Assembly (NCBI GenBank): GCA_048013815.1
Contig: CM106585.1
Coordinates: 2,294,001-2,358,000 of the forward strand
Length of the DNA stretch: 64,000 nt
Direction: 5' to 3'
DNA from: Setoptus koraiensis
Taxonomy: Eukaryota; Animalia; Arthropoda
The notes below the pieces were generated by a model. It did no database searches. It saw only the letters and a list, made by a program, of their open reading frames with translations, and had not been told where the DNA came from. The position numbers were made by a program, and so were the translations under genes. Positions 1 through 64,000 of this stretch are shown in pieces (positions within the stretch are counted from its first letter, which is position 1; each line of letters starts with the position of its first letter).

Positions 1-3000
1 GCTACCTGCGTCTCTGGCTACTTATTTGTCTCTGGCCCGTTGTTGTCTTGTTGGCCAACTAGCAAACAAAACAACAACAAACAAAACTACGCTCCTCTCT
101 GTTGTGTGGTAGCCGTGCAAATTAGTCTCCTCTATTGGCCTATTAAGCGTCTACTACTGGCTTGTTATGACATTTGCTTTGCCATGCACAAGGGAATGGG
201 GCCGTCATGACTCATGAGGAGGTGCGTCAGATTTACCCAATGACGGTGTTAGCGGGGCCCCAGCGTCTTAGGCCAACGTTGGCCAACATTGTCTGGGTGG
301 CCACTATTGGCCACTATTGGCCACTATTGGCCTTGTTAGAGTTGCTTGGCTGATGTGTGGGGCCAATGATAGCCAGCTCCTTGGTGGCACAAGGAAAGCG
401 TTGATTGGCCAAGTTGCCTAATCCCATAAATGCGCCCCCTTTCATCCATGGGCGCTTCTACGGACCTGACTCATCAGCACACAATAGCTCCCACTTGTCT
501 CTTCATATATCTATAAATGTGTACGTGCCTCTCTGGCTAGACGGGCGCTCTCCTAAACTAGCTAATCAACTAACTAGCCAGACAGTGTGCCAACTCGTTA
601 ATGATAGAGAAACTGAGAGTATAAGAGGGGCATGAATTATAGTATATAATAGTATAATAATATAATAGATAGTATACACTTTGGCTAGTTGGCTATTTAT
701 TTTTGTATACAAGCCATGTCTGAGCAAAGTTATATATAAAGTTATATAGATACATGCACTGCATTGGTGCGTCGGGCCCCATTCTGTACCTGTATAACCT
801 GTATAAAGCCGGTTTGACCTAATGAGCTTATTACATAACGAGTGCAATGATAATCTCATATAGTTGCCTTGGTACGATGAGCAAACACACATGAGAGGCA
901 ATGCTTCCTGTCTGCCTAAATACTGTGGCTTCTTCATCTTGTTTTTATGTTTTGGGGGTACCGTTTAGTGTTGCTTGTCGTCAGTGTGTTAGATGCATTT
1001 TTGTGCCCTCTATCACAACCTTCTACTAGCCAACCACTAGTTTATTCAACCGATGGTCAGGTGGCGCACATATTTAATAATACACCGCTCTCTCTCTCTA
1101 CTTTAGGCGCCGTCTACTGTAGACGGTCTACAGTCAGCGGTAAAAAAGCGCCAGAGATATTTCACCATTTATGATAGCTGGCTGTACTTTAATCCCTGGG
1201 TTAGCCTAGGTGATCTTGAGCCCGATCTCGTCTGGTCTGTCGTCATCTCATTGCGGCCCATCTAATCTGGCTAAATGCATGTCTTGTGCCTACCATTCCA
1301 TTATACAGCCACACTTCTCCTTCTGTCATTATTGGCCCATTTCTTTCGGAGCTAACGCAAATGATCCATTCTTTCTCTCATGACACAATAATACACCCAT
1401 TCACACCGCTATAACACCATACAAAGATAGGCGAACCCAATCGTAACGGCACGCAAACACTCGAGATAACCGAGCCGAGCCGAGCCAAGCCAAGTCGTCG
1501 CACTCGAATGGATATGAACTTCATCAGTCGATTATGTAAGTATTCAAATTCATCTTTCTCTGTGGTGGCACCAGCGGCAGCAGCAGCAGCTTGGAAGCCT
1601 GCACAAACATTCCGATAAAATATCCTAATCTCTCTGCGCCATCTTTCTTCTGTTTATAAGCCCGTGATGATGGTAGCTGTTATCTCAATGCTAGACAGAC
1701 AGAGAGAGTGCCTCGGTAAGCACATGTGACTGGGCCAACTTGCATTCTTGGCGCCGTTATTTTCCACGAAATTGAGGTGAACAACACAACAAGAGGCGCC
1801 TCTCTCTCGCTCGCTTATATCTCTATGGACAATCTTTGTTAACACTATTAACACCACCGCATTACCAGCACTCATATTGGGCCAAATGTAAAATGGTTAG
1901 CGAGAGCGAGCACACTCACAACCGATCGATATTGTTGAGATCGTTGGCCGACATCCATTCATTAGATCGGCGCTTGCCATTGACGTACAACAACGCTAAC
2001 TCTTGCCCTATTTGCACCGAGTTAGCCAGCCAAACAGCCAGACAAGCGGGCCCCCCCACAAACAGACTGGTAGCCAGTCAAGCAAGCAACCAACTAATAT
2101 AAACAACTCAAACTTGGCCTACGCACCCGACACACGCAAACAAGTTCTCACTCAATCTAATGGCTCTCGATCATGCTCGCCCTCTCCGCTCGAGAGTTAG
2201 TGGGGCCATTTGTGCCAGACACTTGCCCTCTCTCTCTCTCACACTCTCGCTCTCTCTCATCATAATCATGATATTAGTTATATCCGTGCCGATCGTATAA
2301 AGTGATCTGGCACGTCCACTCGCTGGGCTCGTTGGCGGTAATTGCAGTGTCGACAATTTATTTTCTCATATTTTTCCCACACACTCTTAATCGGGCATTA
2401 TGAATGGACATTTGCCGGGCTAAGTTCACCTCCACTGGCACACGATAAGATATGAGATATTAAGATTTGTGTGTGGCGCTCTGAAAATTTCCTGATTGCA
2501 GCGTATCTATATCTGTGTGGTGGTTATAACGTGCGCTTGATGTTATCACAAAATATGACGTAATAAGCGTGATAAGGCTTGATAGAAGCCAGCCAAGGCG
2601 CGTCAAGGTAGTAACCTTCATATCTAATTATAGCATTGCATATGGAGCGGGTGCCAATTATGGCGTCGGCATGCTTCAATTGTCTTATTCTATGTATACA
2701 GACGTTGAATGTATGCATGTAGAGAGTGTTTGTTTGTTTGTCCGCTTGAAGCACCAATTGTCGTCGTATTGCAACCACAAACTGGTACCATTCAGATTGT
2801 TTGCAAGATGAATTTTGAGGTATACAGGTTCGCCTGACAAGCGCCACGGAATTGTGTAAGATAAACAAACATATATGAGCGTAAATAGGCGCATACCTTC
2901 AGGGATCGGCGGCTTGGCAAACAGCAACACCATGATTACGAGCCCGGCTATTCCGTGGCTGTTGTCGTTCAACAACAACAACAGCAACCTGGTGTCTCGC

Positions 3001-3043
3001 CTGCATAACTTGCCGTTATTCCGCTGTTGTTGTGGCCTTATTC

Positions 3044-3120
3044 TGCTGTTGTTGTGCTGTTGTTGTGCTGTTGTTGTGCTGTTGTTGTGCTGTTGTTGTG
3101 CTGTTGTTGTGCTGTTGTTC
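3044..3120. repeat. 11-bp tandem repeat (TGCTGTTGTTG)x7
   Basis: Unit read directly; the last copy ends in C instead of G. Confidence 0.9.
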
Positions 3121-5813
3121 AGTTGGGGACCCACCGTTTAGCTGTTTAGCGAATCCACAAACATGCGAGCCGGCCAAATAGGCGTGCCAAAATTCGTTTC
3201 ATCCTATTTGAGGGGCCCCATAAAACAAAATGGAGGACCTCTCCAAACAACACACTTGCAATATGTTATCATTCAATATGAATAGACGAATACAAGTTAG
3301 TAGTTTAGTTTGACCAAAATGGTGACTACACCAACTCATATAGGTGAATAGCCCCAAGTGAAGAGCCATAAGCGAGTCGCTTTTCACTGACACTTTTCAC
3401 CTGAGTCGGTGTGTTCAATGTTGATCATGTTGCCGGCGTTTGCTATTGCATCAACGGCAATCTTTGATTTTGCTACGCCCACATGGTTTTGTTTGTGTTA
3501 GTGTTGGTGTTGGTGCTGGTGCTGGTGCTGGTGTTGGTGCTGGTGTTGGTGAGTCTGACAGGTGAGTTAATAATAGAATGGTTAACACGATAAATTTAAT
3601 CATGCCACTGTAATGCCACAGTAGCCTAGTTATTATTTATCTTCATACACTCATCTCGTGCTATCAAAATACATCAATCTACTGCAAATATCTTCATACT
3701 GTTAGAACGGAAATTAACCCATATGCCTGATATTTATGAGATTGCGCATGGTGCGAGTATTTTGAATTTTATCAACACACACGAGGCCCAAGTAAAGCAA
3801 TGGTTGAGAGCGCATTATACTGTCGTAAGTCATCAGTGAGAATCATCATGGCATAAATGGGCCATGATGAAACCAACTGGCCGTTCCACAAAAACTTGCT
3901 GTAAGTGTTATGATAAAACACTATTCTGCCGGCAACAAATTAATAATATTCACCTATCGCCAGCAACCATATCGAATCTGTGATGCTGAACGCCGCTGTC
4001 AAAGTAGAGTGCTCCAGTTCAGAACGTGCCCATTAATGTGAGCCGCCTATGGGTAAACGGAAAACAAAAACTTTTGATCTCCCTAATATTGTGTGTGTGT
4101 TGTCAGCGAATGGCCCAACTGCTAGGTCTATTATATAATGTCTATTATATAATATATAAAAAACAACAACAACAACAAAATAGGCCCTCTGCCGAGTTAG
4201 TTATCAGCTGGTCATGTACAGTAGTCGGCACCGATATATTGTGAGGCCCCATCTAGGCGGATAAACTAGAAAGCTGCACGTGTTTGCCTTTGAGCCGCGT
4301 GTCGGGCTGCTCACACAAAATTTGAACTCTCAACAAAGCTCGCTGTTCAGCAAGGCACAAATAGCGATTTTGAAACAAATAATACATCTTGAGCGAGGGC
4401 ACTTTTACAGTGGACCTGTTTGGTTTTATTGGATGACCAGCCACTGTGAGGCCACGCACAACAGCTGGCCGCCCTGCTGATGATATTGGTTGTGGAAAGA
4501 TTGAACTGGCTGCTAGCGCCACACTGCATTGCTATTAAACTGGCCATCTAAATGTCTCAACATATTACTTTTATGCATACACCCAATGACATTCTGGATA
4601 ATCCTGTAAATAAATAAATTTATAACCTCTAAGGACGCTCATCATTTATCAAAATTATTGAAGCTGTTGGGGCAAAAATGCTTTTCGCATTACCTTATCA
4701 GATTATGCGGAAGCCTCGGTAGCAAAGTTTTCAAGGCTTAAGCTTGGTCAACTATAAATGGTGTTGGTGTTGCAAAGGTAGGGCTATTATGTGCGACATT
4801 AGTGCATGCATTGTGATGCATGATGATGAAAAATTCACCTGCCATCAAAATGATGAATATTGTGTGTAGCAAAGAACAAGAATAACAGCGAACCGTTCGC
4901 TCAACCGTTCGTTTGGCAGGCAAACCTTTTGAATAAATATGTTGCATGTAGAGGTGGTTATATCATTATTATTATGGTTGAGCTGGCGCTGGCGCTGGCG
5001 CAACGCGGGCAAGCAAACATTTTTGTGTCCGATGCTAATATGATGATGATTTTTAAAATTGCACGATATTTGGGTGGTTGCTTGTTTGCGGTCGAGAACG
5101 AACTGGCGCCATTGGGGCCCCACTGTATGTTGTACAGTGCACAGTATAAAGTGGATAGTTTGCTGGTGTAGATGGTGTGGGAGTATGGATTCGAGCAAGC
5201 TTGTCAAATGTATCAGTGGAACAGCATCAAGTTTTTTGCTTGTTGATGTGCATTAGTGGGCCGGACAGGTAGTGGCATAATGATGGCGCGCGCTCAAGAT
5301 GGATGATGCGCTAATATTATTTCGTGTGGCTGATTTGTTAATTGAGCGTGATGGTGTTAGTTATATAAGTTGCTGGCCAACATAAACAGTGAACTGTTGC
5401 GTGTTATATGGACTGTAAGTATAGGATCGGATAGGTTATAACTTGTGTGTTCACTAACAAGCTAAATATGGTTGTCACTTACAACGAGCGAGCGTGCATC
5501 GATGAAGAGATTATGATCGCTCTATTGGATCGCCCTATTAGATCGCCCTATTAGATCGCCTAAGTCCGCTTGATGGATCTATGGTCGAATTAACGAGTCA
5601 TGAGTGCACAACAAGCAACTTGTGTGTGTCTTGCATTTTTAATTTCGCTGACGGATTAGTTTTGTGTTTAGAGACACAAGAGCAATGCATTTTTGGGTCA
5701 CTATATGTTAATAACATTGTGACAATTGTTGTTTCAGTTAGATTGTTGCACCAATAGCATCATTTGATCTAATTTGCATAAGTATATTACGCTCGGCTAC
5801 AATGATACCATAC

Positions 5814-5975
5814 TAATAATAATGATGATAATAACAATAATAATAATAACGATAATGGTGATAATAATAGCAATAACAGTAATAGTAATAGTTATAATAA
5901 TCACATCAGCAGCACGCTAGCTAGCGGCTAGTGGCTAGTGGCCAGTGGCTAGTGGCTAGTGGCTAGTGGCCAGTA
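5814..5975. repeat. Degenerate (AAT)n microsatellite followed by 7-bp CTAGTGG/CCAGTGG tandem units
   Basis: Read directly: AAT-type repeat about 5814-5901, heptamer repeats about 5928-5975. Confidence 0.85.
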
Positions 5976-8900
5976 GAGTGAAGCAGCCAGTGGATGAAAG
6001 TAGAGTAGTGGCCCAAATAATAGTGATTGGCCCCTTGCTATTAGATCTCTCTCTACGGATGCTGTGTCTGCTAATGGTTGCTACGCTCCGACAGTCAGCC
6101 AGCAAATTAGTTATAACGGGTATCACCATACAAGGTACACCTAATATAGTGATACCTCGGGCACCACTAATGTGCCATTGTGCCACAATCATTGTACTAC
6201 AATCATTGTACGTGACACATGATTTGATAACTCACTGTATGCACTGGCTCAACTTGCCAATGTTCACAGGCTCGCCATAAACGCACCTAAAACAGGATGG
6301 GGCCAACACGTTTTTGTATCACTACTAATGTTCAACACAGTTCAACATTGCATAGTTGGGCTACATCTTATGTCGACCTACTTACATTGCAATGAACAAT
6401 GTTTCATTTGATATTTTAATTAACTTTTCAATTTGTTGAAACAGGTTCAATCGTTGATAAGTTATATTTGTCATCGGCTCGCCAACAGTTATGCTGCAGT
6501 TATGCGAAAGTATGTTTAGCCAGCCCGAATACCGGTAAATGGAGCTCACTCCCAAATCGCATGTATCCACTGGCTTAATTAATAGGTCACACTAAACACA
6601 CTGAACTATTGGCCAGCTGATTGGTCGATTTTGAGACGGCTCTCGATTGCATATTGTTGATGTTTTGATATTTTGATATTGGGCAACGAGACTCGATGAA
6701 ATCGAAGGCGAACACTTTATTTCATATTATTGCCTACTCACAGTCACTTGTTAGGCACTCACTTATGATATGAGTCTTACATTGAGCGTACGATGAGGCC
6801 CCAAACTGAACGAGAACGAGAATATACAATGTTTGCTATTATAGAGCCATGTTACTGACATGATGTAAGTGTAACCACAATGTTGGAAGCAACAGAGTAG
6901 CTATCAATCGCTCGCTTGTTGTGCCATCTGATTGCCGATAGATTCGTATATGATTCGTGGCTTGTCCACTTGACAGTCTCAACTTGAGACTGTCAATCGT
7001 GTGAGAGTGTGTGCGGCTATGACAAAACTGACAAAGCAGCCAGTTGCGAGTGCAACGAATAATTTTATTTTTCTAATGTGTGTATAGTGACGCAACTAAC
7101 CTAAATACTGCGCCTAGTATGCAATGCCGTGTCTATTGGCTGGCTGTTGAACCTGGTTGCACTGGTGCAATTGGGTCGCGTTTCACTGGCACCATTGTTG
7201 TCGTCGTCATGCTCATGCTCGTCATATCAATCCCAGTCTCAATTTGAATTTGTGCAACCGCCATTTTAAATGTGCAACCACACTCACTCGACCGCTGCTC
7301 ACTACTAACCAGATAAGCGCCCCCTGGTTCCTTGGCCATCTTTGGCCCCGTGGAACTCGTGCCAGGCGACAGCAGCGCCAACAGCGACCAGCCGACAGAC
7401 GAGAGCGGATATAGAGGCACACATGGCTGGCTGAAATGGGCCCAAAATCATCTTGAAAGCGTTACATCATGTGACTTAAATGTCTGTCGCATCGATGAGA
7501 TTGAGAGTTGAGAGTAAATGCTGGTCGACTGTGCGAGACTGTTCTGCATGTGTAAGCAACTCACAAAAGACACAGCCATAGCAAAGGAGTGATCAACGAT
7601 GCGACGCTGCGCATTATTGTCACCGGGCCCCACCGATGCCAGCCAACCGATGAGGCTCACAATCACACACTGCGCCAGTGAAATGAATGAAAGCAACAAT
7701 CAATTGAGAGACGGGCCCCATAAGAGCGCCCATTGAGTAGTGCTATTCATTTAGATGCAAATTCAACATGATTCATCCATGATTGACACACGCGAATTAT
7801 TTAAGCTTCAGCCAATTGTTACTAGACGCCAGCTAGTCGCTACGAGCATCGCTCCATCAATTTGATGAGATGCGCGCTTGCGCTTGCGAGAAGGGGCCCA
7901 TTTTCAAATGGACACTTCACAGGCGATGGATATTGCGGCACCAACTGGCTGTAGCTAGAGTAAAATTGCAACTTGTTCAATATAGAGTCTTTATACGCCA
8001 ACAGCTGTAACATACGACGGTGTGCCAAACAGTATCTGTCCGACAATTTTCACCTTAGCCAATCGCTGTCTGTGCACGATCACCAGAGACACCAAACGAT
8101 GCAGCCAGTGCAACGATTAAACACACATTTGAAATATCAGCCTGGTCCCTGTTGGCAGCCGGCTCAAATTGAAACTGAGGCCCCGCCATGCCGATGCTGG
8201 GCTTAACTGGAAAGTTCAAACGCTCTATAATAGAGAGCATGCACTGTGCACACACGCACACAGTTGATGTGATGCATCAAATTTGCATATCATCAACGTA
8301 ACATGATCAAAGGATCAGACACAATCAACTACGAGCAACACATCCGGCAAATAATAAAAATCCCTCGGAGTTGTCACAGAACGTGCCTTACAGTTTCAAT
8401 GGTGTCTCACGGTGTCATCGGGAATAAAAGAAAGCCACGCGCACAGTGCGTATGTACGTACGTGTTGTAGTCGTCCTATCTCACCGCATGCTCGTTCGTT
8501 GTGCAAATCAAACCGAACAACTAATAGTTTCGCTGACTGACACACGCACTCTAGCAAGCTCGAAAAAAGAGCCAGAGAGAGAGAGAGAGAGCGAGCGACT
8601 GGGCCAGAGGAAGCCCCCAAAAGGATTCCTCCAAGTGGGTCTGTCATAAAGCCAACCAACTACTAACTAGACTAAATCTCCTTTTGGCCAGAGCTTTTTG
8701 GTGCGTAGACACAGTAGATTCTCAGAAGTAAAAAGGAAAAGGAGAGAGAGAGAGAGGCAAGAAAGAGAGTGCAGACAAATCTGTGTGTGCGTGAAAACAA
8801 ATGTATAGTTTGGATTTTATAACGCTCCTCAGTGTGCCCACAGGAGGATGTGCGCAGGTGCCGCATTAGAATGGGTCGCGTTGGGCCCCAAAACTCTGCT

Positions 8901-10987
8901 AGCCTCAGTGAGTTGATTTAACGTGACGCTGCTCAGTTCGGGAGCACAAATCGACAGGCTGCACGTGTACATGTTAGATGTAAAACAATCAAAGTCTAAA
9001 TTTCCGTTGGCTGCATGCAAATCTAAATCAAGTGCAAACGGCGAACGGAAGAATATAAATACTACAGTTAGTGAAGATAGAACAGAAAAAAGAGTTGTAA
9101 TATCAACTATACAAAGAGACATTTCACATTTAAAATGAGAAAATTGCTTGCTTGCTCAGAAAGTACCATCTTTTGTAAACTATAGTCTCCGTTGCAGATC
9201 ATTGTTGGCAAGATCGTCAAGTCTAAATCGTCAAGTCTAAATAATGAGTCTAGTTTGAAACAATATTGACATACAACTAACAGTGCTATCTATGAATCAG
9301 TTTCATGCTGTCGACATTTCCACAATAGCGGTGAAATAGATCTACTCGCAGAGGCTGCCATCGTCGTCAATCAATTCAATAGAAAGAATAGATTTCGCGC
9401 ATTTAATTTCTCTTCATTCAAACTGTGAATTCACTTACAATCAAAACGTCAGACATCATTTCAAACTACTGCACATCGACTTAGTGAAAGGCATCAAGAG
9501 CTTGCATGGAAATGTGTTGTTTAGTTAGGCATCGATTCAACAAAAATTACCTCAGTTAGCATCTATGAGTTTTTGTCTATTTCAATAAGCTGTCAAATAT
9601 ATACTATGACACCAAGAAATACACCTCAACCTACCACAACCAGATTATCGAACACTGTTCATTCTTTTGAAAAAATCTAGTGAGATTATTTCATCTAATA
9701 TTTTGCAAGTGGTTTATATTCACTGAATTATTAATCACTAGAACTCTTTTAATTGCTACGACACAATCAAGGGGGATCGGTTCGATTGACGCTCAATTCA
9801 AACTGATTTGCTATATACACTTGATCATCGATCTGAACGCTTTCATTAACATTGTTTCATGACATGAGCAGTAGATTTGCCTCAATATATCACTCGCAAA
9901 AAACAACAAATTATTCCGACATATTCTGTGATGCTTGTACCTTTTGTCTTTATCCAATTACTTTATAATATGAATAGAAATCCTTCACCTTAGTTTCTTA
10001 ATCAAGACTCAATCGATATTGATTCTCTCTTAAGACTATTTACGGCTTATAGAGAAATCTAAGACCATTCAACGACGACGAAACGTCAGTGTAATATCAT
10101 CTATCTTCGACCGATAAAAAACCTTCAATAATTTATTTATTCAATTGAAGTGAAACCAAGTTTGCTTCGCAAGTTTGGTCTTTGAATATCGTTAGCGTAA
10201 ACAGTCGCTGTCTCATCACACAACAAACTGAATGGACAAGTTATTCCGCTATAAATAAAATCAACTACATTTAGTGTATTGAGTCAACGTGAAATAACTA
10301 TCATCATCGATTAGAATAGCATTCGAAGGCAAACTACTCGACATCACTATGTTCAATAGTTTACAGTAAGAATTTGTCAGATCATCTTCTCGAGCAATCA
10401 ACACCTTCGAGAGACATATAAGTTAACTTTATGAAGTCACCGTACTGACACTCAAACTATTATAGTCATATTGCGCAAATACCTTCGCATATAGCTGTCG
10501 ACTTGTGAGCTGGGAAATCGCAATGATAGCAGCAGATTTTCACCTCTGGAATCAAGCAAGATCAATAATTTTTTGTTACATATTGAATGATTGATAATTT
10601 ATTGATGCACCCATTCGTAATGAACCACTTCAATACTGCTTTATCAAAGAAATTTACTGAACTCTCTGCAAAATGACTATCCATTGTAAGTCAACTATTA
10701 AAGATATAGAAAGAATTGGTGAAATATAAATAGATACTCAAGATTAACTGCTATTATAAGGCCTTCCTGCAGAGTTGAAAGCAATATGTTGGCACAGTTG
10801 AAAAAAAATTCTACATTATTGGCCAAAATAGGTTTCGTACTCGCGCTTACTTTCTTGTATCACAATATTATGCTACTGCATGTTGATAAGGTAAGGATAT
10901 CATTATATTTTTAGGAAATGGATAAAGTCGATCAATAAATCAACGTTCAATAACAACTTGTTCGTCCCAAACGTTTCTGATTCGTAG

Positions 10988-13900
10988 AAACTCCATGATA
11001 GCTTACAAGAGTTCAAGCTGGAATCTAACAAAATTGCGGGAAGAACAACGATCAACGAGAAGTCCACATTTCCCGTATGGAACAATAGGAGCAAAAGGCA
11101 GACAGAATCTAGAAATGACGATGACCGTTTCATTTCAGACGACATGATAGATGGTGGATCAGCGTCCGCCGCAAGCCAATGCATGTGCCCTCCAGGTATG
11201 TACTATGAATTAATTCAGTGAAACTTCAATATACCTGTCCTCGAGTTAAAAGAATGAACACAATAACTTCAAAATGTTTGCCAAACAAATTCAAATGAAT
11301 GTTTTATTCTTGTTACGGTAAAAATTAGGTCCGCCTGGACCCCCAGGCCCACCAGGACACCGAGGCCCTAGAGGTCTTCAGGTAAGTTTCGAATGCAAAG
11401 TTTAATCTTTTATCAACGCGAGATCTCTCGTTACCTACATGCTGATTATTTACAAAATGGATCATTGCAAATCACAAAAAAAACTATCAGGGTGTAAAGG
11501 GAGCTAGAGGTGGCCCGGTGGAAATTCATTATCCGTCTCCAACAACAGGAAAAGTAAGTTATGCACGCTATCACTTCAAAAGCAACTGGCATAAAACAAC
11601 AAGAAGTTTACTAATAATAATTATTCGATTTACCAACATTTTTCTTGTAGACTATCCATACCAGATCTGTGACAACAAGATTGCAAGGTGACCTTGGAAA
11701 TGCCGAGATCATAGCCATAAAAGTGAGTACCGCTTCTATATTTAATGACGTTTTAATACTGTGATCTGTTTTAAACTTCAACCTATGCTAGTCATCCACT
11801 AAAACGATGTCTCACTTCACTCGAATGTTAATTTGATTAAATGTCTTCTCTCGTCGTAATCAACTTTCTGTTCCCGTAAACCGCCGAAATACTCTCTTCT
11901 ACTATAATGGATTCTCATCCAAATATGAATATCAATGCAATCTACCAAGGCTCTGGCTAATGTTGGAGCTACACTGTCTCCTGGTGATGTGCTACTCCTC
12001 AAAGTAAGAGCATAGGACTTTGCTTGGATCTTTTTTCTATGCAAAAAACAGCCAATATACTAATTGCATATTCAATCTGTCTTTTTGATCCAGGGAGAAC
12101 CGGGCCTTAGAGGAGAAAGAGGGGAACCAGGCCAACCAGGCGCTCCTGGACCAATTGGTCCACCTGGTAAGGACGGTATACCTGGAGCGAAGGGAGATAA
12201 GGGAGATAGAGGTCTCACTACGTCTATCGATGGAAATCCATTTCCCACAGGATTTGTTGAAGGACCAGCAGTAAGTAAAAATACAGAGCTACACTATTTC
12301 GAAATTGATACAAACATAGAAGTTCACTCATTGAGTAATAATTTTTGTTTTGATTTCACAGGGACCTCCAGGTAAATCATTCGTCATGAAACGTAGCCTT
12401 TCAATTTTTTTCATCAGAATTTGAAGCTCAATTTGTTTTTTTTTTCAACACTGATACTTTTAGGACCCCCGGGTCTGCCAGGACCTCAAGGAAGAAAGGT
12501 AAGGTTCTAAGTTCGATTCTAAGTAGTAAACACATTTTTGTAAAACAAAATATATTTTTTCATCTTTGTTTATCGTTCAATTATGCTTGTGTTCATAATT
12601 TAACATAATTTTAGTCAAGTTTACTCTACGTAACCTAGCAGTTACTATCTGATCACAATGTATGCTATCCTACTAATTGAGGTTGTCTACTTATAAATCC
12701 CTTCATAAAACAAAATTCGGTTCTCTTATTTATAGGGCGATCTCGGTGAAAGAGGTCCTCCAGGTGAAAAGGGTGACAAAGGAGACAGGGGTGATAGGGG
12801 GAAACGCGGCAAAAGGGTAATGTACCGTCAGTTTTAAGTCTCACAGATGTCTCAAGCTCAGTCCGACCTACTTTAGATTTCTATCACTGCCACTGGAATA
12901 GATGAGCGTAGGACTCATGCTCTCAGATGAATCGATTCAGCAATGGGCAAAAACTGCACATCAATATAAGTTATAAGTTGTGATTTGTAAGTTATCTGTG
13001 ACCTCCCCAACCTAGTCTTTCTAACATATTGACATCCAGCCCTTACTATCGCTTTCATGTTGTTTAACTCGATCATGATTGTCTTCACTTTATCTCAGGA
13101 TTAATCTGGACCCGCAAGGATTGTAAGTATGAATGAACTCACGCCAATCAACATTTGGATGCGCAATAGAAGATTGATTAGAGGATATTGAGTTTGTGAA
13201 TACAGGGCAAACCTAGAGAAAAAAGAGAATCTGGCATTCGGAGAGAAAGAGGCCCAATGGGTCCAATGGGACCACCAGGCTAGATAGGGCCTCCAGGTGG
13301 ACCCTGATTGAGAGGCCCCAAAGGTGATATCGGACTGCCAGGAACAATTGCCGGATTCAGAATAAAATTGTGATGTCAAGAAAGTAGTTATATCCTGGAA
13401 TTTGTTTCATTCAGCGTAGCCTATACCTGTTCCTTATGATTTTGTTTTTATTAGGGAGCTGAATCTTCGGCTCCTATCATGTTGGCACCATAAGCCGAAA
13501 CAATCAGATGATATTCAATCTGATCAGCCAACTCCTGCACCGAATGGTTATTGTCCTAGTCCGCCAGGCCCGCTTGGATCACCGAGTTAATCTATTGCTG
13601 GACCTCCAGGTCAGAACGGAGATAAAGGCGACATAGGACAGAGAGGATTTTCTTCACAGGTATGTCGGTCTATATATTCTCAACAGAGCAGATTGCAAAA
13701 TTTACCTACGAAATAATACTAATGAAGATTCTATTTTCTAACAAAATGTCATTCGCTTGCTAAACTAGATTAAAATAACTAATCACAAGAAACTCAGGGA
13801 TTAATAATGATAAGCGAAGCGAAAGAGGGGTGGAGAAGAAATGTTGATGAAAGCTAACCGACGATTCATGAGATCAATTCAATCTCAGATCGAACCGAGT

Positions 13901-14475
13901 GTAACAGGAAATAGAATCAATATCGATCGAACTCCCTATAATATCTCACCCTTATTCTAACTGAATTAAATTTCTAATATAATGTAACTTTTCACGAATG
14001 AGCTTTCGACACTGTGTAGATAATATCTCGCGCTCAGTTTATAATTTACAACTCAATAGTTTACTAATCTGCATCAACCTTTTCCCCATTACAAAAACCT
14101 TGATTTAAAAACAGGGTCCGAAAGGGCCTATCGGTCCTATGGTAAGGGCATCATTTTAATTTAACAACTCTTTCAAACTGCAAGACTAGAAAGAAAACTT
14201 TCTAATTGTCAACTTCCAATGACTTTTCAGGGCAAGATTGGTAAAAAAGGAGACAAAGGAAATCCTGGGGCGCCTGGCTTGGATGCTGTTGCCTGTCCTA
14301 TTGGCCCCGATGGGCTACCTGTTCCCGGATGTGCGTGGAAATCAGTAAGTTGAAATATCAGTTCAAATGGTTATACGATTGTTAAATTATATTCTTTCTA
14401 ATGAGACTAGCGTATTTCTTTGTTCAAATGAATCATCTTTTGCTACTATAGAATAACGCCGTGGCACCAATATGA
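10988..14475 (+). CDS. Membrane-associated collagen with interrupted triple helices (MACIT; collagen XIII/XXIII/XXV family), 5' exon(s) not located
   Basis: In-frame GT-AG exons: 10988-11195, 11329-11381, 11491-11553, 11651-11722, (11950-12003 possible alternative), 12094-12270, 12362-12371, 12464-12498, 12736-12816, 14115-14141, 14231-14344, 14452-14475 (last exon tentative). They encode a furin-type RSKR site, CMCPPGPPG, Gly-X-Y runs and the family C-terminus [21 protein letters not shown] (compare GLDAPCPLGxDGLPxxGCW of COL13/25). The transmembrane exon was not found. Confidence 0.9.
13206..13659 (+). pseudogene. Two decayed collagen exons (pseudo-exons) inside the collagen gene
   Basis: 13206-~13358 reads [44 protein letters not shown]. 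13455-13659 contains stops, a frameshift and [34 protein letters not shown] acceptors at 13204-05 and 13453-54 and a GTATGT donor at 13660 are retained. Confidence 0.85.
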
Positions 14476-14864
14476 AATATACTTGATCAATAGGTTTATA
14501 TAGGTGTGATCCTATTTTGAAGGATGATGAAATAAAATTATTAAACAGTTGTACAGTCTTACGATATCGCCGAAATTTTCAAACTCCACACAACACAAAA
14601 ATTTATTTTGGCGACAAGCTATTACTGGTTAGCTCAAAAGCTGTTTATTTTGATAGAAAAAACCACTTCAAGGAAATGTCTTTCTTTCTCCCGTTCCCTG
14701 ATTTTTCTCTATTCTTACGACTCTCTCACGAAATTGTTGTTCTGAAAAGCTATGTTGATATTTTATGAAATATTATATTATGTTACTGCATATTGTCATG
14801 AGAATACTATGATTCTAAGTTGATCACAAAATTATGCGTATATTTGGAAAATTCAACCAGTGGC

Positions 14865-16496
14865 CTAGTCTAGTTCCTTATCGGACAAAGGGAAGTTTTG
14901 CTTATCTTTTACAATGACAAACTCATCTTGGACAGTTCCATCCTTGTCATCGGATATTTGTTGAAATGTGAGCCTGGTCATAGTGGCATTCATACGAGTA
15001 AATCCGTAATCTGATATACGGGCGACAGAGCCTGTCTTGGGATCATTGCTAAACTTATCAATGTTTTCATCACACCCAGCCGAACCTGTGACTATGTGTA
15101 CAGGGGCACGAGAGTTGTGGTATGGGTTGCTTTTATCAATGGTGCCATTGTAAACTTTACCGTCATAAATAGGTAAGAAACGCTCGTAACTGTGTTGATG
15201 CGACCATATCAAAACATCGGCGCCAAATTTGTAGAACATTTTTTCTAGTCCATAAGCATTTAATACCGGAAGGCCCTTTCTCAGGATGTTCGAGTCTTTA
15301 GTGCAATCGTCTCCATCATTGCTAGAGCAGTACATAGGTCTGTGGCCTAGTACGATAATCCAGGGTCTCTTTGCTCGCTGCTCTGGTGATGAAGCCCTGC
15401 GTAGGTCTTCTTCCAACCAATAGTATTGATTGTGCAATGGTACCATGCCTGTTTGTTCTAAAAAGTAGTAAAACTCTGTTGAGAAGACTACAAAATGAAC
15501 AGGGCCCAAGTTGAATGAATAGTAGAAATTGTTTTTGGAACCATTTTCAAACCCTCCGCTATTGACCATAGTGAATCTGTGATTGTAGTGCGAGAAATTT
15601 TGTGCGATCTCATGATTACCTACAGACGTTTGATACGGTACTCTGGCTGCGATAGGCTCTATTTTTCTCATAAATTCATCACCATAAGCTCCATTGTTGG
15701 TATTGAGATCATACGCGAAATCGCCATTGTGAAAGATAGCGTCATATGAAGACTTGTCGACGTCCTTGATCAGTCTTGGTATAGATTGGCCATTGACCAA
15801 ACCAAGGTCTCCATATATTGCCATTCTTAGAACTCGATCGTTGGGCCAATCATCAGTTAATGACTTAAATGTAAAGATTTTGCTAGGTATATTTGTTTTC
15901 GATCCGTTTTTGAAAACTTTGGACTCCACTCTATACCAATAGACTTTATTTGGTACAAGATTAGTCAAGGCTGCTCGATAAGAATAAAGCTTACGTTTAG
16001 CAACCTTGGAAGTATTGTTGACCGTTCTTAAAGGTTCGATGGATTCAAAAGTGGAACTTGAACCCTTGACAACAAACTGTTTCATTGGTGTACGCTGTCT
16101 TCCGAAATGATAAGGTGAATGAGGACTTATATGCTCTTTAACCATGCCGTAGATAACAATTGAATCATTAACAAGTTCCATGGTGGACCATGTAACGTAC
16201 ATTTCTTTTGAGTTTGAGCCCAACGAAATATGAAGTTGTTCGGGCATGTAAGCCACATGATCGTAGTCTATTCCATCTAAGCCGACGTTGATTTTCTCAA
16301 TTGTGTAATAATATCTATGTGTAGTAGATTGGGCGAACAATATTAGAATCAATATCATGAATAGAAAGTATAAAAAATTAGCTCTTCTTGGGAGCTCCTC
16401 CTCGTATGGAGGCGGAGGTGTCGAATTGGGTCCATCAAAGATAACCACAGGTGATCCGGGAGGGATTTTAATTGATTTGTTGTTCAATGGTTGCAT
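14865..16496 (-). CDS. ACP7: Purple acid phosphatase-like protein (acid phosphatase type 7), intronless, 543 aa
   Basis: Metallophosphoesterase motifs GDLG, GDFAY, GNHE, HRPMY and SHQHSYER; PEQLHIS at the start of the FN3-like N-domain; C-terminal PVHIVTGSAGC. Confidence 0.95.
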   Translation of the reverse strand: MQPLNNKSIKIPPGSPVVIFDGPNSTPPPPYEEELPRRANFLYFLFMILILILFAQSTTHRYYYTIEKINVGLDGIDYDHVAYMPEQLHISLGSNSKEMYVTWSTMELVNDSIVIYGMVKEHISPHSPYHFGRQRTPMKQFVVKGSSSTFESIEPLRTVNNTSKVAKRKLYSYRAALTNLVPNKVYWYRVESKVFKNGSKTNIPSKIFTFKSLTDDWPNDRVLRMAIYGDLGLVNGQSIPRLIKDVDKSSYDAIFHNGDFAYDLNTNNGAYGDEFMRKIEPIAARVPYQTSVGNHEIAQNFSHYNHRFTMVNSGGFENGSKNNFYYSFNLGPVHFVVFSTEFYYFLEQTGMVPLHNQYYWLEEDLRRASSPEQRAKRPWIIVLGHRPMYCSSNDGDDCTKDSNILRKGLPVLNAYGLEKMFYKFGADVLIWSHQHSYERFLPIYDGKVYNGTIDKSNPYHNSRAPVHIVTGSAGCDENIDKFSNDPKTGSVARISDYGFTRMNATMTRLTFQQISDDKDGTVQDEFVIVKDKQNFPLSDKELD

Positions 16497-17466
16497 GATA
16501 CAGTATAATCTATACTAGTCTGGTTGATTAATATGAAATAATTTGACTTAATACAATTCAATCAATTTAGAAAATATTACTAATGAATCTTTTTACGATT
16601 GTCTGTGATTGATTTGTAGAAATATTCATTACATTTCGTGTCATCAGTTATAGTGATGATGATATTCTATTACGTAGTTATCGTAGCGTTAAAATATTTT
16701 AGCTTGGCTTGTATCTACTGCGTCTATTATGTAAAAATTGTGCGAATTCGTATCTCAGCAACTCATATCTCAGGATACAGGCACCAAGTTATACAGGTGG
16801 TTTATTTTTAATGAATAATAGTTTGGGGATAAATATCCTTCAGTGATATAGTAAGTGAAAATTTTACGTCGCTATTTGCAATAGTATATTGATACCACTG
16901 ATAATATTAGTTTTATGGCGAGTTAAATGTCATTTCTTTCTTCATTCAACGGCGTCAACTGCAGCAGCAACAGCATCGACAACGGCAACAACAACAACAA
17001 CAACAATAACAAAAAAAAAACAATAATAATAACAGTGCGTTTCAAGTTTCAGCACATGCTCCGTAAGATAAAACTAGTTCAAAATGGTGCCTAACCTAAT
17101 GAAAGGAATTTTCATTGAAACGAAAGATAATTTTGCTGCAGATAGAATTTTTTTTAAACACTCTACATCGAAAATCCTATTGGCGAATAATTATTTAATA
17201 GAGATTAGAATCCCCCAATGCCATGCAATAACCGAAAATTGGAAATTAGGAAAACTCTAGCCATAGATCCAGTCTGTTCGGAATACTCAACACTGAGATC
17301 ACTAAAAGATGAAGATCACCCTCTACATGAATCGGATTTATAGGTTAATGTAATATTACAATACTGATACTATAAACAAGTATAGTTATCATTGTATGGT
17401 AACAGTAACTGGGAGATATTATCTGAATTTTATAATTGCAGGCTAGTGCCTCAGAGTTTATCCAAG

Positions 17467-18280
17467 ATGCCCACATCAATCAACTCAATAAATTCTGCCC
17501 ATACCGAGGTAGCTTCTAATTTATTGTCCTCGACAACACCCGATTCATATTGGTACCAGTTTCCCGAAGTAAACAACATGATGGATCTAGTTTCTATCGG
17601 CGTGTCGATCGCATTCATCTTCGGAGGAATTGTTCCTTACATTCCTCGTGAGTATTTTTATATTGTATCATACCAATAAGTCGCTCACTTGATTTTTTCT
17701 ATACCATTATAAATTGAGTCATTTCTTCTTCTCTTGTTCTACCAAGAATATTTAACTATAAAGAGGATTGCCAATAGCGAAGGATTCTCAACCTATGGTA
17801 GGCAAAAACTAGAAAACAAAAGACTTGTAACGTTTCCTCATCCAGTGTAATAACCGTATCTATTATATTCCCACTGGTTTATATGATAAGTATGTTTGAC
17901 CCTACTTATAGCCAACATTTTGAGGATTTTATTCTGGTTAGTATTCGGCGATTTAACCCAAGAAAAGTCATCATGTTACTATTATTTGGTTAAAACTCTG
18001 AGCATGTATAATTTTGTCTTCTAGGTTTGGACGCAGATACAAGACAGCAATACTTTTGCAAAGTTTTGTCATGATTATTGGGATGTTAGCTATGATGGAG
18101 TTATGTGTAAGAGTTAAGAATAAGTCTCGTTCGACATCAAATGATGAGCGGAAGGGGATGTCTCGATGCGCGGAGGTCCTTGTGGAGACAGTTCTAGTCG
18201 CGCACAATGTGAGAGCGCGATCCAGCGATTTATTCAGGAGTATCCGTCGGCGTGCGTCGCGGAAGTCTGACATCATATGA
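17467..18280 (+). CDS. SLC66A2: PQ-loop repeat protein (PQLC1/SLC66A2-like), only the N-terminal PQ-loop half visible
   Basis: Exons 17467-17647, 17747-17797, 17891-17936 and 18025-18280 splice to [58 protein letters not shown], typical of PQLC1. The 3' end is uncertain because it lies next to an assembly gap. Confidence 0.8.
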
Positions 18281-18464
18281 ATCTAAGATCTTCGATAGAT
18301 ACTTGGACTCTTAGAAACACTCACTCACCGTGGATACTCACTCTACGCTCTGAGCTCTCTCCACAAATTCCGTCCATCATTACAGTAACGCAATGACGTC
18401 ATCTCAGCCATCAGGCATGAACGCTGGCGTACACACAGGGAAAACGTAACCACGGTTTACTTAT

Positions 18465-19963
<1,499 letters not shown>

Positions 19964-20534
19964 AAACAGAGAAGAAAAAGAAAGAAAGAAATCCAAAGTG
20001 AAACCATGATTTGATTGTCAGATACTTGGACTATTTCCGGGTTAATCACATTTGTTTAGATTGAGCGATGTACATAGCGTCATTAAAATAAAAACTTATA
20101 CTTCATAAAGGTCAACTTTTTACAGCATTGATGTCATTTATCTAGGATATGACTTAGAGGATTGATTTCGTACGCTTTCACTAAATATGACCATCTTCAA
20201 TTGAAGCATCACAGCAGAGGAGTTTGGTGAAAATATAAGTCAACTTTCAATCGGTATGTATCTACATGTGCCGTGCTTAAAAATTTGTTGAAATCCTTTG
20301 CAACGGAATAGAAATATCTTGCATTGAAAGGATTTAACTAGAGCTCTATTGATTCTTAGTTAAGTCCATGCTTATCGAGGAACTTCTTGGTGTATACGTA
20401 TTCTGTGCTAACAAACAGAATTCTTCTTGACATGTGTAATACGTGACGACGATAATTTATAGTATCTCTATGTACATTCTAATCACAACGATAGAAAGCT
20501 TTCCTCTAATGCAGGAGTCTCCGTCGATGATACT

Positions 20535-21549
20535 TCAATCAGATGGGTGCTCTGGACAAGAACGATTAACTTGAAACCAAGAATCTATGCAACTGGATAG
20601 AGTCAGAAAATACATCTCGATTAGAACAAAGGATATCGGCGGGTTGAGTCATAATATACCTATAAGTATATATGAAGACAAACCTTTTATGATAAATACA
20701 AAGACAGGGCAGTCTTGCAATTGTTTCGCCTTGTACAAGATCCTCCAGGCATATCACACACTCTCCTTTGTTATCTTTAAGGACATCCTCTATAGATAGA
20801 TATTGATAAGAATGTAGGTGAATAGAAATTAGGGAATGATGATTTCGTATCGAAACTAAGGAAATTTATATTATGATATTGGCCTTGCACTAACCATTAT
20901 AGCTGAGTCTATTTGGTTTCGTCAGGCACATCAGTAAGTGATATTCCATATCGTCTGTTTGCACTTGTTTGGAGCATACTGGACATTTAAATCCTGATAT
21001 TAAGATGGATATGAATGGATATAATTTATCAATAGGGTAGAGGAAAATCATCCATTTCGTCACGCATTTTCTACTAACCATTGTGTGTCATAAATTGAGA
21101 AGGGAACGATCGAGATGAGAACAAATCTAAAGGGTATAGAGTTGAACCATCTATGCTCGAGGGTGTCATTTCGGGTCCTAGATTGGTTAAGAGATTGGGC
21201 ATATGACATTAGTATAAAGATAACTGTTACATTTAGTTAGATGCCGAGATATTAATATGTACTAACCAGGATTATCTAGTTCGCTTAATTCTCCAATAAC
21301 ATCAGCGGCAGCATTGGAAAGACTTCTAGGTCGTGCTGTTATACCCGATCGGTAGTCAGATGAAGAGGATGGACCTCTTACATAACAATTAGTTGCAGTT
21401 ATTAGAGATGACGACGGTGAAGGATGGTTGTTTCTGTAATGTGAACTGTTACCAGCATGATACCCATGATGGTGATTTGTTTCTGTTGGAGATATGCCTC
21501 CTGCTCCTGGTGGTGCCTGCTGAGGGGGCACAGATATTCTAGAGCCCAT
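20535..21549 (-). CDS. ZNRF1/2: E3 ubiquitin ligase ZNRF1/ZNRF2 ortholog, 181 aa
   Basis: Exons 21549-21267, 20993-20895, 20789-20684, 20592-20535. N-myristoylation-type MGSRIS, RPRSL motif, UBZ-type GFKCPVCSK..HLLMCLTKP, and RING-H2 ECVICLEDL..IARLPCLCIYHKSCIDSWFQVNRSCPEHP. Confidence 0.95.
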
Positions 21550-22595
21550 ATTCCAATAGACAAAACAGTTGTTTTAATAAGTTGAATATCTTAAATCCAA
21601 GGTGATGAGGTATCAGGTGTGTCTCTTTATTTCTTGACCAATATAATCTATAAACGCTAATAGAATTGTAAAACCATGGTTGTAGTGACTATGTTATTAG
21701 AATACCATTGGCTTCAATAGGGTAACAATAATAATGACGATGACGAATATGACGACAATTAGTCAATAGAAATTGATAGTATTTCGAAGGTCTATCATTA
21801 ATAATATTCAATAATTTTTTATAATGATGATAGTAGTATATTTGCAATAGAATATTAATTTATCTGACTATAAGCTTTTATTTCAGTGAATCGCGATGAT
21901 AATGAAATATAGACTTGGATCAATTATTATAATAGGCTATCTCCCACGTCGCAATATTTTTTCCTGCTTATTATTTTGTCCTGCTTATCTTTCATAAGCA
22001 TTATCTCGCGTTGTTGTTCGTGTTGTTGTTAAATGCTAGCTGTATACATACTATGGGTACAAAGCTTTGCTGTTGTTGTTGAAAATAAAAACATACACAC
22101 ACAAAACTCTCATGAACTCAAGAATAATGCCCCGATCACTACACAACATGAACAGATATATCCTAGAATCTAGATAATGTTGAGAAGTTCCGAACGGTGT
22201 GCGGAACCATTCAATGAACCGCGTTCAGTTTCGCGCAAGTTCCGCCCTATTGTGAGTTTATACAAGCCAATCAGCCGGGTTAGAGTTTGTCGACACGCCC
22301 AGCGACTTACTAATCTTGTTGAAAGCGCGTGATTAAAACTATTCGTTTATCATTGGACATACACAAACATTTTATCAATTGCATTTAGGCGCTGGGAGAG
22401 GAAATTTTATAAAATTCGTCACAAATCATCAGTTAATCAGGAGACATGCATGTATTGTTGAGAAGGGCTAATTTTGCACCTTTACATTACACCTAGCGAA
22501 CCACAACGAATGATGGTGATTGTTTAGCTTGACTATGCTTCATCTAGGATGGCACGTATTTTGAAGTTAAGCATACAGCTCAATATCCGAAGCAA

Positions 22596-22678
22596 GTCAG
22601 GATGGCCGAGTGGTCTAAGGCGCCAGACTTAAGTTCTGGTCCTCAATGAGGGCGTGGGTTCGAACCCCACTTCTGACA
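22596..22678 (+). tRNA. tRNA-Leu, anticodon TAA, no intron
   Basis: GTCAGGA/TTCTGAC acceptor stem, A-box TGGCCGAGTGG, anticodon arm CCAGA-CTTAAGT-TCTGG, long variable arm, B-box GGTTCGAACCC. Confidence 0.95.
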
Positions 22679-22686
22679 CTCTTAAC

Positions 22687-22691
22687 TTTTT
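22687..22691 (+). terminator. Pol III terminator (T5) for the tRNA
   Basis: TTTTT begins 9 nt after the tRNA 3' end. Confidence 0.7.
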
Positions 22692-23588
22692 GCGACATTA
22701 CTTGCCACGGTACAACTCATGTTTCTTCTGATGTTTTAACACTCCACTTTCATTATCATTACTATCTTGCTCTGGTTTCTTATTAAATTCATTCGATTTG
22801 TTTGATGATGATAGTAGTTGTTGTTGCTCTCGATCTGATTCGTTAAATCAGTGTCCATAGTTTACATCTAGGGATTACATAGAAAAAATAAACAACAAAA
22901 AGTAACATAGAAAAGGATGCATTCGGTTCCGATTCCCAAAGTTCTGAGAACAAAACAAGCAAAAGGTCCTCGAGTCGCTTCTGAATAAACACCAGAGGCA
23001 TGTTTGTCTCAATGGATGGTTTTTGCAACTCTCATTGCTGCGAAGTTCTCATTGTAGTCTATTTCTTTAGTTCGATTCATTTACTCTAGAGGACGCCTGG
23101 TGCACTGGGTTGTTAGCTGCTATTTACTAGCCTTTCGAATGAAAAGCTATTCATGCGCGCAGAAACACGCTCAAAGATGAAAGTTGTTCAGTCTCATGAT
23201 CATTTATCCATCTAGAGTAAGTATCTGTGCCCCATGAAAAACAATGGCGTATTCATGCACAGTGAGCAGTAGAAATACTAATTCAAAGAATTGTGCCGCA
23301 CAATTTGGTTGTGATGGACTTGGTGAAGTAGCTTCAGTATACCATCGAAGCGGTGTTCGTAATGTTCCACATGTTACATTCGTTATTATTTAGTATGGAG
23401 AGAATTTTAACAATACATACACCTGACACGCTTAGAATGTTGGCGTTCTAGTGACAATCGAGCATTCCCTTGGATGATGATGCTATTGTCTATTGTCGAA
23501 CACAGATCAAATTGATTAATCAAGCAATGTTTGGATGATGACGCGCCACAGATGACTAAGAACGCAAAGAAAATAACACAAATTTACA

Positions 23589-25342
23589 ATGGAGTTTGCG
23601 GAATTAATTAAGATACCAAGATTGGATAATGTTATACTCCATAGGCCACTCCATTCGCCCACAGAGGTTACACTCTGCATTACCTGTCACCACCTTATAT
23701 TATCGGCACGCAATGATAAGGACGATGAGTTATGGGTAATTAATCGGCTCTTTAGTCTTCAAACTATATACACAGTAGAAACGTGGTTGTTCAAATTAAC
23801 CTTGTGTTTATTATTCTTTCAAATCCAACATTTCTCATTTAGATACTTCATGTTATGGTCGATGTTCTTGAAAAGAGAATTACCAATTCTCAAAGCTCGC
23901 TGATTTTAAAATGTAAAGATTTCAGACGGATCCAGTTAGATGTCAGAGGCCAAGAAGAGCTACGGAGCATAGCCAACTCAATTGAGTGGTTGTCTAATCA
24001 TCAAATGGATGATCCCAGATTATTGTATCCATTCTTCTTCCGTGCAATGTTTGACATAGTTGAAGACGGTTGGTACACATTCGATATACAAAGGGAATAC
24101 AGAAAACTGCTCATGCACTTGGACGATTGGCGAATTAGTAATGTCAACAAAAACTATGCTCTTTGTCCGACCTATCCCGAATCAGTAATTGTTCCTAAGT
24201 CAATCTCAGACGAAAGCTTAGCCAAGGTAGCAAATTTCAGATGTCTTGGGCGATTCCCAGTCCTCAGTTACATCCACAAAATAAATAAGGCAGTCATAGT
24301 TAGATCGGGGCAGCCTATGATAGGCCCAAATAACAAGAGATGCAAGGAGGACGAAAGACTTATGAATGCAATCATAGGAAGCAGGAGAGGCTATATTATA
24401 GAAACAAGAACTTTGAATATAGCTCAATTAGCGAAAACCAAAGGTGGCGGCCATGAACCAGAAGCACATTATCCTCTTCTCAGACGAGTCCATCGACCCA
24501 TCGACCGGCATGTAACTATCCTTGACTCGCTGCACAAATTGGTAGAAGCTTGCAATGATAAACAGTCCACAACAGATAAATGGTTGAGCCGATTAGAATC
24601 AGCCGGATGGTTAAGACATATTAAAGACGTTCTGACATGTGCATGTTTAGTTGCACAATGTATTGATCAAGAAAGCGCCTCAGTTCTAGTTCACGGCTCA
24701 GAGGGAATGGATTCCACTTTACAAGTATGTTCCCTAGCACAAATCATTCTAGATCCTGATTGCAGGACACTTCAAGGGTTCGAGGCGTTATTAGAGCGCG
24801 AATGGCTACAGGCTGGTCATCCATTTGCCACTCGATGCAAAAGCTCGGCCTACGCCTCTCCTACCTCGGAAAAAAGAGAACAAAGTCCAACATTCCTATT
24901 ATTTCTGGACTGTGTCTGGCAAATTCATTTACAATTCCCTTGTTCATTCGAATTTAATGAGGACTTCCTTCTGCTACTGTTTGAGAATGCATATGGATCT
25001 CAATTTGGCACTTTTCTCGGCAACTGTCCAAAGGAAAGAAGTGATTTTACTTTTCACACAAAAACTGTGTCGCTCTGGTCGTACGTCAATAAACCTGATA
25101 TAATGCCCAAGTTTCTGAATCCGGTATACGAACCAAACAATCAAGCAATATGGCCGTCCGTCGCCCCACAAAGCCTGGAATTGTGGGATCGGGTATTTCT
25201 ACGCTGGTCGGTAGATTTAAGTTTCGTAGAGAAGACTCAAAAGGGTTTGACTCTAATGAGGTCACAGCAAAAAGAATTGAGAAACGAGGTGGAAAGGTTG
25301 AAGAGAAGATTAATAGATTTCGCTGATTGTCAATCACCTTGA
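23589..25342 (+). CDS. MTMR9: Myotubularin-related protein 9 (catalytically inactive), 548 aa
   Basis: Exon 1 23589-23735 (MEFAELIKIPRLDNV) and exon 2 23843-25342. Pseudo-active site VHGSEGMDSTLQV lacks the catalytic Cys/Arg; also EREWLQAGHPF, QFPCSFEFNE, WPSVAPQSL and a C-terminal coiled coil. Confidence 0.95.
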
Positions 25343-26141
25343 TTACCATCGACTATTTATGATGGAGGTGGGCGCCGAAGATTGTTGATATCAGTGGTAG
25401 TCCATAATTCTAAACTAATTATATGATGTCCAGTTTTTGTATACATGGTGGCAAACTGCAATTCCGAGTTGTTGAGAAAAATTTGTTAACATATTTACTC
25501 TAAAATAATTAAAGTATTACAAATTATAGTACTTACACATTGATCATTCGTATGGCAAGCTTGATAGGTTTTACTTTCTTCTCTACTCTCACCTCTTTTA
25601 TCGTGTAATAGGTAGGTTCATCTGAAGACTTCCGCCTCGAAAAGCCGATGCTTTGAGTGCGCACTACTATCGTTGTAACTGATTTGTTTAATAGGCATTT
25701 GATAATATAGGCGTCTCATTGTGATGTTGCTGTATTTGGCGTCACTTATCGGCCTGAAATATATGATTGAGCAATTTTAACTTGTAATTAATACGCACAA
25801 TCATAAGTTTCAGGTCAACTGTGAGCCCTGAACATTTGCTGGATAAAATATCAACACTAAATCGAAGATCTTTCTTTCTTTCGCCTATATGCCTCTGTCT
25901 GTAATATATAAAGTGTATAATTTTATAAATATATATTGAATTATTTGAGCAAATGCTATTAATTTGAACAATCCAGAGACCTGAATATTGTATTGACCAG
26001 ATTGATTGGGAGGAACTGAATGGTAAAGGGATAAAATCATTTTTAAATAGATCATTGGACTTTGCTGTCGCTGTCAGTGATTTGTTCCTATATATATGGT
26101 GAACTTGTTCACAAGCGCGCAGCCTATATAGTGCGCATAAA
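25042..26141 (+). repeat. Left arm of a 1100-bp inverted repeat (MTMR9 3' CDS plus 3' flank)
   Basis: Reverse complement of 27188-28287. Compared largely line by line: no indels and about 4 substitutions seen, all near the arm ends. Confidence 0.95.
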
Positions 26142-26922
26142 GGGTGTTGGGTAAGACATGTCAATGGTATATTGTGGTGGGATGTGCCTTCTACGATGCG
26201 TTTTTCCTACCATGATGTCATGAAATAAAAGTTACAAGTGCATTTCAGAGTTGGTCCTTACGATGGCGCTTTATTGTTGGTCGAAAAGAAAGTGAGTTTG
26301 CCAGATATCTATCTTCGACGCACAAGCGCCACCTCATGTATCGAACATAACTAGTTGCAGAAACAATACTTTTTCAGTGCACACATCTCGCTCGAAAATT
26401 ACAGATTGTGCCAAGCCCCGGCTAGATAGTGCTTAGGGAACATAAATGAGCCCTCAATTCCAATGGACGTAATTTTGAGGCACAACGGACTCTCTGTGCC
26501 TTTTCTGTGCGAAATTCTCAGAGAATCATTGGCATATCTCATCGAACACCCTTTAAATCAACCTTGTCGAGTCAATAGAATTTGTTTGTGACTCAGTTGT
26601 TGTATGCATCTTTCGCCATCTCGTGAAACTTGACCAAAAGTACCACGATAATGCCTGAACCATTCTATTCACAAGATGGCGGCTGATGCACCACCACAAG
26701 ATGTATCGCCAGTATCGCCACTACCACCACTAACCACCATTTTGGACAGAAGCAGGCGCAATCTCTCGGTGTATCCCCCGAACCTTGAAGCCAGATAACC
26801 ATATAAGGTTGCCTGGTATGCCGTGCGCCATCCGCCATTTTGTGAAGAATAATGTACAAAGTTTGGCCAACGTAGGTTCACGAGATGGCGGATGACGCAC
26901 ATTACATCGGCGCAGCTAAACT

Positions 26923-27030
26923 ACAACAGCAACGACAGCAACAACAGCAACAACAGCAACGACAGCAACAACAGCAACGACAGCAACAACAGCAACGACA
27001 GCAACAACAGCAACGACAGCAACAACAACC
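26923..27030. repeat. 18-bp-period CAA/CAG/CGA tandem repeat in the inverted-repeat spacer
   Basis: About 5 copies of AACAGCAACGACAGCAAC, followed by ACT/ACA-rich low complexity to about 27150. Confidence 0.85.
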
Positions 27031-27187
27031 CCGACTGCAGTAAGAGCAAATATATCAACTACTACCACAGCTACCAGAGCGGCAACTACTACCACAGCAG
27101 CAACTACAACTACGACTACAACTACAACTACGACTGCCACTACAATTACCATTATACTAACAAACGCCATCGACTAGGCAAGGTCTA

Positions 27188-28287
27188 TTTATGCGCTTTA
27201 TATAGGCTGCGCGCTTGAGAACAAGTTCACCATATATATAGGAACAAATCACTGACAGCGACAGCAAAGTCCAATGATCTATTTAAAAATGATTTTATCC
27301 CTTTACCATTCAGTTCCTCCCAATCAATCTGGTCAATACAATATTCAGGTCTCTGGATTGTTCAAATTAATAGCATTTGCTCAAATAATTCAATATATAT
27401 TTATAAAATTATACACTTTATATATTACAGACAGAGGCATATAGGCGAAAGAAAGAAAGATCTTCGATTTAGTGTTGATATTTTATCCAGCAAATGTTCA
27501 GGGCTCACAGTTGACCTGAAACTTATGATTGTGCGTATTAATTACAAGTTAAAATTGCTCAATCATATATTTCAGGCCGATAAGTGACGCCAAATACAGC
27601 AACATCACAATGAGACGCCTATATTATCAAATGCCTATTAAACAAATCAGTTACAACGATAGTAGTGCGCACTCAAAGCATCGGCTTTTCGAGGCGGAAG
27701 TCTTCAGATGAACCTACCTATTACACGATAAAAGAGGTGAGAGTAGAGAAGAAAGTAAAACCTATCAAGCTTGCCATACGAATGATCAATGTGTAAGTAC
27801 TATAATTTGTAATACTTTAATTATTTTAGAGTAAATATGTTAACAAATTTTTCTCAACAACTCGGAATTGCAGTTTGCCACCATGTATACAAAAACTGGA
27901 CATCATATAATTAGTTTAGAATTATGGACTACCACTGATATCAACAATCTTCGGCGCCCACCTCCATCATAAATAGTCGATGGTAATCAAGGTGATTGAC
28001 AATCAGCGAAATCTATTAATCTTCTCTTCAACCTTTCCACCTCGTTTCTCAATTCTTTTTGCTGTGACCTCATTAGAGTCAAACCCTTTTGAGTCTTCTC
28101 TACGAAACTTAAATCTACCGACCAGCGTAGAAATACCCGATCCCACAATTCCAGGCTTTGTGGGGCGACGGACGGCCATATTGCTTGATTGTTTGGTTCG
28201 TATACCGGATTCAGAAACTTGGGCATTATATCAGGTTTATTGACGTACGACCAGAGTGACACAGTTTTTGTGTGAAAAGTAAAATCA
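27188..28287 (-). repeat. Right arm of the 1100-bp inverted repeat
   Basis: Colinear reverse complement of 25042-26141 (end-coordinate sums are both 53329). Confidence 0.95.
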
Positions 28288-28611
28288 ATTCCTTAACAGC
28301 CCAGGAATAGCAGGAATGTTGGACTTTGTTCTCTTTTTTCCGAGGTAGGAGAGGCGTAGGCCGAGCTTTTGCATCGAGTGGCAAATGGATGACCAGCCTG
28401 TAGCCATACGCGCTCTATTAACGCCTCAAATCCTTGAAATGTCCTGCAATCAGAATCTAGAATGATTTGTGCTAGTGAACATATTTGTAAAGTGGAATCC
28501 ATCCCCTCTGAGCCGTGAACTAGAACCTAAGGCGCTTTCTTGATCGATACATTGTGCAACTAAACATGCACATGTCAGAACGTCTTCGATATGTCTTAAC
28601 CATCCGGCTGA
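27987..28611 (-). pseudogene. 5'-truncated inverted MTMR9 pseudogene fragment
   Basis: 28611-28296 matches 24599-24913 with about 17 substitutions and a 1-bp insertion. About 120 bp of the parent is then missing, and the near-identical C-terminal coding part follows to the stop at 27987. Confidence 0.9.
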
Positions 28612-31145
28612 GCCAATTGATTACCCATGGCTCATCGTCCCTATCATTACGTGCCGATAATATAAGGTGGTGCCTGGTTTCGCAGGGACCCAATAATGCT
28701 CGACATTTTCAATGAGGCATGTTCATCTGAATGTTCTAGCGATAAGGTCTCGTATTTTGATGAAGTATATGGTATTGCTATGAAGAACGAGAGAATGAGT
28801 CGAGAACTGTAGAAATTTAGTCTCTCGGATTCGCATTTAGTTGAAAATGTACAGACTGACTTGGAAGGCAACCAAACTGCATTGTGTTCTTATTAACCGA
28901 ATGTCCTAGAATATGAGAAACTAGAAAGGTTACTATATGAAGGAGCTACAACTTCTCCGAAATTCCGAGGACAGAACGGAACTATCTGGGCATAAAGAAT
29001 GAAAAATTTACCTCAGCCTAATATACAGGTGGACCCCTATTTCTTCCTGATAATTAGAGCACGCACCATATTTTCTCATTCAACCGCAATGAACCGTTTG
29101 GGTTCGACAATTTGTTGCTGGATATCCATCGTTGAGATAATACTCTGTAAGATCGTCAATGGCGAATGGTATATCATCCTGTATTGATTCGACTATTTCC
29201 TCTCAATCAAAATGATAGAGGAACAAGTTCTATGGCTCGGCGGTATGGTTCGAACAGGCTAAATGGAGATCCATGGCCAGATCATTCTCTACAGTTACTA
29301 TTATGTACATATAGATAAATCGTAACATCATTTCCACATAGCAATGCTTAGTATTCAAATGAACAATAGAACTCATCGATGGACAATTATCGTCAGCACC
29401 AATTTGTGCATGCAAGCTGTCGGAGGGTCTCCACCTCGATCTGTTTTGAATTGACTAAATCAAACTTTTGTCTTTATTTCACGACCATTGATTAGAGCTA
29501 ATCAAAACAACTCGAATCATTCTATTCTCCAGCATGTATGACGTAAGGGTTCCAGTCGGCAATCCTTTAAAGAAAACTCAAAGAAGCCACCCATGATGAG
29601 ACATTACCTGGTGAAGATTGCGTCAGACAGTATCGGAAGTGTTGTCTGACACGCGTCAATAGAAAAACAATCCAAACCAAGCTCGATGCCGTCGAGTTTT
29701 TTTTAAATGTGAGTGCGGGGGAGAGAGAGAGAGAGGGAGCGTGGGTTAGAAGAGGGTTGCAATGCTTCCGAGAAGGGAGCGAAAATTGCTTACTATGGAG
29801 ATTTTACATGCATTTTGCCATAGGGCGCAGCGCTCTTTGAGGCCAAAAAAAAAACTAGTAATATAACCCGGAAGGGGGAAAAACGGGGAAATGGTTAGCC
29901 GTTTCTGGTTCAGGGGATTGAGCTGAACACATTCTGGTACATGAGAACCAAATCTGGGTGTAACAGTGCGTGCCGTAAGCTTGTGAGTGTCGTGCCCTCA
30001 TAATGGTTGTCAGCCAATAGTTGGTCATTTTGAACCTAGAACTTGCACATTGCACTTTTGCCGATTAACTGTGGAGGCTGGTGCTCCTATGTGTGTGCTG
30101 CTGCATCCGTGATGCACAATTTCGTGGCTGCTCCCAATACCGCGGATTGAGCGCTAGATCCTCGCCGCAACCTGTCCGTTCGCTATCCTGTCTGCGCAAG
30201 CATTGTGCGAGAACCAGCACAGCTCGCCCACTGAACGCGCTTTGTCTGGGGGTGCGCACCGTGTGCGCTGTCAGATATCTAACCATTAGCTGACACCCTT
30301 TATGAAAGCTGTTCTTCAGGATTCTATTACTCAACAAATCAGCTGATCGTGTGACGCCAACGTTACCACTGATAAATATCCACATGTTCATACACGAACA
30401 TATTCACACTCATATATTCACCGACCGAATATGAATAGCATTGTCTGTATTCCGAACACCTCACTCACAATAAACACATGCAAATTCACTATTGTATCCT
30501 TCACATTGTGAAGTTCACATATTGTAGTCGGCATACACAAGTGTAGCCGACACAATCGATGCGATTTCAGCGCCATCTCGCAGACTTCTCGAACCTCGGC
30601 CGGCGCGAAATCTAATCTCTATTTTTTTTTTTTTAATTCGCTATTTCAAGTTCGTGAATGTCGTTGAAATAAGCGCTCGTTGATTCGTTCATCCTTCGTT
30701 GAATATATTCGTCGTTGAATGAAACTAACCCGAATATTGGCCATTTTTCCTTAATCTGGTCGATTATGTTTTTGCCAATGACACCATCAGGGAAGAATGA
30801 CAAATATCCACACACGGAACACCTGCACCTGTCATCCACGGGCCCCTCCTCTATTCACGTGTGAATTCGAATTTCGTTTGCATATTTGAAGTTCGCGCGA
30901 GTATAAAAACGACACAATAAGAGGAAGGTTTCTGTGTAATTTTGCAACAATTCATTTGTTTGTGTTTTGTTTATTCACTAAAATAGAATTGAAATCGATC
31001 CGTACTTAATGCGCAAATTTATTTAAATGGTCGTCATTAATCTTGATAACGATGTGGCTCCTAAAATATTGACGTCATACGATACACATCTCTACGTGAT
31101 TCCGCCCAGATACCACATAATCAACTAAACTTATTGCAATCAGAA

Positions 31146-33035
31146 ATGGACCCAATCGAGCAAGAAACTCAGGATGAGGCCGCTTCGCAACGTGAAATAT
31201 ACAAAGTTTACAAAAGAAGATGGCTAGTTCTATTCGCCATGTTCAATGTGGCACTCGTTGTTGGTCTTGTAAGTTTAAAATTCAGCTCTTAATCGATGTC
31301 AACTTAACACTTAAAATCAATCTACATTATTATCTAACAAAGATTATCCTTTTATCTACTCAACTTATCTACTAGCATCGTTCGCTCATATCAATCGTCG
31401 ACACACTCGACAAATACCTGGGCACTAATATTAGGGATTATGATATTATGACACAAGTTAGCATGTTCACCACGGTCTTCTCTGTATTGATTATGGCTAA
31501 GTGTCTAGATTATTTTGGCCTGAGACGAATGGTAGGCAATGACACATGAGAATTCTCCTCTGTCTTATTCGTATGTTGATTGAATCACTTGTTTTAACAG
31601 AACCCACTATTTCTCCTCCCTTTCAAATAGTCATATTTTGCGTGCCTCGTCATTGTAGCTGCAAATAGTCTTAAAGCTTTATGCATGTGGAATAATGCTG
31701 CTCCCTGGATTGTGCAACAACGGTACCATATATTGCTATTATCAGAGTTTTTTGTCGGGCTGGCCCAAAGTATATCATTCTGTGTACCGGCCAAAGTGGC
31801 CGGCTCTTGGTTTGCCCATTATGAAAACACCTTGGCTCTCGTTGTGGTTAATTGTGGATAGTAAGTTGCCAAAAAGCTGCTTTTGCTGTTAAATTTTTTC
31901 ACACCAACTATGATATTTATTATTAACTGGCCCTTATATTCTTTTCCTCACAACGAAATCAGCAACATCGGTGTCGGACTTAGCAATTTTCTCACCCCCA
32001 TTTTTGTTGCGGAGGTCGATGATATGTTTAAATTATCATATGTGTTCATGATTTCCGCTGTCATACTAACTATTATAGTTCTTACGTGTGTTACAAGATC
32101 TAGTCCAAAGTTGCCACCATCTTCAAATGCTATAATATCCGCAAATGCGGATGTAAGTTTGAAAAAAGGAATATTTGTCGTAAGTAATCTTTCGTATGAA
32201 AGACCAAGATGCCAGGCAAGATAACTTTCAATGTTTCCTCTCCTCTTTCATTCATTCATTCGCTAATTCACACAACTTTTTAACTATTTATAGATGATGA
32301 CTACTCCGAGCTATGTCACGCTTATAATGACCCTAGGTTTAAATACTGCAGTGCTTAGTTGCGAACAAATTCAGCTTGAGGATATTCTTAAAGCAAGAGG
32401 TTATTCGAACACCTTCTGTGGTCTACTTATTTCGCACGCTTACGTTTTTGGAACTATTTTCATGTTGATATCTGCAGCCTGGATCGATAACTCAACGAAT
32501 TACGTTAAAGTCAGTCGGATAGCTTGTGTTTTATGCATCCTCAGTTATACGACTTTTAACATAAGTATCATCATACCTAATATTAAAAACATTATTATAA
32601 TTACAAACATTATGGCATCCTTTGGAGCCTCACTAATGTACCCTGCCCTGATGCAAGTGTCCATAAGATGTGCGAGAGGTATATTACCAGAGGCAACTGT
32701 TTCTGCAATTACAGTGATAATCACACTGTTGCTAACGAGTGGATTTGTTAACCTACTTGATCCACTGAGAAATCTCATCAAAATTTACCCTGATTATGAA
32801 AGTAAGTTAATCCTCCAAACGCGGCGAAGAGATCTCTAGCGAATTGAATATCCAACTAATTTACCATTCTTTCTACTATTAAGCCCCCATGATATCCTAC
32901 CTTATTGTGATACTACTCATGAACATGGCCTATGTGGCCTTTTTCGCAGTGCCAAACACCCAAAGTTTGCAAAAGCGCCTCTACGATTCTGATGAAGACC
33001 CAATCCTTCCAGCTGATTACGATTCCATAGAATAG
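31146..33035 (+). CDS. MFS transporter, SLC49 (FLVCR/MFSD7/DIRC2) family, 461 aa
   Basis: Exons 31146-31268, 31376-31531, 31631-31860, 31963-32179, 32294-32801 and 32884-33035 join in frame. Motifs YKVYKRRW, PAKVAGSWFAHYENTLA and TRSSPKLPPS, with many hydrophobic helices. Confidence 0.85.
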
Positions 33036-33316
33036 ATTATGCAATCATGTTTATTAGAACTTTCGTCCCCCAATGATTGAAACAATGCAACTGATAATAT
33101 ATTCTCCTGAGTTACTTTTATATAGTATCATAAGAAATCTCCATAATAATTAAAAATAAAACAAGCAATTTCTCTTGGAGCATATTTACACTTGTACATT
33201 AATCTATCAAATGTTGTGTCTTATGACAATATATCTCCATCTGAGCATCAAAGTTAATAAGTTATTGACGATACAAAGTAGGTAGATATTTTTGGTTACA
33301 CTAGTTTATGGTTCAA

Positions 33317-35050
<1,734 letters not shown>

Positions 35051-37654
35051 AATAAATAATAAAACTATATGGTGGTGTGTTATTGTGTTGTTGCAACCTA
35101 AACTACGAACAAGGAGCGTGTTTATCAGCTGTTTGTGTGGGCCTTATGACACCATTAGCTAAAGACTGGCTGTATGTACATTAGTTATTCTGTGTCTACA
35201 TGATACATAATACATGATAATACATAATACATAAGAAAGAGATGGAGCTAGAGCGACGACGACGACAGTGACACAGAGTTAGACAGACAGTCAGACAGAC
35301 GGATAGAGACAGATTCTAGCCAGAGATAGGGAGAGAAAAAACTTTTCCCTTATTTTCAGTATGATTTATATCACATAGTTGAGTTCTTTCAGTTTGAGTT
35401 AGTTAGCTGTGTAGTTGGTGGTGGTTGTGGTGGTGGTTGTATTGGTGGTGGTGGTGATAGTGGTGGCATAAGCAACGTTAGTAATGTAGTTGCTTACGTT
35501 TAGATAATAGTGGAGTGTCCAGGATGATAAGTCTTCTTTCTCTCTGTCTCTCTCCCTATCTACTCATTGAGTTAGTAGTATCTCTTAACATCATGATGGC
35601 GGAGCCGAGATTCAGATTCAGACACTCTTTGTGTGTATGTGTGTGTGTGTGTATGTGTGTGTGTGTGTCGTATGTATATACTCTCCGTGATCCTATGTGT
35701 AATGTTAAGCGAGATAAGGCAATTGTTTAACAAGGCACATTGGATAACACACACACACAAAAGTTGAAACTCAACTTTAGCTAAGAACGCTCGTCGAACT
35801 ATCCATTCTATGTTTGCTCGCTAGCTTGCTCATATTTATACGATTCAGCCTACCAAGATAGATCGGGGGTAGAGCGCAGTGTAATATTCGCACTAAAAGT
35901 CGGTTTGTATATATACTATTGTGTGTGTGTGTCAAGTCGTCGACTCTGCACTGTAAAACAGCAAGCGGAGAGGGGAATTGTCTTCGCAAGCTAGCTTTTT
36001 CGTCGTTATCGTAGCCTTAAGCTAGCTTGTTGGGTTGAGTTCCAAGTGAGGGGCTTGTTGCTTGTTGCCCGCTTTGCTGCTGTTATAGTATAGTTGTTTG
36101 CTCTCTCACAACTGCTTATTCCAGTCACAGCAGCAGCGGTAGTTGTTGTTGTCGTCGTCGGCAGCGTCGCAATAGTTGCTTCTACTGCTGTTGTTGCAAT
36201 GCTTGCATTAGTTGTTGTTATATATAATTGTAATAGTTGAATAGTTGCTACTCAAGAAGGGAGAGAGCAGCAGATAAAAAGGAGGTGGCAGCAGAGAGGA
36301 ATGAGCTTAGAAGAAGCTTGAGAAACCAGGCTAAGACGTAGTTATGTTTGCTTGCTTGTGGATGGCTATGTTGCCGATTATGTAATGTAGCCTTAACTGA
36401 ATGAATTTACCTATCTGTGTGTTCGTCCTATCTTTCTTCGGTTCGATGGCGAGACTGCTGCTTCCAACAGGCAATCAGAATGTATCTGGTAGGCTTGGTC
36501 AGAATTGTGTGCAGCCTGCCTGCTGGTAATAATGATTGTGTGATGTTGAGCTCACGAATTTTTATTCTTGTTCGTTCTTACTCGCTATATTCCTTTGACC
36601 GTAGTAGAGTCAACATGCAACGGCAGAGGCAATTTACAGTATGCAATTCTCAGTGAATCTCAATAGTAATAGTTGTAGTAATAACAACAACAACAATATT
36701 TATACGTTAGATAAGGCAATCTCGTTGGTTGTAATGTTGGTGGTGGTTGTGGCGGTGGTTTGAACATAACTGAACGGCAAATATCAGCATCATGTACCGC
36801 TTCAGCTGTTGATGCTCAGCTGTTAGTGTGGAGTCCGGTCCAATTCCAATAGCTGATGTTGTAACTATCTCAAAGTTGATATTATTATACAATTGTTGTT
36901 GAGAACTTACTTGATGGAAAAAGAAGCTGGTAGAAGAAAATTAAAAAAGTACATCTGGTACAGTGCTGATGACTGTTAGAGGAGGCATGGCGAAGAAGCA
37001 GGACAAAACAAGTGCAGGCAGTTCTCTTATATTTCGCAAACAAAAACACATACAAATCTGTGCGGCTATCGGTTCTCTGTGCCACTACTGAGGCAATGTG
37101 CAATTGCGTGGGCCTTCCTGTGGCCATTTGTTGCATATTTGCATCTCATCTGTAAGCGCAGATCAGGTTGGTCAGTCCAGTTGACGAATAATGGGGTACT
37201 GCTAATAAATTTTCGCCTCGATTAAACTGGCCAATTTAATCGAGCGGCCGTTGATCAATTGACACAGGAAACGAATAGGAAGCAACAGAGCCAGGGATTC
37301 TCATTCTGCGCAGCGGGATAAAAGTCTTATGGATTCCAAGCGTTTCAAAATTCCAATCGACTGCTCAATCCAGACGATCCGTCCTATTTCAGTTCGAATC
37401 TAACGATCAATGGTATCCTCACGGTACAGAATCCGGTGATGTCACAATTGATGTATCAGTTGGTCGATAGGACTGGAACAAGACATCAGGTGTTTGAAAG
37501 CTCGAAAATTTCTTTTTCGATAATTTATTTAATCACTTTTTAAATCAATCTACATGTTGTCTCGCTAAAAAAATCAATAAGTGTAGATTAAATTAGTTTA
37601 GAGAAGATCTCGACTAATAAATCTGCATGATTGTCCAAAGGATTGTCCAAAGGA

Positions 37655-38386
37655 TTAAGCGTCTTTGCGCTTGTTTTCTTGCAACCATAATTCTATGTCT
37701 GGATTCATCTTAAGATTGGTGCAGGAAATGTAAGGGTGAGTATAGTAGAACATATCGAGTTTTTGTAATCGATCATCTATAGCTTTCAAAGTTGGATATT
37801 TGCTTGTATCCACCTTGAATCGACGAGCATTAAACATCTGCGGAACTAGGCTAATATCGGCGATTGTTATCTCGTCACCAACACAATAAAGACCTGCAGT
37901 GGATTTAACCAAAATCTCCAGATTTTCAAACTTTCTCGCTATCCAATAAGAGGCGAACTTTTGTTTTTCTTCAAAAGACAGCTGTGGCCTCTCTAGAGGC
38001 TCATGAACTTTCAATAGAGTCTCCAGATTTTGCAACGGTTGAATGCCACCAGAAATAGTGTCTGCTATAGCTTTTGCTTTAGCTTTCAATACTGAGTCCG
38101 TTGGATAAATTGAAGGCTTCGGATATTTCTCTTGAATATAGTCTATAATAGCCAATGATTGAGTGATGCATTCCTTTTTTCCATTATTGGTGACAGTAAG
38201 AGCCGGCAATTGATGCATCGGATTAACCTCAGACAAAAATTCGCTAGTATGTTGCTGTCCTCCTAGTAGGTCGACATCATTAGTAGTATAAGTTATACCT
38301 TTCATGTATAAAGCAGCTCGTACTCTCCATGAAGCAGAGCTCAAGTAATAATTGTGTAGAATCATTTTGTCTTCGTTGAGGGCCAT
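37655..38386 (-). CDS. GSTZ1: Glutathione S-transferase zeta / maleylacetoacetate isomerase, intronless
   Basis: SSASWRVRAAL, NPMHQLPAL, TQSLAIIDY, GIQPLQNL, YCVGDEITIADISLVPQMFNARRF. Confidence 0.93.
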   Translation of the reverse strand: MALNEDKMILHNYYLSSASWRVRAALYMKGITYTTNDVDLLGGQQHTSEFLSEVNPMHQLPALTVTNNGKKECITQSLAIIDYIQEKYPKPSIYPTDSVLKAKAKAIADTISGGIQPLQNLETLLKVHEPLERPQLSFEEKQKFASYWIARKFENLEILVKSTAGLYCVGDEITIADISLVPQMFNARRFKVDTSKYPTLKAIDDRLQKLDMFYYTHPYISCTNLKMNPDIELWLQENKRKDA

Positions 38387-39547
38387 ACTTAGAAATGATC
38401 ACTGTGCTGTAGAATAAGCATTCATATAAAATATTTACTGATATTCTAATTATTGAAATCGTGATCAGGTTTGGTAAAGCATGTAAGGCTGAATGACTGT
38501 AAAATGTGTGAAAACAGACAAGCCAAAAGAATAGCGTCCTGTATTTATATGGCAGCCAACATTAACAGATCTCTTTTAAGCTACTAGTTTCGTTTAGTAA
38601 ACTCTGCTGTACGCCATGATTTCGATCACAATAAACACACCCCAACACACCAATCATGTGACATCTTGTTTTTGATTAAAAGTTTACGCCCCCTAGCAAT
38701 CTGTCATGTCAGGTAGAGAACAGATACATGCTCAGGTGAAGACAGGTGTTTTTGTTAGTTCCTGATTTCCATACTCAATAGTTATTCTTCATACTGATAT
38801 TTGAATAAGGGACACACCAAAACAGCTGATAGTAGCTACAAAACAACAACATACATTACAGTCTTTTTATTACACCGAAATGTAATAAAGTTCGTAGTAT
38901 GACATAAAATGATGTTGCACGAGAGAGACACCGTTAGTGTTCATCGAAATATCGCAGCGCACGCTCTCTCGTGGTGATGTAACATCATGTAAATCGTGAT
39001 CACAGTGTTTTGCTTTGCACGTGCTCGTCCATTTAAGCTTCACAATGATTTTTGTTTTTTAATACCGAGGGTGGAATGTCAGCGATATACTTTCCTATGA
39101 AACCTACAGAAAAGCTCTATGCGTCATAACGGTTAACTTTTTGTCACTAGGCAGTTTTAATTAATACCTGTTTGGGTGGAGTTACATAATACCCACGAGT
39201 GGGGATTATATAAGCTGGGTGGTTTCAAATCGTATGGAAAGTAGTAAATTCTACTCTTCATCTCATTGAGAGCACTCAATACCGATCTAATTCGGCATCA
39301 CTTATGTAGGTCAGTGTGCAAAATTCTGGGGTGTTTTTGTACATAGTAGCGCACATTTTTATTCGCTATGTGACCTGCTGAGGATATTTGCAGTTATTCA
39401 AATGAATATTAGCAATATTAGCAATATTGGCGCATTAACAGCAGTCACTACAACCAGTTTGAAATTTGATCTTATTGTATAATGTATATTGCGCTGGTCG
39501 CAACACTCTTCGTGCAACTCGATAGCTCGGTAAACTAGCTAACAACC

Positions 39548-40933
39548 ATGAGTAACAATTGTGGTGTCCCATCATTGGAAGTTCCAGACCAATTGTTAGA
39601 AGTTCATATTATCGGGGTATTTAAAGTATGGCATATAATTTTTATAGTAATAGCTTTCCTAGTCACAATCGCCATTGTGTACTGTTGTTTTCACAGATGC
39701 CGTATACCTAGAACGAAGCAAGAGATTGAAGCCGATTCCATGAGAGCAAACTTGGCGAAAAAATTCCGAGAACATCTTCAAGAACTACCAGTGGAACAAA
39801 CATCATTCATGGATGTATTGAAGAAAGTTCAAGAGCTAGAGGATCTCAAAAAGGAGCATGAAAATGAAGATGGTATTGGCCCTAAGAAGCGGATGGGGTG
39901 GCTCAAAATGTTAGGAAAAGTAGAGACTATAAATAAAGAAGATGGAGATGACATGTTATTAGAAAAGAAGAGTGAAGATGTTGCAAATCCAATCTCCCCT
40001 GTAGTGAGTTTAGGAATGGATAACAATGACCAGCCACAAACAGATACAGCAGATAATATTCCCGAGCCTCAACTAGATACAACTATTGATACCAAGCCAA
40101 ATTTCATTTCGCCAGAGGAGACAGAAAGTGTGAAACAGATAAGGACGAAATTAGTTGGTGGTGAGAAGTTGAACAGAACTGAAAGAAAACGAATTAACCA
40201 AGTGGAGAAAGCATTAAAGAGGGCAAAAAAGGAAGCTGAAAAGTTGGCCAAATTAAATAATAAATTATTAATGAAGAAGGAAAAACTAGAATTGATTGAG
40301 CAAAAAAGGAAAGAGAAAGCAGCTAAATTAGAGTCAGAAAAACTTTTGAAGGAAGAAAAGAAAGCGGCAAAACTGGAGGAAGAAAAACTCTTGAAACAAG
40401 AAAAGAAAGCGACCAAAAAAGAAGAAAAGCACGTGAAAGAAGAAAAGAATGTAGATGAAGAAAAGCATGTAAAAGAAGAGAAGCATGTAAAAGAAGAGAA
40501 GCATGTAAAAGAAAAGAAGCATGTAAAAGAAGAGAAGCATGTGAAAGAAGGAAAGCATGTAAAAGAAAAAAAGAAAGACCCCAAAGATTCCGAAAAGTTA
40601 GTTAGTCGCAGCTTCGCCAAACCAGAAGTAGCAGAAAAGATCACCCCTCCTAGAGTCACTCAAACTAAATCCAAACGACAAACGTCACCCACTACCGAAG
40701 TGTCGAATGGTAAAGGTCTGAAGGATATTCCATCGAGGCACACTCATCATCATAGTGAAAATAGGGGGCGATCCAAATCCAGACGGCATCATTCAACATT
40801 AAAGAAAGAGGATCGCTCCAAGCTCAAGAAGAGTGTGCCTTCAAATCAAGACGATGCCACGATAAAGATCAGAAATCCTGAGATGAGAGAGATATATCAA
40901 ACTATAATCGATATTGACAAGTTGAGGCAATGA
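39548..40933 (+). CDS. TMIE: TMIE (transmembrane inner ear) homolog with a long Lys/Glu-rich C-terminal extension, intronless, 461 aa
   Basis: Hydrophobic helix VWHIIFIVIAFLVTIAIVY followed by CCFHRCRIPRTKQEIEAD, matching the TMIE signature CCxxxCRxPRTxxEIEA. Confidence 0.85.
   Translation: MSNNCGVPSLEVPDQLLEVHIIGVFKVWHIIFIVIAFLVTIAIVYCCFHRCRIPRTKQEIEADSMRANLAKKFREHLQELPVEQTSFMDVLKKVQELEDLKKEHENEDGIGPKKRMGWLKMLGKVETINKEDGDDMLLEKKSEDVANPISPVVSLGMDNNDQPQTDTADNIPEPQLDTTIDTKPNFISPEETESVKQIRTKLVGGEKLNRTERKRINQVEKALKRAKKEAEKLAKLNNKLLMKKEKLELIEQKRKEKAAKLESEKLLKEEKKAAKLEEEKLLKQEKKATKKEEKHVKEEKNVDEEKHVKEEKHVKEEKHVKEKKHVKEEKHVKEGKHVKEKKKDPKDSEKLVSRSFAKPEVAEKITPPRVTQTKSKRQTSPTTEVSNGKGLKDIPSRHTHHHSENRGRSKSRRHHSTLKKEDRSKLKKSVPSNQDDATIKIRNPEMREIYQTIIDIDKLRQ
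40418..40570 (+). repeat. Coding 18-bp tandem repeat, (KEEKHV)x~8
   Basis: AAAGAAGAGAAGCATGTA-like units read directly inside the TMIE ORF. Confidence 0.9.
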
Positions 40934-40947
40934 TGAGCAAGCAAACA

Positions 40948-40966
40948 AATAAATTATTTATTTATT
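40948..40966. promoter_or_regulatory. Convergent polyadenylation signals between TMIE and CPSF4
   Basis: AATAAA on + at 40948-40953; TTTATT (AATAAA on -) at 40957-40962 and 40961-40966, within a 52-bp gap between the two stop codons. Confidence 0.65.
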
Positions 40967-40985
40967 CCTTCTATTGTCAAATCGA

Positions 40986-42035
40986 TCATTTACAAAGTGA
41001 CAAAAAAGCGTGGTAACCTTTAGGGCAGCGATTGGCATAGTGTCCTTTGTGGCCACATTTAAAGCAGGTGACTTGATTCATTGGCTTGAATGTCTTGAAT
41101 CTTGGATCACCTGGTTGATTTGGATGATTTGTTTCGATTGGACTCTGCATCAAGTTCGGATCTTGCATTTGATGCTGCATAGGCATTTGATTCCTATGAG
41201 GGCTAGGAAATTGATTTTGGTGTTGATTATTTTGAAAGTGATTTTGATGTTGCTGTCCTTGATTGAATTGATTATGATGTTGACTTTGATATTGGTTGTG
41301 GTAACTATGTTGGGGGGCACTAGGAGGGTCGGTTAGTGGGACATTAACATTGTTCTTGTTAATTGTGCTGGGGTGCTGATGATGCTGTTGCATATGTTGT
41401 TGAGGGTGCTGATGTAGATTTTGATGTTGGTGTTGATGTGGGTGGTGATGCTGATTTTGACCCATAATATTGTTGTTATATAAGTGGGTCGAATTCATGT
41501 TAAATTGTCCCAACGTACCAGGCAAATCAAATCTGGGATGAACGTGTTTGCACTCCGGGCCAAGTGGACAGAATCCAACTAAGTAGTTGATACACATAAC
41601 CCTTAGAGTATGTCTATGCCTACAGTTTGGACCGTGTCTACAAAATCCACGATCGTACCATGGGCAATCACGTTTTTTCGAGCCAGGATCGATGTGCTGA
41701 AATGTGCATTCCTTGTTGGTACATGCATTAAATCTTGAGTAGAAGAAACATTCGGGCATTTTGGTCATATCGAACTCATGTAAAAATTCGCATTTGTCTC
41801 CTTTTTTGCACAAGCCACGCAACCAATGTTTGCAAACAACTGTTCTGTCACCTTCAGTATGTCTATAAGGACAAGATTGGCCTTTATCACAAGATCCTTT
41901 CAAATTGAATACACATATAGCTGCACCGGATTTATCCATACCATTGAATGGTAGCGGTAGAGCTCCGACTTGTTGTTCGATCTGTCTCTCAATATCGAAA
42001 GTCATATCGTCAACATGTGCCATTATTTCCTCCAT
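40986..42035 (-). CDS. CPSF4: Cleavage and polyadenylation specificity factor 4 (CPSF30/Clipper), intronless
   Basis: Five CCCH fingers (for example VCKHWLRGLCKKGDKCEFLHEFDMTKMPECFFY), a Q/H/N-rich linker and a zinc knuckle CFKCGHKGHYANRC. Confidence 0.97.
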   Translation of the reverse strand: MEEIMAHVDDMTFDIERQIEQQVGALPLPFNGMDKSGAAICVFNLKGSCDKGQSCPYRHTEGDRTVVCKHWLRGLCKKGDKCEFLHEFDMTKMPECFFYSRFNACTNKECTFQHIDPGSKKRDCPWYDRGFCRHGPNCRHRHTLRVMCINYLVGFCPLGPECKHVHPRFDLPGTLGQFNMNSTHLYNNNIMGQNQHHHPHQHQHQNLHQHPQQHMQQHHQHPSTINKNNVNVPLTDPPSAPQHSYHNQYQSQHHNQFNQGQQHQNHFQNNQHQNQFPSPHRNQMPMQHQMQDPNLMQSPIETNHPNQPGDPRFKTFKPMNQVTCFKCGHKGHYANRCPKGYHAFLSLCK

Positions 42036-43116
42036 GATTGAATTGATTCAGTATCTGATTGGTAAAAGATTCTTACTTGACCAAGGTTGTTACATCAAGC
42101 CCTCTGGTAGAATAGCGTTTCGAACACCTTGAAAGTTTATATTAATTAATGGATAAATTCTTGTGAGAGTTGATGAATGTTTATCATTTGTGGGATTAAC
42201 AGTTTATTTGCAAATGCGTCGTGTGTTCCTCATAAGATTAAGAGCTGAACACGCGCGGAGCATGCGTGAAAGGGAGCGCGAAGCTCAAAAGAATTTGAGG
42301 CTCAAAAATGTCGACAGTCAGAAGTGCATGGGGTGATTCTCATTTTCGATCCATCTTTGTCTGTGTCAATTCAATTTATACCATTTCCTCTGATTTTGTT
42401 GAACAGGTCTGTACTATGACTATTTAGAGAAGATTTATCAAGAGATAAGCGTTTAAAATTTCGTGCAATTATTGCAAAAAGTAAGCACGAAAAGGGCATG
42501 GGAATAGTGTATTCGTTCTCGACCTGAACAGCCGGAAACAGATAGGCCATAACCATCTCCTTCTGACACTGCCACCTAACTAGGTTGCCTCGTGAGAGAT
42601 CTTGCGATTGAGCCCATTGCCTCTTAGGCGACCACTGAGTGAACAAACATATACCGGTACATCGTACTTTTCATTCGCTTTTACTTGCTCATCACGCGTT
42701 ATTTCGTAAGGTGTACGGCTTTCACTTAGCAGACTAGAATGACCGGCATTCGCTATCAATAGACTATTGAGTCTCGAGCTCTTATATATTATTATTGAGA
42801 CTATTTAGGTGATATTACACAAGACTATCGAGTTGCTACACATACCATGTTACGCACTCATTACATTCTAATGTTCGAAGTAGAGCTCAGTAGAATCATA
42901 AACGAAGTCTTGTCCCGGCCATCATACTACTCCTGTTGAGTCAAAAGAACGCCTCTGAACAAATCACACGCTCTAAACATGTATCTCACATTGTGAGATA
43001 TTTTCTATTATTAATTAAAACAATTATATATCATTCTCTTGTCTATTATGACACTGGTGACAGAATAAAATTTATTAGATACTATTCATATGTACATGGT
43101 GAAACCGTGATGATTG

Positions 43117-46391
<3,275 letters not shown>

Positions 46392-47647
46392 GTTGAATTT
46401 GTTAGTGATAATTGTTTAATCTGTATTGTAGTTAAAATAAATAATGTTGAAGAGCATTCATGGGAATGTCAACTCGGTCCGAGAGATTAATTGTAATGTA
46501 GAGGCAGGTTGTTACATGTAGATTTAAGATTTCTTTCGGAAAAGCCTTTTGCAGCCTCGAAATGAGAAAAAACCCCTCAACTGCGCAGACTCCTGGCGGT
46601 GAATTCAAACTCAGAAAGCACGTGGATACATACAGTACGAGAGAGAAAACCAACAGCCTTATTGTCTGGTGTAACCGATAACGACTCCTGTTAGTTCTGT
46701 GCTAACGAGATTGGCGCAGTTAATACATACTGTACAATATATTACATAACTTGTTTGAGCATCAGGCAGTAATGCGAAATTACGCATTAGTATATAGATT
46801 AGCCTTGCTGTAGCTTGTGCAGTTTGTCAAAACAAGTCGATCAAGACAAACTTTGCGTTTGGACGAGCGAATCAAATGCAACTCTGTGCACAAGTTTAGT
46901 CGTGTATGAGTCACAACATCGATATATAAAACTAAACAAAAGTGCATCGCATTAGCCCTTCAGTTCTCTCCCCTATTTATCTGCTAACACACACGCACCA
47001 CACAAACGAACGTACACGTATATACCGAACAAAAAAGAATAACAAAAAGCGTTCGAAGTCTCTTTCTGTCTCTCTATAATACTCAATCTGTATATATCGT
47101 CGGTATCATAGATGCGAAGCCTGGATATATCAACAATTCGATATACGATAGAGCCATCCGACGCCCTTGACAAAGCCAACGAATTTCATCGAAGCATTAT
47201 TGCATCATTCAAGCACCCAAGTTAACTAGCTACAATGACGACCAATAGTTGTTTAGTCGTCACATTTAAGTGTGATCTAATGTAACAAATGACATTGTCA
47301 CATTAATAATTTGACATAAACGTAGCTCAACCAGGAATTGATCGAAATAAACAACGAAAACACTGCCGAGTTATTTTAATATCTGTTTTTACCTGTGAGA
47401 ATAGTCCGCAAAAGTTACCAGTTAATTAAACTCATTTACATCTCACACATTGAGAGTTGGCTAGTTAAAAATTATAACTAAACCAATTCATTTTAATTCT
47501 CGTGCAACGTCCATATCATTATTCATCGAAGATTCGAGAACGATTCAATTTTACCCTAGCAGGGCTATCATTTTAATCGAACAAGTGGTGAACTTTTAGT
47601 AACGATATCACTAATTAATATAAAATACGACGAAGGAATTCATAACA

Positions 47648-49297
47648 ATGCTCGACACTACAAAACCGTCCAGCGATTTTCTATTGACAACAGTGACACC
47701 AGCCATTTTCAAGCTCTTCAGGACATTTGCTTGTGCTGGTGGCGATGTTGCAAATCATTTCACTGGGAGTAGCGTAACTTATCTACCCCCGGTCAACGAC
47801 CCTATTCTAGTGATGCCAACTCATGAATTGGCGGAAAAGATAAGAAAAAAACAATTGACAAGCGAAAGCATCGTTAGAGCGTTTATTAATAGAGCTCGCC
47901 TTGTGCAAGGCTACTTGAATGCTATAATAGACGATCGTTACGATCTAGCTATCGAAGATGCGAAAGCCATAGATGAGTTCCTCAAGACATGTACGCTCAC
48001 TGAACAAGAACTGGCCAACCAAAAGCCATTTCTTGGAATACCATTCACAGTGAAAGATTCGGTTCAGGTGACAGGCATGAAATGGACCTCAGGATGTGTT
48101 ATTAGGAAAGATATGGTTGCAACAGAAGACGCGCCAGTTGTTAGAAACCTGAGAAAGGCAGGAGCTATACCGATTGCAATTACAAATGTACCAGAACTTC
48201 TACTGTGGATGGCCTCGTCTAATAAATTGTATGGCGCCACAAACAACCCGTTTGATTCATCTAGAGTTCCCGGCGGTTCAAGCGGAGGGGAGGGTGCACT
48301 TGTTACCTCTTGCGGATCGCCACTGTCAGTTTGCAGCGATATTGGAGGATCTATACGAATGCCCGCCTTCCATTGTGGACTCTTCGGACATAAGCCTACG
48401 CACAAAGTGATACCGTGGCAAGGAACGTTTCCTGTAATCGAGAATGGCCTAGAGGATTTATTCTCTTTTGGTCCAGTGAGTCGTTTTGCAGATGACTTGA
48501 TTCCTGCAATCAAAGCCATGGCAGGAGAGAATAAGCATCTTTTTGTGGATATAGATAAGCCTGTCGATTTAACGAAGATTCGTGTTTTCTATATTGATGA
48601 GTCTGAAGACGACATGTCAGCTAAGGCAGAATCCTACATAAAAGATGCCATCAACAAAGCAGCCCAACATTTCGGCCAAAAATTTGGAGTTCCTGTGGAA
48701 AAAGCCAAGCTGAACTATTTCAAGCATGCAGGTCTCTGGTATTCCCTATTATTCGCCAACGAGCAAGAAGTATCAAAACTCCTTACTGGAAACACCCACA
48801 AAATAAATCCATTCCTTGAATTGTGCAAAAGTTTGATTGGACAATCTAACTATAGCCCTTCAGCTTTGACTGCGGCCGCTGCACAAGCAACAGCTCAGGC
48901 AACATGTGGGCCAAATAAAGGGGCCGTAGCACTGTATTCGGCCACTCAAGAATTGTTGGAGAAATCGAGAGCAGAATTTAACTCATTGTTAGGAGATGAT
49001 GGAGTCTTCATTTATGTTACGCTGCCTCACACAGCCGTGTCACATTATGCCTCTTTCTTTGAGTTCACAAACGTATGCTGTCCGATGGTCATGAACTATC
49101 TCGGTGTTCCAGCCACCCAAGTGCCTGCGGGTATCAATGAAGGACTTCCATATGGATTTCAGGTTGCCGCTTCCCCCTTTAATGATAGATTGACGTTGGC
49201 CGTAGCCAAAGAACTGGAATCTGTTTTTGGTGGTTGGGTCAAACCCTGCGATATAAATATTGATTCCGGAAGTAGCGAGCCCATCGCATTCACATAG
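47648..49297 (+). CDS. FAAH2: Fatty-acid amide hydrolase 2 (amidase signature family), intronless
   Basis: PFLGIPFTVKDS (catalytic Lys), GGSSGGEG and SDIGGSIRMPA (Ser-cisSer), GLPYGFQV. Confidence 0.93.
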   Translation: MLDTTKPSSDFLLTTVTPAIFKLFRTFACAGGDVANHFTGSSVTYLPPVNDPILVMPTHELAEKIRKKQLTSESIVRAFINRARLVQGYLNAIIDDRYDLAIEDAKAIDEFLKTCTLTEQELANQKPFLGIPFTVKDSVQVTGMKWTSGCVIRKDMVATEDAPVVRNLRKAGAIPIAITNVPELLLWMASSNKLYGATNNPFDSSRVPGGSSGGEGALVTSCGSPLSVCSDIGGSIRMPAFHCGLFGHKPTHKVIPWQGTFPVIENGLEDLFSFGPVSRFADDLIPAIKAMAGENKHLFVDIDKPVDLTKIRVFYIDESEDDMSAKAESYIKDAINKAAQHFGQKFGVPVEKAKLNYFKHAGLWYSLLFANEQEVSKLLTGNTHKINPFLELCKSLIGQSNYSPSALTAAAAQATAQATCGPNKGAVALYSATQELLEKSRAEFNSLLGDDGVFIYVTLPHTAVSHYASFFEFTNVCCPMVMNYLGVPATQVPAGINEGLPYGFQVAASPFNDRLTLAVAKELESVFGGWVKPCDINIDSGSSEPIAFT

Positions 49298-49738
49298 ATT
49301 TTAAACTCAAGACGCAGATACCCATCAAAGTATTATAATACAAAATAGCAAATCATCATACTTATTGACACACCAGTGAACAACTTATCTTTATTGAGAT
49401 GTGTACGAAAATTTATCATTGACTGATCATGTTTTACATAACCTTAGTATTGTGATGATCTAATCATTTGAAGCATTCAATAGTAATAATACAAATAACT
49501 GTTGAACAAAAAAATAAAAACAAATAACTTGTGCAATTCAAACCAATCTTGTCTCGATCGTTATAAGGATTGTTGAATCATACACGTTGGTACAGCGATG
49601 GCACATTATAAGATAAGTATATTATATATATTATAAAAGTAGTTGCGACCATAGTTCGAATCATTTATTATTGGATAAATGTAGCTGCTTGGCACTGGTT
49701 CGTTAACAAAATCTGAAGACTGCATTATTGCACAACAG

Positions 49739-50503
49739 TTAATCGGTACCGAAGTATCTATGGCCAAAATGGTTTGGGCACACAGGATTTATGTCTGATG
49801 TAAGAACAAACATTCTGGGGAACCTGTTATTTATGAGCCTAGCAGCTTTTGGTGAACAAAAAAGATTTAGAAGTATCAAGTTGTCTTGCTTAACTCCATA
49901 GCTCTCGAGCACCTTAACTGATTCGAAGACAGCCAACCCAGTTGACATGATAGGATACAGTAGCAGTATTTTTCTTTGAGCTATGTCATGCGGAAATTTT
50001 GCATAAAGCACTCTTGCTTGATTGTTTTCGTCACTCTTGATGAGTATCTTGCCTATACGGATTGATCTACAACAATCCCTAAGACCTTGCTCCATTGATT
50101 CACCTGATCTCACAATTGATACACCGCAATTGCCTTTCAGGTACCTGATACCATGAAATATTTGTCCTGTAGGTGTTTGAACATCAACATTTTCTATTGG
50201 CAACTGATTCAATCCCTCCTCTACTACAAGTCTAATGAGACGGTCGGCATAAAATTTGAAATCACCTCGTGTTGTTGTCCTGTCTCTTAATACAGTTTGC
50301 AATTCTCTAATTTGGTCATTGACTGGCATCAACATAAATCTGGCGTTCAGCTTGAGATCAGTCTGAGGGTGCAAAGATTGAATAGATGATAATGTTGTGG
50401 GTGTAGATGATGCATTAGATATACGTGACAATGATGCAGTTTCAGCCTTGCCGTCGGTGCCGTTTGACATGGTCTTAGGCGCTATTCCATCTTGGGTTGA
50501 CAT
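49739..50503 (-). CDS. UPRT: Uracil phosphoribosyltransferase homolog (animal type), intronless
   Basis: RELQTVLRDRTTTRGDFKFYADRLIRLVVEEGLNQLP, GVSIVRSGESMEQGLRDCCRSIRIGKILI, LLYPIMSTG, NHFGHRYFGTD. Confidence 0.95.
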   Translation of the reverse strand: MSTQDGIAPKTMSNGTDGKAETASLSRISNASSTPTTLSSIQSLHPQTDLKLNARFMLMPVNDQIRELQTVLRDRTTTRGDFKFYADRLIRLVVEEGLNQLPIENVDVQTPTGQIFHGIRYLKGNCGVSIVRSGESMEQGLRDCCRSIRIGKILIKSDENNQARVLYAKFPHDIAQRKILLLYPIMSTGLAVFESVKVLESYGVKQDNLILLNLFCSPKAARLINNRFPRMFVLTSDINPVCPNHFGHRYFGTD

Positions 50504-51187
50504 GACAATAATGTATCTATTTCAAGTCATAAAATTTTATATCTGACTCAATGGTGATATATGTGTAGATTGGGTATAACAAAAGACCATGTAAGCAGAA
50601 TATGAAACAAGTATGAGGCCTTATTGTCGTTATCTCCTATGTTGTTTCATTTTTGTTCTAATTTTAGAATGGTTGGTTATAGGATGCTTTTTCCTTGTTG
50701 TCTATGCTAAATGAATCAACAAAATGGAGTGTAATGAGAGGATCCGAGTGCAGATAGATCAATAGAAGTCAAAACATATGTTTCGTAAAAGAATTGTAAA
50801 TAGGCAGAAGGAATCATACTGTTCGATCGCATTTCTGCGCTTATCCAATCTCCACCAGATGGAGGGACTTCAAAAAAGGAAGAGAATCATCAAGTTCGAC
50901 TCTTCATACAGCTACTGTATAACTTTATTACTTGTCATCACCGTGTTGAGAGTGACTTCTTTATTTATGCATCAATAGATTATAATTGAGAACTTTGTTT
51001 CGGATGATTTTACTAAGCCGAGTTATTGTCCGTTATCGTTTCCATATTTTCGGCTTCAAGATCATCAGTGGTTAGGTCGATGGGCTCATGAATATAGAAA
51101 TTCATAGTAGTCTCACATCGACTTGTGACTGGTTGTTGTTTATAAGCTTGGTGCGAGCGGAATGGCTTGAGATACAAGAACGCCTAA

Positions 51188-51601
51188 CTATCTACGGCCC
51201 GCCCATTGCATATAAGAATATGTTCCTATAATTATCGGCGAAAGCTGAGAATAAGATTCGTTCAATTGTTTGTATAAATGAATTAGTTCTTGGTTGATTT
51301 TGCTGAGATTGGTTGGACATTAGAGGAAATCAATAAATAATTAATTACTTACCACAAGGGCTGATATGCAGAGTAGTAAAAAAAGGCATCTACACCCGGT
51401 GGGCCTATTCTCGAGATTATCCAGAGCGGTCACTTGTACTAACACAGAACTGCCACCATTAGACAAATATTCTCTGTGTAAAACACGTCCCGACTGCTGG
51501 TTTTGATTGTTTGTGGAATTCCTGTGATATTTGTTGGGATCGGTCACGTCATAAGCTGGTGGTGGGTCAATATTTTGAAAACTATCTTGTGACTTGGACA
51601 T
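51188..51601 (-). CDS. Small PPxY-motif protein with a C-terminal transmembrane segment, 101 aa
   Basis: Exon 51601-51353 (GTAAGT donor) and exon 51244-51188 (CAG acceptor) join in frame: MSKSQDSFQNIDPPPAYDV...GCRCLFLLLCISALV|LSPIIIGTYSYMQWAGRR*. Confidence 0.6.
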
Positions 51602-52794
51602 ATTTATAAATTGAGTCGGTATAAGTTAGTCTAGACTAGAGCAAACAAAGACGAGTTTAGCTTTTAATGGTTAGCTATCATGACGGATGACCGTTTCAGT
51701 GTATGTCTGGCTCTACTTTATTAGCAGATGATACTTAATCATGGAATCGACGTAAATAGAAACAATTGATATTGTCCTTTTTTCTTTGGAATAATTTATT
51801 CTGTTCTTGCTAGTCTCTGTCATATAACACTGTTAGACAGATTTCTATAACAAATATATACAGGAGTGTTTTGTTTGTTTGTCCAATGTGAATACTATTG
51901 TGATGACATCACTAATGAATACTCTTTTTTTATACCAATCATTCAGTTGCTTTTCTGACGAACAAATCTCTACTCTAGAGACCCCACACGTCTTATTCAC
52001 ATGTAATAACGATGAGTAATGATGATAATAAAAATCTAGTTTCGCTCATGAATCATCTGTAGTCTCAACGACTTAACCGGTTGAAACGGATCTCGCTCAC
52101 TACGAACAAGCACCTTTTTCTAGCCCAACAGTACAGTAATTGCTGTCGACTGGTTGTTTAAATATGGGAGCTTGCCAAAGCCAGATCTATCAATATTCTG
52201 CATCACATAATAGAGTGTCACAGAAACTCTAACTCTGTTATCAGAGACGTGCTAGCAGCATCAATATCAGAATGACAGTTTGAAATCTGATTCTTATTCA
52301 AGAAATTGTATCGACATGTTGAATTGATTAGCACAAGTTGCATCGCGTCATTTATACGTGATTATGCAGACTCATGTTTAGATGTGAGGACTGGAAGAGT
52401 TCAAAATTATCTACTCGCATGATATCTCATTTTACTTATGCGATGCCGGATCTAATGAAGGATCAATAAATTTAGGTTGGCTTGTTGAATATAAGATTAT
52501 TTTATTTTCCGTCATCATAAATACTATCTTATAAGTGCAGCTTGTTATTGTTTTTTTTTTCAAAAACTATGGAGCAATCATTTGATGAAGCTACAAATTA
52601 TCATCTTCGGAACTAATAAAAGGATTTCTCTTTGTTCGTCTTTTTTTCTGGCATCTTGGTGTGGTCATCGATGGGATCGAGTTGGTCAGATATGGTCTAT
52701 AAGAACACGGATAGCAGTATAACGGAAACAAGGACCTTTATGTATTGATGCAATCAATCGTGATAGAAGAATAACCATCGTAGTGGACAAACGA

Positions 52795-53286
52795 CTAGAA
52801 TATTAATATAATTAAAAAGATCTAACAATACACATGAATTAATAGTAAAGTTTAGATCGGTCATTTGTTGTGGGTGCTGTTATTTGGATGACCGAGTTGA
52901 AGTTCTCATGCAATTTAACTTACCAAGAAGAATAGTAGGCAGACCCAACATGGACAAGAGCAGCAACAGCAACAACACTCTTCGGGTTTTTCCTCAAGAT
53001 TATTTACGGCAATGATTGGAGTATTTGCAGGTAAATGTTGCATGTGTATTACATGATTGGGTGGATAGTATGGTTTGATGCTCGATCCTTCGAAGCGCAA
53101 AGGCTGGCTATATGGTGGTGGTGGATTGTAATTCTGATAACCTTCTGGTACAGTTATGATGTTGAGTAGATTGCGGATTCACAAAGAATGATAAAATATT
53201 ATTGATTAGTCTAACTATTGGTTCGTTTAGAAAAGTTGTTGCGTTTGTTTTTTGAGGGGCAGTATTTATCATTTACCAGTTGACAT
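52795..53286 (-). CDS. CYSTM-like tail-anchored microprotein, 85 aa
   Basis: Exons 53286-53277 (CACCATG start), 53144-52924 and 52821-52795 join in frame: MSTEGYQNYNPPPPYSQP...KPEECCCCCCSCPCWVCLLFFL|IFLIILIF*. The exon 1 and exon 3 choices are inferred. Confidence 0.6.
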
Positions 53287-54962
53287 GGTGTAATATTGGA
53301 GTATTCTATTACGTTTGAAGCTACTCTAATGTTCCGATGATATCTGCATAAAACTGATGCAAACAATGCTTGTTGAGCCTGTTTCGAAATGGTATCGTAA
53401 CAATGCACAATGCTGTCTAAGTTTGACTGTTGGTTGTATGGGTCTTATTCTTCATGAGAGTGGCAGTTTTTTTATTTTATGCAAATATCACGAACCGATA
53501 TGGATTTGTTTGTGTTTATTTAATACATTCTAGAAGTAACCTGAACAATATTGTGGTGACATAATTCAAGAGCTCTCTCAATCGAACACGTTGATTTTCT
53601 AGACAGACGAATGAGTGCAACATGTAAGGATCCTATGTGTTTTCATGAAAATATTTGTTGTTGATTGCTAGAACGATGCGTCATGGTAGCGATAAAAATC
53701 TATAGTTTTGTCGCATGAATGATCACTTAACATTTGGCTAGCAACCTGATCAATTGAAGAATCTGTCCCATTGTTGGTCTCACTATCGCTATGCTAGTGA
53801 TTGCAGTTACTAGATATTACTTGACTTGAACAATCCTATTCTGTATATCGTCTACTGAAATTAGACGATATCATATATTTGTACTCAAAGATATTCACAA
53901 TTTCCACCTAATGTTCATCTTGTATTTCAATCTTGCCAATGAAGATAAAATCACAATGGATTTTAATGCCTGAATGATTCGAGGTGACTTGTGAGCGAGA
54001 AACAAACCATTTGAAAAGTCGCGGCAGGGCTTTTTTCTTCTGGTGAAATCTACTAGAAAGCAAGTCCTTCTCACTAGCATGAGAATAGTCAGCAACAAGA
54101 TAATTGAGCAAAATAGCAAAGAAATAGTTTACAACTGAGACAACAACGATAAAGTTTATCAAGGTTGGTTAAGTTGCATGACTGAAAATTCTTTACTATA
54201 GAATCTAGTCACTCCTTGGCTTGGCACTGTGGAATAAGTAATACTGTTAGATAGAATTGAACAGGAATTCTTTTGAATTTATTTTTTTTTAACAAATGAC
54301 GCTGTGAAAACTTCCTTCTACGCATTGTCAGTTGTATAGTTTTCAAGACATTGATTTTAAACAAAGACAACATTTCTTGCAGAATAGAACTATCTGTATA
54401 CATGAATATGTAATTGCTTGGTATATATGAACTATACTTATAATTTCAAGTTCAACAACAAAATGCAAGTTAGACGATACCTCTCCACCTCTTGCATTGA
54501 TATCAATAATTACATAAGGTTTGGGCCTACATAACAGCAATCAAAGTTCATGTAGTTTTTTTATCTCTCCCATGACACGAGTCAAGCTTGTCATATGAAT
54601 ATCACTCTAATTCATTGAAGACATTTCTTTTAAGATATGATAGATATATAATAAATTTAAGAACAATATTAACTATTGGCATTGTATAATGAATAGACCA
54701 TAGAGTCCGAATGATTTGTCTGGTCTTAGTGGCACGTGAGAGTAAGCAAATAGTAATAAATTGGCGGTGGTAGATTGTGTCTTTGCAGCTTGTATTTTGA
54801 ATATATCCAATAATAATTGTATCCATGTACATGCTCTGCAACAATCAGAGCGATTAGATAAACAGTATCACATCATCTCGCTATTCTCTGACAGGATAAA
54901 TGATTCTTGTAATCATCATCAAGCGCGCTCTTATATCGTGCATCGGATGCTTGAAAGCTAGC

Positions 54963-57900
54963 CTAATTGGCTAACAGCAGCTGCTGAGTTTGTTGTTGAG
55001 TTTGCTGCTTGCATTGATTACTTGTGGCGCTATAATTGGCTGATGTCACCGAGCTGTTTACAGAAACTATTCCCGGATCGACAACTGTTGACGAGATGAT
55101 TAATTGTGTTTTATCATCATTATTCACTAGTGACTCATTTTCGCTATCTAATGGTTGCATCAGTGACGAATTGTTTGTGGATTCATTTGCGCAATCAAAT
55201 CCAGTATCGGGATCATTTCCCACAGCTAGATGCCTTTCTTTTCGCGACAAACTATTATTTTCCTCATTGAGCTCAATTTTTGGGAACTCCTCAGATTTAT
55301 CATTGTTCTTTTCAGAAACAACCACATTCTGATTGGAGCAATCATTATTTTCATTGGATTCTGCTGGCATTTCATTGTTAGATTCGCTGAGAGTATCTTT
55401 AGTTGCCACGGGAGATTTGTACCAACAATTTGAGTCTCCCTCTAGTACTTTATCATTCATTTCATAAGATTCATTTTCTACCTGAATATCAGCGATGTTA
55501 CTCTGTACTGGACCATCAGATTTATCCAGTGGGTAGTTTTGATCTATCATATCTTTATTTGGACCAAGCATTCCGGTTGCATTGATCACTCCCCCGGCAA
55601 CATCTGTGTTAGTACTTGATGGGGATGCTTCAGATGCAATTGTTTTGACAGGTTGTTGCGTCATGATTCTCATTAATATATCACGTATTTCATCTTGATT
55701 ATTATCTTGGTCATGTTTCTTGCATGCCTGGTAGAGTGTTGGGTAGTGAATGTCTTCATCCAGCGACGGCTCCTCCATAGACGAATTTTGTGCCTGCTCT
55801 TCCAAGAAAAGATTTGAAAACTTAGAACAATTTCTCTCGTCGACTAATGATTCTTCATTAGATTTTTTATCGTCATCATCCTGAATTTGATTGGCTCTCA
55901 CTAGATTATCTTGAACCACGCTTTCCACAAAAATATCGTGCTTGGCTAGAGGATTCGTTCGTGTGGACCACAGCTCATAGCTAGAGTAATCAAAATCAAG
56001 TGGCTTGTCGCTTGACCTATATTCGTTAGTTGTTAAGTCAGATGGATCACTAGTTAATTGCCTGATATCTTGTGGAGTATTAATACTATCACTTTTATAG
56101 ACCTCAGACCTGAGAAGATCCCCCTGTTTTGATGTGATATCATCATCTCTATGCGATAAAAGTTCGCAGTTTGTTTCGTGTAGATTGAAAATAGATTCTA
56201 ATTGTCGCATTGTTTCCTCCTTAACTTTTAAATTTCCATTCCCACTCATTAGGTCATCATCCTCTGAGAATCTGTCAACAAAGTCCATCATACTAGTCTC
56301 GCGCATGAAACTGTCGAAAGTGTTATCTTGTAAGGCTGGTTCTATTGTTGTAGATTTTTTATTTTGTTGATGGTCAAAGTTGACCAGTCCATTCAGTGGT
56401 TTTTCGAAAAGATTGACTTTACTATTATCGCCATGATGACCTTGATTGATGTTGATCAATTCATTTGTAGCAAACAACTTTGCCTGATTGCTACCATTGA
56501 TTTCATCATAGTCTAAATGGTTTGTCTTCGGCGTATCATAAGCAATTGCTAGCAGATTTGGTGATGCCAAATGGCTCGTCTTCAAGTCATTTGAACGTGC
56601 AAAGAATTGTGAGTGTTGTTGTCTAGTGCGAGTGGCGCTCGAAGATGCACAAGTGCCCATGGTATATCTATTGTTATTGATTATACAATTATTACTACCC
56701 TGCGGAATAAATTGACTTAACATTTGCTGATTGGGATGAGATGAAGGTTGTTGCTGATTGTGTAAATGATGATTGGGGGATCTCATTGCAGTTGAGGCAA
56801 ATGCTGGTGTACTGCCAGCCAATATATGATTCGGAGCCAGCATTGAGTTTTGTTGATTTTGATTAGATAATGAAGACAATCTAAGCACATTTTGTTGCTG
56901 ATTGTTGCCAAAAGGTGCAGCCAGATTCGGTGCACCGTGATTGACCATTGTATGATGATTATGACCATTGTTTTGATTCTTTAGCTTAGTTGAACCAAAT
57001 TTTGTTTGAGCGAACATAGCTGCTGTAAATACAAGTGGCTGCGCTTTTGTGGATATTGATGGCGAATCTACATGTGAATTTGGAATGGTCTGTTGACCAT
57101 TTTGTCCGCAAAACCCAGATAAGAAACTCGATTGACATCTAGATGACTTGGAGGAAGTCGATGAGCCCGCGCTCATTATAGAACCAGATGAAGAGGAACC
57201 ACCCAATGAATTTGACGAAGAGAAACTATTATTTCTACTATTAATTCTCGATTGTTGGTTTTGCTGACATGAAATTGGTGAAGCTAATTTGGTTTGTCCA
57301 TTGAAAGGGTTTGGAGCCTCGATAGAATGCTTAGTTGGAGAACGTAGATACATCATCAAATTCTGATGGTTGATGTTCTGATTGACATTGCCGCTAAGAA
57401 GACTGTAATCATTGATCGTGGTGGGAAATCTTATACTATTCTGGTGATGCAATTGATCCATAGATGGTTGACTTTGATCTGAGCAGTAGTTGCTGTCCAA
57501 TTGATTACTATTGAATCTTTGTTGTTGAATAAGATGATAATCGTTATTTTCATTCTTGTTATGATTGATAATGGCCATATTGTTGAAATTTTCGCTTCGA
57601 TCTGGACAAATCTGACCAAGTTGATTATTATTGGCGCTTTTGCTTCTCGCGCTGCCCGGTATTGTTCCAATCGTTGATCCAACTGAAGAGACAGATGACG
57701 ACGATCCAGAGGACCATGATGGTCCGGATGTTTGTGGTATCTTGAATTGCTTGCCGTAAATGTCAGTATCTGGTGTCTGGTGAACTTGCTCGGTGCTCGA
57801 TGATAGAACGAAGTCGCTGGTTTGCGTGGGTACATGGTTTACGTTGGCGTTAGTTTTAAAATTGTTGGCTAAGAAAGCTAGGTATTCATCATGAACGTTG

Positions 57901-58586
57901 GCATTCTTAGCAGATGGTTGCAATTGTTGAGATTTTAGATAGATTTGATTTTGTTTGGCCTCTTGATTGAGGTCTAGAATAAAGCCGTCGTTCTGTTGTG
58001 ATAAAATGTTATGTTGTGAATTGGTAGATTCAAAATTGTGAAGCTTAAAATCAGCATCGCTCTGACCAATAGTGGCCCCTGTTTTATCGTCTTTTTTATC
58101 TAGCTTGTTAATTTTTGAAGCAAAAGATTCCAACAGTTCCATGGGCTCTAAAAGATCCAGCGGTGCCTGTTGATTACAGTTGGTGTTATGGCAAATGATT
58201 GTTTGTTGTTGTTGTTGTTGTTGTTGCTGGGTATTTTGTCTAACAGAATAGAGAATTTTGATGGGGGACCGTTCTGACAGACGGTAGCTCACTTCTCCGG
58301 GATCAATCCAGATGCTCAATTCGTCAGGTAAGTTGTCTTTGATATCTGTTAATTGTATGCCCGCCTCGAGAGAGGCCCATTCCAGAATGGGATCGATGGG
58401 CGTAGTTGTTTTGAGGCATCTGTAAGCGGATCCTTTGCTTGGCTGTTCAGTGTACCAATGATCCTGAAATTTGATTTTAATCGCCTTCTCTAGTTCCTCG
58501 CCAAACTGATTCACTCTTCTACGTGGCAACTTGTTGTACAAGAATGATAATAAAAAATTGAGAGCTATATCCACTTCTAGTTGCAT
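54963..58586 (-). CDS. TOB: Tob (BTG/Tob antiproliferative family), single exon, about 1207 aa
   Basis: Starts at ATG 58586: MQLEVDIALNFLLSFLYNKLPRRRV..HWY.EQPSKGSAYRC..LPDELSIWIDPGEVSYR (BTG domain). Also the Tob box FTAAMFAQTKFGSTKLK. Confidence 0.93.
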   Translation of the reverse strand: MQLEVDIALNFLLSFLYNKLPRRRVNQFGEELEKAIKIKFQDHWYTEQPSKGSAYRCLKTTTPIDPILEWASLEAGIQLTDIKDNLPDELSIWIDPGEVSYRLSERSPIKILYSVRQNTQQQQQQQQQTIICHNTNCNQQAPLDLLEPMELLESFASKINKLDKKDDKTGATIGQSDADFKLHNFESTNSQHNILSQQNDGFILDLNQEAKQNQIYLKSQQLQPSAKNANVHDEYLAFLANNFKTNANVNHVPTQTSDFVLSSSTEQVHQTPDTDIYGKQFKIPQTSGPSWSSGSSSSVSSVGSTIGTIPGSARSKSANNNQLGQICPDRSENFNNMAIINHNKNENNDYHLIQQQRFNSNQLDSNYCSDQSQPSMDQLHHQNSIRFPTTINDYSLLSGNVNQNINHQNLMMYLRSPTKHSIEAPNPFNGQTKLASPISCQQNQQSRINSRNNSFSSSNSLGGSSSSGSIMSAGSSTSSKSSRCQSSFLSGFCGQNGQQTIPNSHVDSPSISTKAQPLVFTAAMFAQTKFGSTKLKNQNNGHNHHTMVNHGAPNLAAPFGNNQQQNVLRLSSLSNQNQQNSMLAPNHILAGSTPAFASTAMRSPNHHLHNQQQPSSHPNQQMLSQFIPQGSNNCIINNNRYTMGTCASSSATRTRQQHSQFFARSNDLKTSHLASPNLLAIAYDTPKTNHLDYDEINGSNQAKLFATNELININQGHHGDNSKVNLFEKPLNGLVNFDHQQNKKSTTIEPALQDNTFDSFMRETSMMDFVDRFSEDDDLMSGNGNLKVKEETMRQLESIFNLHETNCELLSHRDDDITSKQGDLLRSEVYKSDSINTPQDIRQLTSDPSDLTTNEYRSSDKPLDFDYSSYELWSTRTNPLAKHDIFVESVVQDNLVRANQIQDDDDKKSNEESLVDERNCSKFSNLFLEEQAQNSSMEEPSLDEDIHYPTLYQACKKHDQDNNQDEIRDILMRIMTQQPVKTIASEASPSSTNTDVAGGVINATGMLGPNKDMIDQNYPLDKSDGPVQSNIADIQVENESYEMNDKVLEGDSNCWYKSPVATKDTLSESNNEMPAESNENNDCSNQNVVVSEKNNDKSEEFPKIELNEENNSLSRKERHLAVGNDPDTGFDCANESTNNSSLMQPLDSENESLVNNDDKTQLIISSTVVDPGIVSVNSSVTSANYSATSNQCKQQTQQQTQQLLLAN

Positions 58587-59486
58587 GTTGTTGGCGTCGA
58601 ATAAATGCAATTTGTTGTTTGCTCAGTTAATAATAATGATGGTTGTTATGACTGTGTGTCTATTCTTGATTTAATGTCTCCAATGATAAAAAATTGTTCG
58701 AGAACTTAATAATTTCTCTTTTGAAATCAATTGAAAATTTATTTTTCAAATTCAATTGATTTTAGGATGGTGCGAATGGATGAATGGATTTCGTCGAGGC
58801 GATATCACACTGCGTCGGTTTGTGTGCTCTCATTTAAATAACAATTGTAACAATTAATAATGTCGATGTGTAGTAAAAAAGATTATTTGCTTATTTTGGT
58901 AGTCAAGATATGTATTTGTAGGTATAAATGGTAATAGCCATAAATATGTCGCTGCAATGGGGCATTTGCCAGTTACTTCGATTTGCTCCACTGACTAATG
59001 GTGCCGATGGTGGCTTTTCGCCATATAAAGCGAATGGAATCAAACAGAATTTAATCTCATCCGATCTACACTCATCGATTCAACTATTCGACAGACAGAC
59101 ACGCAGACCGGATCGAACTTTTTGCGCGCTTTTAGTGTGCGTGAACGTATTTGTGTCGCGCGCGCGCTGCCAACTGGTCAATCGAACTATTGCTCACACA
59201 ATTATTGCGTACTGTGCGCGCAACGGTAGGGAAGAAGAGGAGCGCGCAATAGTGGTGCTGGGGGTAGGAAGTGGGTCTTCACAAACAATGTGTGTATTAC
59301 AAATGTGTATATATGTATTTGTCTCTCACTAAACACAATTTATCGGTGTTCGTTGTTGTTGTTGCAATAATTACTATAGGTCGGTTGATATAATTAGTAT
59401 TCTGTGGCTCTTTTTGTTGTTTCTTGTTGCTGCACGTGATGATGGCTACAACGGCACACAAATAACCAAAATATCAAAGGTCTGCA

Positions 59487-59497
59487 TGTGTGTGTGT

Positions 59498-59556
<59 letters not shown>
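59487..59556. repeat. (TG)n microsatellite, about 35 units
   Basis: Read directly, with one TC interruption. Confidence 0.95.
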
Positions 59557-59558
<2 letters not shown>

Positions 59559-62500
59559 GGGGGGAGGCGATGGTAGAAAATTAGTTACTGTCAAGCATAG
59601 AAAATGTTATTTAATTTATAACAAACGATAAACTATAAATATTGTTACAATTCGTTTCAATAATAATATATGTGTATACATGAGTGTGTTGCTTAAAAAT
59701 CTCTCATTCTCTCAGAGTTTGTACAGGTTGCATTGTTGCATTAGTAGCGATGCCATTGGTTAGCATAATACGTGTTGGTGGTGATATAATATTGAAAGGT
59801 TGATGAATTATTGTAAGTGTAGCAAATGTATTGTTGGTATAAAGTGGAAATCTCACTTGTTTCGTCTGGTGGTTGTGGTTGCGGTGGTGGCTTGATATAC
59901 CATAGTCGCGGTTTCGGCCAGTAGAGCAACTAAGCAATCATCTTGCCACTGACCACTGGACAGCGACAGTAGCGAGACGACAGCTGACAGCTCATCAATT
60001 GATGATAGCGAGCGTTATTAGTAATCACACACGTACTAATAACACAACTGTTTTTGTTGTTGGTGATGATGTAGCGGTAGTTGTTGTTGTTGCTGCTGTT
60101 GCTGTTGTCGTTGTTCTCAATTCTCATAATTATATATTTTGTTATTATTATTATTATTGCACTTTCATTATGCTTTCGTTAGCATTTCAGCTAGTTGTGT
60201 ATGATGGCGTATTGTATGATTAAATGACCATACCGTCGCCGCTGCTGCTGCTGCTACTATTCAATGAGCATAAAGCACTTTCGTCGAACAGTTGCTGCTC
60301 GATTGGGGCTCGATTGAGGCTAGATGAGGTCTCCTGACGTCGGCTGTCTATTCTTTGGCGTTGCTCTGTTCTCGCTGCGTGTGTGTGTGTGTGTGTGCGT
60401 GTGCGTTCTTTTGATCGTCACTAGAATTCGGCGTACTCTCCCTCGCTCTCTGTCCATATACTCGCATACGTAGCAGCGAGCCGACTCGATTCTGCCCCTC
60501 GATGTAGCCGTGCGTCAGTTTGGTCTCAGTTTTCGTCGTTAGCTCACACTGCCAGCCATATCACGGCACAGTGAGACATGCCAGCACCACACACACACAC
60601 ACACTTATATATAAATATATATATATATATACATAAGTAATAACAATAGTGGCACCAGCAATAGGCTACAGGAACTACACACATACAAAAGAAATTGCGT
60701 TTATCAGTGGGTGCTCTCACATGTGTACTATGCACACGACCAGCCAGCCTAGTGTTACACTATGTACCCTGGTTAGACCTTCGTTGGGGGGGGGCCCGCT
60801 AGCTAGCTGGCTGGCTGTCTAGCTCGCTTGCAAACAAAACTCAATGTTTGTGCGTCTGTACGTTATATGTGATATAACTTTCGCTTAGGGAGCATTGCAG
60901 CAGGCGCACAAACAAGGACACACACACGCACCCCCATGAGTAGATGATAGCGTTTTGTAAGCGGTAGGCAGTTAGACCGTGAGCCTAGCGACCTAGTGCC
61001 AAGCTTGCCCACTATGTGTGTGTGTGTGTTAACTGCGAGAGGCAGCCAGTCACACTGATCGCCTACTCTACGCCTAGCCAGCTAACTAGCTTGCCAGCTG
61101 GTCTTGCTAAAGTTACAGTTGCTGCTGTGTTATTGTCGCTGTTACTATAGCTGCCAGTGCGGCAGCGCTCGCCAATCATGGGCAGGGAGCTCTCTTCCTT
61201 GTTCCTTAAAGCTTCAATTCTCTGCTATGTTCGATATTTGCTGCGAACACACACAACTAACAGTTTGCATTCAACGTCATTCGAACACCACAACAACAAC
61301 AACAACAACAACTGACTCCATCTCTACACCACAGCGAGCTCTGTCTACCGAAGCCGAGTATATCCAGTCGACAACAGCAACCACTAGCATTATTAACGCT
61401 GTAACTACTAGGCTCTATGTGTGTGTGTGAGAGTGTGGTAAAGCAGCCGCAGCGTTACAATTCGATGATTCGATATAATAACAAGATAGAATATACTTAT
61501 GCACTTGCACGAGCTAACATAATATGCTCTGGCCCACTTTTTACAATGCCTCTGACCAACTTTATCCCGTGCAAGTTGCAACACCACAACGCGCCAACGC
61601 TAACTATATAACTGCGTGTAGCCCCGTCCCCCTTTCGCCTCACACATTGCCCTACAACTGGCCGCTGCTGTTGGCTGCACGATGGGCCCGTACTCTCACA
61701 ACTACGCTGACTACAATAACGGTATTAGGGCCATGCTTATTAGATGGGGGCCATTGTGTTCGCTGTGATGGAGGGCTAGATATAGCATCTGAAATAGAGG
61801 GAAAACATCATAAATAGATTGGGGCTCTAATCCGATTGCCACAGTGGCAACAAGGCCGCAATGGCAAGCCAAGACATGGGCGCCCCTGTGTTTATTTGTT
61901 GGCTTGCTCGCTGGTTGCTTGTTGGCCGTTGATTGTCCGCTCAATCTTGGAACATTGCTAGCTAACAATTGTGAGCACCACTTGCCCACTCGCACCACGT
62001 TAGCTGTTTTTGGTCTCTGTCACTATTGTGTGTCCATCTTTGGGCACTTGACACAAACTGACTACAGACAACTATTGGTGTGCTCGTCTATGATTGTCGA
62101 ACTAATCCCCCATGATTCATCATCATCATCATCATCATCAAGCTTGTTACGTGACGCTTAGAGTGGCCCGTTTATTGTTGTTGTTGTTGTTGTTGTTGCA
62201 ATTATAAAATCATTTTTATATATTTTTATATTGGCACTCACACAGAACAGGGGGCACTTCTTGGCCGCAAGCTGTGTCCTAGACGAGGAGTCCGCTTGCG
62301 AAACAGACATGGCCAACTAGACGCGACTAGAATCATATTGCGTATGTATGTCTCTATAATCTAATTTGCTCTAGCTGTGCGTGTGTGTGTGTGTGTGTGT
62401 ATTTGTGTTTGCATTTGAGGTGAATTTCGTGCGATATCCAATTCTCTGACTCTTCAGATCTGTGGCAAGCCAGTCACTGGCTGCCAGTGTGCTGATTCAA

Positions 62501-64000
62501 ATGGCGCGATACACACACACACACACAAAACTCGCTCGACGAGATGACGGCTCATGGGATGACGCAAATAATTAGAGGATGCCTGTATATTTGGCTCTCT
62601 GCATTATAATGGCTGAGCGGCCTCGCGCTGACGTTTGTCGATCACTGTGGCGGCTGAATGCAGACAGCAGCAGCGCCAAACTGAACAACAGCTAGCGAGA
62701 TGCACGAAACTACTTAATGGCTCATCTTTGACGATTCTGCATCCTGTCGCTTGCTCACTGTCACTGTCTCACTCTGGCAGAGACGGTCTCTGCAAACATC
62801 ATTCAACAACTTCCAATGTGCGCCGTCCCGCACAAAAGGCCCCATGGTGGCACCCACAGTGTGCGAGATCTATTTATATGCGAATTGTCATGATGCAAGC
62901 ACAAGCAAACTAATTTAGACCGTCGGCGGGCTTATCTCGCTATCTGTATTGTGTGTGATCGATAACCACAAATCACCTGTCGATGCGGTTCCTGCCGAAT
63001 GTGGTCGTCACTATGGACTGCACAGTATGGAGGCCCGCTGGTGCTCGTATGCCGCTGGTGCTCGTATGCCGCTGCCGGCGCGGTTTAAATTTATTCACTT
63101 ATTTCACCTATTTCGCATTTGCCACTGCCAGCGACATGTGTGTTCGGCCAGCATCGTCTGCGCACAACTACGAATAACGACGACTCACACGATGACGCCA
63201 CCGATGATGCCGACGATGATGCCAACGACGATGCGGCTAGACAGAGGTGGCAGCAAGTGATGATATCGTCGCACTAGATTGATCGGCTCACGGCCGCAAC
63301 AAGAAAAGGATTGTCGCTGACGAGTCGTTGCGAGAGCAGATAATCACTATTTATGCTCGCGAATGGCTTGCTGCGAATTTAATGACGCCGAATATCGCGT
63401 CCAAATTGTTCCGTCTCTGCATAAACACCCGCAACGCACTTATGCACAGTTGCAACAATTCGGCAAAGGGCGAGCGCAGGACGAACGATAACAAAAATGT
63501 TTCCACACTGACTGAATGTGCATTTTAATATTCAATATTTTCGTGTTTTCCACAGCGCCGACATGTAACCCTTGGCGCTTGCATCATGTCGCGCCAGGGT
63601 AATACGATCCTCGGCGGCGGCATAACAACCATTCTTTGTTTTCTTGGCAAAAGTGCCCAAAAGGCTTGGCCATTTGTGTCACACAAATTGTGTGCGTGTG
63701 CAACGACTAAACTCTGCGTCTATCTGTGACACTTTTGCTGCTTGCACCTATAGCTTGTTCAACAAAACAACTGACTGACAGAGAGAGCGACCAAGATAAA
63801 GCAGTTTCATCATAGTTAGTAGCTGTACAGCCGGCGAATAGAGAGATAAAATCTTGCTGGCACCGTCATACTTGCCGCCATTGGTGCTAGCTGAACAGTG
63901 TGATGGCCAGACAGCCGATTTTAAGATTTAAAAATTGCCCTTCTTTAGGCTTGCCTTCGATATGGCTGGTCTACTGCGGCACTGGCGGCTGATTGCATGC

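Follow-up and report, generated by a model that had tools for sequence, protein, structure and literature searches.

The window analysed here is a stretch of 64,000 nt from the gall mite Setoptus koraiensis, and it contains a predicted MACIT-like transmembrane collagen gene at 10786-14475 on the plus strand (+), to which all coordinates given below refer. The gene model is comprised of 13 GT-AG exons, whose joined sequence (1023 nt) is stop-free and encodes a product of 340 residues. None of the 340 codons is a stop, and Gly is retained at 44 of the 44 Gly positions of the Gly-X-Y repeats. In the preliminary description of this DNA, only the central collagen segment had been regarded as decayed and the other exons as clean, which is borne out by the 13 flanking exons, all of them clean and in frame.

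Exon 1 (10786-10890) provides the ATG, a short N-terminus, and a hydrophobic candidate anchor (LLAKIGFVLALTFLYHNIMLL), and ends at the donor AAG/GTAAGG. The hydrophobic segment comprises approximately 21 residues, follows a 10-residue N-terminus, and has a 19-residue Kyte-Doolittle maximum of 1.76, which would also be compatible with a cleaved signal peptide. Exon 2 (10988-11195), in frame and bounded by GT-AG sites, encodes a juxtamembrane non-collagenous region, in which an RSKR furin-type motif (a motif match only, about 33 residues past the predicted anchor) precedes CMCPPG, after which the first collagen stretch begins. This exon has no Pfam match, and no relative of it was found in an HMMER search of a library of 1.84 billion proteins. 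Exons 3-6 (11329-11381, 11491-11553, 11651-11722, and 11950-12003) carry the first collagen stretch together with a non-collagenous region; they have GT-AG sites and continuous phase, the acceptor of exon 6 being weak. Exon 7 (12094-12270) contains 13 Gly-X-Y triplets and a non-collagenous linker, and matches Pfam Collagen (PF01391) with 34.4 bits (cut-off 27.2). Exons 8-10 (12362-12371, 12464-12498, and 12736-12816) form 14 uninterrupted Gly-X-Y triplets that end in GKRGKR in phase 0, at the donor AGG/GTAATG. Exon 11 (14115-14141) is a 27-nt exon encoding GPKGPIGPM, and exon 12 (14231-14344) encodes the end of the collagen together with a conserved C-terminal motif.

The product thus has interrupted collagen triple-helix regions of the MACIT type: three collagen stretches are present with non-collagenous segments between them, and Pfam Collagen matches fall on exons 7, 10, and 12. 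In invertebrate MACITs, the C-terminal motif contains two characteristically spaced Cys and ends in WKP, WCS, or WRP (PMC4678570). The C-terminus of the mite product has two Cys and WKS, followed by seven more residues. These seven codons and the stop (NNAVAPI*) are encoded by a 24-nt exon 13 (14452-14475), and the gene does not end at TGA 14350. This TGA, which is reached by reading on from exon 12, is TCA in a related mite, where the donor TCA/GTAAGT is kept as in the window and the last exon reads NNAMAPI*; the gene therefore extends past 14350 to exon 13.

Between exon 10 and exon 11 lies an intron of 1298 nt (12817-14114), 5-14 times as long as the other 11 introns of the gene (89-237 nt), and three relic exons, termed psiA, psiB, and psiC, are found within it. 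If the relics are counted as exons, the intron is divided into pieces of 282, 84, 84, and 455 nt, a spacing that agrees with the normal introns of the gene, among which 1298 nt is an outlier. The three relics add up to 393 nt, or 131 codons, with phases 0, 0, 2, and 0 that are compatible with both exon 10 and exon 11, and they occupy the splice sites that score best within the interval. All of the codons that had been named as lesions (AGA 13215/13224/13242, AGT 13558/13585, TGA 13305, TAG 13281, and TAA 13588) were found at those positions. Overall, the relics have four in-frame stops (13102, 13281, 13305, and 13588) as well as four to six broken Gly codons; of their 27 Gly-X-Y positions, 21 are intact.

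psiA (13099-13122; GAT TAA TCT GGA CCC GCA AGG ATT) had been mentioned as a possible third mini-exon, and its strong splice sites and phase make it a probable 24-nt relic. Its acceptor (8.3) is the second-best and its donor GTAAGT (5.7) the third-best in the interval. The fourth stop, TAA at 13102, lies in its frame, and GAT 13099 and AGG 13117 are further one-step candidates for former Gly codons. psiB (13206-13369) is a relic collagen exon of 164 nt with 16 Gly-X-Y triplets followed by AGFRIKL. Gly is kept in 12 of the 16 triplets, and the other four codons (AGA at 13215, 13224, and 13242, and TGA at 13305) are each one substitution away from GGA. When the bases of psiB were shuffled 20,000 times, no more than 8 of 16 was reached, compared with the 12 of 16 observed. 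The stops in psiB are TAG 13281 and TGA 13305, and its donor (ATT/GTGATG) has a score of -0.1, lower than that of any of the 12 live donors (3.7-11.8). In principle, the three AGA codons could be original Arg codons in a charged interruption. For psiA and psiB, the indications that they are former exons are internal to the window, namely periodicity, splice sites, and phases.

psiC (13455-13659) is 205 nt long and contains a Cys-bearing non-collagenous linker and then a short collagen tail, with an in-frame TAA at 13588. Its acceptor (11.6) and donor (9.3) have the highest scores in the interval. A frameshift, which had been postulated for the relics, is not needed, as psiB ends in phase 2 and psiC completes the codon. 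Of the five AGA and AGT codons that had been read as former Gly positions, AGT 13558 and AGT 13585 were probably never Gly: the former corresponds to GCT (Ala) and the latter to AGT (Ser) in the related mite, and both lie in a non-collagenous stretch. No stop-free, in-phase segment of collagen type between AG and GT, with an acceptable acceptor, was detected in the relics that could serve as a live sub-exon.

The junction of 12816 to 14115 proposed in the preliminary description runs from phase 0 to phase 0 and yields GKRGKR/GPKGPIGPM/GKIGKK, by which both the frame and the Gly-X-Y register are kept. Judging from the reading frames, this appears to be the only productive splice, and we infer that the relics are skipped in the mRNA. 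The skipping may well be constitutive and would have preceded the decay. Full skipping would bypass three acceptors and two donors, and a search of the interval for a long-range inverted repeat able to loop the relics out gave only chance-level matches. Rescue by A-to-I editing (AGA read as GGA and stops as TGG) was rejected: Trp would be placed at the Gly position 13305, and TAA 13588 is AAA, without a G-bearing codon, in the related mite.

The related mite is represented by a contig from Logan SRR33593474 (L006/L009), at a dS of approximately 0.6-0.9 from the window. This contig starts inside psiC, and the comparison extends over the 3′ portion of psiC as well as exons 11-13, with psiA, psiB, and exons 1-10 lying outside it. 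The order is the same in both mites: psiC, exons 11-13, and a neighbouring phosphatase. In L009, the counterpart of psiC is an open frame of collagen type at the same position and with the same donor, and the donor and last codons of psiC (RGFSSQ) are kept. This co-location argues that the relics are exons in situ, and it marks psiC as the descendant of a genuine exon that the ancestor had in this place.

A per-exon comparison of dN/dS, which had been suggested at the outset, set psiC apart from exons 11-13. Exons 11-13 differ from the relative by 1 nonsynonymous and 21 synonymous changes (dN 0.008, dS 0.87, omega 0.01, pairwise). The proteins of exon 11 (4 synonymous differences) and exon 12 (14 synonymous differences) are the same in both, the C-terminal motif region of exon 12 is 100% conserved, and the amino acid difference is NNAVAPI* in the window versus NNAMAPI* in exon 13 of the relative. 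On the other hand, the aligned part of psiC has a dN of 0.39, a dS of 0.77, an omega of 0.5 (0.64 in the linker and 0.30 in the collagen tail), and a 9-nt indel, in a pairwise comparison whose changes are not assigned to either lineage. The phosphatase, taken as a control, has an omega of 0.075 and a dS of 0.57. Nucleotide identity to the relative is 0.79-0.88 in live exons, 0.66-0.76 in psiC, 0.58-0.64 in introns, and 88% in the phosphatase. Had exons 11-13 been unconstrained for 10% of the divergence, approximately 10 nonsynonymous changes would be expected, and the probability of one or none is 0.0003; the Poisson bound limits a neutral period of these exons to at most about 5% of the divergence. 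These values indicate that exons 11-13 are under strong purifying selection and that the constraint on psiC is relaxed, which points to a live gene whose relics have escaped constraint. That exons 1-10 are also alive is suggested by their intact frame and intact Gly positions. The central claim made earlier, that decayed exons lie inside an otherwise live gene with an in-register splice of exon 10 to exon 11, is supported by this selection on exons 11-13 and by the relaxation of psiC.

Several searches for further relatives were also performed. A word search with exon 7 returned generic collagens only, as did the ESM Atlas, where the matches were generic collagen clusters. A word search with the open frame of exon 12 found only the relative already known, and an exact look-up of the exon 12 ORF of this relative led to the same contig. 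Two metagenome scans, one with an alignment of exon 12 and one with a degenerate pattern of the C-terminus, gave no match, and single-exon searches detected no full-length relatives. Next to the more distant phosphatase orthologues (L007, L008, L010, L011, and L012), the collagen gene is not adjacent, and the neighbours are EF-hand, TUTase, and ANAPC4 genes.

It is thus probable that three middle exons were dropped from a live MACIT-like collagen gene and then decayed as intronic relics. The ancestral gene would have had 16 exons and encoded approximately 471 residues, with the cassette exons at first alternatively skipped, as is usual in MACIT genes. Later, the long isoform would have been lost, and in the lineage of this genome psiA, psiB, and psiC would have ceased to contribute to the protein. 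With the lost 131 codons, the protein would have been deprived of about 19 Gly-X-Y triplets, of a non-collagenous hinge containing Cys, and of another short helix. The relics would have drifted since, acquiring their stops, their broken Gly codons, and the degraded donor of psiB. In the mRNA, the donor of exon 10 (12816/12817) would now be joined to the acceptor of exon 11 (14114/14115) in phase 0 at a Gly codon boundary, by which two collagen stretches would fuse into one uninterrupted helix. The anchor would remain in the predicted 340-residue product, as would the furin-type site and the Cys motif conserved at the C-terminus.

It seems unlikely that, beside the skipped form, a sizeable fraction of the transcripts still includes the relics, either as poison cassettes that lead to nonsense-mediated decay or with a protein cut short after exon 10 as the result. 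The strong splice sites of psiA and psiC, which hold the best acceptors (8.3 and 11.6) and donors (5.7 and 9.3), together with the short introns, are such that some inclusion would be expected, which counts against full skipping, and the psiC donor and RGFSSQ are conserved in the relative. The relics also resemble poison exons in that they look like exons, have good splice sites, and carry in-frame stops inside a live gene. However, poison exons usually rank with the best-conserved parts of a gene, whereas psiC falls behind the live exons in conservation (identity 66-76% versus 79-88%), has an omega of 0.5, and contains an indel, so that conservation above the neighbouring coding exons does not apply to it. 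The donor of psiB is degraded as well. A truncated protein as the sole product is excluded by the omega of 0.01 on exons 11-13.

Errors of the assembly or consensus, with the exons intact in the animal, are very improbable. Gap-edge artefacts do occur elsewhere in the window, where poly-A and poly-C runs stand beside 500-N gaps. However, about ten substitutions are packed into 393 nt, with none in the 1023 nt of flanking exons or in the adjacent 1632-nt phosphatase; long-read errors are mostly indels, whereas these lesions are without indels; and psiC shows, beyond one stop, many ordinary nonsynonymous changes along the exon when compared with the relative. It is scarcely credible that the whole gene is a pseudogene whose flanking exons have simply not yet been mutated. 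Comparative support is confined to exons 11-13, but stops number 0 in 340 codons versus 4 in 131, and broken Gly codons 0 in 44 versus 6 in 27. Moreover, a decay of exons 11-13 as long as that of the relics should have left 16-28 nonsynonymous changes in them, and one is seen. An origin of the relics as an inserted fragment of another collagen gene can be given hardly any weight: collagen-like sequence is widespread, and the comparison with the relative does not extend to psiA and psiB, but a search of the genome with the relic DNA and with the psiC peptide revealed no paralogue, donor, or other second copy, psiC has the same place and donor in the relative, and the phases and total length match exon 10 and exon 11 exactly.

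The loss of three exons from a live gene, the reading preferred here, has known parallels. Exon 3 of TNNI3 has been pseudoexonized in some moles with its splice sites intact; its omega is 0.87, against 0.04-0.07, and ancestral alternative splicing was proposed as the start (bioRxiv 10.1101/2023.05.19.541292). Both cases concern former coding sequence with inactivating mutations, relaxed inside a strongly purified gene (0.5 versus 0.01 in the mite). The mite gene differs in being a collagen and in having lost three neighbouring exons at once, which amount to 131 codons or 28% of the protein; it is also known from DNA and one relative, with no link to a phenotype. In the MACITs of human, mouse, and C. 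elegans, alternative splicing leaves out central exons but never the anchor, the furin site, or the C-terminal peptide (PMC4678570). The mite gene resembles collagen XIII and C. elegans col-99 in this in-frame central loss and retains exactly the same three parts, but the skipped exons of those genes are intact and used in some isoforms (PMC4678570), whereas the mite relics carry stops, and the short form would therefore be the only productive one. Inactivating mutations in the relics, purified exons 11-13, and a relaxed psiC would together identify a pseudoexon. Pseudoexonization is already known, and the mite collagen is a clear example of it, though not the first.

The locus offers a natural example of how a repeat-built modular protein loses a quarter of its length without deletion. 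Collagen exons start and end on Gly-X-Y boundaries, and skipping therefore keeps both the frame and the helix register. It also represents a datable intermediate stage, in which the relics are recognisable, the splice sites mostly intact, and the flanks strongly selected. For MACIT-type collagens, it distinguishes what is dispensable (the central helix and hinge) from what is indispensable (the anchor, the furin site, and the C-terminal Cys motif). In the compact genomes of gall mites, outlier-long introns may flag recently discarded exons. More speculatively, pseudoexonization might be a recurrent route of protein shrinking in gall mites, in which exons are first silenced through splicing and their relics linger as unusually long introns of a genome that is streamlined elsewhere; as a variant, the relics, with the strongest splice sites in the interval, might be co-opted as a stop cassette that tunes the output of this collagen.

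The collagen gene occupies 10786-14475 on the + strand and consists of 13 GT-AG exons, according to a model built by reading positions 8000-19400 of the window with a script check of the phases: E1 (10786-10890), E2 (10988-11195), E3 (11329-11381), E4 (11491-11553), E5 (11651-11722), E6 (11950-12003), E7 (12094-12270), E8 (12362-12371), E9 (12464-12498), E10 (12736-12816), E11 (14115-14141), E12 (14231-14344), and E13 (14452-14475). These exons sum to 1023 nt, an uninterrupted frame of 340 codons and the final stop, and Gly is in place at 44/44 live triplets; thus, the exons flanking the decayed segment are as clean as had been claimed in the preliminary description. The position of E13 (24 nt, reading NNAVAPI and a stop) is fixed by a related mite, which conserves both the donor TCA/GTAAGT and the 7-codon last exon, whereas the TGA into which the window reads on at 14350 is TCA there and is not conserved. 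E6, which follows a 227-nt intron, has an acceptor that scores poorly (-4.1); as it is 54 nt long and both starts and ends in phase 0, leaving it out would preserve the frame, and it could itself be a skippable exon.

The gene is likely a member of the MACIT transmembrane collagens. Proteins of this group have been described as anchored in the membrane in type II orientation, with interruptions in their helices, a furin site close to the membrane, and a C-terminal motif that is very conserved, contains two Cys and, in invertebrates, ends in WKP, WCS or WRP (PMC4678570). The mite architecture matches this description: E1 encodes a 10-residue N-terminus followed by a hydrophobic segment of ~21 residues (Kyte-Doolittle maximum 1.76), E2 contains an RSKR motif, and three collagen stretches (9, 13, and 22 triplets) are separated by non-collagenous segments and followed by the C-terminus (25 letters, not shown). 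E7 scores above the Pfam Collagen threshold.

The E10-E11 intron measures 1298 nt, the other eleven introns 89-237 nt, and it contains three segments that resemble exons and follow one another in the correct order and phase (phases 0, 0, 2, 0), here named psiA, psiB, and psiC, which together comprise 393 nt or 131 codons. psiA (13099-13122, + strand, 24 nt) reads D-stop-S-G-P-A-R-I, and the possible mini-exon proposed at this place is made probable by its fitting phase and its acceptor and donor scores (8.3 and 5.7). psiB (13206-13369, + strand, 164 nt) has 16 Gly-X-Y triplets followed by AGFRIKL, with Gly in 12 of the 16 (best of 20,000 shuffles, 8/16), while psiC (13455-13659, + strand, 205 nt) reads as 67 letters (not shown). 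Stops occur in 4/131 relic codons vs. 0/340 live ones, including the previously noted TAG 13281 (psiB) and TAA 13588 (psiC), and Gly positions are broken in 6/27 cases (4/16 in psiB alone) vs. 0/44. Among the broken positions listed earlier, AGA 13215, 13224, and 13242 and TGA 13305, all in psiB, stand, but the related mite has Ala and Ser codons opposite AGT 13558 and 13585, which lie outside a clear Gly register and should not be counted as broken Gly; the supposed frameshift disappears once psiB is taken to end, and psiC to begin, in phase 2. When scored with a position-weight matrix from the gene's own 12 introns, the acceptors of psiC (11.6) and psiA rank highest in the 1298-nt interval and that of psiB fourth (5.5), and the donors of psiC (9.3) and psiA are among its best, whereas that of psiB, GTGATG, reaches only -0.1, outside the range of the live donors (3.7-11.8). 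With the relics as exons, the intron would fall into pieces of 282, 84, 84, and 455 nt, sizes normal for this gene. A search of the two-contig, 48.7-Mb genome assembly revealed no second copy of the relic DNA, the psiC peptide, E2, or E12, and therefore neither a paralogue nor a donor for an inserted fragment.

The related mite was aligned by using the neighbouring purple acid phosphatase gene as a synteny anchor. This intronless gene (14865-16496, minus strand; 543 residues; Pfam Pur_ac_phosph_N, Metallophos, and Metallophos_C) lies tail to tail with the collagen gene, 0.4 kb apart. Its closest relatives are in Logan assemblies, and named matches include Aceria tosichella (49% identity). Copies 49-57% identical occur in many gall-mite-like Logan assemblies, with differing neighbourhoods, and no syntenic collagen was found alongside the more distant orthologues. 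Further along, a poly-A stretch of ~920 nt, with C scattered through it, abuts a 500-N gap (18450-19870; gap 19371-19870), and another 500-N gap (44180-44679) precedes ~950 nt of poly-C (to 45630); both stretches look artefactual, as if produced by the assembly at the gap edges, and not biological.

A phosphatase orthologue with 91% identity is located on Logan contig SRR33593474_1010103 (L006/L009, 9241 bp), which is ~80% identical to the window from 13902 onward and, by global alignment, reaches back to ~13477, its start falling inside psiC. It carries the 3′ 58 codons of psiC and then E11, E12, and E13, arranged as in the window; psiA, psiB, and E1-E10 lie outside it. Nucleotide identity is 0.79-0.88 in live exons, 0.66-0.76 in psiC, and 0.58-0.64 in introns. 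By the Nei-Gojobori method, E11-13 show 1 nonsynonymous and 21 synonymous changes (dN 0.008, dS 0.87, omega 0.01) and the phosphatase has dN 0.042, dS 0.57, and omega 0.075, whereas the shared part of psiC gives dN 0.39, dS 0.77, and omega 0.5 (linker 0.64, collagen tail 0.30) with a 9-nt indel. This dN/dS comparison, which had been suggested beforehand, agrees with the stop counts in supporting the original claim of decayed exons within an otherwise live gene.

In the relative, the psiC part is open, retains RGFSSQ and the donor, and has AAA at the window's TAA 13588; all five Gly codons of its tail were called kept, but Glu (GAA) stands opposite GGA 13600, the first tail Gly. The openness is weak evidence, because these 174 nt (1-174 of the contig) are open in two of three frames. 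Taken together, the alignment suggests that psiC worked as an exon in the common ancestor, and perhaps still does in the relative.

The density of relic lesions suggests that these exons have drifted neutrally by some 0.1-0.2 substitutions per site. If unconstrained over that period, E11-13 would be expected to carry 16-28 nonsynonymous changes, and even 10% of the pairwise divergence without constraint would yield ~10 (P(<=1) = 0.0003). Because a single change is seen, E11-13 appear to have been translated throughout relic decay, which would only be possible if the relics were left out of the mRNA. The proposed E10-E11 junction (12816 to 14115) indeed joins phase 0 to phase 0 in register (GKR GKR / GPK GPI GPM / GKI GKK). 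Such a splice would fuse two helices and drop ~19 triplets together with a hinge containing Cys and a further short helix, in all 131 of 471 ancestral residues.

In the most economical history, whose order of events is conjectural, alternative exons would have formed a cassette, the long isoform would have become dispensable or the psiB donor been lost, and the unused exons would then have drifted. psiA and psiC keep strong splice sites, yet would have to be bypassed. Since these sites are strong, and neither a looping structure able to bypass the relics nor, in a search of the relic interval, a shorter live sub-exon was found, some unproductive inclusion in transcripts is possible.

In human, mouse, and C. 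elegans MACIT genes, alternative splicing omits central exons but never the anchor, the furin site, or the C-terminal peptide, and the mite relics are central exons of exactly this kind (PMC4678570). It was also reported that TNNI3 exon 3 underwent pseudoexonization in a selected gene in shrews and moles, with splice sites intact in some species and an omega of 0.87 for the relic vs. 0.04-0.07 for the remaining gene, and alternative splicing was proposed as the precursor of that loss (bioRxiv 10.1101/2023.05.19.541292). In contrast to that single exon, the present case involves a block of three collagen exons, and the animal is a miniaturised mite. There is thus documented precedent for pseudoexonization within a gene under selection, and the mite collagen adds another case.

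Follow-up and report, generated by a model that had tools for sequence, protein, structure and literature searches.

A stretch of about 1.1 kb at the 3′ end of an MTMR9-like gene of the small plant mite Setoptus koraiensis is repeated downstream in inverted orientation, almost without mismatches, and the question that this raises is whether the two arms are kept alike by selection for RNA pairing or have become alike in some other way. The first-pass annotation of the window (the whole 64,000-nt stretch of DNA that was analysed) had read the repeat as a candidate hairpin-RNA or antisense regulator. We propose instead that the locus probably arose through a lineage-specific, tail-to-tail inverted duplication, pseudogene decay of one copy and then arm-to-arm gene conversion of the core; about 1 kb of both copies would most likely have been kept identical by copying between them. 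The sequence pattern, a flawless core between diverged margins, is of the kind that gene conversion in an old gene/pseudogene pair leaves behind; it does not mark selection for pairing, and a regulatory role does not appear to be the most economical reading. The features of the locus are collected in Table 1.

Table 1. Features of the MTMR9-like gene and its inverted copy, in window positions.
Feature	Position	Strand	Remarks
MTMR9-like exon 1	23589..23735	+	49 codons, phase 0; ORF and GT donor read from sequence
MTMR9-like intron, 107 nt	23736..23842	+	GTAAT donor and TTTAG acceptor read from sequence
MTMR9-like exon 2 to stop codon, intact	23843..25342	+	ORF and Pfam PF06602
Left arm of near-perfect inverted repeat	25035..26141	+	Last 308 nt of CDS and 799 nt of 3′ flank
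Perfect core, left copy (putative gene-conversion tract), 1038 nt	25073..26110	+	Zero mismatches
ATTAAA poly(A)-signal variant in left arm	25508..25513	+	166 nt after stop codon
Spacer	26142..27187	.	Unique in genome; no Pfam or Rfam match
AATAAA poly(A) signal	26224..26229	+	83 nt past left arm
Spacer small hairpins	26605-26690 and 26823-26900
Spacer microsatellite, 9-nt period	26923-27027
Right arm, 3′ part of inverted pseudogene copy	27188..28294	-	Repeat search
Perfect core, right copy	27219-28256	-	Zero mismatches
ATTAAA in right arm	27637..27642	+	Further possible stop for read-through
TAA stop codon at junction of 120-nt deletion	28293..28295	-	Parent 24914-25033 missing; alignment
Decayed pseudogene block	28296..28611	-	Corresponds to parent 24599-24913; 94-95% identity, 17 mismatches
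Outermost pseudogene block	28612..28685	-	Corresponds to parent ~23675-23750; 86-88% identity

The parent gene occupies 23589-25342 on the + strand, with an intact ORF that ends in a stop codon at 25340-25342; its exon 1 and exon-2 ORF were queried separately. The protein matched PF06602 over profile positions 1-351 of 352 (E = 5.6e-132; Pfam). Its best named homologues are the MTMR9 proteins of acariform mites, and MTMR9 of mites, spiders and vertebrates are 56-66% identical to it. Active myotubularins carry C-S-D-G-W-D-R-T at the active-site loop (C-x5-R); the translation has HGSEGMDST at this position. On both counts the gene fits MTMR9, a catalytically inactive myotubularin, having a full-length phosphatase-like domain in which non-catalytic residues replace C-x5-R. 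At the intron, one relative (L025) has a single uninterrupted ORF that aligns to 23586-23750, and the outgroup P0001, whose protein is 96% identical to the parent, reads through a different intron sequence.

The structure of the inverted copy, its decay and its mosaic identity to the gene can be read directly from the alignments. The arms are 1107 nt each, 99% complementary and spaced 1046 nt apart (repeat search), with six mismatches over the full 1107 nt, or seven counting position 25034. The feature annotated earlier at 25042-28287 is this same repeat, trimmed by 7 nt on each side, and it is real: its make-up from the end of the MTMR9 CDS (308 nt) and flank (799 nt) is as had been described, and the estimate of about four mismatches holds, exactly four falling inside those limits (25072, 26111, 26131 and 26132). 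A search of the 48.8-Mb genome against itself found the repeat in exactly two copies, inverted on the same chromosome around a unique spacer, which excludes a chance origin. A transposon or MITE origin of the arms was ruled out, there being only two copies in the genome. Only the core of the mirror had been recognized; homology extending outwards beyond the arm had been missed, as the right copy runs to 28685.

What lies beyond the arm is a damaged continuation of the gene. The block at 28296..28611 carries a 1-nt insertion at 28527 and still contains a recognizable PF06602 fragment (E = 1.3e-24; Pfam). The outermost block represents the end of exon 1 with some 15 nt from the start of the intron. 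It abuts the sequence that matches parent position 24599, so that 850 nt of the parent are deleted between them, and past 28685 the DNA is unrelated and unique. The copy therefore combines the 850-nt and 120-nt deletions, the insertion and the junction stop codon with amino-acid changes found in the copy only, and it has neither a start codon nor a promoter region. Parent and copy differ at nine synonymous and eight non-synonymous codons in the diverged coding blocks. The parent residue is that of outgroup P0001 at seven of the eight non-synonymous sites, which identifies the right copy as the decaying one; at the eighth (24680) all three differ. States common to parent and pseudogene appear ancestral with respect to P0001 and carry no information on the age of the duplication. 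A processed pseudogene was also considered and ruled out, because the first ~15 nt of the intron are kept, 799 nt of flank extend past the ATTAAA at 25508 and there is no poly(A) tract; retention of the intron start and of this flank marks the copy as a DNA-level duplicate, not a retrocopy. The right copy is a decayed, non-processed pseudogene of the intact MTMR9-like gene.

This architecture bears on the possibility, raised in the first-pass annotation, that the whole repeat is a fold-back chimera, produced by whole-genome amplification or from a PacBio missed-adapter read, and absent from the mite. Fold-back chimeras are common in the amplified DNA of tiny animals, but a perfect mirror is not what is seen here: the right arm continues into a copy that is 5-12% diverged and internally deleted, then into unrelated DNA, and the arms are separated by 1046 nt of unique sequence. 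The source assembly was made with Flye and NextPolish from unamplified DNA of >100,000 pooled mites, sequenced from 30-kb PacBio CLR libraries (PMC11920263); a fold-back from whole-genome amplification is unlikely because no amplification took place. We consider a chimera of either kind extremely improbable.

The distribution of mismatches is more informative than their number. All of those in the arms lie at 25034-25072 and 26111-26132, within 39 nt of the arm ends. Between these clusters the core has 0 mismatches in 1038 nt, an identity known from one consensus assembly, compared with 32 in 452 nt (7%) elsewhere (Fisher p = 1.2e-17); if the core diverged at the 5.4% seen in the block next to it, the probability of 0 in 1038 would be ~1e-25. 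Divergence outside the core is 5-12%. The uninterrupted homology block measures 1108 nt, and the core stops 39 nt short of the 120-nt deletion on one side and 31 nt short of the spacer on the other. The locus has the features of a gene-conversion palindrome, namely two inverted copies, mosaic identity and a tract lying within unbroken homology near heterologies. The clustering at the arm ends and the ATTAAA at 25508 were further points overlooked in the first-pass annotation.

We propose that most of the MTMR9-like gene plus its 3′ flank was duplicated as DNA, inverted and tail-to-tail, and that the distal copy, with no start codon or promoter region, then decayed into a pseudogene. Intrachromosomal arm-to-arm gene conversion would have homogenized the sole long unbroken block of homology (1108 nt), with the heterologies at its two ends (the 120-nt deletion on one side and, on the other, the spacer, where homology ceases) stopping heteroduplex extension, so that the core would end 31-39 nt inside the edges. 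It is established that arm-to-arm conversion can hold palindrome arms >99.9% identical (PMC3723533, PMC8600007). We infer conversion as the cause here, with the parent gene as the probable donor. Where the tract is coding, 5/90 parent residues are unlike those of P0001, compared with ~15/405 elsewhere, a difference that is not significant, and comparison with the outgroup proteins gave no significant signal for the direction of conversion.

Another explanation for the perfect core is that the repeat is real but that assembly or polishing created its identity, by writing a collapsed consensus into both arms of a repeat whose true arms are as diverged as the outer blocks. A collapsed consensus would likewise leave a perfect core with diverged edges, and the CLR reads behind the assembly were noisy and came from wild mites that had been pooled (PMC11920263). 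The locus lies in a short contig of 24.3 kb, bounded on each side by a 500-N gap that adjoins homopolymer runs of ~900 nt of A or C, and short reads would multi-map in identical copies and so be unable to restore differences between them. However, reads from the 30-kb libraries are long enough to cross all 5 kb of the structure into unique sequence on either side, and with such reads Flye's long-read polishing should, from the behaviour of the tool, restore copy-specific bases. Flye's usual minimum overlap exceeds 1.1 kb, so a repeat of this length would not be handled as a collapsed repeat edge. The tract ends also coincide with biological heterologies, and we regard a polishing artefact as quite unlikely. 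Highly unlikely, in our view, is an origin in two layers, in which, without classical conversion, an old inverted pseudogene was partly overwritten when a very recent template switch or break-induced replication re-copied 25035-26141 onto the distal copy. Such a history accounts for the same step in identity, but it requires the second event to have landed exactly in register with the old copy, no new junction sequence was seen at either tract end in the alignments, and the outcome would be indistinguishable from that of a long conversion tract.

The reading that prompted the question, a functional cis-linked hairpin RNA (hpRNA) or antisense regulator whose perfect core is kept by selection for pairing, has to be weighed against the same pattern. 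MTMR9 transcripts would have to skip the poly(A) signals, continue across the spacer into the right arm and form ~1.1 kb of dsRNA, from which Dicer would generate siRNAs against the final 308 nt of the coding sequence together with the 3′ UTR. In another version, an antisense RNA would start from a promoter within the spacer. The orientation of the arms suits read-through, and in the predicted fold of 24599-28611 (MFE -2882 kcal/mol) 1095/1107 arm positions pair in register, so that the structural part of the earlier proposal, a read-through hairpin, is borne out by modelling. The antisense relation to MTMR9 mRNA that had been described for a + strand transcript starting in the spacer is also correct, the + strand of the right arm being 100% antisense to MTMR9 25073-26110. 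Three poly(A)-signal matches lie along the read-through path, though: the ATTAAA at 25508 and the AATAAA at 26224, the latter present past the left arm as had been noted, both precede the right arm, and the ATTAAA at 27637 lies within it. Clustering of mismatches at the arm ends is the expectation for heterology-limited conversion, and the 315-nt block farther out has been free to diverge.

The genome has candidate genes for the protein machinery of such a pathway, with at least 10 Piwi-domain loci and five loci with paired RNase III domains (Argonaute- and Dicer-like genes of any subfamily). An RdRP (PF05183) gave no match in a profile search in which the control profile was equally silent; taken at face value, this would leave hairpins or convergent transcripts as the only sources of dsRNA. 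It is established that hpRNAs derive from, and are sometimes adjacent to, their targets (PMC10317233), and a young hpRNA locus would also look like a perfect 1-kb hairpin-forming unit on the gene's own 3′ end. Nevertheless, no clear AGO2 or R2D2 was found in the eriophyoid Aculops lycopersici, which was concluded to have either a non-canonical siRNA pathway or none (PMC7738191). MTMR9 is moreover a conserved housekeeping-type gene, whereas the known hpRNA targets are young testis or selfish genes. The repeat is also absent from a JGI metagenome relative with 71% protein identity: no inverted repeat or second MTMR9 copy was found in the 8 kb of downstream sequence covered in that one relative, with which downstream synteny is not conserved. 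On balance a functional regulator seems unlikely, and we infer that the repeat has no regulatory role; should transcription run beyond the signals at 25508 and 26224, a long hairpin RNA would form, as a side effect of the architecture. It is improbable, too, that this is a nascent self-linked hpRNA locus, in which the working MTMR9's own 3′ end would be one arm and the choice of poly(A) site would decide between mRNA and a ~1-kb dsRNA that silences MTMR9. If true, it would place such a locus in a lineage thought to be without the canonical AGO2/R2D2 siRNA pathway. The one use of wider interest would be as a natural dsRNA source for probing the endogenous siRNA pathway in eriophyoid mites.

Gene conversion as the preferred explanation places the locus beside several known systems. 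Like the human Y and X palindromes (PMC3723533, PMC8600007), it has inverted arms around a unique spacer, and an arm identity far above the age of the duplication that is explained by intrachromosomal conversion. Those palindromes extend over tens of kb to Mb, whereas the mite repeat is ~1 kb and apparently autosomal, in a mite with two chromosomes; only part of the mite duplicate has been homogenized, and one arm is a dead gene fragment. Nothing therefore suggests that the mite palindrome protects gene function. In the CYP21A2/CYP21A1P pair a working gene and the decayed duplicate next to it trade sequence, so that identical segments alternate with diverged ones. The mite pair shares with pairs of this type a functional gene, a neighbouring decayed duplicate and mosaic identity, but it is inverted, tail-to-tail, and the working gene shows no trace of defects taken over from the pseudogene.

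Among the RNA-based systems, the pseudogene-derived endo-siRNAs of mouse oocytes reported by Tam et al. 2008 and Watanabe et al. 2008 were reportedly backed by small-RNA sequencing and Dicer knock-outs. Inverted-repeat or antisense pseudogene RNAs that pair with, or mimic, the parent mRNA are the shared trait; the mite case, by contrast, is a prediction from sequence. The hpRNA loci of Drosophila (PMC10317233) likewise are inverted duplicates of a coding-gene fragment near the gene, able to form long dsRNA perfectly complementary to the parent. They are defined by Dicer-dependent 21-22-nt siRNAs, a pri-hpRNA transcript and target de-repression, evidence of another kind from that at the mite locus, and each is a separate locus, whereas here the parent gene's own 3′ end is one arm. 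The mite furthermore belongs to the eriophyoids, for which no canonical AGO2/R2D2 siRNA pathway was found (PMC7738191). Nor would the repeat, as the cis-linked version of such loci that had been suggested, be new in kind, as the D. simulans hp58 and ballchen hpRNAs were born next to their targets (PMC10317233).

On this reading the locus is a clear case, on a small scale, of two commonplace processes acting on a working gene and a neighbouring pseudogene: inverted segmental duplication with decay, and heterology-limited gene conversion. The genome in which they act is among the smallest known in arthropods. The locus is also a caution that a long inverted repeat may have perfectly identical arms without this being evidence of selection for RNA pairing, and a test case for whether the perfect-core duplicates of this assembly are biological.

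The spacer itself is unique in the genome over its 1046 nt apart from a CAGCAA-type microsatellite, and its two longest ORFs have no Pfam match. Its small hairpins were considered as a repeat family, a promoter motif or a miRNA and rejected: their strict 15-nt arm motif was found at only one other locus, the motif with two mismatches was only ~2.6-fold enriched over control with many matches resembling start-codon contexts, and there was no Rfam match. The only dispersed repeat nearby, at ~29770-29990, lies outside the inverted-repeat feature. The Rfam scan of 22000-31000 found no other known RNA families besides a tRNA at 22596-22678 and a sub-threshold match to SCARNA7 at 30349-30505.

A repeat search over 23000-30500 recovered two inverted arms of 1107 nt, 99% complementary and 1046 nt apart, confirming the near-perfect inverted repeat reported in the first-pass annotation, which is real and far beyond chance. 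Local alignment placed arm mismatches at the outer end (25034, 25037, 25041 and 25072) and at the inner end (26111, 26131 and 26132), so that the 'about 4' counted earlier for 25042-28287 are exactly four. A search of the mite's own genome (48.8 Mb, two scaffolds) with 23589-26141 returned only the parent gene and its mirrored pieces, and the spacer is unique there except for a CAGCAA-type microsatellite that is common genome-wide. The first spacer bases adjoining the left arm end (26138-26166) have a 29-nt inverted match 360 nt further in, at 26527-26555 (83% identity, 11-nt perfect core), which may be coincidental or a trace left by the template switch behind the duplication.

The parent is an intact MTMR9-like gene, the exon-2 ORF of which covers the whole Pfam profile of the myotubularin phosphatase-like domain (E = 5.6e-132). 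With exon 1 and the exon-2 ORF used as separate queries, the closest named homologues were MTMR9 of acariform mites (60-66% identity); unnamed assembly-derived homologues reached 71-73%, and one (P0001) 96%. The active-site loop reads HGSEGMDST, which fits the catalytically dead MTMR9 type. In a related mite from a JGI metagenome, a single ORF at 66% identity spans both exons (L025:7770-9497, Ga0058701_10003274), and this MTMR9 therefore lacks the 107-nt intron.

Features of the MTMR9-like locus and its surroundings, with the comparison of parent and right copy
Feature	Position	Strand	Mismatches	Divergence	Remarks
500-N gap	19371-19870				adjoins 18465-19370, ~900-nt impure A homopolymer (91% matches)
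tRNA-Leu (anticodon TAA)	22596-22679	+			58.6 bits in Rfam; ~900 nt upstream of MTMR9 start
MTMR9-like exon 1	23589-23735	+			
MTMR9-like intron	between exons	+			107 nt
MTMR9-like exon 2	23843-25342	+			
Parent segment	23682-23748		8/67	11.9%	
Parent segment	24599-24913		17/315	5.4%	
Parent segment	25034-25072		4/39	10%	
Parent segment (core)	25073-26110		0/1038	0%	
Parent segment	26111-26141		3/31	10%	
Inverted arms	25035-26141, 27188-28294				
Pseudogene block	28296-28611		17		matches parent 24599-24913; 94-95% identity; 1-nt insertion at 28527
Pseudogene block	28612-28685				matches exon 1 end and ~first 15 nt of intron; 86-88% identity
ORF right of repeat	31883-32839	+			no Pfam hit
Long ORF	33764-35050	-			C-terminal zinc-finger-like end; ~70-residue poly-Q run; repeat at 34487-34691
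Glutathione S-transferase gene	37655-38386	-			GST_N/GST_C
TMIE-domain protein	39548-40933	+			long lysine/glutamate-rich repeat tail; 18-nt period at 40417-40573
500-N gap	44180-44679				adjoins 44698-45631, ~900-nt impure C homopolymer (86% matches)

The repeat had been described as built from the MTMR9 3' end, and this part of the description holds; its extent does not, as mirror homology continues past 28294 into two further blocks. The right copy is missing a stretch of 850 nt that comprises 756 nt of exon 2 and the greater part of the intron, as well as 120 nt corresponding to parent 24914-25033, with a TAA at that junction; also missing are the first ~90 nt of exon 1 and anything upstream. 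The copy retains part of the intron as well as 799 nt of flanking sequence past the stop codon, which marks it as a DNA-level duplicate and rules out a retrocopy origin. In the diverged coding blocks the two copies differ at 9 synonymous and 8 non-synonymous codons; the parent residue equals that of P0001, serving as outgroup, at seven of the latter, with a three-way difference at the eighth (24680), and the right copy is thus the decaying one. Judged from its sequence, the feature is a partial pseudogene lying tail to tail behind the intact gene of which it is a copy.

Identity between the copies is a mosaic. At the neighbouring block's rate of 5.4%, 1038 clean positions would arise with a probability of ~1e-25, and the core differs from the remaining blocks (0/1038 against 32/452; Fisher's test, p = 1.2e-17). 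The perfect tract fills the sole long uninterrupted homology block except for its margins, 39 nt on the side of the 120-nt deletion and 31 nt on the spacer side. An explanation for this is that an old duplicate pair underwent recent gene conversion, which would need homology on both sides and be unable to cross heterologies; the pattern is as expected from such a process. For palindromes there is good documentation of arm-to-arm conversion that holds the arms >99.9% identical (PMC3723533, PMC8600007). As the parent ORF is intact, either the gene would be the donor or bad conversions were removed, and the outgroup comparison does not decide between these. We favour, with some reserve, a partial pseudogene that truly exists in inverted orientation, owes its core to gene conversion and has no demonstrated function. 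That the core was re-copied in a second event, instead of by classical conversion, we regard as very unlikely.

Assembly artefacts would offer other explanations. The amplification fold-back raised earlier would mirror perfectly outward, whereas here the mirror deteriorates, first showing deletions and a divergence of 5-12% and then giving way to unrelated DNA that includes a dispersed repeat. The assembly was made from unamplified DNA of >100,000 pooled mites with 30-kb CLR libraries (PMC11920263), so amplification chimeras are unlikely, and the 5-kb structure in its entirety should be covered by single reads; a wholly chimeric repeat is scarcely credible. A collapsed consensus, limited to the core, could also produce the identity and gains something from the contig holding the repeat being just 24.3 kb, between two gaps abutting ~900-nt A and C runs, but we consider it improbable. 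These homopolymers look like contig-end junk rather than biology, and the 500-N gaps fit the 3D-DNA scaffolding of the two-chromosome assembly of the eriophyoid mite Setoptus koraiensis (PMC11920263).

The first-pass annotation proposed a hairpin-RNA or antisense regulator. A read-through transcript is indeed predicted to fold as suggested, and a long hairpin is physically possible: when the + strand of 24599-28611 is folded with ViennaRNA (MFE -2882 kcal/mol), in-register pairing takes in 1095 of the 1107 positions of the arms, and the outer block pairs at 303 of 315. The genome holds at least 10 Piwi-domain loci and five paired-RNase III-domain loci, three in open frames of 1740-2141 aa; a search run without a positive control found no eukaryotic RdRP. 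Hairpin RNAs derive from their own targets, and several, hp58 and the ballchen hpRNA of D. simulans among them, were born adjacent to these (PMC10317233), so the cis-linked idea is not new in kind. Against a functional regulator, the read-through path crosses ATTAAA at 25508, AATAAA at 26224 (present as had been noted) and ATTAAA at 27637, the right copy inherited no promoter, and no identifiable gene reads into it from the right, where ~3 kb lack a recognisable gene. A relative at 71% protein identity has one MTMR9 and no inverted repeat of at least 40 nt in 8 kb downstream. A study of the eriophyoid Aculops lycopersici detected no clear AGO2 or R2D2 and regarded the siRNA pathway there as absent or non-canonical (PMC7738191). 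Such a regulator is, on balance, unlikely.

The spacer holds two small hairpins, 26605-26690 and 26823-26900, with z between -4.3 and -5.7 for either strand and no match in Rfam; their arms measure 23-24 nt and their loops 40 and 30 nt, respectively. The arms have in common a 15-nt core, TTCACRARATGGCGG. Elsewhere in the 48.8 Mb, exact copies of this core occur at one place only, as a third inverted pair (L022:1752-1846, G000:C1:12734751-12734845; 52-nt loop) ~900 nt from an i-type-lysozyme-like ORF. Arms are conserved and loops unrelated; these may be a binding-site pair, a tiny fold-back element or a small RNA. The CAG/CAA repeats of the 33764-35050 ORF cross-match the spacer microsatellite; its zinc-finger-like fragment had no Pfam hit and presumably resembles the Sp/buttonhead type. 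The ~200-nt dispersed repeat at ~29770-29990 occurs on both scaffolds, in at least 12 copies altogether (72-77% identity). Copies are often paired in inverted orientation at a distance of 200-400 nt, e.g. C1:3722879-3723043 (-) with 3723252-3723452 (+), and a DNA transposon or MITE probably has this sequence as its terminal repeat.
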